In this document: positions 1-64,000 of the stretch, piece after piece
Position numbering within the stretch: position 1 is the stretch's first letter
How the letters are laid out: every line of letters starts with the position of its first letter
Source of the DNA: Mobula hypostoma
Taxonomy: Eukaryota
DNA: 64,000 nt
Reading direction: 5' to 3'
NCBI RefSeq assembly: GCF_963921235.1
Contig: NC_086108.1
Location: forward strand, 1,674,001-1,738,000
The notes under the pieces: model-generated
The model's database searches: none
The model's input: the letters and a program-made list of their open reading frames with translations, nothing else
What the model was told of the DNA's origin: nothing
Translations under genes and position numbers: made by a program

Positions 1-645
1 GGACTGCATGTCCTCATAATCTAATCTAATCTAATCAGGCTCTTGAACAAAAGAGGACAACTACACTCACTTCTCCAACCATTGAGATGTTCCCACAACC
101 AATGATCTCACTTTAAGGACTCTATCTCATTTTCTCGTTATTTAATGCTATTTATTTATATTTGCATTTTCACAGTTTTCTGTCTTCTGCATTCTGGTTG
201 ATCTTTCATTGATCCTGTTATAGTTACTATTCTACAGATTTGCTCAGTATGCCCACAGGAAAACGAATCTCAGGGTTGTCTGTGGTGACGGGTATGTACC
301 CTGATAATAACATTGACCTTGAACTTTGAACAAGTACCTTCTTATTCTGGCTTCTGCCCCCTTTCTTTCCAGTCTTGAAGAAGGGTTTCAGTCTAAAATG
401 TCAACTATTTATTCCCCTCCATGGATGCTGCCTGACCTGCTAAGCTCTTCCAGTGCTTTACCAAATATGAGACCGATTGAGGATCAAGGATCACCATCTA
501 CCGTGAATTTTACACTCTGTACTGTGCACATGTATACAGCTGGGATGCCTAAGGCTTTTCACAGTTTATGCATTGCACTGTACTGCTGCTGCAAAATAAA
601 CTAATTTTGTGGCATACATGAGTGCTGATAAACCTGATTCTGATA

Positions 646-3345
646 TAAGACATAAGACTATAAGATATAGGAGTAGAAGTAGGCCATTCGGGTCATCGAG
701 TCTGCTCTGCCATTCAATCACGGCCTGATCCAATTCTTCCAGTCATCCCCACTCCCCTGTCTTCTCCCCATACCCTTTGATGCCCTGGCTAATCAAGAAT
801 CTATCTATCTCTGCCTTAAGTACACTCAATGACTCGGCCTCCACAGCCGCTCGTGGGAACAACTTCCACAGATTTACCACCCTCTGACTAAAGTAATTTC
901 TCTGCATCTCTGCTCTAAATGGACGTCCTTCAATCCTGAAATCGTGCCTTCTTGTCCTAGACTTCCCTACCATGGGAAATAACTAATCTGTTCAGCCTTT
1001 TAACATTCGGTCTGTTTCGATGAGATCCCCCCTCATTCTCCTGAACTCCAGGGAATACAGCCCAAGAACTGCCAGACGTTCCTCATACGGTAACCCTCTC
1101 ATTCCTGGAATCATTCTTGTGAATCTTCTCTGAACCATCTCCAATGTCAGTATATCCTTTCTAAAATAAGGAGCCCAAAACTGCACACAATACTCCAATG
1201 TGGTCTCACGACTGTCTTATAGAACTTCAACGTCACATACCTGATCTTATATTCTATACCTCTAGAAATGAATGCCAACATTGCATTCGCCTTCTTCACC
1301 ACCGACTCATCCTGGAGGTTAACCTTTAGGGTATCCTGCACAGGAACTCCCAAGTTCCTTTGCATCTCTGTATTTTGAATTCTCTCCCCATCTAAATAAT
1401 AGTCTGCCCGTTTATTTCTTCCACCAAAGTGCATGACCATACACTTTCCAACATTGTATTTCATTTGCCACTTCTTTGCCTATTCCACTAAACTATCTAA
1501 GTCTCTCTGCAGGCTCTCTGTTTCCTCAACACTACCCGCTCCTCCACCTATCTTTGTATCATCGGCAAATTTAGCCACAAATCCATTAATCCCGAAGTCC
1601 AAATCATTGACCTACATCGTAAAAAGCAGCAGTCCCAACACCGACTCCTGTAGAACTCCACTGGTAACCGGCAGCCAGCCAGAATAGGATCCCTTTATTC
1701 CCAGTCTCTGTTTTCTGCTGATCAGCCAATGCTCCACCCATGCTAGTAACTTCCCTGTAATTCCATGGGCTCTTATCTTGCTAAGCAGCCTCATGTATGG
1801 CACCTTGTCAAAGGCCTTTTGAAAATCCAAGTACACCACATCTACTGGATCTCCTTTGTCTACCCTGCTTGTAATTTACTCAAAAAATTGCAGTAGGTTA
1901 ATCAGGCAGGATTTTCCTTTCAGGAAACCATGCTGGCTTTGGCCTATCTTGTCATGTGTCTCCAGGTACTCCGTAATCTCATCCCTAACAATTAATTCCA
2001 ACAACTTCCCAACCACTGATGTCAGGCTAACAGGTCTATAGTTTCCTTTCTGCTGCCTCCCACCCTTCTTAAATAGTGGAGTAACATTTGCAATTTTCCA
2101 GTCATCCGGTACAATGCCAGAATCTGTCGATCTTGAAAGATCATTGTTAATGCCTCTGCAGTCTCTCCAGCTACTTCCTTCAGAACCTGAGGGTGCATTC
2201 CATCAGGTCCAGGAGATTTATCCACCCTCACATCATTAAGCTTCCTGAGCACCTTCTCAGTTGTAATTTTCATTGCATATACATCACTTCCGTGACACTC
2301 TTGCATGTCCAGTATACTGCAGATGTCTTCCACTGTGAAGTCTGATGCAAAATACACATTCAATTCCTCTGCCATCTCTGCATCTCTCATTACAATATCT
2401 CCAGCGTCATTTTCTATTGGTCCTACATCTATCCTCAACTCTCTTTTACCCTTTATATACTTAAAAAAGGTTTTAGTATCTTCTTTGAAGCTTCCTTTCA
2501 TAATTCATCTTTTCTTTCCTAATGGACTTTTTAGTTTCCTTCTGCAAGTTTTTAAAAGCTTCCCAGTCCTCTATCTTCCCACGAGCTTTGGCTTCCTTGT
2601 ATGCCCTATCTTTTGCTTTTACTTTGGCTCTGACTTCACTTGTCAGCCACTGTAGTGTCCTTCTTCCATTTGAATAAATTTGGAATATATCTGTCTTGCA
2701 CTTCCCTCATTTTTCGCAGAAACATCAGAAAACTCTGCTGTCCTTCCTGCTAGTGTCCCTTTCCAGTCAACTTTGGCCAGTTCCACTCTCATGTCATTGT
2801 AATTTCGTTTATTCCACTAAAATACTGACACATTGGAATTTAGTTTCTCCTTCTCAAATTTCAAAGTGAACTCGATCTTACTGTGATCACTGTTCCCTAA
2901 GGGATATTGCCCTTCTGACATGCCTTTTCTATCTCCTGCTGTAACCTGTAAATCATAACTCGGCTGCTGTTTGGAGGCCTGTATACAACCGCCATTAGAG
3001 TCCTTTTACCCTTGCCATTTCTCAACTCAACCCATAGAGACCCTGCGCCTTCTAATCCTATGTCATCCCTCTCTAATGATTGAGTATTATTTCTTATACA
3101 CAGGGCCACACCACCCCCTCTGCCTACCAACCTATCTTTCTGATACACCGTATGTCCTTGAACACTCAACTCCCAATGGCAGCCATCCTTTAACCAAGTT
3201 TCAGAGATGGCCACAACGTCATACTTGCCAATCTGTAACTGAATTTCAAGATCATCCATTTTATTTCTTATGTTGCGTGCATTCAAATATAACATTTTCA
3301 GTCCAGCATTTGTTTTTTTCTGTCTTAACTGCACCACGCCTCTAT
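646..3345 (-). mobile_element. CR1-clade LINE, degraded ORF2 (APE endonuclease + RT) with 3' tail
   Basis: Fragmented ORFs contain [38 protein letters not shown] and FSQRVVNLW. A short-repeat 3' tail lies near 646-670. Confidence 0.9.
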
Positions 3346-3699
3346 TGCCCTGTAAATATGGGTCTGTATTGTGAATCGAGAGTGGGAAGAGTCAGGGAAA
3401 GGGGAGGGAGCAGGAAGCACCAGAGAGACATTCTCAAATGATCAATAAACCAATTGTTTGGATTCAAATGACCCTGCCTGGTGTCTCAGGGCTGGGTGTG
3501 GCTGCACCCACGCCACCACCCCCCAACCCCTGGCTCTCTCTGCCACCTGTCCCACTCCCCTCCTGCGGTGCTCCACCCTCATTATTCCCAACAGCCTTTG
3601 CTCCCGCCGGATTTACAAACTCGCTTTCTGCTCCATGCTGACAAATATAATATTGTGCAAGGGTCTTAGACATCCTCTACAAAAACCAACATTCAACAA

Positions 3700-4320
3700 T
3701 TATTGAAAAATAAAGAATTACTTACAAGTAAAGTTAGAGGCTACGGTACAGAATAAAATGTGCTTAAATATATAAATACTAGCATGAACCTACAATGTAA
3801 ACTGCATTATAAACAGTGGTTTAAAGTGTTTACACTGAGGTGATGGGGTAATAGAGGGGGGTGGAATGTAACTGGATCAGGTTAACTGTTGCGAGCGTGG
3901 GGAAGAAAGTTTTAAGATGGTGAGAAGTTTTTTTTTAAATAGCTCTATAGCACTTTCCAGAAGGGAGCATTCAGAGTAGGTAGTTTGCAGGGTGGGTCGT
4001 GTCAGCAAAGATTTTCCTGCTGGACACAAACAAGTTCTGCAATGATGGTCGACTGCAGCCAATGACCTTTTTTTGCTGACCTGACAGTTTGCTGTAGCTT
4101 TCGTATATCATGAGAGAGGATGCTGTACCAAACCAGACAGTAATGTCTGATGTGAGGATGTTCTCTATGAAGACAGTGTAGAAACACATCAGTATGTTGT
4201 GGGGAAGATGGAATTTTACCGACTGCCACAAGAAGTATTTTCTCTGCCAAGCCTTCTTGTTAGTGAAGGAGATAGGTTCTCCCATATGAGGTCCTGTGAA
4301 ATAACGATGCTCTTAATAAT
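3700..4320 (-). mobile_element. Rex1/Babar-like LINE 3' fragment
   Basis: Frameshifted motifs ENILTSDITVWFG and DTTHPANYL are typical of the Rex1/Babar RT C-terminus. Confidence 0.65.
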
Positions 4321-4389
4321 AATCATCATAATAAGTAGGTGGTGGGCGATTTACATGTCTGTCCTGCCTATACACTAACCAGTGGCTGC

Positions 4390-4902
4390 ATTGGCCGAAT
4401 ACAATCAAGTGGCCTCTTTATTAGGTACACCTGCACACCTATTCATTAATGCAAATATCTAATCATGGTTTATGCTTTTATCAATGCATAAAAGCATGCA
4501 GACATGGTCAAGAGGTTCAGTTATTGTTCAGAACGGGGAAGAAATGTGATCTAAGTGACTTTGACCGTGGAATGATTGTTGGTGCCAGATGGGGTGGTTT
4601 GCTAATCTCCGGCATGTTCACACACAACAGTCTCTAGAGTTTACAGAGAATGGTGCAAAAACCAAAAGCAAACATCCAGTGAGTGGCAGAGGTGAAAACG
4701 CCTTGTTAATGAGAGAAGTCAGAGGACGACAGTCAGTCTGGTTCGAGCTGACAGGAAGGTGACAGTAACTCAAGTAACCACACATTACTATGGTTTGCAG
4801 AAGACTATCCCTGAACACACAACACTTGGAACCTTAAAGTAGATGGACTGCAGCAGCAGGAAACCATGAACGTACACTCAGCGGCCACTATATTAGGTAC
4901 AG
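4390..4902 (+). mobile_element. non-autonomous Tc1/mariner-like element
   Basis: Terminal motif CAGTGGCCACTTTATTAGGTAC-like and transposase remnant DLSDFDRGMIVGAR. A second copy lies at 35301-35871 in reverse orientation. Confidence 0.7.
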
Positions 4903-5132
4903 GGGGAGGGGGTAACCCATTGTACAAGGAGAGCCTCAACATTGCAGACTGCCTGTCTTGGTTCAGGGGATGAGGAAGATGAATTCAATAACATTGCAAA
5001 AGAACGATGAAATTCGACTCCTCCCTGCCAACCTTTTCCAATATTCCAAATGTACCAGGGAAATATCCGGAGATGTCACAGACCCAAGAGTTGTGAACGC
5101 AGCCCAGTCCAGCTCAAAGTTCACCGTGAAAC

Positions 5133-6883
5133 TTGAGAAAGAGAAGCCAAAATCCTATGTGTCGGTATATCAGTGGAGTAAAGGAAATTACAGTGGCATG
5201 AGAGAGGAACTGGCCAAAGTTGACTGGAAAGGGACACTAGTGGGAAGGACAGCAGAGCAGCAGTGGCTGGAGTTTATGCAAGAAGTGAGGAAGGTGCAAG
5301 ACAGATATATTCTAAAAAAGAAGAAATTTTTGAATGGAAAAGGATGCAACCGTGGCTGACAAGAGAAGTCAAAGCCAAAGTTAGAGCAAAGGAGAGGGCA
5401 TACAAGGAAGCAAAAATTAGTGAGAAGACAGAGGATTGGGAAGTTTTTAAAACCTTACAAAAGGAAACTAAGAAGGTCATTAAGAGGGAAAAGATGAACT
5501 ATGAAAGGAAGCTAGCAAATAATATCAAACAGGATACTAAAAGCTTTTTCAAGTATATAAAGAGTAAAAGACATGTGAGAATAGGGATAGGACGGATAGA
5601 AAATGATGCTGGAGAAATTGTAATGGGAGATAAGGGGATGGCGGAGGAACTGAACGAGTATTTTGCATCAGTCTTCACTGAGGAAGGGAGATGCAGTGGA
5701 TGTTGTATATTCTGATTTTCAGAAGGCCTTTGACAAGGTGCCGCACGTGAGGCTGCTAAACAAGATAAGAGCCCATGGAATTACGGGATAGTTACATACG
5801 TGGATAGAGCGTTGGCTGATTGTCAGGAAACAGAGAGCGGGAATAAAGGGATTCCATTCTGGTTGGCTGCCGTTACCAGTGGTGTTCCACAGGGGTCCGT
5901 GTTGGGGCCGCTCCTGTTTACGTTGTACATCAACGATTTGGATTATGGAATAGATGGCTTTGTGGCTAAGTTTGCTGATGATACAAAGATAGGTGGAGGG
6001 GCCAGTAGTGCTGAGGAAACAGAGAGTCTGCAGAGAGACTTGGATAGATTGGAAGAATGGGCAAAGAAGTGACAAATGAAATACAATGTTGGAAAGTGTA
6101 TGGTTATGCACTTTGGCAGAAGAAATAGATGGCCAGACTATTATCTAAATTCAAAGTTCTGAGATGCAATGGGACTTGGGAGTCCTCATACAGGATACCC
6201 TTAAGGTTAACCTCCAGGTTGAGTCGGTAGTGAAGAAGGCGAATGCAATGTTGGCATTCATTTCTAGAGGAATAGAGTATAGGAGCAGGTATGTGATGTT
6301 GAGGCTCTATAAGGCGCTGGTGAGACCTCACTTGGAGTACTGTGTGTGCAGTTTTGGTCTCCTTATTTAAGAAAGGATGTGCTGACATTGGAGAGGGTAC
6401 AGAGAAGATTCACTAGAATGATTTCGGGAATGAGAGGGTTAACATATGAGGAACGTTTGTCCGCTCTTGGACTGTATTCCTTGGAGTTTAGAAGAATGAG
6501 GGGCGACCTCATAGAAACATTTTGAATGTTGAAAGGCATGGACAGAGTGGATGTGGCAAAGTTGTTTCCCATGATGGGGGAGTCTAGTACGAGAAGGCAT
6601 GACTTAAGAATTGAAGGGTGCCCATTCAGAACAGAGATGCAAAGAAATTTTACAGCCAGAGGGTGGTGAATCTATGGAATTTGTTGCCACAGGCGGCAGT
6701 GGAGGCCAAGTCATTGGGTGTATTTAAGGCAGAGATTGATAGGTATCTGAGTAGCCAGGGCATCAAAGGTTATGGTGAGAAGGCGGGGATGTGGGACTAA
6801 ATGGGAGAATGGATCAGCTCATGATAAAATGGCGGAGCAGACTCAATGGGCTGAATGGCCGACTTCTGCTCCTTTGTCTTATG
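5133..6883 (+). mobile_element. CR1-clade LINE fragment with internal deletion
   Basis: ORF pieces contain PWLTREVK, FFKYIKSK, SGVPQGSVLGPLLF, KFADDTK and LVRPHLEYC. Confidence 0.9.
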
Positions 6884-7774
6884 TCTATAATGCTATCTTA
6901 ACCAGATGTGCTACTTGTGCTGTGTGCAGTGCGCTGTGTGCTGTTGGTAATGTGTTTTGCACCTTGGCCCCAGAGGAACGCTGTTCTATTTGGCCATATC
7001 CACATATCCTACCAGCTGTTGCGCCACTGATAACGCTTTCCATAGATGCTGCCTCACCTGCTGAGTTCCTCAAGTGTTTTGTGTGTGTTGCAATGAAGAG
7101 AATAGATAGGAAATGGGAACCGGGGTGGAGATAGATCTCTACCAAAGGATGCTCACCTGTTAGCTCTCGAATAAGATCACATGGAGCCATGGGAGCGGGT
7201 GGTGGATGGTCGTATGAACAGCAGGTGCATATCACAATTCCTGGTTATACGACCACTGAACCCAGAAGGACAATCTCTGAAGAGTATTGATAATGGCTGG
7301 GAACACTCATCCTGTAAAGGCACAGCCCAGAAGAAGTCAATGGCAAACCAGTACTGCAGAAAAATTTGCCAAGAACAGTTGTGGTATGGGAAGACTATGA
7401 TTGCCTACGCCCTATTACAAGGCACATAATGAATGAACGATAGACAGGGATTCGCATGCAGGCATTTTCCCCTCATGTGTGGTGAGACTAGAACTAGAGG
7501 TTATTGGTTAAGGGTGAAACATGAAATATTTAGGGGAATCTGAGGGGAAACTTCTTCCCTTGGGGGATGATGCATATGCGGTTTAAGCTGCCAGTGGAAG
7601 TGGTAGATGTGGGTTCGATTGAAGTTTGGACATGTACATGGATTAGAGGGTATGGAGGGCTATGGTCTGAGACTAGACAGGAAACCGGGCTGGCACGGAC
7701 TAAATGGGCTGAAGAGTCTGTTTCTATGCTGTGGTGCTATATGACTCTATAACTGACAATAATAAACTCAGGCC

Positions 7775-8228
7775 TGGAGGACCAATGTTGTTTGTCATAT
7801 ACGTTAATGATCTGGATGATGGGGTGGTAAATTGGATTAGTAAGTATGCAGATGATACTAAGATAGGTGGAGTTGTGGATAATGAAGTAGGTTTTCAAAG
7901 CTTGCAGAGAGATTTAGGCCAGTTAGAAGAGTGGGCTGAAAGATGGCAGATGGAGTTTAATGCTGATAAATGTGAGGTGCTACATTTGGTAGGACTAATC
8001 AAAATAGGACATGCATGGTAAATGGTAGGGCATTGAAGAATGCAGTAGAACAGAGGGATCTAGGAATAATGGTGCATAGTTCCCTGAAGATGGAATCTCA
8101 TGTGGATAGGGTGGTGAAGAAAGCTTTTTGTATGCTGGCCTTTATAAATCAGAGCATTGAGTATAGGAGTTGGGATGTAATGTTGAAATTGTACAAGGCA
8201 TTGGAGAGGCCAAATTTGGAGTATTGTG
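7775..8228 (+). mobile_element. CR1 RT fragment
   Basis: Encodes LFVIYVNDLDDG..KYADDTKIGG..FNADKCEVLH. Confidence 0.85.
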
Positions 8229-8897
8229 ATATACTGCATCCGGTGCTCCCGATGTGGCCTTCTATATATTGGCGAGACCCGATGCAGACTGGGACACCTA
8301 CGCTCTGTCCGCCAGAGAAAGCAGGATCTCCCAGTGGCCACACATTTTAATTCCACATCCCATTCCCATTCTGACATGTCTATCCACGGCCTCCTCTACT
8401 GTAAAGATGAAGCCACACTCAGGTTGGAGGAACAACACCTCATATTCCGTCTGGGTAGCCTCCAACCTGATGGCATGAACATCGACTTCTCTAACTTCCG
8501 CTAAGGCCCCACCTCCCCCTCGTACCCCATCTGTTACTCATTTTTATGCACACATTCTTTCTCTCACTCTCCTTTTTCTCCCTCTGTCCCTCTGAATATA
8601 CCTCTTGCCCATCCTCTGGGTCACCCCCCCCTCCTTGTCTTTCTTCCCGGACCTCCTGTCCCATTATCCTCTCGTATCCCCTTTTGCCTATCACCTGTCC
8701 AGCTCTCGGCTCTATCCCTCCCCCTCCTGTCTTCTCCTATCATTTTGCATCTCCCCCTCCCCCTCCAGCTTTCAAATCCCTTACTCACTCTTCCTTCAGT
8801 TAGTCCTGACGAAGGGTCTCGGCCTGAAACGTCGACTGCGCCTCTTCCTGTAGATGCTGCTTGGCCTGCTGTGTTCACCAGCAACTTTGATGTATGT
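8226..8897 (+). mobile_element. Penelope-like element 3' part (GIY-YIG endonuclease + terminal repeat)
   Basis: IYCIRCSRCGLLYIGET...VATHFN...EEQHLIFRLGSLQPDGMN is the PLE GIY-YIG domain. It is followed by a pyrimidine-rich UTR and a hammerhead-like motif. Confidence 0.85.
8802..8837 (+). ncRNA. minimal type-I hammerhead ribozyme motif (PLE-associated)
   Basis: Reads AGTC-CTGACGA-AGGGTCTCGGCCT-GAAA-CG-TC^GACT. Stem I is AGTC/GACT, the core is CUGANGA...GAAA...UC, and stem III is palindromic ACGT. Confidence 0.75.
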
Positions 8898-9119
8898 TAC
8901 TCCTACATAATCCTCTATTTTTTTGTATCATCCATGTGCCTAACTTAAATGTCCCCAGTGTATCTGCCTCCACCACCATCCCAAGCAGGGCATTCCACAC
9001 ACCCACCATGTTCAACTTACCTCTGACATCCCCCCCCCGAGAACAAACCCATCATCCTAAACAAATTCAAAAGGTAATCTGATAGAAACACCAGAAAATC
9101 TGCAGATGCTGGAAACATG

Positions 9120-9805
9120 AGTCTCCACAACTTCCACCATCCTCAATGGCATCCTAGCACAAAGGCACATTTTCCCCTCCACTCTCCACCTCCTGTGGAG
9201 ATCTTGGCCTGAAAATTCAATGTGTTTACTCTTTTCCATGGGCGCTGCCTGACCTGCTGAGTACCTCCATCATTCTGTGTGTGCTGCTTTGGACTTCCAG
9301 CATCTGCAGACTTCTTTTCAAAGTTTACTCTCTATGTGACTCCCTTGCTCACTCATTCCTCCTCACCATCTCCCTCCTGGCACTTATCCCAGCCATCGGG
9401 ACAAGTGCCACAACTGCATCTACACCTACTCCCTCAGCACAACCAAAGGCCAGAACAGTTCTTGCAGTGGCCACCCATTTCCATTCCAACGTGTCCGCCC
9501 ATGGCCACTAGGGTCTTGATGAGGCCACTCTCAGGTTGGAGGAACAACACCTCATTCCATCTGACCACCAACCTGATAGCATGAATATTGATTTCTCTAA
9601 CTTCTGGTAAATTCTCCTGCTCTTCCCCCTCTTCTCTTTTTCCATTTCCAGTTCTGGTTCCTCTCTCACTTGACCAATACCTCCTCTGGTTCCTCTCCTC
9701 CTTCTCTTTCTCTAGCCCTTTGTCTCTTCCACCTGTTACCGCCCAGCTTCTTACTTCATTCCACCTCCCACACCCACCTTCTCCCTTACCTGCTTTCACC
9801 TATCA
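9120..9805 (+). mobile_element. degenerate Penelope-like fragments
   Basis: Same GIY-YIG tail (gtggccacccattt..., aggttggaggaacaacacctc) and terminal-repeat pieces as 8226-8897. Confidence 0.65.
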
Positions 9806-11392
9806 CATAGAAACACAGAAAACCTACAGCACAATACAGGCCTTTTGGCCCACAAAGCTGTGCCGAACATGTCCTTACCATAGAAATTACCTAGGCTTAC
9901 CCATAGCCCTCTACTTTTCTAAGCTCCATGTATCTATGCAGGAATCTCTTAAAAGACCCTATCGTATCCACCGCCACCACTGTCACCGGCAGCCCATTCC
10001 ACGCACTCACCATTCTCTGTGTTAAAAACTTACCCCTGACACCTCCTCTGTACCTACTTCCAAGCACCTTAAAACTGTGCCCTCTCATGCTAGACATTTC
10101 AGCCCTGGAAAGAAGCCTCTGACTATCCACACGATCAATGCCTCTCATCATCTTATACATCTCTGTCAGGTCACCTCTCATCCTCCGTCATTTCAAGGAG
10201 AAAAGGTCAAGTTCACTCAACCTATTCTCATAAGGCATGCTCCCCAATACAGGCAACATCCATGTAATTCTCCTCTGCACTTTTTCTATGGTTTCCACAT
10301 CCTTCCTGTAGTGGGATGACCAGAACTGAGCACAGTACTCCAAGTGGGGTCTGACCAGGGTCCTATATAGCTGCAACATTACCCCTCGGCTCCTAAACTC
10401 AGTCCCATGATTGATGAAGGCCAATGCACCGTATGCCTTCTTAACCACAGAGTTAACCTGTGCAGCAGCTTTGAGTGTCCTATGGACTTGGACCCTGAGA
10501 TCCCTCTGATCCTCCACACTGCCAAGAGTCTTACCATTAATACTATACTTTGCAATCATATTTGACCTACCAAAATGAACCACCTCACACTTATCTGGGT
10601 TGAACTCCATCTGCCACTTCTCAACCCAGTTTTGCATCCCATCAATGTCCCTCTGTAACCTCTGACAGCCCTCCACACTATCCACAACACGTCCAACCTT
10701 TGTGTCATCAGCAAATTTACTAACCCAACCCTCCATTTCCTCATCCAGGTCATTTATAAAAATCACGAAGAGTAAGGGTCCCAGAACAGATCCCTGAGGC
10801 ACACCACTGCTCACTGGCCTCCATGCAGAATATTACCCATCTACAACCACTCTTTGCCTTCTGTGGGCAAGCCAGTTCTGGATCCACAAAGCAATGTCCC
10901 CTTGGATCCCATGCCTCCTTACTTTTAGCCACAACCTCAAAAAATTCAATCAGGCCCATAGGGCACGTCCTGCCTTTGACAAAGCCATGCTGACTATTCC
11001 TAATCATATTATGCCTCTCCAAATGTTCATAAATCCTGCCTCTCAGGATCTTCTCCATCAACTTACCAACCACTGAGGTAAGACTCACTGGTCTATAATT
11101 TCCTGGGCTATCTCTACTCCCTTTCTTGAATAAGGGAACAACATCCGCAAGCTTCCAATCCTCCAGAACCTCTCCCGTCCCCATTGATGATGCAAAGATA
11201 ATTGCCAGAGGCTCACAAATCTCCTCCCTCACCTCCCACAGTAGCCTGGGGTATATCTCGTCTGGTCCCGGTAACTTATCCAACTTGATGCTTTCCAAAA
11301 GCTCCAGCACATCCTCTTTCTTAATATCTACATGCTCAAGCTTTCCAGTCCACTGTAAGTCATCCCTACAATCGCCAAGATCCTTTTCCATA
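9806..11392 (-). mobile_element. CR1-clade LINE 3' half (RT)
   Basis: ORFs 10750-11430 and 10188-10814 contain [29 protein letters not shown] and KFADDTK. Confidence 0.92.
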
Positions 11393-11461
11393 GTGCCAGC
11401 TTGTACTCCTGCCACCCTGAGGGTTGGCATCTGCTTGTGGTTGCACTGCTGTTTGCAACAG

Positions 11462-12407
11462 TTTTTGTGACTTTGTGTTTAACACCTTACGCTACCTGCT
11501 CTACTCTCTCTACACCCATGAGTGTGTGGCTAGACACAGCTCAGATGCCACCTGTAAATTTGCTGGCAATACCACCATTGTTGGCAGAATTTCAGGTGGT
11601 GACAAAAGGGCATGCAGGAGCAAGGTAGATCAGCTAGTTGAGTGGTGTCACAGCAATGACCTCAACATCAGCAAGACCAAAGAACTGATTGTGGACTTCA
11701 GCAAGGGTAAGACTAGGGAACACCAACAGTCCTCACTGAGGGATCAGAAGTGGAGAGAGTGAGTAATTTCAAGTTCTTGGATGTCAAGATCTCCGAGGAC
11801 AACCTGGAATGAACATGTTGATGCAGCTATAAAGAAGACAAGACAACACCTATATTTCATTTGGAATTTGAGGAGATTTGGATTGTCAACTAAAACACTT
11901 GAAAATTTCTACCAATGTACCATGGAGAGCACTCTGCCCGGCTGCATCACCGTCTGGTATGGGGGGGTGGGGGGCACTACTGCACAAGATCAAAATAGGC
12001 TGCAGAAACCTGTCAGATTATTCAGCTCCATCATGGGTACCAGCCTCCGTAGTCTGCCTTGGGAAGGTGACATCCATCGTTAAGGATCCCCACCACCCAG
12101 GACATGCCTTCTTCATACGGTTACCATCGGGAAGGAGGTACAGAAGCCTGAAGGCACACACTCAGTGATTCAGGAACAGCTTCTTCCCCTCTGCCATCCA
12201 ATTTCTGAATGGACACTACCTCACTACTTTTTTTTATTTTTGCATTGCACTATTTACTTTAACTCAACTATTTAATAGACATGTACAGTATGTACACTTA
12301 CTGTAACTCAGATTGTTTCTCTATTTATTTCATGTATTCCATTGTACTGCTGCTGCAAAGTTAATGAATTTCACAACATGTGTCGGTGATATTAAACCTG
12401 ATTCTGG
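11462..12407 (+). mobile_element. Rex1/Babar-like LINE 3' fragment
   Basis: Contains YSLYTHECVA, LNISKTKELIVDF and LPSGRRYRSLKAHTQ, with an AT-rich tail ending attaaacctgattctg. Confidence 0.85.
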
Positions 12408-12547
12408 TTATAACATCTGCAATGCCAACTTGTCGAATCATTGTGCTTTGGTTGTGGAAGGCATTTTCTCTCTCCTAGACTAAATGAGAATCCACTGTCC
12501 TAAATAAGTGTTGCAATTTGAAAACAGCTGAATCTACCTCAGCATAT

Positions 12548-13727
12548 CATAGAAACATAGAAACATAGAAAATAGGTGCAGGAGTAGGCCATTCGGCCCT
12601 TCGAGCCTGCACCGCCATTTATTACGATCATGGCTGATCATCCAACTCAGAACCCCGCCCCAGCCTTCCCTCCATACCCCCTGACCCCCATAGCCACAAG
12701 GGCCATATCTAACTCCCTCTTAAATATAGCCAATGAACTGGCCTCAACAGTTTCCTGTGGCAGAGAATTCCACAGATTCATCACTCTCTGTGTGAAGAAG
12801 TTTTTCCTAATCTCGGTCCTAAAAGGCTTCCTCTCTATCCTCAAACTGTGGCCCCTCGTTCTGGACTTCCCCAACATCGGGAACAATCTTCCTGCATCTA
12901 GCCTGTCCAATCCCTTTAGGATCTTATACGTTTCAATCAGATCCCCTCTCAATCTTCTAAATTCCAACGAGTACAAGCCCAGTTCATCCAGTCTTTCTTC
13001 ATATGAAAGTCCTGCCATCCCAGGAATCAATCTGGTGAATCTTCTTTGTACTCCCTCTATGGTAAAGATGTCTTTCCTCAGATTAGGGGACCAAAACTGC
13101 ACACAATACTCCAGGTGTGGTCTCACCAAGGCCTTGTACAACTGCAGTAGTACCTCCCTGCTCCTGTACTCGAATCCTCTCGCTATAAATGCCAGCATAC
13201 CATTCGCCTTTCTCACCGCCTGCTGTACCTGCATGCCCACTTTCAATGACTGGTGTATAATGACACCCAGGTCTCGTTGCACCTCCCCTTTTCCTAATCG
13301 GCCACCATTCAGATAATAATCTGTTTTCCTATTTTTGCCACCAAAATGGATAACTTCACATTTATCCACATTAAATTGCATCTGCCATGAATTTGCCCAC
13401 TCACCCAACCTATCCAAGACTCCCTGCATCCTCTTAGCATCCTCCTCACTGCTAACACTGCCGCCCAGCTTCGTGTCATCCGCAAACTTGGAGATGCTGC
13501 ATTTAATTCCCTCATCCAAGTCATTAATATATATTGTAAACAACTGGGGTCCCAGCACTGAGCCTTGCGGTACCCCACTAGTCACTGCCTGCCATTCTGA
13601 AAAGGTCCCGTTTATTCCCACTCTTTGCTTCCTGTCTGCTAACCAATTCTCCACCCACACCAATACCTTACCCCCAATACCGTGTGCTTTAAGTTTGCAC
13701 ACTAATCTCCTGTGTGGGACCTTGTCA
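12548..13727 (-). mobile_element. young 5'-truncated CR1 LINE (open RT C-terminal frame, about 360 aa)
   Basis: ORF 12647-13735 is uninterrupted. The 3' tail is (CATAGAAA)n on the plus strand at 12548-12570. Confidence 0.93.
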
Positions 13728-15910
13728 TTCACCACCAGCCACTACGAGGACACAGCCTCAGAATAGAAGGGTGTCCTTTTAGAACAGAGATCAGGAGGAA
13801 TTTTTTTAGCCAGAGGGTGGTGAATCTGTGGAACTCGTTGTCAAAAGGAGGTATGGAGGCTGAGTCATTGGGTCTGTTTAAGGCAGAGGTTGATAGAGTC
13901 TTGATTAGTCAAGACATGAAGGGATATGGGGAGAAGGCTAGTGATTGGGGCTGAGAGGGAGAATGGATTAGCCATGATGAAATAGCAGAGCAGACTTGAA
14001 GGGCCAAGTAGCCTATTTCTGCTCCTAACCTGATGGATTTAATTTGAAAGGCTGGCCCCAGAGAGAGGATTATGGGGTGCCCCAGCCTATGATAGGCAAA
14101 GAAGAAGGGGATTGTAGATACACTTGTCTTGCAGGGATATGAAACTTGTACTGCTTGTTATTCAATCTCCAGAGACCTCTGTTCAGCACATTTCAAACGC
14201 TGTACTGTAGCTCATTTTACGTACCTAGAACAAGAAATGTACAGTACCAGGGAACAGGCAACTTGCAGTGTGCTCACCTGCACCAGTTACCTGTGTTTTG
14301 CTTCAAAAGCTAAAGGTTAAAGATTAGCTTTATTTGTCACATGTACCTTTAAGGTGATACGGCCCAATCCATCATGGGTAAAATTCTCCCAACCATTGAG
14401 CACATCTACACAATTTGCTGTCACAGGAAAGCAGCATCCATCATCAGGGACCCTCATACTTGGGACACGTTGAATTCTTGCTGCTGTCATCAGGAAGAAG
14501 GGACAGGAGTCTCAGGACTCATATCACCAGGTTCAGGAACAGTTATTACCCCTTAGCCATCAGGCTCCTGAACAAGAGGGGATAACGACACTCAACTTCA
14601 CTTGCCCCCATCACTGAAATGTTCCCATGATCTGTGGACTCACTTTCAAACGACCCTTCATCCACAAACTCGATTTTTATTGCTTATTTATTTATTTTTA
14701 TTATTTCCCACACTCAACAATTCCGCAACAGCTTCTTCTCCTCTACCACCAGATATCTGAACAGCCCACGATCCCGTTAATCCTTTTTTGAACAACTTAT
14801 TTACTTGTAATTTATGCTGGAGTCAGAGATGTCAAGATGGTTGTTGTGATGCATCCAGTGTGGTAGTGCTTGACACTCTCACTTTCAGCTTCCACTGTTG
14901 GTTAACAGCCTCACGAAAGGAGAACTATATGTGTAAGTCTCTCCCTGCCAGTACACAGCCTCTCCAACAGCCAACCTCATGTCCTGCCCTCTCGCTGGTG
15001 ACGCACGGAAACTGAATTCCTTTTGGATTCAGGCCGAACCATGAGGATGGGGAAGAGGTCTGCCCCCAGTACGCGTAGCACACAGGCCCACCAGCGTGTG
15101 GACTCACCCTGGTGCTTGTGAACCAGGTCGCCAGCTATCGGTAAATAACCTCACTGTCTTGTGGGTGGCCTCGGGAGAAACGAAGGCTACGGGAGTAAAC
15201 CCAGACAGGAAATCCAGAGAGGAGCCCTTAAAGTGGCTGGACATCATTGAACATCCTTCCAGCAGCTCCTGTAGTCAAACATATTGCTTCATAAGCTTTC
15301 CTTTGGACTACACTTGTGAGGCTGAGAGGTGGAGCTTGATGACTGGGCATCTCAGGATCTCCAGACCTTCTGCCCAGCTTAGTGATGATGATGATCATCA
15401 GCCATTGTCCTTCAAGACAGACGGATGCCAACCAAAACCATAGAGTTATAGACATTGAAAACAGGCCCTTTGGCCCAACTGGTTAATGCAGACCAAGATG
15501 CTAGTCTAGTGCTTGGCCCAATCCCTTTTAAACCTTTCCAATCCATATACCTGTCCATATATCTTTTACCTGCCTCAACCACTTCCTCAGGCAGATGATT
15601 TCACATAGGCACCACCCTTTGTCTAAAGAAGTTTCCTCCCTCCCCAAGTTCCTCTTAGATCTTTCTCTTCACCTTAAAGTTCTGAGTTCCCCACCCTTGG
15701 AGAAAAAAAAGTGCGTTCACGCTATCTATGCCCGCTCATGATTTTGGTCTTCTACACTCTAAGGAATAATGTCTTAGCCTGTCTAACATCTCCCTGTAAC
15801 CCAATCCCTCAAGTTCTGGCAGAATCCACCTTGTCTTTGCACTATACCACTGTGGGAAAATTTCATGTCATCTAAGTCACTACCACTTAGTTATTTATGT
15901 TTTTGTAACT

Positions 15911-15985
15911 TCATCATGAACATCATCATCATCATCATCATCATCATCATAATCATCATCATGATTATCATCATCATCATCATGC
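15911..15985. repeat. (CAT)n microsatellite, probably the tail of the adjacent RTE-type SINE-like element
   Basis: Directly visible catcatcat run. Confidence 0.85.
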
Positions 15986-16325
15986 ATCATGTCATATGAT
16001 ATGGGTGATCAGGGTCTTTGTTCTTGGCAAATTTTTCTACAGAAGTGGTTTTCCATTGTCTTCTTCTGGGCGGTGTCTTTACAAGATGGGTGATCCCCAG
16101 CCATTATCAATACTCTTCAGAGATTGTCTACCTGGCGTCAGTGGTCACATAACCAGGACTTGCGATATGCACCAAGTGCTCATACAACCATCCACCACCC
16201 CCATGCCTCACATGACTGTGACCTGGGATGGAGAGAGAGGTGCTACACCTTGCCCAAGGGTGACCTGCAGACTAGTGGAGGGAAGAAGCTCCTTACACCT
16301 CCTCTGGTAGTATCTCCACACTGGA
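15986..16325 (-). mobile_element. about 350-bp SINE-like repeat with RTE-type 3' end
   Basis: Homologous copies lie at about 7110-7435 (+), 49021-49390 (+) and 54985-55372 (-). The 3' motif ATGGCAAACCACTTCTGTAGAAAAATTTGCCAAG followed by (GAT)n resembles RTE-clade tails. The family assignment is inference. Confidence 0.55.
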
Positions 16326-18721
16326 AATCATAACTCATAGTCCTCTTTTTGCACTTTTTCACTGTTACAAAACAAATTTCATGACATAGGGCTTTTTTCT
16401 TTGGAGCAAATGAGGCAACAATAGAGGTGTCTGAGATAATAAAAGGCACTGAGTGCCTTTTCCCAGGGTGGATAGGGCTAATATGAGGGGTTATTATTTT
16501 AAGGTGATTGGAGGAAAGTATCAGGTGGGATGTCAAGGATAATTTTTTTTCACACCACTTGCCGGGGGGGGTGGTGGAGGGGGGGTGGAATGCACTGCCA
16601 GGGGTAATGGTAGAGGCAGATACAATAGGGAGATTTAAGAGATTCTTAGATAGGCAAACGGATGAAAGAAAAATGGAGGGAAGGACTAGATTAATCTTGG
16701 AGCAGGTCAAAAAGTCAGCACCACATCATGGACGAACAGGCCTGTACTGTTCTATGTTCTGTATGTCAGTGATTCTGAGACACCTCTTTCACCATGGTTA
16801 CCCATCCCAGTATTGCCTCAGATCACATTATGTACAGTATCACTCCTGGGACGTTCGGGATGTTGCCAATATCATACCAACAGAAGTCAGTTACAGTGCA
16901 AGTTAATAGGAATAACCATCTGAGATTCTGAATTTTGAGGCCTGATGTTTGGTGGTCAGTGTGTCCTGAGATTGTTGCCAAGGGTTGAGGCCTGCTGACA
17001 AATCCAAGGCCAAGACTCCCTGGCCAGAGCAGAGTCTGCAGATCTGTGACTCTACTGGGGAGGCTGCAGCCCAGCGTCTGCAGTCAATGAGCGCATGACT
17101 GCTGGGGGCTTGTCCGGGGGATTAAATCACTGTGTTTGTGTGTGGGTGGGAGGGAGGAACAGGGCTTGATTTTGCCCGGCATCACAAACAAAATGCTGGC
17201 TGAAGGGTCGTGGCCTGAAACGTCAACTGGTTGTACCTCTCCACGAATGTTGCCTGACCTGCTGAGTTCCTCCAACATTTTGTGCGTGTTGCTCTGGATT
17301 TCCAGCATCTGCAGAATCCCTTGTGTTTGATTATACTGTTGTTGTTTGCTGACTGTTCTGCCGAGCATTGTGGGCACGCTGTGTTGGTGCTGGAATGTGT
17401 GGTGACACTTGTGGATGTCTCCCAGCACATTCTTGGCTGTGTTGGTTGGTGACACAACCACCACATTCCTCTGTCTGTGTTTCGATGTACACGTGAGAAA
17501 TAAATTTGAATCTTTAGCCGAGGCCGAAATCACTGATACTGACTAGAAGTCAACTTCAACAATTCTTGCTGGTTGTGTTTACTTCCTCCAGAAACCAAGT
17601 GGCAAGTTCTCTGAATTATCTTGGCCTGTGGGCTTCCCACTGTACCTGCTCACAACCCGAAACTTCCTCTTTCGCTGTCAAAGAGTGCGTCAGTGCACAA
17701 CAGATACAACTCGCGTCCCTTCCAAGTGTATCACATGCCTAAAGGTCAGTTTCACCTGTGAATCATCACACACCATCACCCCACTAGTCTTTTTACCCTT
17801 AACCACATGATCCTAATGTTTGAGAGATAAATGTCAACATTAATCATAACTCTCAACAGGTCAGACCAGATATTCAGAAAGGGGAACAGTTAACATTTCA
17901 GCTCTGGTGACTCCCAGAAGAAAAGGGAAAGAGAAAAGAAGTCATCTTTCAGTGGCAGAGTAGAGTGAAATTGGAAGAATTATTAATTAGCTGATTATAA
18001 GACCGTAAAACATACAGATGAAGAATTAAGCCATTCAGCCATTAAATCTGTGGCACCATTCTATCATGCATGATTTATTTCCCCTCTCTCCCTGTAACCT
18101 TCAACACCCTGACTAATGAAGAACCTATCAACCTCTGCTTTAAATATGCCCAATGACTTGGCATCTACAGTCTTCCTACTGCTGGTTACGCCGCTGGTGT
18201 TCAGGGCAGCGATGAAGGTCCTTTCTCTCTGGCGGTGTTCAGGGCTTCCTTCATCACGTCTGTAGCTTCCTCTCAGTTTTTGTCACTGTCAGTCACACAA
18301 GTCCCGTGTGGAGACGCAGGAATACCGTCACACTCCGATGTAGAAGGATTCTTCACTGGTGTTTCCATAACAGTTTTGCTCTGCCAGTCAGGGTCGTTAG
18401 CCCCGAGCGGAACTCTCGAACCTGAGGACTGGTGGACCACTCTTAGTCTGGCCTCTACACATTGATCTCTTTAGCATAGCTGACCCTACCAAGAGCTAAA
18501 GCATAAACCCTGGCTGCAGCCATCACAGCTCTCCGGGTCATTGAGACACACAAGCTTCCAAAGCCTACGACAAGGCTGTGGTCCTCTTGATCGAATTCCA
18601 CAGATTCACCACCCTTCTGACTAAAGATAAGAGTTCGAGTTTAATTGACATTCAACCATACACGTGTGTACAGCTAAATGAAACATCGTTCCTGCAGATT
18701 CAAGGTCTAAAACACTGTACA

Positions 18722-19335
18722 TACAGCACGTACCGTAATGATAGCACATTCAGTCACACACAACACGTATCATAATGATAGCAAAGTTACACACAGCACA
18801 TACGATAGCTCATACAGTCACACACAGTGCATACCATAAGGATAGCACATACAGTCGCACACAGCATGTTCAGTAACAATAGTACATAAGTCACACACGT
18901 GCTGTAATGATAGCACATACAGTCGCACACAGCATGTACCATAATGATAGCAAATACAGTCACACATAGCACATACCATCACACACAGTATGTACCGTAA
19001 TGATAGCACAGTCACACACAGCACATACAGTCATATACAGCATGTACTGTATCGATAGTACATAGTCACAGACAGTACATACTGTAACAATAGTACATGT
19101 TAACACACACGACACATACCGTAATGATAGCACATTCAGTCACACACAGCACGTATCATAACAATAGCACATAGTCACATACCGTATCGATAGTACATAC
19201 AGTCACAGACAGCACATACTGTAACGATAGTACATGTTAACACACACAACACATACCATAACGATAGCACATACAGTCACACACCGTAACGATAGTACAT
19301 ACAGTCACACCCCATAATGATAGTACATACAGTCA
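18722..19335. repeat. degenerate minisatellite, about 37-bp unit
   Basis: Unit is approximately GATAGCACATACAGTCACACACAGCACATACCATAAT, repeated with indels. Confidence 0.85.
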
Positions 19336-20132
19336 CAGGATAATATTAGCACAAGCCCCTGGGTGGTGTAGCTTGGAGATTGATGGTGTATGGGATGGTG
19401 TGCTGGAGCCACGATTCTGGAAGGACAAGCACAGAGCAGTTGTTCATTTCACTCTGGGTCAGCCACAGGTGAAGGCAAATAGGCTTGTCTTCCAGGGAGC
19501 AAACACTGGAGAGCAGCACTGACTGTCTCAGATTTTAGTGCACCTGTCACTTCTCTGTTGTCCCTCATGGAATCTCCAGTGACTCCTCCCCTGGGTGATT
19601 CTAACAGGTTGTTACATTATTATTCTTTGACTATGTAATGTGTCAGGCATAGAACAATATACCACAGGATCTGCTCTTTTAGACCATGGCCAAGAGAAAA
19701 TCTGCAGATGCTGGAAATCCAAAGCAAAACACACAATATACTGGAGAAACTCAGCGGGCCTGGCAGCATCTATGGAAAAGAATAAACAGTCGACATTTCG
19801 GGTCAAGACCCTTTAAAACCACAGTGTTGTGGCAAGCTAATTAAACAAGTGACCTAATCTCTTGCCTACACAATGTGCATATCCATCCACTTGCTGTACC
19901 TTTGTGCCTTCCCAAGATCCTTTTCAATAGCGCCCTTGTATGCTCTGTTTTTTGGAAACACTTAGATAAGGACGTGGATGAAAGAAAAATCAGCACCATG
20001 TAGAAGGGAAGGGATAGATTGATTTTCGAGTAGGTTGTCTGACAAAATGTCATGGGCCAAAGGGCCAGTCCTGTGCTATAATATTCCATCTACATGCCTT
20101 CACCATCAACCTGGCAACCCTTTCCAGGCAAC

Positions 20133-22085
20133 CATAGAAACCATAGAAACTACAGCACAGAAACAGGCCTTTTGGCCCTTCTTGACTGTGCCGAACCATT
20201 TTCTGCCTAGTCCCACTGACCTGCACACGGACCATATCCCTCCATACACCTCCCATCCATGTATCTGTCCAACTTATTCTTAAATGTTACAAAAGAACCC
20301 ACATTTACCACCTCGTCTGGCAGCTCATTCCATACTCCCACCACTCTCTGTGTGAAGAAGCCCCCACTAATGTTCCCTTTAAACTTTTCCCCCCTCACCC
20401 TTAACCCATGTCCTCTGGTTTTTTTCTCCCCTTGCCTCAGTGGAAAAAGCCTGCTTGCATTCACTCTATCTATACCCATCATAATTTTATATACCTCTAT
20501 CAAATCTCCCCTCATTCTTCTACGCTCCAGGGAATAAAGTCCTAACCTATTCAACCTTTCTCTGTAACTGAGTTTCTCAAGTCCCGGCAACATCCTTGTA
20601 AACCTTCTCTGCACTCTTTCAACCTTATTTATATCCTTCCTGTAATTTGGTGACCAAAACTGAACACAATACTCCAGATTCAGCCTCACCAATGCCTTAT
20701 ACAACCTCATCATAACATTCCAGCTCTTATTCTCAATACTTTGATTAATAAAGGCCAATGTACCAAAAGCTCTCTTTACGACCCTATCTACCTGTAACGA
20801 CACTTTTAGGGAATTTTGTATCTGTATTCCCAGATCCCTCTGTTCCACTGCACTCCTCAGTGCCTTACCATCAACCCTGTATGTTCTACCTTGGTTTGTC
20901 CTTCCAACGTGCAATACCTCCCACTTGTCAGTATTAAACTCCATCTGCCATTTTTCAGCCCATTTTTCCAGCTGGTCCAAGTCCCTCTGCAGGCTCTGAA
21001 AACCTTCCTCACTGTCTACTACACCTCCAATCTTTGTATCATCAGCAAACTTGCTGATCCAATTTACCACATTATCATCCAGATCATTGATATAGATGAC
21101 AAATAACAATGGACCCAGCACTGATCCCTGTGGCACACCACTAGTCACAGGCCTCCACTCAGAGAAGCAATTCTCTACCACCACTCTCTGGCTTCTTCCA
21201 TCGAGCCAATGTCTAATCCAATTTACCACCTCTCCATGTATACCTAGCGACTGAATTTTCCTAACTAACCTCCCATGCGGGACCTTGTCAAAGGCCTTAC
21301 TGAAGTCCATGTAGACAATATCCACTGCCTTCCCTTCATCTACTTTCCTGGTAACCTCCTCAAAAAACTCCAACAGATTGGTCAAACATGACCTACCACG
21401 CACAAAGCCATGTTGACTCTCCTTAATAAGCCCCTGTCTATCCAAATGCTTGTAGATTCTGTCTCTTAGCACTCCCTCCAATAACTTACCTACTACTGAC
21501 GTTAAACTCGCCGGCCTATAATTTCCCGGATTACTTTTCGATCCTTTTTTAAACAACGGAACAACATGAGCCACTCTCCAATCCTCCGGCACTTCACCCA
21601 TAGACAGCAACATTTTAAATATTTCTGCCAGGGCCCCCGCAATTTCAACACTAGTCTCCTTCCAGGTCCGAGGGAACACTCTGTCAGGTCCCGGGGATTT
21701 ATCCACTTCAATTTTCCTCAAGACAGCAAGCACCTCCTCCTTTTCGATCTGTACAGTTTCCATGATCTCACTACTTGATTCCCTCAATTCCATAGATTTC
21801 ATGCCAGTTTCCTTAGTAAATACAGACGCAGAAAACCCATTTAAGATCTCCCCCATTTCCTTTGGTTCCGCACAAAGCCGACCACTCTGATCTTCAAGAG
21901 GACCAATTTTATCCCTTACAATTCTTTTGCTCTTAATATACTTGTAAAAGATCTTTGGATTATCCTTCACTTTGACTGCCAAGGCAACCTCATGTCTTCT
22001 TTTAGCCCTCCTGATTTCTTTCTTAAGTATTTTCTTGCACTTCTTATACTCCTCAAGCACCTTATTTATCCCTGTTTCCTATACA
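20133..22085 (-). mobile_element. young 5'-truncated CR1 LINE with open 617-aa RT frame
   Basis: ORF 20207-22060 spans the full RT core ([37 protein letters not shown]) without stops. The tail is (CATAGAAAC)2. Confidence 0.95.
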
Positions 22086-22439
22086 TTTCATACATCACTT
22101 AGTGTGTGAAAATAAACTTGGCCCATGCATTTTCCTTTAACTGTGTTCTCACAGTTTGTACTCCTCGCCTTCACCCTGGCTTCTGTACTCTTCCTTTCCA
22201 GTCCTAATGAAGGGCCTTGGCCCCAGGCTTCACAGTTTAATCCCCTTCCATAGATGTAGCCCGACCTGCTGAGCTCCTCCGGCATTTTGTGTGCATTTCT
22301 CTGGATTTCCAGCATCTGCAGAATCTCTTGTGTTCTTTCAACTTAGCCCCCTGTCACCCTAAATGTATACCCTCTAGTATTAGACACTTCAATCCTGGGC
22401 AAAAGATACCAGCTGTCCACTTTATTTGTACCTCACATA

Positions 22440-22925
22440 ACCTAAGGAAGGATGTGCTGATACTGGCAAGGGTTCAAGGAGATACGTGAAAACGATTCTG
22501 GGATTGAAAGGCTTATCATATGAGGAGGGTTTGATGGCTCTGGGCCTCTACTCACTGGAATTCAGAAGAATGGGAGTGACCTCATTGAAACCTATCGAAT
22601 GGTGAAAGGTCTTGATGGAGTGGATGTGGAGAGGTTGTTTCCTATGATGAGAGAGTCTATGACCAGAGGACACAGCCTCAGAATAGAGGGGTATCCTTTT
22701 AGAGCTGAGGAGAGTGGTGAATTTGTAGAATTTAATTCCAAAGGCCGTTGTAGATGCCAAGTCACTGGGTATATTCAAGGCAGAGGTCGACAGATTCTTG
22801 ACTAGTCAGAGCTTGAAGGGATATGGGGAGAAGTCAGGAAAGGAAATTGGTTCAGCCATGATGGTGGACAGACTCGATGGGTTAAATGGCCTAATGTTGC
22901 TCCTATTTCTTAAAGTCTTATAATC
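22440..22925 (+). mobile_element. CR1 3' fragment
   Basis: Encodes KGLDGVDVERLFP..TRGHSLRIEG, followed by a CR1 3' UTR. Confidence 0.8.
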
Positions 22926-23049
22926 TTTTAAACTTCTATCAGTCTCAATTGTTCCAGAGAAAGCAACACAAGTTAGTCCAAACTCTAGTTAAGTTGCTTA
23001 ACAGTAAATCTGTAGAACATGTCCAATAAACAATACTGTACTTTAGTCA

Positions 23050-23580
23050 GAAACACAAGAGATTCTACAGATGCTGGAAATCTTGAGCCAACACACACAA
23101 AATGCTGAAGGTCAGACAGGATCAATCAAATGACATTTCGGGCCAAGACTCTTCATTAAGACTGAATGAAACCAGAATAAGCAGAGAGAAGAAGTGGAGT
23201 ACAAGCTGGCAGATGATAAGTGAGACCCCGTGAGGGAGAAAGTGGGTGGATGAAGTAAGAAGCTGGGAGGTGATAGGTGGAAGATATAAAGGACCGAAAA
23301 AAGAATCTGACAGGAGAGAGGACCATGGGAAAAAGGAACAGAGGAGGGGCACCAGAGGGAGATAACGAGAAGGGGTGAGAGGGTAACCAGAAAGGGGAAT
23401 GGAAAAAGAGAGATGGAAGGAGAAGGGAAAAAGTACTGGATGTTGGAGAAATCAGTGTTCATGCCATCAGGTTGGAGGCTACTCATACAGAATATGAGGT
23501 GTTGCTCCTCCAGTCTAAGCATGGCCTCACCATGGCCACCGTGAAGAGGTCACAGACTGACATATCGGAATGGGAATAAA
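23050..23580 (-). mobile_element. Penelope-like 3' fragment
   Basis: Encodes LRLEEQHLIFCMSSLQPDGMN. The terminal repeat carries a degenerate hammerhead motif near 23130-23165. Confidence 0.8.
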
Positions 23581-23587
23581 CAGCCGA

Positions 23588-24489
23588 CATGTTAGCTGTG
23601 AGGAGGATGCTAAGAGGATGCAGGGTGACTTGGATAGGTTAGGTGAGTGGGCAAATTCATGGCAGATGCAATTTAATGTGGATAAATGTGAGGTTATCCA
23701 CTTTGGTGGCAAGAACAGGGAAACAGATTATTATCTGAATGGTGGCCGATTAGGAAAAGGGGAGGTGCAACGAGACCTGGGTGTCATTATACACCAGTCA
23801 TTGAAAGTGGGCATGCAGGTACAGCAGGCGGTGAAAAAGGCGAATGGTATGCTGGCATTCATAGCAAGAGGATTCGAGTACAGGAGCAGGGAGGTACTAC
23901 TGCAGTTGTACAAGGCCTTGGTGAGACCACACCTGGAGTATTGTGCGCAGTTTTGGTCCCCTAATCTGAGGAAAGACATTCTTGCCATAGAGAGAGTACA
24001 AAGAAGGTTCACCAGATTGATTCCTGGGATGGCAGGACTTTCATATGATGAAAGACTGGATCAACTAGGCTTATACTCGCTGGAATTTAGAAGATTGAGG
24101 GGGGATCTGATTGAAACGTATAAAATTCTAAAGGGATTGGACAGGCTAGATGCAGGAAGATTGTTCTCGATGTTGGGGAAGTCCAGAATGAGGGGTCACA
24201 GTTTAAGGATAAAGGGGAAGCCTTTTAGGACCGAGATGAAGAAAAACTTCTTCACACAGTGAGTGGTGAATCTGTGGAATTCTCTGCCGCAGGAAACAGT
24301 TGAGGCCAGTTCATTGGCTATGTTAAGAGGGAGTTAGATATGGCCCTTGTGGCTAAAGGGATCAGGGGGTATGGAGGGAAGGCTGGTGCAGGGTTCTGAG
24401 TTGGATGATCAGCCATGATCATAATAAATGGCGGTGCAGGCTCGAAGGGCCGAATGGCCTACTGCACCTATTTTCTATGTTTCTATGTT
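23588..24489 (+). mobile_element. young CR1 3' fragment (same subfamily as 12548-13727)
   Basis: ORF 23570-24262 is nearly identical to ORF 12647-13735. The tail is (TTCTATGT)n. Confidence 0.93.
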
Positions 24490-24537
24490 TCAGGCCAAGA
24501 CCCTTGGCTGAGGGATAATTATTAGCTGGAACGCTAG

Positions 24538-24850
24538 GAGGTGCCACGGTAGCGTAGCAGTCAGCGTAACGCTTAACAGTGCCAGGTATAAGATCAGGGT
24601 TGAAATTCTGCCTTTGTTTGTAAGGTGCCTGTATGTTCTGCCGGCGACTGCGTCGGTGTCGTCTGGGAGCTCCGATTTCCTCCCTCATTCCAGAGAATGT
24701 ACCGGGTAGGGGTTAGGAGGTTGTGGACGTGCTGTACGGGCACCAGGAACACGGTGCAGACTGCCCCCCGCACATCCTCAGACTGCGCTGATCATTGACG
24801 CAAATGACACACAGCACTGTGTGCATAGATATACATAAAGCTAAACTTTA
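24538..24850 (+). mobile_element. tRNA-derived SINE (V-SINE/HE1-like)
   Basis: Has an A/B-box-like head and the central gtaagg..tgtatgttct...gctccgatttcctccc domain. Related copies lie at about 33640-33840 (-), 39745-40005, 40180-40420 (-), 42095-42215, 51120-51380, 51495-51700 and 54620-54900. Confidence 0.7.
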
Positions 24851-25947
24851 AATCTTTTTATGGAGGTCTCCCAGGGGAAATTGCTGAATTTCCGGAAGTC
24901 CACTGTCCAGGTCTTTATAACATTTAAACGTAAATTAACACTTGGGACTGTGAAGATCTCCCTCGGTGGATGAGATGTCAGTCTGACTTTGGTTTTAGTG
25001 TCACAAGCCCGCCACCTTCTGAAACACAGCCATAATGGAAACTTTATAAAATAACGTGACCAAAACATTTGTGATAAAACCAGGGTGTTAATGTCAACAG
25101 TAAACTCTGGCATGGAGTATTTTGACTGATAGATCCATTTTATAAACGTAATTGAATGAAGCAATTTGTACCTGCTGGATATTTCAAAAGGAGACCATTC
25201 AATCCTTTGTGGCGCACACAAAATGTTGGAGGAATTCAGCAGGGGCTCCCAACCTTTTTTATGCCATGGACCCCTAACAATAACTGAGGACCCTGTGGAC
25301 CCTAGGGTGGGAACACTGAAGAGGGAGGCCAAAGGTTTGACACTTCAGGCCGAGACTTCATCAAGTCTGGAAGAGAGGGGGGATGAAGTTAGAGTAAGAA
25401 GGTGGGAGGAAGGGGAAGGAGTACAAGCCAGAAGGTGATAGATAGGTGAAGCCAGGTGAGAGGGAAGGTAGATGGCTGGGGAGGAGAGATGCAGTGAAAA
25501 ACTGGGAGGTGATATGTGAAAGAGGTAAAGGGCTGAAGAAGGAACCTGATAGGTGACGAGTCTCTTAAAAGACCCCATTGTATCTGCCTCCACCCCTGTC
25601 GCCAGCAACATATTCCATGCACCCACCAAGGTGTGTGTGAAAAACCTAGCCCTGACATCCCTTCTGTACCTACTTCCAAGCACCTTATAACTATGCCCCC
25701 TCATGTTAGCCAGTTCAGCCCTGGGAAAAAACCTCTGACTATCCACATGATCAAAGCCTCTCGTCATCTTATGCACCTCTATCAGGTCACCTTTCATCCT
25801 CTGTCGCTCCAAGAAGAAAAGGCCAAGGTTTGCTCAGCCTATTCTCATAATGCATGCTCTCCAATCCCGGCAACATCCTTGTAAATTTCCTCTGCGCTCT
25901 CTCTATAATATCCCATCTCCTCTGCACTCTGTCTATAGTTATCCATA

Positions 25948-27830
25948 GTAAGAATAAGGAGGTGATAGACAGGAGCTACAGGGAGGTAGTCACCCCTAAG
26001 CTGCAGGGGGCAGGAAGCTGGATGACTGTCAGGCGAGGGAGAGGATATAGGCAGCTAGTGCAGAGTACTCCTGTGGTCGCTCTTCTCAATAATATTGGTG
26101 GGGGAAGGCCTACCGGGGAGAATTGGCAGTGAACAGGTCTCTGCACTGAATCTGGCTCTGTGGCTCAGAAAGACGGGGGCGGGGGGGGGGGAGGGCGATG
26201 GGAAAGAGGACTGCTATAGGGATTCCACAGTTAGAGGAGCAGATAGCAGATACCATGGACATGAAAGAGACACCCAGATAGTATGTTGCCTTCCAGGTGC
26301 CAAGGTCAGGGATGTCACAGATCGGGTCCTCGGCACTCTGAAGGGGGATGGACAGCTGGAAGTCGTGGTATATACTGACACCAGTGACATTGGTAGGAAA
26401 AGGGAAGAGGTCCTGAAGAGAGAATATAGGGAGTTAGGCAGAAAAATGAAAAGCAGGACCTCCAGGGTAGTAATCTCTAGATTGCTGCCTGTGCCACGTG
26501 CCACTGAGGGCAAGGATAGGATAATTTTGACAGATGAATGTGTGGCTGAAGAATTGGTGCAAGGGGCAGGGTTTTAGATTTCTGGATCATTGGGATCTCT
26601 TCTGGGGAAGATACAACCTCTACAAAGGGACGGGTTACACCTGAACCCAAAGGCGATCGATTTCCTTTTACGCAAGTTTGCTAGTGCTGTTGGGGAGGGT
26701 TTAACTTTGCAGGGGCAAGGGAACCAAAATGATAGGGTTGAGGATGGGGCAGTAAGTATTCAAGTCAATGCAGTGTACATTGAGACTGTGAGGAAGGATA
26801 GGCAGATGACAGGGCAAAATTGCAGTCAGTGGGAATGAATAGAGGACTAAAGGTGTTACATTTGAATGTACGCTGTATACTGAATAAGGTAGATAAGGTT
26901 GTAGTGCAGTTTGATTGGCAGGTACGACGTTGTGGGCATCTCTGAGTCATAGCTGGAAGAAGATCATAGTTGGGAGCTTAACATCCAAGGATACACATTG
27001 TATTGAAAGGACAGACAGATAGACAGAGGGATTAGGGTAGCTTTATTGGGAAAAAATGAAATCAAATCCTTAGAAAGAGGTGACACAGGATGTAGGTACT
27101 ATAAAAAATTGCAAGGGTAAAAAGACCCTGATGGGAGTTATATACAGACCTCCAAACAGCAGCAAAGATGTGCAAACCAGTTACAATGGGAGTTAGAAAA
27201 GGCTCGCCAAAAGGGTAATGTAACAATTGTCATGGTGGATTTCAATATGCAGGTAGATTGGGGAAAATCAGGTTGGTGCTGGATCCCAAGAGAGGGAATT
27301 TGTAAAATGCCTACAAGATGGCTTTTTAGAGCAGCTTGTGGTTGAGCTCACTAGGAGAAAGGCTATTCGGAAGAACCATCCCAGGAATGAAAGGATTAAC
27401 ATACAAGGAATGTTTGACGGCTTTGGGCTTGTACTCACTGAAAGAATGAGGGGTAGGTATCTTATTGAAACCTATTGAATATTGAAAGGTCTAGATAGAG
27501 TGGATGTAAAGAGAATGTTCCCTATAGTGGGGAGGTTTGGGACCAGAAGACACATCCTCACAACTGTCCATTTAGAACAGAGATAAGAAGAAAAATTCTT
27601 TAGCCAGTGAGTGGCAAATGCGTGGAATCCATTGCCACAGACAGCTGTTGAGGGCAAGTCATTGGGTATATTTAAGATAGAGGTTGACGGGTTCTTGATT
27701 AATCATAATGTCAAAGGTTAATGGGAAAAAAGCAGGAGAATGGGGTTGAGAGGGTTAATAAATCAGTCATTATGAAATGGCAGAGCAGACTCAATGGGTC
27801 AAAAGGCCTAATTCTGTTCCTAGATCTTCT
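25948..27830 (+). mobile_element. degraded CR1 LINE: ORF1 (SGNH esterase-like) + start of ORF2 + 3' fragment
   Basis: Contains DSTVRG, VCCLPGAKVRDV, SRVVISRLLPVP and RDGLHLN, followed by APE remnants. Confidence 0.8.
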
Positions 27831-28037
27831 GGTCAATCAAGCCATGCCGTCTTCTCAAAGCTACCATCAGGCATGAGGTACAGAAGCCTGAAGCCCCACT
27901 CCACCAGGTTCAAAAACAGCTACTTCCCCTCAACCAAGTTATTGAACAGACCTACACAACCCTAATCACTGGAATTTAGCAACACCATGACCATTGTGCT
28001 AATATGGACTTTTGGGTTTTTGTGTGCTAATTGTGTT

Positions 28038-30806
28038 TGATTGGACAGCGGCACGGACGCAGTGGGAGCTTTCCCATACAGGTCTGGAGTGGAGTTTGAA
28101 AAAGCAGCCAGTTTTTAGTGGGAATCTTTGACTGGATAGCGGTGTAGCCACTGTAGACGTGTTCCCGCGAAGTTCCAGAGCAGAGCTTGTAAAATCCAGT
28201 CTCCATTTCAAAGGGATACCATCTAGTGGAGCGGTCATCGTCAGAGTGGCCTGAGTCAGAATGGTAAGGTTTTGTCTCAACAGGCAGAGGCGAGGTAAGT
28301 AGGGAAGTTTATTTCTCATTTAACTCTTGAAAGAATAGAAGGTATGTCTGCAGAGCCAGTGTTCTGTTCTGGGTGTCAGATGTGGGATTTCCAGGAGACT
28401 CCCAGCTTCCTCGATTGCCACATCTGCACCAGGTGCATCGAGGTGCAGCTCCTTAGAGACCCTGTTAGGGAACTACAGCTCAATGACCTTTGGTTTGTTA
28501 GGGAAAGTGAGGAGGTGATAGACAGGAGCTACAGGGAGATAACCACTCCAAGACTGCAGGAGACAGATAAATGGGTGACTGTCAAGAGAGGGAAGGGAAA
28601 ATGTCAGATAGTGGAGCACACCCCCGTGGCTGTCCCCCTCAACAATAAGTACTCCATTTTGAGTACTGTTGTGGGGAAGCAACAGTAGCCGTGTGCTGTG
28701 ATGGAAATGAGACAGATTCTTTGGGTCTCAAGGCAAGGATTCTGGACACATAGTTTTAACAATAAGGAGTTTATTTACAAGGGGAGAAGAGCTTGGGGAC
28801 AACACAAGCGGCTACAATATTCGCACAAACGTGTTTAGAATAGACGAGCGTGGGAAAAGTCGGGTCGGCGGTACAATACACGGGAAAACGGTGTGGGGAC
28901 AGAGTACAGGTACATATATAAGCAAGGGAAAAGTAACTACGATTCCTGCCTCCCTTGACTATGGGCAGGCACTGCTCTCTGCTACAGGGACAACAATAAA
29001 CGCTCCCAAAACCCTATTCAATGCACAGCTCACCACGTGTCTCCAGTGCTGCTCAGCAGTCTTCAGCCTAGAATGAGGCAGGGTGGTCCCTCAAGGATGG
29101 CAAAAAAGAGCGCGAGCCAGCACATGTAGCAACCTTTATAGGTCAGGGGGCCAGAGGGTCCAGCCCAGGTGATTCACCAGGGCGGGGGGGGGGGCAACAG
29201 CTTGGTGCCAGACGGGTTAATCTAATTAAGGTGGCCAATGGTTGAGTGTGCATTGATTAGTTGGGAGGGGTGGAATGTTGGCTGGCATGTGGTGTGCCTT
29301 CCGAGCAGGTAGGGGGCAGTGCTGAGCCGGGACAGGCACAGCTCTCTGGATACACTGAGTCTGGCCCTGTGGCTCAGAAGGGTAGAGAACCGAAGAGGAT
29401 GGCAGCAGTGATAGGGGATTCTATAGTCAGGGCACAGATGGGTGAGTCTGTGGATGCGAAAAGCACACACAGATGGTACTTTGCCTCCCAGGTGCCAGGG
29501 TCCGCAATGTTTCTGCACACTTCTGCAATACCCTGCAAAGGGAGGGTGAGCAGCCAGAAATCATGGTATATATTGGTACCAACGACACAGGTAGAAAAAC
29601 GGAGGAAGTCCTGAAAACAGAATACAGGGAGGTGGGAAGGAAGTTGAAAAGCAGGACCTCCAGGGTAGTAATCTCAGAATTACTGCCTGTACCATGCGAC
29701 AGTGAGGATAGGAATAGAATGAGGTGGCAGATAAATGTGTGACTGAAGAATTGGAGCAGGGGGCAGGGATTCTGAGGGGACCAATATCCTTGCAAGCAGG
29801 TTTTCTAGAGCTATTGGGAGTGGTTTAAACTAATATGGCAGGGGGATAGAGCTGAGGATGAGCCAGCAGGTTTACAAGTAGATGATGGGTGTAACATGAA
29901 TGTAAGGAAGAAAAAGCCAATGATTGGGTTCAAATGCAGACAGGGCAAAGAGTTAAATTGTACCACAGAGGCAAAATTTAAAAGGGTTTAGAATACAGAT
30001 CTGAAGGTACTGTATTTAAATGCATATAGTATTCGGAATAAGGTGGATGAACTCCTGGCGCAGTTAGAGATTGGTTGGTATGATGTTGTGAGCGTCACTG
30101 AGTTGTAGCTGAAAGACGATCGTAGTTGGAAGTTTAATATCAAAGGATATACTTCGTATTGAAAGGACAGGCAGGAAAGCAGGTGATGTGGCTCCGTTGG
30201 TAAGAAATGGAATTGTGTCTTTAGAAAGAGGTGACATAGGGTAAGGAGAATGTCAAATCCTTGTAGATGAAGTTAAGAAACTGCAAGGGTAAAAAAAACT
30301 ATTATGCGAATTATATACAGGCCTCCAAATAGTAGCCAAGACGTAGGGTTCAGATTACAAAGGGAGCTGTAATAAGTGTAATGTCACAATTGTAATGGGG
30401 GGCCTCAATGTGTAAGGGGATTGGGAAATCAAGATTGGTGTTGGATCGCAAGAGGGGGAATTTGTTGAAAGCTTACGAGATGACTTTATAGAGCAACTTG
30501 TGCTTGAGCCTACTCGGGGAAAGGCTATCTTAGATTGGCTGTTGTGTAATAATACAGATTTTACTAGGGAACTTAAGGTAAAGGAACCCTTAGGAGACAG
30601 TGATTATAATATGATTGAATTCATACTGTAATTTGAGAGGGAGAAGCACAAGTAAGATGTATCAGTACTGCAATAGAGTAAAGGGGATTACAGAGGCACG
30701 AGAGAGGAGCTTGCCCAGGTGGATTGGAGGGGGATACTGGGGGGATGACGGCAGGGCAAAGGTGGCTGAAGTTTCTGGGAATAGTTTACAAGTCACAGGA
30801 TAGATA
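28038..30806 (+). mobile_element. CR1 LINE 5' part (5'UTR, ORF1 zinc-finger/esterase, APE), interrupted by an LTR-like insert
   Basis: ORF1 reads MSAEPVFCSGCQMW..CTRC, then VIGDSIVR, CLPGARVR and IGTND. APE remnants follow downstream. Confidence 0.82.
28692..29340 (-). mobile_element. solo LTR-like insertion
   Basis: About 650-bp foreign block splitting CR1 ORF1, with TGTGC...GCACA ends. The minus strand has TATAAA (about 29135-29140) upstream of AATAAA (28770-28775). The TSD is not clearly resolved. Confidence 0.55.
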
Positions 30807-31009
30807 TGTCCCACATCACCCAGCACATGCTCTCATCTTATTACTACCATCATGGTAGAGTTACAGGAACCAGAAGACACCTACTCAACGTTTTAGGAAC
30901 AGCTCCTTCCCCTCTGCCATCAGATTTCTCAAAAGACAATGAATTCTACCTCAGTATTCTTCCTCTCTTTCTGCACTACTTACTTAGTTCAATTTTTATA
31001 TGTATTTTT

Positions 31010-31918
31010 AAGACCATAAGATATAGGAGCAGAATTAGGCCATTTGGCCCATCGAGTCTTCTCCGCCATTTATCACAGCTGATCCATTTTCCTCTCAGCC
31101 CCAATCTCCTGCCTTCTCTCCATATCCCTTCATCATCATCATCATCATCAGGTGCCGTGCCCAGTTTCAGCATTGACTGCCATGGCCCACACACTCCTGT
31201 TTCAGGTCAAGTGGATCAATTCATTGAAGGGCTTGAAAGATCCCTTCAATCTTTCCCATAATTACCGTGCATTCTAACTCCTCTTTCCTAATCCCTTCAT
31301 ACCCTGACTGATCAAGAATCTATTCATCTCTCCCTTAAATATACCCAGTGACTCGGCCTCCACACCTGCCTGTGGCAATAAATTCCACACATTCGCCACT
31401 CTCTGATTAAAGAAATTCCTCCTCATCTCTGTTCTAAAAGGATGTCCCTCTATTCTGAGGCTGTGTCCTCTGGTCTTAGGCTCCCCCACCATAAGAAACA
31501 TCCTTTCTACATACACGCTATTGAGGCCTTCCAACGTTCAATAGGTTTCAATGAGATTCCCACCCACCTCATTCTTCCAAAGTCCAGTGGTATAGACCCA
31601 GAACCGTGGAATGCTCCTCATATGACAAGCCATTCAATCCTGGAATCAGTTTCTTGAACCTCCTTTGAACCCTCTTCAATGTCAGCATATACTTTCTTAG
31701 ATAAGGGGCCCAAAACTGCTCACAATATTCCAAGTGAGGCCTCACCAGTGCCTTATAAAGCCTCAACATTACATATTTGCTTTTAAATTCTTGTCCTCTC
31801 AGCATTTGCCTTCCTTACCACCGACTCAACCAGCAAGTTAACCTTTAAGGAATCCTGTATGAAGACCTCCATGTCCCTTTGCACCTCAGATTTTTGAATT
31901 TTCTCTCCATTTAGAAAT
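31010..31918 (-). mobile_element. CR1 3' fragment
   Basis: Contains LYKALVRPHLEYCEQFW and TRGHSLRIEG, with the CR1 tail near 31010. Confidence 0.85.
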
Positions 31919-32228
31919 TTCTTATTGTAATTTATAGTATTTTAATGTATTGCATTGTAGGCAAAACAACAAATTTCACAACATATGTCACTGATATTAA
32001 ACCCAAATCTGATTCTGCACAGTCCATCTTCCACATGATACAGAAACTGATGTTCAGCTCTGGTCGTTGGTTCTGATAAAGAGTTCATAAAGTCAATTTA
32101 AACACTGCCCACTGAGGCAGGTTCATCTGTACTCAAAGTCACAGTCAGGAAGAAAGTTCTGCCAAAGAGAGTGTTCCACTGGCCACGAAACCCACGGCTC
32201 TGTAGATGATACGTCCCATGCTGAGTTA

Positions 32229-32324
32229 TCACACCTTTTCTACAACCACAGGTTCTGTCAATTGCTGCATGTGTAGTTGCTGGACAAACTCCTCAGCATA
32301 CACTTTGAACAGCGGCACTGCGTC
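32229..32324 (-). CDS. MRPL28: MRPL28 last coding exon (aa 222-252 + stop)
   Basis: Read manually. Encodes DAVPLFKVYAEEFVQQLHMQQLTEPVVVEKV* (TGA then TAA). Acceptor tttttcttcttag|. It resembles the vertebrate MRPL28 C-terminus. Confidence 0.93.
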   Translation of the reverse strand, partial: DAVPLFKVYAEEFVQQLHMQQLTEPVVVEKV

Positions 32325-35300
32325 CTAAGAAGAAAAATATCAAAAGTAAGTTGAAGATCCATAAACACTAGAAATTCTGCAGAAGCTGGAAAACTTGAGC
32401 AACACACACACACACAATGCTGAAGGAACTCAGTAGGTCAGGCAACATCTAAACAAATCATCGCTGTAATACTGAGGCACTGGTCAGCCCACGTTTGGAG
32501 TATTGTGGGCAGTTTTGGGCCCCTTATCCAAGAAAGGATGTGCTGGCATTGGAGAGGGTCCAGAGGTTGTTCATGAAAATTATCCTGGGAATGAAAGGGT
32601 TAAAAAATGAATCATGTGTGATGTTCTATAGTCGCTAGGAGAATGAGGGGTATCCCATTGAAATCTATCAAATATTGGAAGGCCTAGATAGAGTGGATGT
32701 GCTATAGCGGTCTTTCCGATGCAGAGGAGGCTGCAGCAGATACTGTAGGCAATCCAAACAGACTCAGGCCACCTCAGTTTAAGGACTGTTTCGGGCTTTG
32801 GTTGTGATGAGGGAGGAGGTGTAGCTGCAGGTGTAGCACTTGCAGAGGTAAGTGCCAGGAGGGAAAGCTGTGGGAGAGATGAGCGGGCAAGGGAATCAAG
32901 TAGAATCAGAGCGATCCCTGCAGAAAGCAGGCACAGGGATAGGAGAGGTTTAAAGGCTATGGATCAAATGCAAGGGAATGGAACTAGCTGAAGAAGACTG
33001 TATGTCACCATATACTACCCTGAGATTCATTTTCTTGCAGACATTCAGAGTAGAACAAATAGGGAGTGACATAGAGAGCGATCCCTTCAAACAGTGGAGA
33101 GTGGAGGGAAAGTGCACTTAGTGGTAGGATCCTGCTGTGGATGGTGGACATGACAGAGAATAATATGCTGAGGCAGATCCAGCTGTTTTCAAATCGCAAC
33201 ATTTATTTAGGACAGCGGATTCTCTTTTAGTCTAGGAGAGAAAATATGCCTTCTATAACCAAAGCACAATGATTCGACAAGTTAGCGGTGTAGTTAAACA
33301 TGAAGTCACACAAACAGCAATGCAACCACAGATAATAACCCACAGAATGATTGGAATCTGGAAACTACTGCCTGAGGGGTGGGTGGAGACAGGTACTCTC
33401 ACAAAATTTAGGAACTTTTCACAAGACGATGCCTCAAAAAGGCAGCATCCATCATGAACAACCCCCATCACCCAGGACGTGCCCTCCTCTCATTGCTACC
33501 ATCATGGAGGTGGTACAGGAGCCTGAAGACAAACACTCAAGATTTTCGGAACAGCTCTTTCCCCTCCTCCATCCGATTTTTTTTAAATTATTGAGATACA
33601 GCATGGAATAGGCCTTTCCAGCCCTTCGAGCCACACCGCCCAGCAATCCCCAGATTTAATCCTCATCTAGTCACGGGACAATTTACAATGATCAATTAAT
33701 CTGACTTTGGACTGTGGGAGGAAACCCATGAGGTCACGGTGAGAACATACAAACTCCTTACAGGTATCAGCCGGAACTGAACCGGGGTTTTTACGTTGTA
33801 AAGTGTTGTGCTGACCACTACTCTACCAAGCTGCCCCAAATTTCTGAATGGTCCGTGATCTCCTGAATACTACCTCACTATTTTTGCACTACTTACTTAT
33901 TTTGTATATATTTTTTATTGTAAATTATAGCAGATTTTTTACGTATTGCACTGTGCTGCTGCTACAAAACAAATTCCACAGCATATGACATTGACACTGA
34001 TTTGACTCTCAGAAGGCTATGCACTGGATTCTGGTGAATGGAATTAGGGCAGATAGATACTTGACGGTCGGCATAGATACGATGGGCTGAAGAGATGTCT
34101 AGAACTTTCTTTTCTCCAAGGAATGAAGTTGACAGGAACTCAGTGCAATGTTTCAGCCAAAAGATGATACTTCCAGCAGTCCTGTGCTCCCCCGCTGTGT
34201 CCTCCACATCCCCCGCTCTCGCCTGCCCAAACTGGCACCAGTCATTTCTTACCCCTCTTTAGTCACTCCGGACCCCCGTCTTATCACCCCCCCCCCCTTT
34301 ATACTAACCATCTCCACTCTCAGTCCTGATGTAGCATAGATTTTGTCTCTGGACCAAAACATTATTAAGGATTTAAAACATAGGCATCAGAACATTTTAA
34401 ATCCATACTTAGAATGGAATCTACAGTAAACATTGTCCTCTCTCACAATTAGTGCCTCAATCAATTCTTCCTCCCCCTCCTTCCCTATCCCTTCCCCTTC
34501 TCCTCCTCTCACTTCCCTTCTCTCTCCTTCCCCCTTTCTCTTCTCCCTCTCTCTTCCTCCCTTTGTCTACTTACTCTCTCCCCTCTCTCTCTTCCCTCTC
34601 TCTTCCCCCTCACTCCTATCCCACCTCGCTCTTTCTTTGACCATATGACAATAAACTGATTTATGATTTCAATGATTTCAAAGTCCATAACAGAATGAAA
34701 ATTATTGTAAACAGTGTTCTTGCCCACAAATAGTGCCTTTATCTTTCTCTCCCTCCCCCCTCACTCTTCTCTTCCAGTCTTCCCCCCCTTTCTCTTCACT
34801 TCTTTCTTCACCTCTCTCACTGTACCGCAGAGAAACTGCCAGGCCCTGCTTAAGTGAGTTTGAAGGATTAAGGATTTTAAAATAGAAAACGTTCTGGCAC
34901 TATCATGCTTCACTTCCTGAGTGTGACACAGGAGACAGTCTGATGGATCCAAGCATATCGTACAGAGGCCACATGGAAAAGCTGCCTGACCCACTTAGCC
35001 ACTGCGATGTGTCGCACATGGCCTTTGTCCAAGCTACATCCGCTTTCAAGTAATGAACGTTCTAGACATCCCTCCCTGGCTCCGTGGGCAAATAACCAAA
35101 AATAACAGCTGCATGACTGTAATGAAATTCAGTGCTGATGCCTCACAGCTTACAAAACATTCTTGAGTTCAGTCTTTGGAATTACAACCAACTTACCATA
35201 CGTAGCTTCAAACAGAGCATGAATTCCATACAGGAGGCCATTCAGCATCCCAAGCATCACAACTAGTCCTCTCTCTCTCTATCTCTCACACACACACACA

Positions 35301-35871
35301 TACACACAGTGGCCACTTTAATAGGTATCTCCTGTACCTACTAAAGTGGCCACTGAGTGTATGTTCATGGTCTTCTGCTGCTGTAGCCCATCCACTTCAA
35401 GGTTTGACATTTTGTGCATTCAGAGATGCTCTTCTGCACATCACTGTTGAAATCTGTGAGTATTGGAGTTACTGTCGCCTTCCTGTCACCTCGAACCAGC
35501 CTGGCCAATCTCCTCTGACCTCTCTCACTAACAAGGCATTTTTGCCCACAGAACTGCTGCTCACTGAATGTTCTTGTTTTGTCTTTTCACACCATTCTCT
35601 GTAAGTCCAGAGATTGTTGTGTGTGAAAACTCCACATCAGTGGTTTCTGAGACAAACCACCCTGACTGACACCAACAATCATTTCACGGTCAAAGTCACT
35701 GAGATCACATTTCTTCCCCCATTCTGATGTTTGTCTGAACAACAACTGAACCTCTTGACCATGTCTGCATGCTTTTATGCATTGAGTTGCTGCCACATGA
35801 TTGGCTGATTAGATTATTTGCATTAATGAGCAGGTGTACAGGTATAAATAATAAAGTGGCTGCTGAGTGTA
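35301..35871 (-). mobile_element. non-autonomous Tc1/mariner-like element
   Basis: Terminal inverted motif TACAC(A/T)CAG(T/C)GGCCACTTTA at both ends. It is homologous to 4390-4902. Confidence 0.72.
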
Positions 35872-36076
35872 GACCCTAATAATATATTTGAAACTCAAAA
35901 ACAAAACTGTAAGTGCTGGAAATCTGATGTGCGATTCATTGGGCTGGAAGGGCCTGTTTGCACTGTATCTCTAAATTAAATTAAATAACAGAAAAGGTTG
36001 GAAATATTCTACAGGTCAGGCAGTATCTATAGAAAAAGCAAACATTTTAAGTTGGAGACACCTGGGGAAATACATC

Positions 36077-36548
36077 TGTAACCCTGATGAATTTTATGAA
36101 TTTATAACTTGTAAAATGTAATTTGACAAAACAGATCCTGTGTGATTCTAGAGTGCTTTGCTGATTTGTTGAAGTGTTTGAATTGAAAGCTTGCAAGGGT
36201 ATGATTTATATAGCTGGGAGTGTTTTAACATTGCACAATAGAAAGCAGAAAAAGAATGGGACACAACTGTTGGGGACAGAAGCCTCAAAGACAAACGGGC
36301 TCATTCAAGATGGATGAGAGATAAAGCAGGAATGCAGTTAAAGGATGCAACGACTTCAAATGCATGAAGTTGATAAATTACAGGACTCTATAAGTATATA
36401 AAAATTATCTGTTTAGAGCTGTAAGACTGAAGTTATCTACGAACGACTTAACGTACGGAGATAAGACTTCCCTTGCAAGTAATAAACGTACTTATAATTT
36501 GATCGACTCTGAGTTTGTTGTAGTCTGTTACTATATATTTATAAGACC
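36077..36548 (+). mobile_element. possible solo LTR (interrupted by Tc1)
   Basis: Starts TGTAACCC, with TATATAAAA at 36395 and AATAAA at 36481. The 3' end and TSD were not found. Confidence 0.4.
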
Positions 36549-36550
36549 TA

Positions 36551-39165
36551 AAGTTGCACAAAAAGTTTGTGAACCTTTTGCAATTACCTGTTTTCTGCAA
36601 TAATTACTCATAAAACATGGCCTGATCTTCATCTAAGTCTCAATAATAGACAAACATAATCTGCCTAATCTAATAACACAAAGACAATTGTACTTTCCAG
36701 AATCAGAATCAGGTTTATTATCAATGGCATGTGACATGAAATTTGTTAAGTTAGCAGCAGCAGTTCAATGCAATACATAATCTAGCAGAGAAAATAATAA
36801 TAAATAAATTAATAAATAAGTAAATCAATTGCAGTATACATATATTGAATAGAGATACTGTATGTTTAAAAAAAAATGAAGTAGTGTCCAAAGATTTGAT
36901 GTCCATTTAGGAATTCAATGGCAGAGGGGAAGAAGCTGTTCCTGAATCGCTGAGTGTGTGTCTTCAGGCTCCTGTACCTCCTACCTGATGGTAACAGTGA
37001 AAAAAGGGCATGTCCTGGGTGTTGGAGGTCCTTAATAATGGACGCTGTCTTTCTGAGACACCGCTCCTTGAAGATGTCCTGGGTAATTTGTAGGCCAGTA
37101 CCCAAGATGGAGCTGACTAGATTTACAACCTTCTGCAGCTTCTTTCTGTCCTGTGCAGTAGCCCCTCCATACCAGACAGTGATGCAGCCTGTCAGAATGC
37201 TCTCCATGGTACAACTGTAGAAGTTTTTGAGTGTATTTGTTGACATGCCAAATCTCTTCAAACTCCTAATGAAGTATAGCCACTGTCTTGCCTTCTTTAT
37301 GACTACATCGATATGTTGGGACCAGGTTAGATCCTCAGAGATCTTGACACCCAGGAACTTGAAACTGCTCACTCTCTCCACTTCTGATCCCTCTATGAGC
37401 ATTGGTATGTGTTCCTTCATCTTACCCTTCCTGAAGTCCACAATCAGCTCTTTCGTCTTACTGACGTTGAGTGCCAGGTTGTTGCTGTGGCACCACTCCA
37501 CTAGTTGGCATATCTCACTCTCGTACACCCTCTCGTCACCACCTGAGATTCTACCAACAATGGTTGTATCATCAACAAATTTGTAGATGGTATTTGAGCT
37601 ATGCATAGCCACACAGTCATGTGTATACGGAGAGTAGAGCAGTGGGCTAAGCACACACCCCTGCGGTGTGCCAGTGGGCGATCGTCAGCGAGGAGGATAT
37701 GTTATCACCAATCCACACAGATTGTGGTCTTCTGGTTAGGAAGTCAATGATCCAATTGCGAAGGGAGGTACAGACATGTGTTCATGTCTTTATTGAACAC
37801 ATTGTTTAATCATTCACAATCCAGGCTGGAAAAAAGCATGGAAACCTTAACTGGTAGAATCTCCTTTAACAGCAATAACCTCCACCAAATGTTTCCTGTA
37901 GCTGCCATCAGACTTGCACAATGGTTTGGAGGAATTTTAGACCATTCCTCCATATAAAACTGTTTCAGCTCATCAATATTTTTGGGATACCTTGCATGAA
38001 CAGCCCTCTGCAGGTCATGCCACAGCATCTCAATTGGGTTGGGGTCTGGATTCTGACGTGGCCATTCCAAAACACAAATTTTCTTCTTTTTAAACCATTC
38101 TGTTGTTGATATACTCTTTTGTGTTTCGGATCATTGTCTTGTTGTATCATCCAACTTCTATTAAACTTCAGGTGACGGACTGCTACCCTGACATTCTCCT
38201 GTAAAATATCTTGATATAATTTTGAATTCATTGTTCTCTCAGTGACTGCAAGCTGTCCAAGCCCTGAGGCAGCAAAGCAGACCCAAACCATGATACTCCT
38301 TCCACCATGCGGCACAGTTCAACTTCTGTCTTATCCGTCCTTGGGACACTGTCCCTGAAGCATTGTGGAACATCCAGGTGGTCTCTTGCAAACTTGAGAC
38401 ATGCAGCAATGTTTTTAATAGAGAGCAGAGGTTTCCTCCGTGGTGTCCTTCCACGAACACCATTCTTGTTCAGTGTTTTTCTTATAGTGGACACATGAAC
38501 AGAGACTTTAGCAAGTTCTAGAGGTTTCTGCAGGTCTTTTGCTGTTACCCTTGGGTTCTTTTTCACCTCCCTCAGCATTGCATGTTGTGCTCTTGGTGTG
38601 ATCTTTGCAGGATGCTCATCCCAAGAAAAATAGCAACGGTACTGAGTTTCCTCCATTTGTAGGCAATTTCTCTTACTGTGGACTGATGAACACTCAGGTC
38701 TTTAGAAATACTTTTGTAGCCTTTTCGGGCTTCATGCTTCTCTACAATTCTTCTTCTAAGATGCTCTGATGGTTGTTTTCATTGAGGCATGGTACACATA
38801 AACAGATCTTTCTTGAGAAAATCAGGTTTTGCCAGTAACCTGATTGTCTTTTTTTTTACAGGTCAGGGCACCTGTTCAACCCACATCTCCAATCTCATCT
38901 CACTGACTGGAACATCTGACTCCAAATAGCTTTGTAGAAGGAACTACCCCAGAGGTTCCCATACTTTTTTGAACCTAGAATATGATTGTTTGAATGGTGT
39001 ACTCAGTATGCCGAGAAGAAGGATAACTGTTGGTGTGTTATTAGTCTAAGCAGGTTGTTTTTGTATATTATTCTAACTCAGATGAACATCAGACCACATT
39101 TTATGAGTAATTAATGCAGAAAACCAGGTAACTGCAAAGGGTTCACAAAATTTTTCTTGCACCCG
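36551..39165 (-). mobile_element. Tc1-family DNA transposon (long TIRs), decayed, with nested Rex1
   Basis: TA flanks at 36549-50 and 39166-67. The ends are long inverted repeats. Transposase pieces include HGGRSIMVWVCF, QQDNDPKH and WPRQNPDPNPIEMLW. Confidence 0.92.
36698..37774 (-). mobile_element. Rex1/Babar LINE 3' part nested in the Tc1 TIR
   Basis: ORF 36866-37654 (262 aa) contains LSPLLYS, KFVDDTT, LNVSKTKELIVDFRK and LPSGRRYRS. The tail is (ATTCTG)n. Confidence 0.9.
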
Positions 39166-39583
39166 TAGCTGAACTGTAGACTGCATTCTATATTAGAAAG
39201 TCACAACACTGACTCAAGCAACAATAATGCATTATTCTCTATTAAGTGTAAGGTATATTTGTTCTTTTTTATAAATTAAAAATGGTTCTAATGATGATTT
39301 TTGGTCTGAAGAATCTCTCAATTTAAGACACTTGGAAGAATCTGGGACATTTAATAGAGGTATACAAAATTATGAGAAGTATACATAGGGTAAATGCAAG
39401 CAGGTTTTTTTCCACTGAGGTTGGGTGGGACTAGAAGAGGCCATGGGTTAAGGGTGAAATGACGATGATGATGTCCTGTATAGATACGAATGGACTGAAC
39501 TTCATTGAAGGAATTTGCAAGGGTATCATGATTTGAAATTATTTATAAAGGGATTGGAATTTTTCACATAAGACAGTATAGAG

Positions 39584-39663
39584 CAGGTGTTTCCAACCTT
39601 TTTTATGCCATGAGCCCCTACCATTAACAAAGGGTCCACGAAACCCCGGGCTGGGAACCCCTG
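39584..39663. mobile_element. 80-bp hAT-like MITE
   Basis: TIRs CAGGTGTTTCCAACC / GGCTGGGAACCCCTG with an imperfect 8-bp TSD gtatagag/atatggag. Related copies lie at about 25240-25318 and 46327-46395. Confidence 0.6.
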
Positions 39664-40073
39664 ATATGGAGTCTACTCGGTCCGATGCTGTCTGTGCTGA
39701 CTCTCCCAAAGACAGAATCACATCCCTGCTTCACTCTGCAGCCGTACAGCATAGCAGTTGGTGTAGCAGTTTACAGCACTGGGCTCACTCCAGCCGCTGT
39801 CTGTAAGGAGTTTGCACGTCCTGTGACTCTGGTTTCCTCTCACAGCCCAAATGCATATGGGTTAGGGTTAGGGTTAGTGAGCTGTGGCCATGCCATGTAG
39901 GCACCGGAAGCACGGCTCCCAGCACAATCCTCGCTGATTTGATTTGATGCAAATGACACAGTCACTGTATGTTTCCATGTACACCCGACAACTAAAGCTA
40001 ATCTTTAATGCAACACACCATCTTTATTTTGGTCAAGACAGGTAAAGAATAATTTAATTCGGATCCGTGTTAC

Positions 40074-40160
40074 CTTTTTCTCTAATAACCTCTGTTTCTC
40101 CACAGCTTCTTCCAGGCTTAGACCAACCCACTCTGCCTCCTCTTCAGGAATCACAAATTC
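40074..40160 (-). CDS. MRPL28: MRPL28 coding exon 4 (aa 193-221)
   Basis: Read manually because it is absent from the ORF track. Encodes [29 protein letters not shown]. Acceptor catgctgcag|, donor AAG|GTAACA. Confidence 0.95.
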
Positions 40161-40563
40161 CTGCAGCATGAACGATAGAGATTAGTTTTATTTGTCACAT
40201 GTAAACATGCTGAGAAACACGCCATCTGTGTCAACAACCAACACAGTCCAAGGATGTGCTGACGGTTGCCATCCTTCTATCAAAAGAGAATTAGTAACCC
40301 TGATTCGTACATTCTTGCAATGTGGGTTTCCTCCCACACATCACGGGGGGAATGCAGCAGAATTGACTCCTGATAGCTGGGTGCTGGAAAGCACTGTGCT
40401 AACCACAACACAGCCATGCCTCCCCTCAGTGGGGACTTACGTTAGTTTTATAATGCCACATGCAGCATGCGAGTGGTGAGTACGGGGTAAGGAGGAAAGG
40501 TGGGGGGAGGTCACTCAACCCATAGTGTCTGTGCAATTTCCTTTGAGGACCTTGATATAATAG

Positions 40564-41162
40564 TGTACCGGTTTCTTCTTCGTTAAATTAAACTTAAAAT
40601 GGCTTCTTTGTTATGTTAATCTTCTAAACTGCTGCATATGTGGATTAAAATGGCTTCTATGTTATGTTAAATGCTGAGGAAGTCTGTAGCTAGAAATTTG
40701 CTTGGGTTAGTACAGACAGCAGGGTGCTATTAGTCAATGGGTGTTCATGTTATGTGATAATGCTGTCTGATATGACCGGGAACGGGGATTTTGGCGGGCA
40801 GTCGGAGGAGAGACGGAGAGGACAGCAGATGTGGGGAAGGCTCCGGTCAATCACTCTGGATGGTTCCAAGCCGCAAGTCGACGGGGTCCGGGTGGTCTCG
40901 AGGAACTTTCTGAGCTCCAACGTGTGCACAAAGAACTTGAACTTTGATAAGTCTGGCGCCTTTTTCCATTCCTTTTTTATAGACTTAGTGATATCTATAA
41001 AGTGTACTTGGTAAAACGTACTGTGTGTGCTGGCTGATGATTGACGTTTCGGACTGATTTCGGTGGCAGAGGTACAGCAACCCACCCAGCTGGTGGCGTC
41101 CAGGCGGGCGCCGGACGGGATTTCCCCTAGATATATACGAGCCAATGTAGCTGAGCATTACA
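40564..41162 (+). mobile_element. solo LTR (599 bp) with 4-bp TSD
   Basis: Ends are TGTA...TACA. ATAG is duplicated at 40560-40563 and 41163-41166. CpG-rich. The strand is tentative. Confidence 0.8.
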
Positions 41163-41980
41163 ATAGTATAAAAATACAAGAATCTTTCTGTCCTTTTGCA
41201 GGACACAGAACGTAGAATAGTACAGCACAGTTCAAGCCTATCGGCCCGACCTTTGAACCTATTCACCCTTCCTACATAGGCCTCCGTTCTTGTTTCACCC
41301 ATGTGGCCTATCTGAGTTTCTTAAATGTCCCTAATGTGTCCACCCCTAGCAGTCTGTTCCATGCACTCACTACTCTCTCTGTAAAAAGCTAAACTCCGAC
41401 AACTCTCCATGTCCCCTCACATCCTCCTTCGCTCCAAGGAGAAAAGCCCTAACTCGCTCAACGTATCCTCATAAGATGTGCCAAAACTCTGTCGAACTGA
41501 TGTTGGAGTTTCAGCAGTGTTGGGCAGCAGGCTCCCAGAAATAACAATATGGTAATAATCAGGTATTCTGTAGCATTAACGGCGGGCCAGATGGATTGAA
41601 AAGGCAGGGGTGTCAGACAAGAGGCGTGGGTCAGGTCAGTTCTGCTCGCTGCTCCGTAATGTTTATGTCACTCTTTACTGCGCTGAGGCCGAGGATGTGG
41701 GCCTGCTCTGGCTGTTCCAGGTTTCCTGTCTGAGGACTCACTTTCATTCTAAATACTATTTGCTTACTTTTATTGTTTGCATGATTTGTTTCTTTTTCTC
41801 TCTGCACATTGGGGTGTTTGTCAGTCTTTTTTATGGGTTCTTTTGGGTTCCTTTCTTTTGTGGCTGCCTGTGAAGAGACGAATCTGAAGATTGTATAATG
41901 TATACATTTTTTGATAATAAATGTATACATTATACAACCTTGAACTGAGTGATAGCACGGTTGTCATGAAGCACGGGAGT

Positions 41981-42067
41981 CAGGAGTGGGGGGTGTGGTT
42001 AAGGCGATGGAGTAGAAACATACTGGGGCTTCCCCTTCCCCATGCAGGATCGAATCCTGCTACTATG
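41981..42067 (+). pseudogene. tRNA-Ser(AGA) pseudogene
   Basis: GTGGTTAAGGCGATGGAGTAGAAA..TGGGGCTTCCCC..GCAGGATCGAATCCTGC-TACTATG tracks vertebrate tRNA-Ser-AGA. The acceptor and anticodon stems are broken and TTCCCC is duplicated. Confidence 0.75.
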
Positions 42068-42388
42068 GAATAATTGGTGTGAGTGTAACTTTAAGGACAG
42101 CACAGTAGCCTAGCCAATGGCCCGGATCAATTCCTGCCACTGTCTGTAAGGAGTTTGTATGCTTTCCCTATGACCATGAGCTTCAGGGTGCTCCAGTGTC
42201 TCCTCACACAGGGACCTGTCCATCTGAGGTGGTGGACACTGGCAAGCCCCTCGAAAGTAAAGCCCTCCCTACCAATGAGCACATCTACGAGCACTGCAAC
42301 AAGAAAGCAGCATCCATCATCAAGAACCCCCACCATCCATCCAAGCCATGATCTCTTCTCACTTCTACTATCAGGAAGAAGGTAGAGT

Positions 42389-42952
42389 AGCCTTAGGTTC
42401 CACACCACCAGGTTCAGGAACAGTTATTACCCCACAACCATCAGGCTCCTGAACCAGTGTGGATAACTTCACCCACCACAATGAGCCTCAGGTCCCACAC
42501 CACCAGGTTCAGGAACAGTTATTACCCTTCAACCATCAGACTCCTGAACCAGTGTGGATAACTTCACTCACCACAATGAGCCTCAGGTCCCACACCACCA
42601 GGTTCAGGAACAGTTATTACCCCACAACCATCAGGCTCCCGAACCAGTGTGGATAACTTCACTCACCACAATGAGCCTCAGGTCCCACACCACCAGGTTC
42701 AGGAACAGTTATTACCCCACAACCATCAGGCTCCTGAACCAGTGTGGATAACTTCACCCACCACAATGAGCCTCAGGTCCCACACCACCAGGTTCAGGAA
42801 CAGTTATTACCCCACAACCATCAGGCTCCTGAACCAGTGTGGATAACTTCACTCACCACAATGAGCCTCTGGTCCCACACCACCAGGTTCAGGAACAGTT
42901 ATTACCCCACAACCATCAGGCTCCTGAACCAATGTGAATAACTTCACTCACC
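42389..42952 (+). repeat. tandem array of about 6 x 95-bp units derived from a Rex1-type LINE 3' end
   Basis: Identical ORF starts at 42459, 42554, 42649 and 42744 (period 95). The unit encodes SLRSHTTRFRNSYYPTTIRLLN. Confidence 0.92.
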
Positions 42953-43626
42953 TACACGCTGAACTGATTCCACAACTTATGGACTCACTTTCATAGACCC
43001 TACAACTTGTCCTTGAAGGGTCTTGGCCCGAAACGTCGACTGTACCTCTTCCTAGAGATGCTGCCTGGCCTGCTGCGTTCACCAGCATTCTTTATGTGTG
43101 TTGCTTGAATTTCCAGCATCTGCAGATTTCCTCATGCTCAGTATTATTTATTTATTTTTGACATTTGCCCATTTTGCCTTCTTTTACACATTAGTTGTTT
43201 TCCAGTCTCTTGTCTGTGTGTAGTGTGTAGTTTTTCATTGATTCTCTTGTCTAACCCTCCTCCTTTTACAGCCGAGCCAGGGACTGCCCATGGCAGAGTT
43301 CCATCACCTTGATTTGAATCGGCTTTCTACACTAATCCATTTTATTCTCCCTAGGTTCCCATCCACCCACTACAGACTCTCTTATTCATCTGCACATCAT
43401 GGGCAATTTATGTTGGCCAGTTAACGTACCATCCTGCGTAGCTTTGAGACATGGGAGAAAACCAGAAAAGTTGAGGCTGCAAGTTCCACACACAACACCA
43501 GAGTCATTGGATCTCTGGAGCTGTGTGTCACAGTAACATTTCCCCTCTCTCCCTCTACTCCCTGTATTGCGTTGTACTGCTGCTGCGTAACAACAAATTT
43601 CACGACATATGCCGGTGATATTAACC

Positions 43627-44492
43627 ATAAGAACATAAGAAATAGGAGCAGGAGTCGGCCATCCGGCCCATCGAGCCTGCTCCACCATTCAATAAGATCA
43701 TGGCTGATCTGTCCGTAAACTCAGCTCCATCTCCTGCCTTTTTCCCATAACCCCTAATTCCCTTACTATGTAAAAACCTATCTAACTGTTTCTTAAATAT
43801 TTAGTGAGGAAGCCTCAACTGCCTCTCTGGGCAGAGAATTCCACAGATTCACCACTCTCCGGGAAAAACAGTTCTTCCTCACCTCCATCCTAAATCTTCT
43901 CCCCTGAATCTCGAGGCACTGTTCCCTAGTTCTAGTCTCACCTACCAATGGAAGCAACTTTCCTACTTCTATCTTACCTATCCCTTTCAAAGTTTTGTAT
44001 ATTTCTGCAAGTTCCCCTCTCATTCATCTGAACTCCAGAGAGTATAGTCCCAGGCGACTCAATCGCTCCTCATAAGTTAACCCCTTCATCCCTGGAATTA
44101 ACCTGGTGAACCTCCCCTGCACTGCCTCCAAAGCCAGTATATCCTTCCTCAAGTATGGAGACCAGAACTGCACACAGTACTCCAGGTGCGGCCTCACCAG
44201 TACCCTGTATAGTTGCAGCATGACCTCCCTGCTCTTGAATTCAATCCCTCTAGCAATGAAGGCCAACATTCCATTTGCCTTCTTAATAACCTGTTGTACC
44301 TGCAAGCCAACTTTTTGCGATTCATGAACAAGCACTCCCAAGTCCCTCTGCCCAACAGCATGCTGCAATTGTTTACCATTTAAGTAATACTCTGCTCTTC
44401 TATTACTCCTTCCAAAGTGAATGATCTCGCATTTACCAACGTTGTATTCCTTCTGCCAGACCTTGGCTCATTCACTTAACCTATCTATAACC
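43627..44492 (-). mobile_element. CR1 3' fragment
   Basis: Contains QRDLGVLVHESQKV and [15 protein letters not shown], with the tail cataagaacataag. Confidence 0.88.
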
Positions 44493-45698
44493 CTCACTTA
44501 ACCTAACCTATTAAACCTGATTCTGATACGGCTCAGACTTGCAGACTCGACCTTTGGGCCTCTGTCTCCAGATTTGTCCACTTTGGACCTGATGAGCTCT
44601 GGAGTTGAAGATCAAGTTTATTGTCATCTGACTGTACATATATACAACCAAACCAGACAATGTTCTTTTGGACCACGGTGCACCCACACAACATATATCA
44701 TAATCAACATACAACCCAAAATATTACACTATAAATAAATGAATAACATAATTCGAAATGCACGTAGTAGAGTGCACCACAGGAAAACAGTTCACAGTAA
44801 ATGTATTAAAGTACATAAACATCACCATATACATCCGAGATTCATTTTCTTGCGAGCATACTGAATAAACCCATAGAATAATACCCATAACAGAATCAAC
44901 TTGGCTGTTCAACCAGAGGGTAAAAGACAAAAAACTGTGCAAATACAAAAAAGAAAAAAATAATAATAATAAATAAGCAATAAATAACCAGAATGTGAGA
45001 TGAAGAGTCCTTGAAAGTGAGTCCATAGGTTGTGAAGATGGGGTGATTGAAGTTGGTTCAAGAGCCTGATGGTTGACGGGTAGTAAAAAGGCAGCATCTG
45101 TCATTGAGGATATCCATCATCTGGGTCATGGACTCTTCATGCCACTACCATCACACAGGAGATACAGAAGACTTAAATTCCACCAAGTTCAGGAACACCT
45201 CATTTTCTTCAACTATCAGGTTCTTGAACCGACCAGCACAACCCTAACCTTAGCTCAGCAATGGAATATTACTGACCAGCTTGTGAATGACTATCGGACT
45301 TCTTTATGTTTTGTTTTGCACTCATGTCATCTTTCCCCTCTTCACTGTCCTTTCTCCTCTTCACCAACCCTTCCCCTCTTTCCTATTCTTTCCTTTTTGT
45401 CATCCTTTCCCCTGCCACCGTCCTTTCCCCTCTTTGTCCACCCTTCCCACTTCACCATCCTTTCTCCTCTTCCCTATCCCTTCCCCTCTTCGCCGGCCCT
45501 TTCTCCTCTTTATCATTCTTTTCCTTCTTCAGCGCCGTCCCCCTCTTCACTGTCGTACATAATTTATGTGCAATTTAAATTCTATGTAATGTCTGTACCT
45601 TTGTGCCTGTGATGCTGTTGAAAGCAAGTTTTTCACTGTATGTGTACCTCAGCACACTTATAACTTGTGACTTGGTAATCCCTGGCTTCACACAGTAC

Positions 45699-45833
45699 CT
45701 TGTACTTATTGTAGATGCGCTCTCGCTTCTCTGGGTCATCAGGGTACAGCTCCGTGTCTTTGCGAGCAAGTCTCAGCAGCATCGCACGCTTCAGATCCAT
45801 CCCCAGCTTGGAATTCAAGTCGACTTTTGGCGT
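45699..45833 (-). CDS. MRPL28: MRPL28 coding exon 3 (aa 148-192)
   Basis: Encodes [45 protein letters not shown]. Acceptor gttctttag|, donor AAG|GTACTG. Confidence 0.96.
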
Positions 45834-45914
45834 CTAAAGAACAATTTGCAAGGAAATAAATGGCAGCTTTGTTGTGAAATGTAGAAAATACTCCAGGACC
45901 GACCCTGCACAGCC

Positions 45915-46320
45915 AGCACTGGCTCTGGGCCTACACTCAAAGGAGTTCAGGAGAATAAACAGAGTTCTCGTTGAAACCTATCGAATATTGAAAGGTCTGG
46001 ATAGAGTGGACATGGAGAGGATGTTTCCTATAGTGGGGGAGTCTAGGACCAGAGCACACAGCCTCAGAATAGAAGGATGTCCCTCTAGAACAGAGATAAG
46101 GAGGGATTTCTTTAGCTAGAGTGTGGTGAATCTATGGAATTCATTGCCCCAGATAGCTGTGGAGGCCAAGTCTTTGGGTGTATTTAAAGCGGAGATTGAT
46201 AGGTTCTTGATTAGTCTAGGTGTAAAACGTTATGGGGTGGGGGGAGGGAAAAGAACAGGGTTAAGACGGATGACAAATCAATGGGCTGAATGCCATAATT
46301 CTGCTCCCATGTCTTATAGT
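45915..46320 (+). mobile_element. CR1 3' fragment
   Basis: Encodes ETYRILKGLDRVD..RTRAHSLRIEG..VNLWNSLP. Confidence 0.82.
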
Positions 46321-46446
46321 CTAAACCAAGGGTTCCCAACCTTTTTTATGCCATGGACCAGTACCATTAAGCGAGAGGATCATAAGGGTTTCCATTAGGG
46401 ACATTTATTAGGAGCAACTGCATACACAGGGACCTTGGTATTATTA

Positions 46447-48085
46447 AGGATTGCTTCAGTATTCACTAGGGAAAAGGATCTTGGCGATTGTAGGGATGAC
46501 TTGCAGTGGACTGAAAAGCTTGAGCATGTAGATATTAAGGAAGAGGATGTGCTGGAGCTTTTGGAAAGCATCAAGTTGGATAAGTCACCGGGACTGGACA
46601 TGATGTACCCCAGGCTACTTTGGGAAGCGAGGGAGGAGATTGCTGAGCCTCTGGCGATGATCTTTGCATCATCAATAAGGATGGGAGAGGTTCCAGAGGA
46701 TTGGAGGGTTGCGGATGTTGTTCCCTTATTCAAGAAAGGGAGTAGGGATAGCCCAGGAAATTATAACCAGTGAGTCTTACTTCAGTGGTTGGTAAGTTGA
46801 TGGAGGAGATTCTGAGAAGCAGGATTTATGAACATTTGGAGAGGCATAATATGATTAGGAATAGTCAACATGGCTTTGTCAAAGGCAGGTCGTGCCCTAC
46901 GAGCCTGATTGAATTTTTTGAGGATGTAACTAAACACATTGATGAAGGAAGAGCAGTAGATGCAGTGTATATGGATTTCAGCAAGGCATTTGATAAGTTA
47001 TCCCATGCAAGGCTTATTGAGAAAGTAAGGAGGCATGGGATCCAAGGGGACATTGCTTTGTGGATCCAGAACTGGCTTGCCCACAGAAGGCAAAGAGTAG
47101 TTGTAGACGGGTCATATTCTGCATGGAGGCCAGTGACCAGTGGTGTGCCTCAGGAATCTGTTCTGGGATCCCTACTCTTCATTTTTATAAATGATCCAGA
47201 TGAGGAAGTGGAGAGATAGGTTAGTAGATCTGCTGATGACACAAAGGTTCGGGGTGTTGTGGACAGCGTGGAGGGTTGTCAGAGGTTACAGCGGGACATT
47301 GATAGGATGCAAAACTGGGCTGAGAAGTGGCAAATGGAGTTCAACCCAGATAAGTGTGAGGTGGTTCATTTTGGTAGGTTAAATATGATGACAGAATATA
47401 GCATTAATGGCAAGCCTCTTGTCAGTGTGAAGGAACAGAGGGATTTTGGGGTCTGAGTCCATAGGACGCTTAAAGCAGCTGCGCAGGTTGACTCTGTGGT
47501 TAAGAAGGCATACAGAGCATTGGCTTTCATCAATCGTGGGATTGAGTTTAAGAGCCGAGAGGTAATGTTGCAGCTATACAGGACCCTGGTCAGACCCCAC
47601 TTGGAGTATTGTGCTCAATTCTGGTCATCTCACTACAGGAAGGAAGTGGAAACCATAGAAAGGGTGCAGAGGAGATTTATAAGGATGTTGCCTGGATTGG
47701 GGAGCATGCCTTATGAGAATAGGTTGAGTGAACTTGGCCTTTTCTCCTTGGAGCGACGGAGGATGAGAGGTGACCTGATAATGAGAGGCATTGATAGTGT
47801 GGATAGTCAGAGGCTTTTTCCCAGGGCTGAAATGGGAAGGTACAGTTTTAAGGTGCTTGGAAGTAGGTACAGAGGAGATGTCAGGGGTAAGTTTTTTTAC
47901 GCAGAGTGGTGAGTGCGTGGAATGGGCTGCCGGCAGTGGTGTTGGAGGTGGAAATGATAGGGGTCTTTTAAGAGACTCCTGGATGGATACATGAAGCTTA
48001 GAGAAATAGAGGGCTATGGGTAAGCTTAGGTAGTTCTACGGTAAGGACATGTTCAGCACAGCTTTGTGCTGTAGGTTTTCTGTGT
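46447..48085 (+). mobile_element. CR1 LINE 3' half (frameshifted RT)
   Basis: ORFs 46435-47912 belong to the same subfamily as 9806-11392 and 62734-64000. Confidence 0.9.
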
Positions 48086-48496
48086 CCCTATCCTACCCAT
48101 CCGTCCAGCATCCTCTTTGACTTTCTACCATCAGGGAGGAGACAAGAATGGGCAGGATGGGAAACAGTTTCTTCCCTCAGGCCATTAGGCTTCTGAACTC
48201 CTTGATGCATCGAATTCGAAGTGTCACTGCAAGATTTGTACTGTACCTTACAATATTTAATTTATGCACCTTACTTTGGTTATTTATGCATAATTCATCA
48301 GCAGAATTATGTGTTATGTGTACTACTATGTTTTACACCCTGGTTTGAAGAAACACTGTCTCGTTTGACAGCATACATGTATATAGTTAAATGACAACTT
48401 GTCTTGACTTGTTGGGAACCTCTGGTCTAAACGAAGGTACCCACCTACTACTAAGCAAATATACACAGGATTCAACTCAAGGCCAAATGACCTGAC

Positions 48497-48649
48497 CTTC
48501 AGAATGTAGAAATCGAAGCCATAGCAAGCATCCACCAGATCCATTGTTCGCATCGTCACTGGGATGTCAAAGGTCTTGTCCAGGATTTCACTGTAAAGCT
48601 TCCGCACAAAGATCTGTGGCTTCCACGTTTTTCTGAGCCGAGTGGAGAG
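48497..48649 (-). CDS. MRPL28: MRPL28 coding exon 2 (aa 97-147)
   Basis: Encodes [51 protein letters not shown]. Acceptor ctcctctgcag|, donor AAG|GTCAGG. Confidence 0.96.
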
Positions 48650-50270
48650 CTGCAGAGGAGGCAAGCAGACTGAGGTAGAGCAAAAGTGCACAAGAGCTGG
48701 TGTCAATCAGAGACTGGGGTTGCACTTGTCATCTCTCAACTACCCACCCACCCAACTCTTCCTCTCAACCTCCTCTACTTCCAGTCTCTAGCTAGAGTTT
48801 AAATGCAGAGAGCGGGGATATGCCCAGCTAGTTAACAGGATGATTCTTAACAATGTGGCCAAACAGATAGGTCTTCTATAGACCCCTCAAAGTTGCCACA
48901 CAAACTAACAGGGTGGTTAAGAAGGTGTCTCTTGTGTTGGTCTTAATTAGTCAGGAGACTGAGTTCAAGAGCCGTGAGGTAATGCTGCAGCTCTATAAAA
49001 CACTGGTTATACTACACTTCTGGGTGGCGGTTGGAGATAAGATTCTACCAAAGGAGGTGTAAGGCACTCCTTCCATCCACTAGCCTGCAGGTCACCCTTA
49101 AGCAAGGTTTAGCACTTGCTTAGCCATCCTCCACCCTCCACCCCCACCCACGATCGGGGTCACGTGAAACCATGGGAGCAGGTAATGGATGGTCCTATGA
49201 GCAGCTGGTCCTGGTTATGTGACCACAGAAGCCAGGCAGACAATCTCTGAGGAGTATTGATCATGGCTGAGGGTCACCTGTTTTGTAAAGACACTGCCCC
49301 AGCAGGCAATGGCAAACCACTTCTGTAGAAAAATTTGCCAAGAACAATCATGGTCAACGTCATCCGATATGACACATAATGGTGATGATGATACCACACT
49401 TGGAGAATTGTGTTCAGTTATGGTCACCTCATTATAGGAAGGACGTTGTTATAAGACCTGCCTTAACCCCTCCCTCTAGCAGCTCATTCAATACATGGAC
49501 CACCCTCTATGTGAAAAAGGCTGCCCCTCAGGTTCCTACCATAACTCTCTCTTCTCACCTTAAACCTATGCCCTCTAGTTCTTGATTCTGCAACCTTGGG
49601 TAAAAAACTGTCCACATTCGCATTCACTATGCCCCTCGTGAACACAGAATAGTACAGGCCCTTCAGCCCACGATGTGCTGACTTTTTACCTTACTCCAAG
49701 ATCAATCTAACCCTTCCCTCCCGCAGAGCTCTCCACTTTCGTTCATCCATGTGCCTATCAAAGAGCCTCTTAAATCTGCCTGCACCAACATCCCTGGCAG
49801 CATGTTCCAGACACCTACTACTCTTGTGTAAAACACCTGACATCCCGCCCCCCCAATACCTTCCTCCAAACACCTTAAAATGATGCCCTCTCGTACTCGC
49901 CACTTCCACCCTGGGGAGAAAAACATTTGATCTATGTCTCTTATCTTATACATATCTAACCAGTCGAGGTGTAGCACGATGTCTGGCTGCTCACCCTCCC
50001 ACTTAATTTTTGAGGCGTGAAACATGCATTTGACGAGGACGAGAGCAGAGGACAGGCGGGTGCCTGCCTGTGTTTGACCTGTCTTCCTCTCCCTCTTGCT
50101 AGCTGCAGTCGGAGGTAAGTGCAGCAATCTTGGGATTCACGTTGCCAGGATTGATCAGTGGAGCTGTGGACTCATTTTGCCAGACTTTGAGGTTCATGTT
50201 GCACATGTCTGGATTCTGGTTACGATTTTTTTTGCTGTTTTTGACTGGTTTGATCGGAGCGATCAATGCG

Positions 50271-50630
50271 GACTGGGGCGCTTCGGCGAAGAATAGCCCT
50301 GCGGCGGACTGGGGCGCTTTGGTGAAGAATAGCCCTGCGGTGGACTGGGACGCTTTGGTGAAGAATAGCCCCGCGGCCAACTGGGACGCTTCGGTGAAGG
50401 ATAGCCCCGCGGCAGACTGGGATGTTTCGGTGAAGAATAGCCCCGCGGCGGACTGGGACACTTCGGTGAAGAATAGCCCCGCGGCGGACTGGGACGCTTC
50501 GGTGAAGAATAGCCTCGCGGCCAACTGGGGCGCTTCCATGAAGAATAGCCCCGCGGCGGACTGGGGCGCTTCAGCAAAGAATAGCCCTGCGGTGGGCTGG
50601 GGCGCTTCGGTGAAGAATAGCTCTGCGGCC
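50271..50630. repeat. CpG-rich minisatellite, 10 x 36 bp
   Basis: Unit GACTGGG(G/A)CGCTTCGGTGAAGAATAGCCCCGCGGCG, head-to-tail, with no indels. Confidence 0.95.
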
Positions 50631-52042
50631 TGCATTAGCAAGCGGCGCTGAACCGAGCAAAAATGAACACCACCGGACTCTGATTTGATGCTCAATATTC
50701 TCTGTGTTGTTCACTTGCTTTTCACCAATTGTGAAATTTGTTCTTTTTCACGCATTGGGTGTTTGATATTTTCCTGAACGGGTTCCATGGTGTTCCTGTG
50801 CTCTGTGGCTGCCTGCGGGAGGACAAATCTCAGAGTTATATTCTCTATTCATACTGTGATGACAAATGGATTTTGAATCTTTGTCCCTTAGCCCCAGACT
50901 CCCAGATCAATTCCTATGCTACAAGGAATAAATTTGTTGCTTGCTCAACCTCTCCCAATAACCTTGTCCCTTCACTCCAGGAACACCCTCTTCATGGTGG
51001 CAGGCAGCGTACTGGTTAGTCGAAGTCTTGTCGATGGGCTTTGGCCTGAAGCGTCGACTGTACTTTTTCCCATAGATGCTGCCTGGCCTGCTGAGTTCCT
51101 CCAGCGTTTTGTGTGTGTTGTACTGGTTAGCACAATGTAGCCATCTGTAAGATAAAGGGCTCAATTCCTGCCGCTGTCTGTAACGAGTTTATATCTCCCT
51201 CTGTTTTCCTCCCATGTTCCAAAGATGTTAGGGCTGTGAGTTGGGAGAATGCAAACTTGGCGCTGGAAGCATGGTGACACTTGGAAGCTGCCAGCAAAAT
51301 CCTCGCTGATTCGATTTTGATGAAAAACGACACATTTCACTGTATGCTTTGTTGTACGTGTAACAAATTAAGCTAATTTTAAATATTTTCTCTGCTTTTT
51401 TCAGCTTATTGGTGGTTTTCCTATAGCAGAGTGATCAAAACTCAACCCAATACTCAAGTCACTGGACAAAATTTTGAGATGGGGTGGGGGGGGTGGGCAG
51501 CACAATAGCATATCAGTTAACACAACACTTTACAGTACCAGCGATCTGGGTTCAATTCCCAATGTGCCTGTAAGGAGTTTGTATGTTCTCCCAGGCCATG
51601 TGGGTTTCCTCCCACAGTCCAAAGACATACTGGTTGGCTAGTTAATCGGTCATTGTAATTTGTCCCGTGGTTAGGCTAGAGTTAAATCTGGGATTGCTAG
51701 GTGGTGGGAAAGGAAAGGAAAGGAAGGAAGAAAGGGAGGGGTGGTTAGACGGATAGATATTCAATTTGGCTGAGCAAAGAGCTTCATAATGGGGGGAAAG
51801 AGAGGAGGACATGCTTGGGACTGGCCACTGCCCCGATGCTAAAAGTGGAGCACTACACATGACTAAAACTGAAGAGGAACAGTGATCTCCGTGGTAACAG
51901 TGAGGTAACATTACAGATGTAAAGAAAGGAACAAAGCCACACAGCAGTTTGAACACAAGGATAAAGATGATAAATACAAACAGAAAATCTTGGCAATAAT
52001 CAGTAGATCCAGCGGCATCTGCAGGAAGAGATAACTGCTCTA

Positions 52043-54559
52043 CAGTGGCATGCAGAAGTTTGGGCACTCCTGGTCAAAATTTCTGTTACTGTGAATAGTT
52101 AAGTGAGTAGAAAAGGAACTGATCTCCAAAAGTCATAAAGTTAAAGATGAAACATTCTTTTCCACATTTTAAGCAAGATTAGTGTATTATTTTTGTTTTG
52201 TACAAGTGAAAAAAAGGAAAGGAGCACCGTGCAAAAGTTTGGGCATCCCAAGAGATTTGAGCTCTCAGATAACTTTTACCAAGGTCTCAGACCTAAATTA
52301 GCTTGTTAGGGCTATGGCTTGTTCATAGTCATTGTTAGGAAAGGCCAGGTGATGCAAATTTCAAAACTTTATAAGTACCCTGACTCCTCAAACCTTGTCC
52401 TAACAATCAGCAGCCATGGGCTCCTCTAAGCAGCTGCCTAGCACTCTGAAAATTAAAATAAATGATGCCCACAAAGCAGGAGAAGGCAATAAGAAGATAG
52501 CAAAGTGTTTTCAGGTAGCCGTTTCTTCAGTTTGTAATGTAATTAAGAAATGGCAGTTAACAGGAACAGTGGAGGTCAAGCTGAGGTCTGGAAGACCAAG
52601 AAAACTTTCCAAGAGAACTGCTCGTAGGATTGCCAGAAAGGCAAATCAAAACCCCCATTTGACTGCAAAAGACCTTCAGGAAGATTTAACAGACTTTGGA
52701 GTGGTGGTGCACTGTTCTACCTGCACAAATATGACCTTCATGGAAGAGTCATCAGAAGAAAACCTTTCCTGCGTCCTCACCACAAAATTCAGCATCAGAA
52801 ATTTGCAAAGGAATGTCTAAACAAGCCTGATGCATTTTGGAAGCACGTCCTGTAGACTGATGAAGTTAAAATAGAACTTTTTGGCTGCAATGAGCAAAGG
52901 TATGTTTGGAGAGAAAAAGGTGCAGAATTTCATGAAAAGAACACCTCTCCAACCGTTAAGCGTGGGAGTGGATCGATCATGCTTTGGGCTTGTGTTGCAG
53001 CCAGTGGCACGGGGAACATTCAGCTGGTAGAGGGAAGAATTAATTCAATTAAATACCAGCAAATTCTGGAAGCAAACTTCACACTGTCTGTAAAAAAGCT
53101 GAAGATGAAAAGAGGATGGTTTCTACAACAGGATAATGATCCTAAACACACCTCAAAATCCACAATAGACTACCTCAAGAGGCGCAAGCTGAAGGTTTTG
53201 CTGTGGCCCTCACAGTCCCCTGACCTAAATATCATCGAAAACCTGTGGATAGACCTCAAAAGAGCAGTGCATTAAAGTAAAGTCAAGTCAAGTCACTTTT
53301 TACTGTCACTTCGACCATAACTGCTGGTACACAGTAAAAACGAGACTTTTTCAGGACCATGGTGCTACATGAAATAATACAAAAACTACACTGAACTACG
53401 TAAAACAACACAAAAACTACACTAGACTACAGACATACCCAGGACTGCATAAAGTGCACAAAACAGTGCATGCATTACAATAGATAATAAACAAGACAAC
53501 AGGCACAGTGGAGGGCAGTAGGTTGGTGTCAGTCCAGGCTCTGGGTATTGAGGAGTCTGATGGCTTGGGGGAAGAAACTGTTACGTAGTCTGGTCGTGAC
53601 AGCCAGAATGCTTTGATGTTTTCTGCCAGATGGCAGGAGGGAGAAGAGTTTGTATGAGGGGTGTGTGGGGTCCTTCATAATGCTGTTTGCTTTACAGATG
53701 CAGCCTGTGGTGTAAATGTCTGTAATGGCGGGAAGAGAGACCCCAATAATCTTCTCAGCTGACCTCACTATCCGCTGCAGGGTCTTGCGATCCAAGATGG
53801 TACAATTTCCGAACCAGGCAGTGATGCAGCTGCTCAGGATGCTCTCAGTACAACCTCTGTAGAATGTGGTGAGGATGGGGGGTGGGAGATGGACTTTTCT
53901 CAGCCTTCGCAGAAAGTAGAGACGCTGCTGCGCTTTCTTTGCTATGGAGCAGGTGATGAGGGACCGGGTGAGATTCTCCGCCAGGTGAACACCAAAAAAT
54001 TTGGTGTTCTTAATGATCTCTACAGAGGAGTTGTCGATGTTCAGCGGAGAGTGGTCGATCCGTGTCCTCCTGAAGTCAACAACCATCTCTTTCATTTTGT
54101 TCACATTCAGAGACAGGTTGTTGGCTCTGCACTGGTCCGCTAACAGCTGTACTGCCTCTCTGTATGCTGACTCATCGTTCTTGCATGCAAGATAGCCCAA
54201 GAATCTCACAGAACTAGAAGCCTTTTGCAAGGAAGAATGGGCGAAAATCCCCCAAACAAGAATTGAAAGACTCTTAGCTGGCTACAGGAAGCATTTACAG
54301 ACTGTGATACTCGCCAAAGGGGGTGTTACTAAGTACTGACCATGCAGGGCGCCCAAAATTTTGCTTTGGGCCCTTTTCCTTTTTTGTTATTTTGAAACTG
54401 TAAAAGATGGCAATAAAAAAGTAATCTTCCTTAAAATATTAAAGAAATGTGTCATCTTTAACTTCATGCCTTTTGGAAATCAGGTCATCTTTTACTCACT
54501 TAGCTATTCACAGTAACAGAAATTTTGACCAGGGGTGCCCAAACTTTTGCATACCACTG
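52043..54559 (+). mobile_element. Tc1-family DNA transposon, decayed, with nested Rex1
   Basis: Ends are TA|CAGTGGCATGCAGAAGTTTGGGCAC and GTGCCCAAACTTTTGCATACCACTG|TA with long TIRs. Transposase pieces include SGRPRKLS, QQDNDPKHTS and WPSQSPDLNIIENLW. Confidence 0.93.
53273..54181 (-). mobile_element. Rex1/Babar LINE 3' part inserted in the Tc1 transposase
   Basis: ORF 53529-54230 contains LNVNKMKEMVVDFRR, ESILSSCITAWFG and NSFFPQAIRLLN. The tail is (GACTT)n. TGCAT is duplicated at 53268-72 and 54182-86. Confidence 0.9.
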
Positions 54560-55575
54560 TAGGTCAGTGACCTTTCATCTGAGCAGAGGGCCAAAATATT
54601 AACTGTGGTTATGTTAACTGGGGTGGCATAGTAGGGCAGCAGTTAGTGTAACGCTTTACAGTGCCAGAGATCACTTCCCAGGGGTTCATTTCCCGCCCAT
54701 GTTTGTAAGCAGTTTATACATTCTCCCTGTGATCGTGTGCGTTTCCTCCCACACACATTCCACTTAATGAGGGCATGCTATGTTGGCGCAGGAAGCATGG
54801 CGACACTTGTGGACTGCCCCTAACACATCCTTGGGCTATGGTGGTTGTTGACGCAAATGATGCGATTCACTGTATGTTTCGAGGCACCTGTGACAAATCT
54901 CCCTGGAGGTGCTGCCTGGCCTGCTGAGTGTCTCGAGTTCCTTTTTTGCTTACGCATTGAGAGTGGTGGAGGAGGCAGATACATTCATCATCATCATCTT
55001 TATGTGCCCTGTCGTGTGACATGGGCAATCATGGTCTTGACCATGATCGTTCTTAGCAGCTTTTTCTGCAGAAGTGGTTTGCCACAACCACCTGCTGGGC
55101 AGTCTCTTTCCAAGATGGGCGACCCCAGCTATTATCAGCACTCTTCAGGGACTGTCCCCCTGGAGTCAGTGGTCGCATAACCAGGACTTGTGCTGTGTGT
55201 GCTCATACCACCATCTATCACCTGCTCCCATGGCTTCATGTCACCCTGATCCGATGGGAGGGGTGTCTAAGCAAGTGCTACACCTTGCCTGAATGTGACC
55301 TGCAGACTAGCGGAGGGAAGGAGTGCCTTACACCTCCTTTGGTAGAGACACATCTCCACCCTGCCACCCAGCAGATACATTAGGGAATTTTAAGAGACGT
55401 TTAGATCGGCACATCAATGTAAAGGAAATGAAGGGATATGGACATTGTGTAGGCAGAAGGGATTAATTTAGTTGGCTATTTGATGACTAATTTAATTGGT
55501 TTGGTAGAACATTGTGGGCCGATGGGCTTGTTCTAGTGTCATACCTTTTTATTTTGATGTCAACTTTCCATTAAT

Positions 55576-56100
55576 TATGAAATTGCTCACTCTCTCCACT
55601 TCTGATCCCTCTATGAGGATTGGTTTGTGTTCCCTCATCTTACTCTTCTTGAAGTCCACAGTCAGCTCTTCAGTCTTACTGCCATTGAGTGCCAGGTTGT
55701 TGCTGTGACACCACTCCACTAGTTGGCAAATCTCACTCCTGTACACCCTCTCGTCTCCTTCTGAGATTCTACCAACATTGGTTGTATCATCAACAAGTTT
55801 ATAGATAGCATCTGAGCTATACCTAGTCACACAGTCATGGGTATAGAGGGAGTAGATCAGTGGGATAAGCACTGAGGCGCACCAGTGTTGATCATCAGCG
55901 AGGAGGAGATAATATCACCAAGCTGCAGGGATTGTGGTCTTCCAGTTATGTCCATATCCAGTTATCTCTAATTGCAGAGGGAGGGTCAGAGGCCCAGGTT
56001 CTGCAGCTTATCGATCAGGACTGTGGGAATTGTGGTGTTAACTGCCAAGCTGGAGTACACTAATAGCATCCTGACATCGGTGTTTGTGTTGTCCAGGTGA
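55576..56100 (-). mobile_element. Rex1/Babar RT fragment
   Basis: Encodes YSLYTHDCV..KLVDDTT..LNGSKTEELTVDF. Confidence 0.82.
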
Positions 56101-56310
56101 CTTAAGGTGCTGGCTGGCCTGCTGGATGCCTCCAGCATTTTGTGTGTGTGTTTTGCAGTTATGTTGCTGTTGGTCTGGATTCACAGTAACAGCTAACTCA
56201 TTATGAGTCTACAGCGAGAGGGTTACATTTGCTTTAGGTCCAAATTAGAGAACATTTTTGAGTCAGTAAGCAAAAAATAAAATAAACATTTAAGATTTTG
56301 GTGCCCATAC

Positions 56311-56598
56311 CTTGTCGTTGTTGGCATATCTGAACCCTTGTATGTAGCCCTCTCCTCCCCACAATCCACGCTGTGACTCTAGGGGGAAGTAGATGGGAAT
56401 TGGGACATCTTGTACTCGCTCTTCTTTCCCAGTGCGTGGGTCACGCTTGGATTTCACCCCATGGGGCTTAAAGTGAACGGGTGTGGGTTCCTGTTTCTCG
56501 GTGAGGGAGCGGAGATAGTGAGCAGGCAGCCGTGACTGGATTCCCTGCTTAAGACGCAGCGCAGCCCAGATCTTGGGCGGGTACTTGTGCAGCGGCAT
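56311..56598 (-). CDS. MRPL28: MRPL28 coding exon 1 (aa 1-96)
   Basis: Encodes [32 protein letters not shown]...[19 protein letters not shown]. Acceptor ttccaccgtag| lies 12 nt upstream of the ATG (exon starts 56610). Donor is AAG|GTATGG at 56311/56310. Confidence 0.96.
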
Positions 56599-57289
56599 CT
56601 CTCAGCATTCCTACGGTGGAAGCAGAAAGCAGTCAGAGTTAAAGTGTTATTATTGAAGTACATATATGTCACCACATACTATCCAGAGATTCATTTTCTT
56701 GCGGGCATTTACAGGAACATAAAGAAACACAAACTTGGTTCCTTAAGGTTGTTACAACCAGGGGCGGTAACGGAGACAAGCTCCCACTCCTCCCAAACAG
56801 CCTCTGACAACCAAGTCCAGCTCCTGGCCTTCACGTGTGGCTTAGCTGCTAATCCTGGCAGAGCAGTTTCTACTGACAGGAGAAGGGGCAAAGGAGGGTT
56901 ACTGGTACCTTAAAGCCAGTCATCAGGCTGGTGGGGCTCATCGGCCGCGTTGGCAGTTCATCTCGGAGAAGGAAAGCTCTGATCTCCAACATCTGCAACC
57001 TTGCGGCTACACTCACTCACGGGGGAAGGCTTCTGGAATAAACCCCGATGGAAAAAGTCTGGAGCTGGAGTTCCTAAAGCAGCCCTACGTTGAGTTCAAT
57101 GCTGATTGGTAACTCCTGCGATGCTGGTGCCCAAATATACCAGCCTCTGCCGTACCTTTGGGTTCATCAGATGCATGGAGAGGGGGAGCTTGCTACATGG
57201 GCAACAATTAGCTCTTGCATATCTAGAGAACTAGGGCATGACTTCCACGCTCAACCTTAACCAACGGAGGCCTCAGACAATAGAATTTA

Positions 57290-57831
57290 TCAAAAACTAC
57301 ACATTTACAAAGATTAACAAACCACTAATGTGAAAAAGATGACAAATAAAAAAATAAGTAATGCTGCGAATGAATTGTCGAGACCTTAAAGTGAGTCTGT
57401 AGGTTATGGAGTCAGTTCAGAGTCGAGGTAAGCGAAGTTTTGAATGCTGGCCTGATATTGCAGGGAAATAATTATTCCTAAACCCGGTAATATGGAGCTC
57501 AGCTTCCCGTAGCTCCTGCCTGATGCTGACAGTGAGAAGAGACCATGGCCTGGATGGCGAGGATCCTTGATGACAGATACTGCTTTCTTTTGGCAGCGCT
57601 CTTTGTAAATGTGCTCAATGGTGGGGAGGGCTTTTCCTGTGTTGGACTGAGCTGTATCCACCACCTTCCGTAGACTTCTCCATTCCTGGCCACTGGTGTT
57701 TCTGCACCAGGCCGTGATACAACCAGTCTCCATACTCTCCACTCTGCATCTATACCTTTTAGATGACATGTCAAATCTGTGCAAACTCCTAAGAAAGTAG
57801 AGGCATTGTTATGCCTTATATGTGACTGCAT
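57290..57831 (-). mobile_element. degenerate Rex1/Babar 3' fragment
   Basis: Encodes ESMETGCITAW..IKDPRHPGHGLFSL. Confidence 0.7.
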
Positions 57832-57832
57832 C

Positions 57833-58240
57833 CGTAACGTTCCGTAAGGTTTCACTGCGAATGTAATGGTTTCTCTGTAGTAGTAATGTTTGGGTTATGA
57901 CTAGAGATAACGGGGCCTTTGGAATGTACATTAGCCAACGAGAGGCATGCTGTTCTTCCTCCTGGTCTGGGAGCAGGGATTGTGCGGTCTTTTGTCGAAG
58001 AGAGAAGACACGAGTGAAGAGAGTTGGTAGACCACCGGAGGGAGGGTCTGAAGGTTGGCGACACTCGGAGGTCAATAGGAAACGATTGGACGAAATTGTG
58101 AGCTCCAATGTGCACCTTAGACTGTTTCATCAAATGGGCCCCTTTTCTTTTTATTTTCTTTACTGACCCTATAGCCAGTTTTAAGATTTATAAAGTTCAT
58201 TCGTTTAATTGCATATGGTGTACTGTCTGATATTTTGCAG
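57833..58240 (+). mobile_element. truncated LTR-like fragment related to 40564-41162
   Basis: Shares a GAGCTCCAA..GTGCAC block and general layout with the solo LTR at 40564. Confidence 0.45.
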
Positions 58241-58690
58241 TTACTGTAAAGATGAAGCCACACTCAGGTTGGAGGAACAACACCTCGTATTCCATCTGGG
58301 TAGCCTCCAACCTAATGGCATGAACATTGACTTCTCTAAGTTCCATTAATGCCCCTCCTCCCCATCTTACCCCCTTCCTTATTTATTTATTTATTCCCCT
58401 TTCTTTCTCTCTCTTTTTTCTCCCTCTGTCCCTCTCACTATATCTTCCTCTGGGTCCCCTCCCCCCGCCCCATCTTTCTTCCCAGACCTCCTGTCCCATG
58501 ATCCTCTCGTATCCCTTTTGCCTATCACCTGTCCAGCTCTTGGCTCCATCCCTCCCCCTCCTGTCTTCTCCTATCATTTTGGATCTCCCCCTCCCCCTCC
58601 CACTTTCAAATCTCTTACTAGCTCTTCCTTCAGTTAGTCCTGACGAAGGGTCTCAGCCGGAAACATCGACTGAAACTCTTCCAATAGATA
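58241..58690 (+). mobile_element. Penelope-like 3' fragment with near-intact hammerhead motif (58636-58671)
   Basis: Near-identical to 8398-8860. The motif reads AGTC-CTGACGA-AGGGTCTCAGCCG-GAAA-CATC-GACT. Confidence 0.82.
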
Positions 58691-59033
58691 GTCTCTGTGT
58701 GAAGAAGTTTTTCCTAATCTTGGTCCTAAAAGGCTTCCCCTTTATCCTCAAACTGTGACCCCTCGTTCTGGACTTCCCCAACATCGGGAACAATCTTCCT
58801 GCATCTAGCCTGTCCAATCCCTTTAGGATCTTATACGTTTCAATCAGATCCCCCCTCAATCTTCTAAATTCCAACAAGTACAAGCCCAGTTCATCCAGTC
58901 TTTCTTCATATGAAAGACCTGCCATCCCAGGAATCAATCTAGTGAACCTTCTTTGTACTCCCTCTATGGCAAGGATGTCTTTCCTCAGATTAGGGGACCA
59001 AAACTGCACGCAATACTCCAGGTGTGGTCGCAC
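58691..59033 (-). mobile_element. CR1 fragment (young subfamily)
   Basis: Near-identical to part of 12548-13727. Confidence 0.88.
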
Positions 59034-59509
59034 CACATTCCTCACCCCCACCCCCTAGTCGGTTACAATGCATATCCCACCCGGCTCAAGGGCAGCTTCT
59101 ACCCCGCTGTCATCTCAGTCTTCGACATAGACTCGTAGAAGCAGAGCACAGAAACAGGCTGTTCGGCCCACCTAGTCCGTGCTGAACCATTTAAACTGCC
59201 TAGTCCCATCAACCTGCAGCGGGACCACAGCCCTCCGTAACCCTCCATCCGTTTCCCTCTCCAAGCTTCTCTTGAACATGGAAATGGAGCTCGCATCCAC
59301 CCCATGTGCTGGCAGCCCTTTCCAACACTAATACTCACCACCTCAATGCACAGTATAATAATCCGATCTGTATCAAGTTACCGGTTTTTCACTATACGTG
59401 TGACAATAATAAACAAAATTAGGGAGAGGGAAGTATGGAGACTACCGGAGGCTCTTTGCTCTTTCCCTCCCCCTGCAACCCTTTCATTCCCTCACGGATC
59501 AACACTTAC

Positions 59510-59550
59510 GCCGAACCCCAGGCTTCACCTCGTCCACAAGGCCTCCGGCT
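59510..59550 (-). other. MRPL28: probable non-coding first exon of MRPL28
   Basis: Donor GGC|GTAAGT at 59510/59509 lies in a non-repetitive, CpG-containing patch just downstream of CCAAT/GC boxes. The first coding exon has an acceptor upstream of its ATG, so an upstream exon is required. The TSS is unknown. Confidence 0.55.
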
Positions 59551-59700
59551 TCTGATGGGCCAATCACCGCAGCCGACAACATCAGGCTTCTGCCATCTGA
59601 TTGGGCAGCTTTCCAGCCTATCATTCAGCCCCGCCCTCCATTTAGAGACTGTCTCATAATTACCCACCAGCCGCGTCTCAAGGGAAAGTCGCTAAATCAC
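59551..59700 (-). promoter_or_regulatory. putative TATA-less housekeeping promoter of MRPL28
   Basis: CCAAT at 59560-59564, ATTGG at 59600-59604 and GC box CCCCGCCC at 59629-59636. CpGs are locally retained in an otherwise CpG-depleted window. Confidence 0.6.
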
Positions 59701-60054
59701 CAGTGGCAAATAGCACAAAAACATCTAACCAATTACTGTAATGGGCAACATATTTTGCTCAAATTATAATTGCGTGAATTATTATTTAGAACTAATTTTA
59801 TCTGGAGAGATACAGAGAGTGGTGGAATGCTTGTGTTTTCTGCATGGAACATTAAAGCATATTCTTATCCCTACTGTTCAGAATCAGGTTTAATATCACC
59901 TACATATGCTGTGAAATTTATTGTCTTTGCGTCAGCAGTACATTACAGTATATAATAATAGAAAGTGTTAATTAGAGTAAGCATATATATCAAAAGTTTA
60001 AGTAAAATAAGTAGCACAAAAATAGAAATAAGAAAACTAGTGAAGTGGTGAGTC

Positions 60055-62733
60055 CCTTTGCATCTCAGATATTTGGATTTTCTCCCCGTTCAGAAAATAA
60101 TCTGCACATTTATTTCCACTACCAAAGTGCTTGACCATGCATTTTCCAACATTTTCCACTGTCTAGCTCATTCCCCTAATCTGTCTAAGTCCTTCTGTGG
60201 CTTACCTATTTCCTCAACACTACCTGCCCCTCCACCAATCTTCGTATCATCTGCAAACTTGGCAACAAGGCCATCTATTCCATCATCTAAATCCCTGATA
60301 TACAGCATTAAAAAAAAGCAGTTCCAACACCAGCCCCTGCGGAACACCACTAGTCACTGGCAGCCAACCAAGAAAGGATCCTTTTATTCCCACTCGCTGC
60401 CTCCTACCAATCAGCCAATGCTCTAACCATGTCAGTAACTTTCCTGTAATACCATGGGCTCTTAACTTGGTAAGCAGCCTCATGTGTGGCACCTTGTCAA
60501 AGGCCTTTTGAAAATCCAAATATACAACATCCGCTGCATCCCCTTTATCTATCCTACTTGTAATCTCCTCAAAGAATTCCCTTAAGGACACCATGCTGAT
60601 TTTGTCCTATCTGGTCCTCCATAACCAAGTACTCCAGAACCTCAATCTTAATAATTGACTCCAACATCTTCCCAACCACTGAGGTCGGGCTAACTGGTCT
60701 ATAATTTCCTTTTTGCTGCCTCCCTCCTTTCTTAAAGAGTGGAGTGACATTTTCAATTTTCCAGTCCTCTGGCACCATGCCAGTGTCCAATGATTTTTAA
60801 AAGATCATTTCTAATGCCACCACAATCACTAACGCTCCCTTTTTCAGAATCAAAGGGTGCAGTTCATCTGGTCCGGGTGATTCATGCACCTTTAGGTCTT
60901 TCAGCTTTTTGAGAACCTTCTCCCTTGTAATAGTAAACTGCACTCACTTCTCTTCCCTCACACCCTTCAACATCTGACACACTGCTAGTGTCTTCCACAA
61001 TGAAGTCTCATGCAAAATACTCATTTAGTTCATCTGCCATCTCCTTGTCCCCCATTATTATTTCTCCTGCCTCATTTTCTAGCGGTCCAATATCCACTCT
61101 CATCTCTCTTTTATTTTTTACATACTTGAAAAAGCTTTTACTATCCACCTTGACATTGTTTGCTAGCTTGCTTTCATATTTCATCTTTTCCCTCCTAATG
61201 ATTCTTTTAGTTGCTCTTTGTAGGTTTTTGAAAATTTCCCAATCCTCTAACTTCTCACTAATTTTTGCTTTGTTGTATGCCCTCTCTTGTTTTTACATTA
61301 ACTTTGACTTCCATTGTCAGCCACAGTTGTACTATTGCATTTTGCCATTTAAATATTTCTTTGCTTTGGAATACATCAATCTTGCACCTTCCTCATTTTT
61401 CCTAGAAACTCAGCCTGCTTTCTGCATTCCTGCCAGCATCTCCTTCCAAATTTACTCTGGCCAACTCCTCTCTCATACCACTGTAATTTCCCTTACTCCA
61501 CAGAAACACTGCTACATCAGACTTTACTTTTCCCCTATCAAATTTCAAGTTGAACTCAATCATATTGTGATCACTGTCTCCTAAGGGTTCCTTTACCTTA
61601 AGCTCCCCAATCACCTCCGGTTTATTACATAACACCCAATCCAGTATAGCTGATCCCCTCGTAGGTTCAAAGACAAACTGCTCTAAAAAGCAAACTTGTA
61701 GGCATTCAACAAACTCACTCTCTTGAGATCCATTACCAACCTGATTTTCCCAATCGACCTGCATGTTAAAATCTCCAGTGACAATCATAACATTGCCCTG
61801 TTGACACGCCTTTTCTATTTCCCGTTGTAATCTGTGATCCATATCCCAGCTGCTGTTGGGAGGCCTGTATATAACTGCCATCAGGGTCCTTTTACCCTTG
61901 CAGTTGCTTAACTCAACCCACAAGGATCCAACATCTTCCGATCCTCTGTCACATCTTTCTACTGATTTGATGCCATTCTTCACCAGCAGAGCCACAACCC
62001 CCTCTGCCTACCTTCCTGTCCCTCTGATACAACATGTAACCTTGGACATTCAGCTCCCAACTACAACCATCCTTCAGCCATGATTCAGTGATGGTCACAT
62101 CATCATACCTGACAATCTGTAATAGTGCAAGAAGATCATTCACCTTATGTCTTATACTCCGTGTATTGAGATATAACACTTTGAGTACTGTATTTGCAAT
62201 CCTTTTTGATTCTGCATCCCTAATGCACTGATACTCACCCTGCTGGCGACAACTGTGTCCTATTATCTGCCTGCCCTTCCTGACAGCCTGGCTGCACACT
62301 ATCTTTGCTTTTTTAATCATCCGTCCTATCCTGAGTCCCTTTACTCCGGTTCCCACCCCCCTCCGCCAAATTAGTTTAAACCCTCCCCAACAAATCTGCC
62401 CGCGAGAATCTTGGTCCCCCTCGGGTTCAGGTGCAACCTGTCACTTTTGTACAGGTCATACCTCCCCCTGAAGAGATCCCAATGATCCAAGAACCTGAAG
62501 CCCTGCTCCCTGCTCCAGTTACTCAGCCACGTATCAATCTACCAAATCATCTCCGTTTCTACCCTCACTGGCAAGTGACATAGGCAGCAATCTAGAAATT
62601 ACTACCAAGGAGGGCCTGCTTCTCAGCTTTCTACCTAGCTCTCTAAATTCTCTCTTCAGGACCTCTTTGCTTTTCCTTCCTGTGTCATTGGTACCGATAT
62701 GTACCAAGACATCCAGCTGCTCCCCCTCCTTCT
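60055..62733 (-). mobile_element. degraded CR1 LINE (ORF1 end, APE, RT)
   Basis: Contains VHIGTNDT, LYLNTRSIR, IYRPPNS, GDFN, SDHNMIEF, YLDFQKAFDKV and KFADDTK. Confidence 0.9.
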
Positions 62734-64000
62734 CCAAAATGAACCACCTCACATTTATCTGGGTTGCACACTATCTGCCACTTCTCAACCCAGTTTTGCA
62801 TCCTATCAATGTCCCGCTGTAACCTCTGACAGCCCTCCACACTATCCACAACACCCCCAACCTTTGTGTCATCAGCAAACTTACTAACCCATCCCTCCAC
62901 TTCTTCATCCAGATCATTTATAAAAATCACGAAGAGTAGGGGTCCCAGAACAGATCCCTGAGGCACACCACTGGTCACCGACCTCCATGCAGAATATGAC
63001 CCGTCTACAACCACTTTTTGCCTTCTGTGGGCAAGCCAGTTCTGGATCCACAAAGCAAGGTCCCCTTAAGGTCAATAAGTCTTGCATGGGGTACCTTATC
63101 AAATGCCTTGCTGAAATCCATATACACTACATCTACTGCTCTACCTTCATCAACGTGTTTAGTCACATCCTCAAAAAATTCAGTCAGGCTCATAAGGCAC
63201 GACCTGCCTTTGACAAAGCCATGCTGACTATTCCTAATCATATTATACCTCTCCAAATGCTCATAAATCCTGCTTCTTATGATCTTCTCCATCAACTTAC
63301 CAACCACTGAAGTAAGTCTCACTGGTCTATAATTTCCTGGGCTATCTCTACTCCCTTTCTTGAATAAGGGAACAACATCTGCAACCCTCCAATCCTCTGG
63401 AACCTCTCCTGTCCCCATTGATGATGCAAAGATCATCGCCAGAGGCTCAGCAATCTCCTCCCTCACCTCCCATGGTATCCTGGGGTACATCTCATCCAGT
63501 CCCAGTGACTTATCCAACCTGATGCTTTCCAAAAGCTCCAGCACAACCTCTTTCTTAATGTCTGTATGCTCAAGCTTTTCGATCCACTGCAAGTCATCCC
63601 TAAAAATTACCAAGATCCTTTTCCGTAGTGAATACTGAAGCAAAGTATTTATTAAGTATCTCTGCTATCTCCTCCAGTTCCATACATACTTTTCTACTGT
63701 CACATTTGATAGATCCTATTCTCTCACGTTTTACCCTCTTTCCCCTCACATACTTGTAGAATGCCTTGGGGTTTTCCTTAATCCTGTCCACCAAGGCCTT
63801 CTCATGGCTCCTTCTGGCTCTCCTGATTTCATTCTTAAGCTCCTTCCTGTTAGCCTTATAATCTTCTACATGACATCTCTATCATAAAAATAGTTTTTTG
63901 AACCTTTCGTAAGCTCTTCTTTTCTTCTTGACAAGATTTACAACAGCCTTTGAACACCACGGTTCCTGTAACCTATCATCCTTTCCAGGTCTCATTGGAA
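62734..64000 (-). mobile_element. CR1 LINE RT region of a second subfamily (runs off window)
   Basis: ORFs 62685-63794 contain ENPKAFYKYV, NYRPVRLTS, SQHGF and SGVPQGSVLGP. Confidence 0.9.

Follow-up and report, generated by a model that had tools for sequence, protein, structure and literature searches.

A truncated Penelope-like element of the ray Mobula hypostoma carries a minimal type-I hammerhead motif in its 3′ terminal repeat

Hammerhead ribozymes are described as the rule in the terminal repeats of Penelope-like elements (PLEs) (PMC4209133, PMC8557442). The minimal hammerheads of metazoan PLEs (PMC4209133) are of type I, have a short stem I and an extra base between positions 9 and 10.1, carry only a palindrome in place of stem III, and lie in the terminal repeat behind the nuclease; in all of these respects the motif that we describe here is like them. 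The descriptor published for them (PMC4209133 supplement) consists of a stem I of 3–7 bp, the box CUGANGA with an optional additional base, a stem II of 3–7 bp with a loop of 3–10 nt, and the box GAAANNUH. The catalytic record of such motifs is poor. The motif of S. mansoni shows no activity as a monomer and little as a dimer or trimer (PMC4209133), and one of nine Xenopus dimers cleaved (bioRxiv 10.64898/2026.07.22.740005). The hammerhead of the anole Poseidon PLE requires the element's protein for cleavage; insertion in vitro does not depend on it, and no reads end at its cut site (PMC11167929).

The window examined in this study is a stretch of 64,000 nt of the M. hypostoma genome (NC_086108.1, positions 1,674,001 to 1,738,000, forward strand). 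Bases 8801–8838 of this window form a 38-nt minimal type-I hammerhead motif on the + strand, in sense to the element that carries it. An initial annotation, made from the letters of the window, had read AGTC at 8802–8805, CTGACGA at 8806–8812, GAAA at 8826–8829, then CG, TC, and GACT at 8834–8837, and had placed the cut after C8833. These letters and coordinates are right, and the cut is correctly placed, as hammerhead numbering makes 8806–8812 C3–A9, 8826–8829 G12–A15.1, 8832 U16.1 and 8833 C17; the predicted cut thus falls between 8833 and 8834 on the + strand. The first core box and an extra unpaired A8813 that follows it (8806–8813, +) are recognised from the sequence and from the descriptor and consensus of PMC4209133, and the descriptor match extends over the second box, the palindrome ACGT at 8829–8832, which does stand in place of stem III as had been proposed, and C17 (8826–8833, +). 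This copy has kept every one of the 12 core positions, as well as the palindrome.

The two stems needed some revision. Stem I had been given as AGTC/GACT, a correct pairing that is one pair too short: with T8801·G8838 added it comprises 5 bp, the 5′ arm at 8801–8805 (+) pairing with the 3′ arm at 8834–8838 (+) with probabilities of 0.55–0.98 in the fold of the 38-mer. The short stem II that had been noted is present and can be refined to 4 bp after the unpaired A8813, in which 8814–8817 pair with 8822–8825 around a 4-nt loop (8814–8825, +) and the 10.1–11.1 pair that closes the stem is G·U; pair probabilities in the 38-mer are 0.87–0.97, compared with 0.02 for the alternative register A8813–T8825, and 95% of cells are paired over 10 copies. 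Thus the usual G10.1–C11.1 pair is absent from this copy. Since several published motifs also have G·U there (S. mansoni (1), cichlids and Xenopus (1), PMC4209133 supplement), this pair is not new. With 4 bp, stem II is among the shorter ones published for minimal hammerheads.

The motif sits behind the remnant of a PLE open reading frame in the same orientation. The GIY-YIG endonuclease remnant that had been claimed about 300 nt upstream is indeed there, its stop codon at 8502–8504 lying 298 nt before 8802 on the same strand. Translation and tblastn from 8226 identify 8226–8504 (+) as a 5′-truncated Penelope-like ORF remnant with a C-terminal GIY-YIG endonuclease, read in a frame from 8232 to 8501 with an in-frame gap of five residues. 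The nuclease fragment itself has no Pfam match; a protein search with it matched 29 of 46 candidates, the best being from M. hypostoma (P0001, 88% identity) and Hypanus sabinus (83%), followed by whale shark and skates, an order that points to a myliobatiform ray as the likely source. A GIY-YIG domain is present in the relatives P0001, P0003 and P0006, which combine reverse-transcriptase (RT) motifs, a cysteine linker and the C-terminal nuclease in one ORF; the RT has been lost from the 8226–8900 copy, and none of the relatives found extends to the ORF start. The linker CX2-5CxxC was seen in P0001, P0002 and P0006 (as C-x4-C-x2-C in P0001 and P0006), and a linker of this form between RT and nuclease is given as the layout of Neptune, and also of Nematis, in PMC8557442 and PMC3846280. 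The element therefore likely belongs to the Neptune group, judging by the linker of its relatives, which is found in Nematis as well. Together, the descriptor match, the nuclease remnant and the relatives support the assignment first made from the letters, namely that an elasmobranch PLE here carries a minimal type-I hammerhead at its 3′ end. Related loci with flanking DNA were absent from the viral and prokaryote collections, by protein as well as by pattern. A scan of metagenomes yielded 114 loci that we rejected as chance matches, none of the 114 having a hammerhead upstream.

Between the ORF and the motif, the pyrimidine-rich 3′ untranslated part of the terminal repeat (8505–8800, +; 80% pyrimidine, 3 AG in 295 nt) ends in a pyrimidine tract and an acceptor-like AG (8798–8799) and is 86% identical to a sister copy at 58242–58689. 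Behind the motif, the rest of the 3′ end (8839–8900, +) comprises a second pyrimidine stretch, the letters TAG-ATG at 8851–8856 and a conserved block at 8854–8898. The copy ends at about 8900 without an optional tail that other copies carry, as seen in loose ends at 8898, from 43105 onward and at 9295–9313. Its left neighbour is a fragment of a CR1/L2-type LINE reverse transcriptase (7779–8228, +) with a 78% match to a LINE ORF at 20665–21115, the ORF at 20210–22078 containing an RVT_1 domain; five further LINE copies also stop matching at 8228–8229, and the LINE fragment does not resume 3′ of the PLE. We conclude that 8226–8900 is a 5′-truncated, dead insertion with one terminal repeat. The 64-kb window contains no full-length PLE in which paired or tandem pseudo-LTRs might be seen. 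Seven gene models (P0003, P0012, P0014, P0015, P0027, P0030 and P0031) are partly or wholly PLE sequence under host-gene or uncharacterised names; such PLE-containing gene models of rays and skates are either exonisation or annotation artefacts.

The family is well represented in the window. With five nhmmer queries at E below 0.01 we counted 15 loci of the Penelope-like 3′ end, including the 8226–8900 copy; five rows from one of the queries were left out as apparent matches to its LINE or low-complexity flank. Many of the 15 are short fragments without ORF sequence. Both core boxes are kept in two of the 15 (8806 and 58640), and only the one at 8806 passes the published descriptor and a stricter one of our own that requires the palindrome. 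The other, the sister copy of the same subfamily at 58242–58689 (+), fails both, and its 10.1–11.1 pair and palindrome are broken; it shares the run of ORF end, untranslated part and hammerhead over 462 nt. The nearest other 3′-end copy (9202–9313, +), which lies inside an older remnant of the same family at 9133–9805, is decayed and truncated inside the hammerhead; its first core box is missing and its palindrome lost, so that no dimer can form in cis. Several copies are likewise truncated inside the motif, with 5′ starts spread from about 8808 to 8852 and none piled at the cut site at 8834, and the motif occurs nowhere in the window as a tandem repeat.

Several smaller features of these copies are recorded here in their own right. 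Two copies of the optional tail, inverted relative to each other, are found at 9096–9114 (−) and 9295–9313 (+) with 180 nt between them, the unit lying in the older remnant at 9133–9805. Such a layout has been described for Penelope-like insertions. In four of the seven copies with a full 5′ part (370, 23164 (−), 25369 (−) and 51023) T replaces core C3, which is not a CpG site. These copies may represent an older subfamily characterised by U3·G8, as also seen in one published minimal-hammerhead entry (PMC4209133 supplement). At 8830–8834 the old copies, few in number, show CpG changes that look one-sided, TG prevailing at 15.2–16.2 and CA at 17–1.1, which may reflect subfamily states. Finally, the ATG at 8854–8856, 20 nt after the cut, is a candidate ORF start: its frame runs through the tail in several older copies and is shifted in the subfamily of the 8226–8900 copy.

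Conservation beyond the window was followed in four of 22 listed sequencing runs, from four studies, by comparing assembled contigs (5,347, 3,791, 92 and 783 per run) on 346 of the 676 query bases. The largest listed piles of loose contig ends flank stem I in all four runs, with 87, 59, 10 and 21 contigs ending before 8802 and 115, 64, 15 and 19 behind 8838, the right edge of the 3′ arm. Contigs with other flanks thus match exactly 8802–8838, and the block is kept across subfamilies. The same is seen in the window, where five copies that lack the upstream sequence of the 8226–8900 copy (one of them truncated there) are identical to the block at 25–30 of 38 positions as against 14–24 of 40 just upstream. 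However, the block at 8854–8898 is also common to the subfamilies (22–36 of 45 identical), and so the conservation is not special to the ribozyme. Differences among the five copies fall on 11 of 60 cells in the core, 21 of 90 in the stems and 15 of 40 elsewhere, the core thus varying at about the same rate as the stems. The stem covariation that the initial annotation had put forward as a check did not appear: in an alignment of 10 loci, which remained from 14 candidates after removal of two that were out of register, one in an advanced state of decay and one unrelated, no pair was changed on both sides, and the covariation score was reached by 302 of 500 shuffles, ten decayed copies giving low power. 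Over these copies pairing was kept at 95% in stem II and 68% in stem I, the fourth pair of stem II occurring as U·G, C-G and U-A and the 10.1–11.1 pair as G·U in five copies, G-C in four and unpaired in one.

We had considered that the G·U at 10.1–11.1 might be CpG decay peculiar to the 8226–8900 copy. This was dropped when T at 8825 proved to be the majority letter in all four runs, with C in 20, 29, 39 and 15% of depth, although contig depth is a rough measure and reference bias favours the reference letter; the mirror CpG change at 8826 accounts for 2–3% in three runs and 17% in the fourth. From these letters U11.1 is likely the state of the parent lineage rather than damage to this copy. 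Among the rows listed, no private change falls within 8801–8838, compared with at least 13 places outside it that differ from the majority of run X1. Because zero changes in 38 nt at the outside rate has a p value of 0.20, the intactness of the motif shows no selection on this copy.

Structure prediction gives little encouragement for activity. The monomer is predicted to fold as a rod in which 8808–8810 pair with 8831–8833 (p 0.98–0.99), trapping the core; the hammerhead fold has a probability of 0.0006, or 0.00003 with flanks, and the double-hammerhead dimer is placed at −11.5 kcal/mol against −30.3 kcal/mol for the best alternative dimer by a model that ignores tertiary contacts of the core. 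A 5′-truncated copy without an intact partner, whose predicted rod fold would trap the core, is expected to have low activity, and in view also of its weak relatives we regard the self-cleavage predicted for 8801–8838 as doubtful. The account that we favour, and consider probable, is that this is the hammerhead of the 3′ repeat of a Neptune-group PLE. In intact tandem elements the RNA would be cleaved weakly behind C17, and likely only if the ACGU palindrome brings two copies together or the element's protein refolds the RNA. The lone 8226–8900 copy would be an inert passenger. Both cleavage and its dependence on dimer or protein are here argued by analogy with described PLE hammerheads.

Could the motif be a coincidence? 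The published descriptor has a single match in the 64-kb window (8806–8833) and two matches in 1,500 dinucleotide shuffles, and the stricter descriptor finds the same single match and none in 1,000 shuffles. Other measures do not separate the motif from background. Taken by themselves, the two core boxes do not exceed chance (10 occurrences in 64 kb versus 6.58 expected, a number reached in 12 of 100 shuffles), the folding energy of the 36-mer is no better than that of shuffles (z −0.37), and the comparison with hammerhead models proposed in the initial annotation found no Rfam match at E up to 10 in 7500–10000 and none at gathering score in the window. The lack of an Rfam match and the ordinary folding energy are expected of a motif without stem III, yet neither gives support, and all three results are what one would see if the match were accidental. 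Nevertheless, given the rarity of full descriptor matches in shuffles and the position of the motif exactly where the published rule for PLEs places it, we consider a chance origin close to inconceivable. It is also conceivable that the block descends from a hammerhead but is kept for a role other than catalysis, such as a protein-binding site or splice signals of a terminal-repeat intron, and is never cleaved. This reading would account for loop II and stem II being kept letter by letter with no two-sided covariation, for an active fold disfavoured in silico as both monomer and dimer, for acceptor-like signals flanking the motif and for 5′ truncation points that spread over about 8808–8852 rather than piling at 8834, and it accords with the anole element, whose cleavage is dispensable for insertion with no reads ending at the cut site (PMC11167929). 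Even so, a block that starts and ends precisely at the arms of stem I, with 12 core positions and the palindrome intact in the 8801–8838 copy, is more readily understood as a ribozyme, and the relatives that have been tested do cleave, if weakly; we thus hold a purely non-catalytic role to be unlikely.

Two further possibilities concern the unit to which the motif belongs and who uses it. Many of the 15 fragments are short and without ORF sequence, and tandem retrozymes derived from such terminal repeats have been reported in one chondrichthyan (bioRxiv 10.64898/2026.07.22.740005), as would be expected if the motif were part of a non-autonomous retrozyme or SINE-like repeat that lies behind an endonuclease remnant by coincidence. 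However, the sister copy has the same order of ORF end, untranslated part and hammerhead over 462 nt, the window holds no tandem repeat of the motif, and the starts of the short copies vary in the manner of 5′ truncation, all of which makes a separate repeat very improbable. The same small likelihood attaches to the suggestion that the 8801–8838 copy is active alone and serves the host, which would have adopted it to cleave a transcript running through the locus. Although the lack of a private change in 8801–8838 among the rows listed, against at least 13 outside (run X1), could be read in this way, the p value of 0.20 for such intactness, the predicted misfolding of the monomer and the nature of the long ORFs checked in the window, which are transposon pieces or unassigned, all speak against it.

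Leaving the favoured reading aside for a moment, the letters around stem I raise a bolder idea, one that we put forward as speculation and think rather improbable: the ray PLE hammerhead may coincide with the 3′ splice site of an intron in the terminal repeat, splicing and cleavage being mutually exclusive, with tens of thousands of intact copies per genome and some of them in host mRNAs. A pyrimidine tract ends in AG just before or within the 5′ arm of stem I (8798–8799 or 8802–8803), and the second pyrimidine stretch ends in the TAG-ATG at 8851–8856 (AG 8852–8853), 20 nt after the cut; an AG precedes the point equivalent to 8854 in 8 of 11 family loci, a signal weakened by the AG-poor composition of the region. 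A protein search in the frame from 8802 returned two proteins among four candidates, both Mobula gene models, of which P0030 is compatible with a join at 8799/8800, as an acceptor at 8799 would give, and P0031 reads through the upstream letters with no join at the acceptor. A search in a second frame gave one bacterial match (E 4.7) among 1,599 candidates, which we attribute to chance. Among the joints listed in the four contig runs none was compatible with splicing, the donor likely lying outside the 346 bases compared. As to numbers, one descriptor match per 64 kb scales to 34,000–62,000 in batoid genomes of 2.2–4.0 Gb (sizes from bioRxiv 10.64898/2026.10.27.761883), with a 95% range of 870 to 348,000, and 13 family fragments (the count before the final 15) scale to 0.45–0.8 million per batoid genome; a single window is a poor sample. 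The highest published numbers, described as remarkable, are about 4,000 and 9,000 hammerheads, in coelacanth and Xenopus (PMC4209133). Were the idea true, with one acceptor in the 5′ arm of stem I and a second 20 nt past the cut, splicing and cleavage would exclude each other, and half a million or more family ends would mean more hammerheads than the 4,000–9,000 of coelacanth and Xenopus.

The window contains other features apart from this family. An ORF of 182 residues (50103–50651, +) encodes a hydrophobic stretch followed by ten 12-residue repeats (a 36-bp tandem with 87% matches); the opposite strand is also open and there is no Pfam match, and it may belong to a transposon or be a minisatellite that by chance lacks stops. 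At 42389–42952 (+) a 95-bp unit is repeated six times in tandem with 96% similarity among the copies, and a truncated PLE end lies 60 nt downstream; we take the unit to resemble the 3′ end of a LINE. A Tc1-type transposase fragment lies at 38228–38701 (−) and a compound minisatellite with periods of 19–100 bp at 18804–19337.

Returning to the weakly cutting Neptune-group hammerhead that we favour, a single such copy is of little import, hammerheads being standard in PLE terminal repeats. The family, on the other hand, could be a large natural data set on what weak ribozymes do for an element: very many copies seem to be present in rays, divided among several subfamilies that differ in their flanks and keep the ribozyme block, which makes selection on catalysis testable against selection on other signals. 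Table S1 and Fig. S3 of PMC4209133 include no cartilaginous fish among their entries, and the literature searched, subscription journals and repeat databases being outside that search, yielded no account of the motif from sharks or rays. Tandem hammerhead repeats have, however, been counted in a chondrichthyan in one preprint (bioRxiv 10.64898/2026.07.22.740005), whose supplementary tables may cover this ray family.

Against this background the locus can be placed among the systems described so far. Canonical Rfam hammerheads have a stable stem III and contacts between loops I and II, whereas the motif here is without stem III. The animal non-LTR retrozymes, as presented in the same preprint, share with it a type I hammerhead from Penelope terminal repeats; they are tandem and non-coding, whereas the 8226–8900 copy stands alone and is joined without a break to an ORF remnant, and the window, with one descriptor match, contains no array of tandem non-coding hammerhead units. 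In Drosophila virilis Penelope the end of an intron lies at the 5′ arm of helix I (PMC4209133), the same place at which an acceptor-like AG is found here; that intron, of 75 bp, has been demonstrated (PMC8557442), while the ray locus offers acceptor-like letters. The PAc hammerhead of the Anolis Poseidon element (PMC11167929) is likewise part of a terminal repeat, in a nuclease-bearing element of a vertebrate, and comes with two 3′ ends, with and without a tail of 30–40 nt, as among the window copies. PAc belongs to the Poseidon clade, its ORF starting inside stem II, whereas the relatives of the ray element have a Neptune-type cysteine linker, and its protein-assisted cleavage has been demonstrated, whereas the hammerhead here is known from sequence alone. 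Among the published minimal hammerheads, an Acropora Neptune entry (PMC4209133 Fig. S3) has the core letters and the palindrome of the ray motif, together with a stem II of 4 bp and a 4-nt loop.
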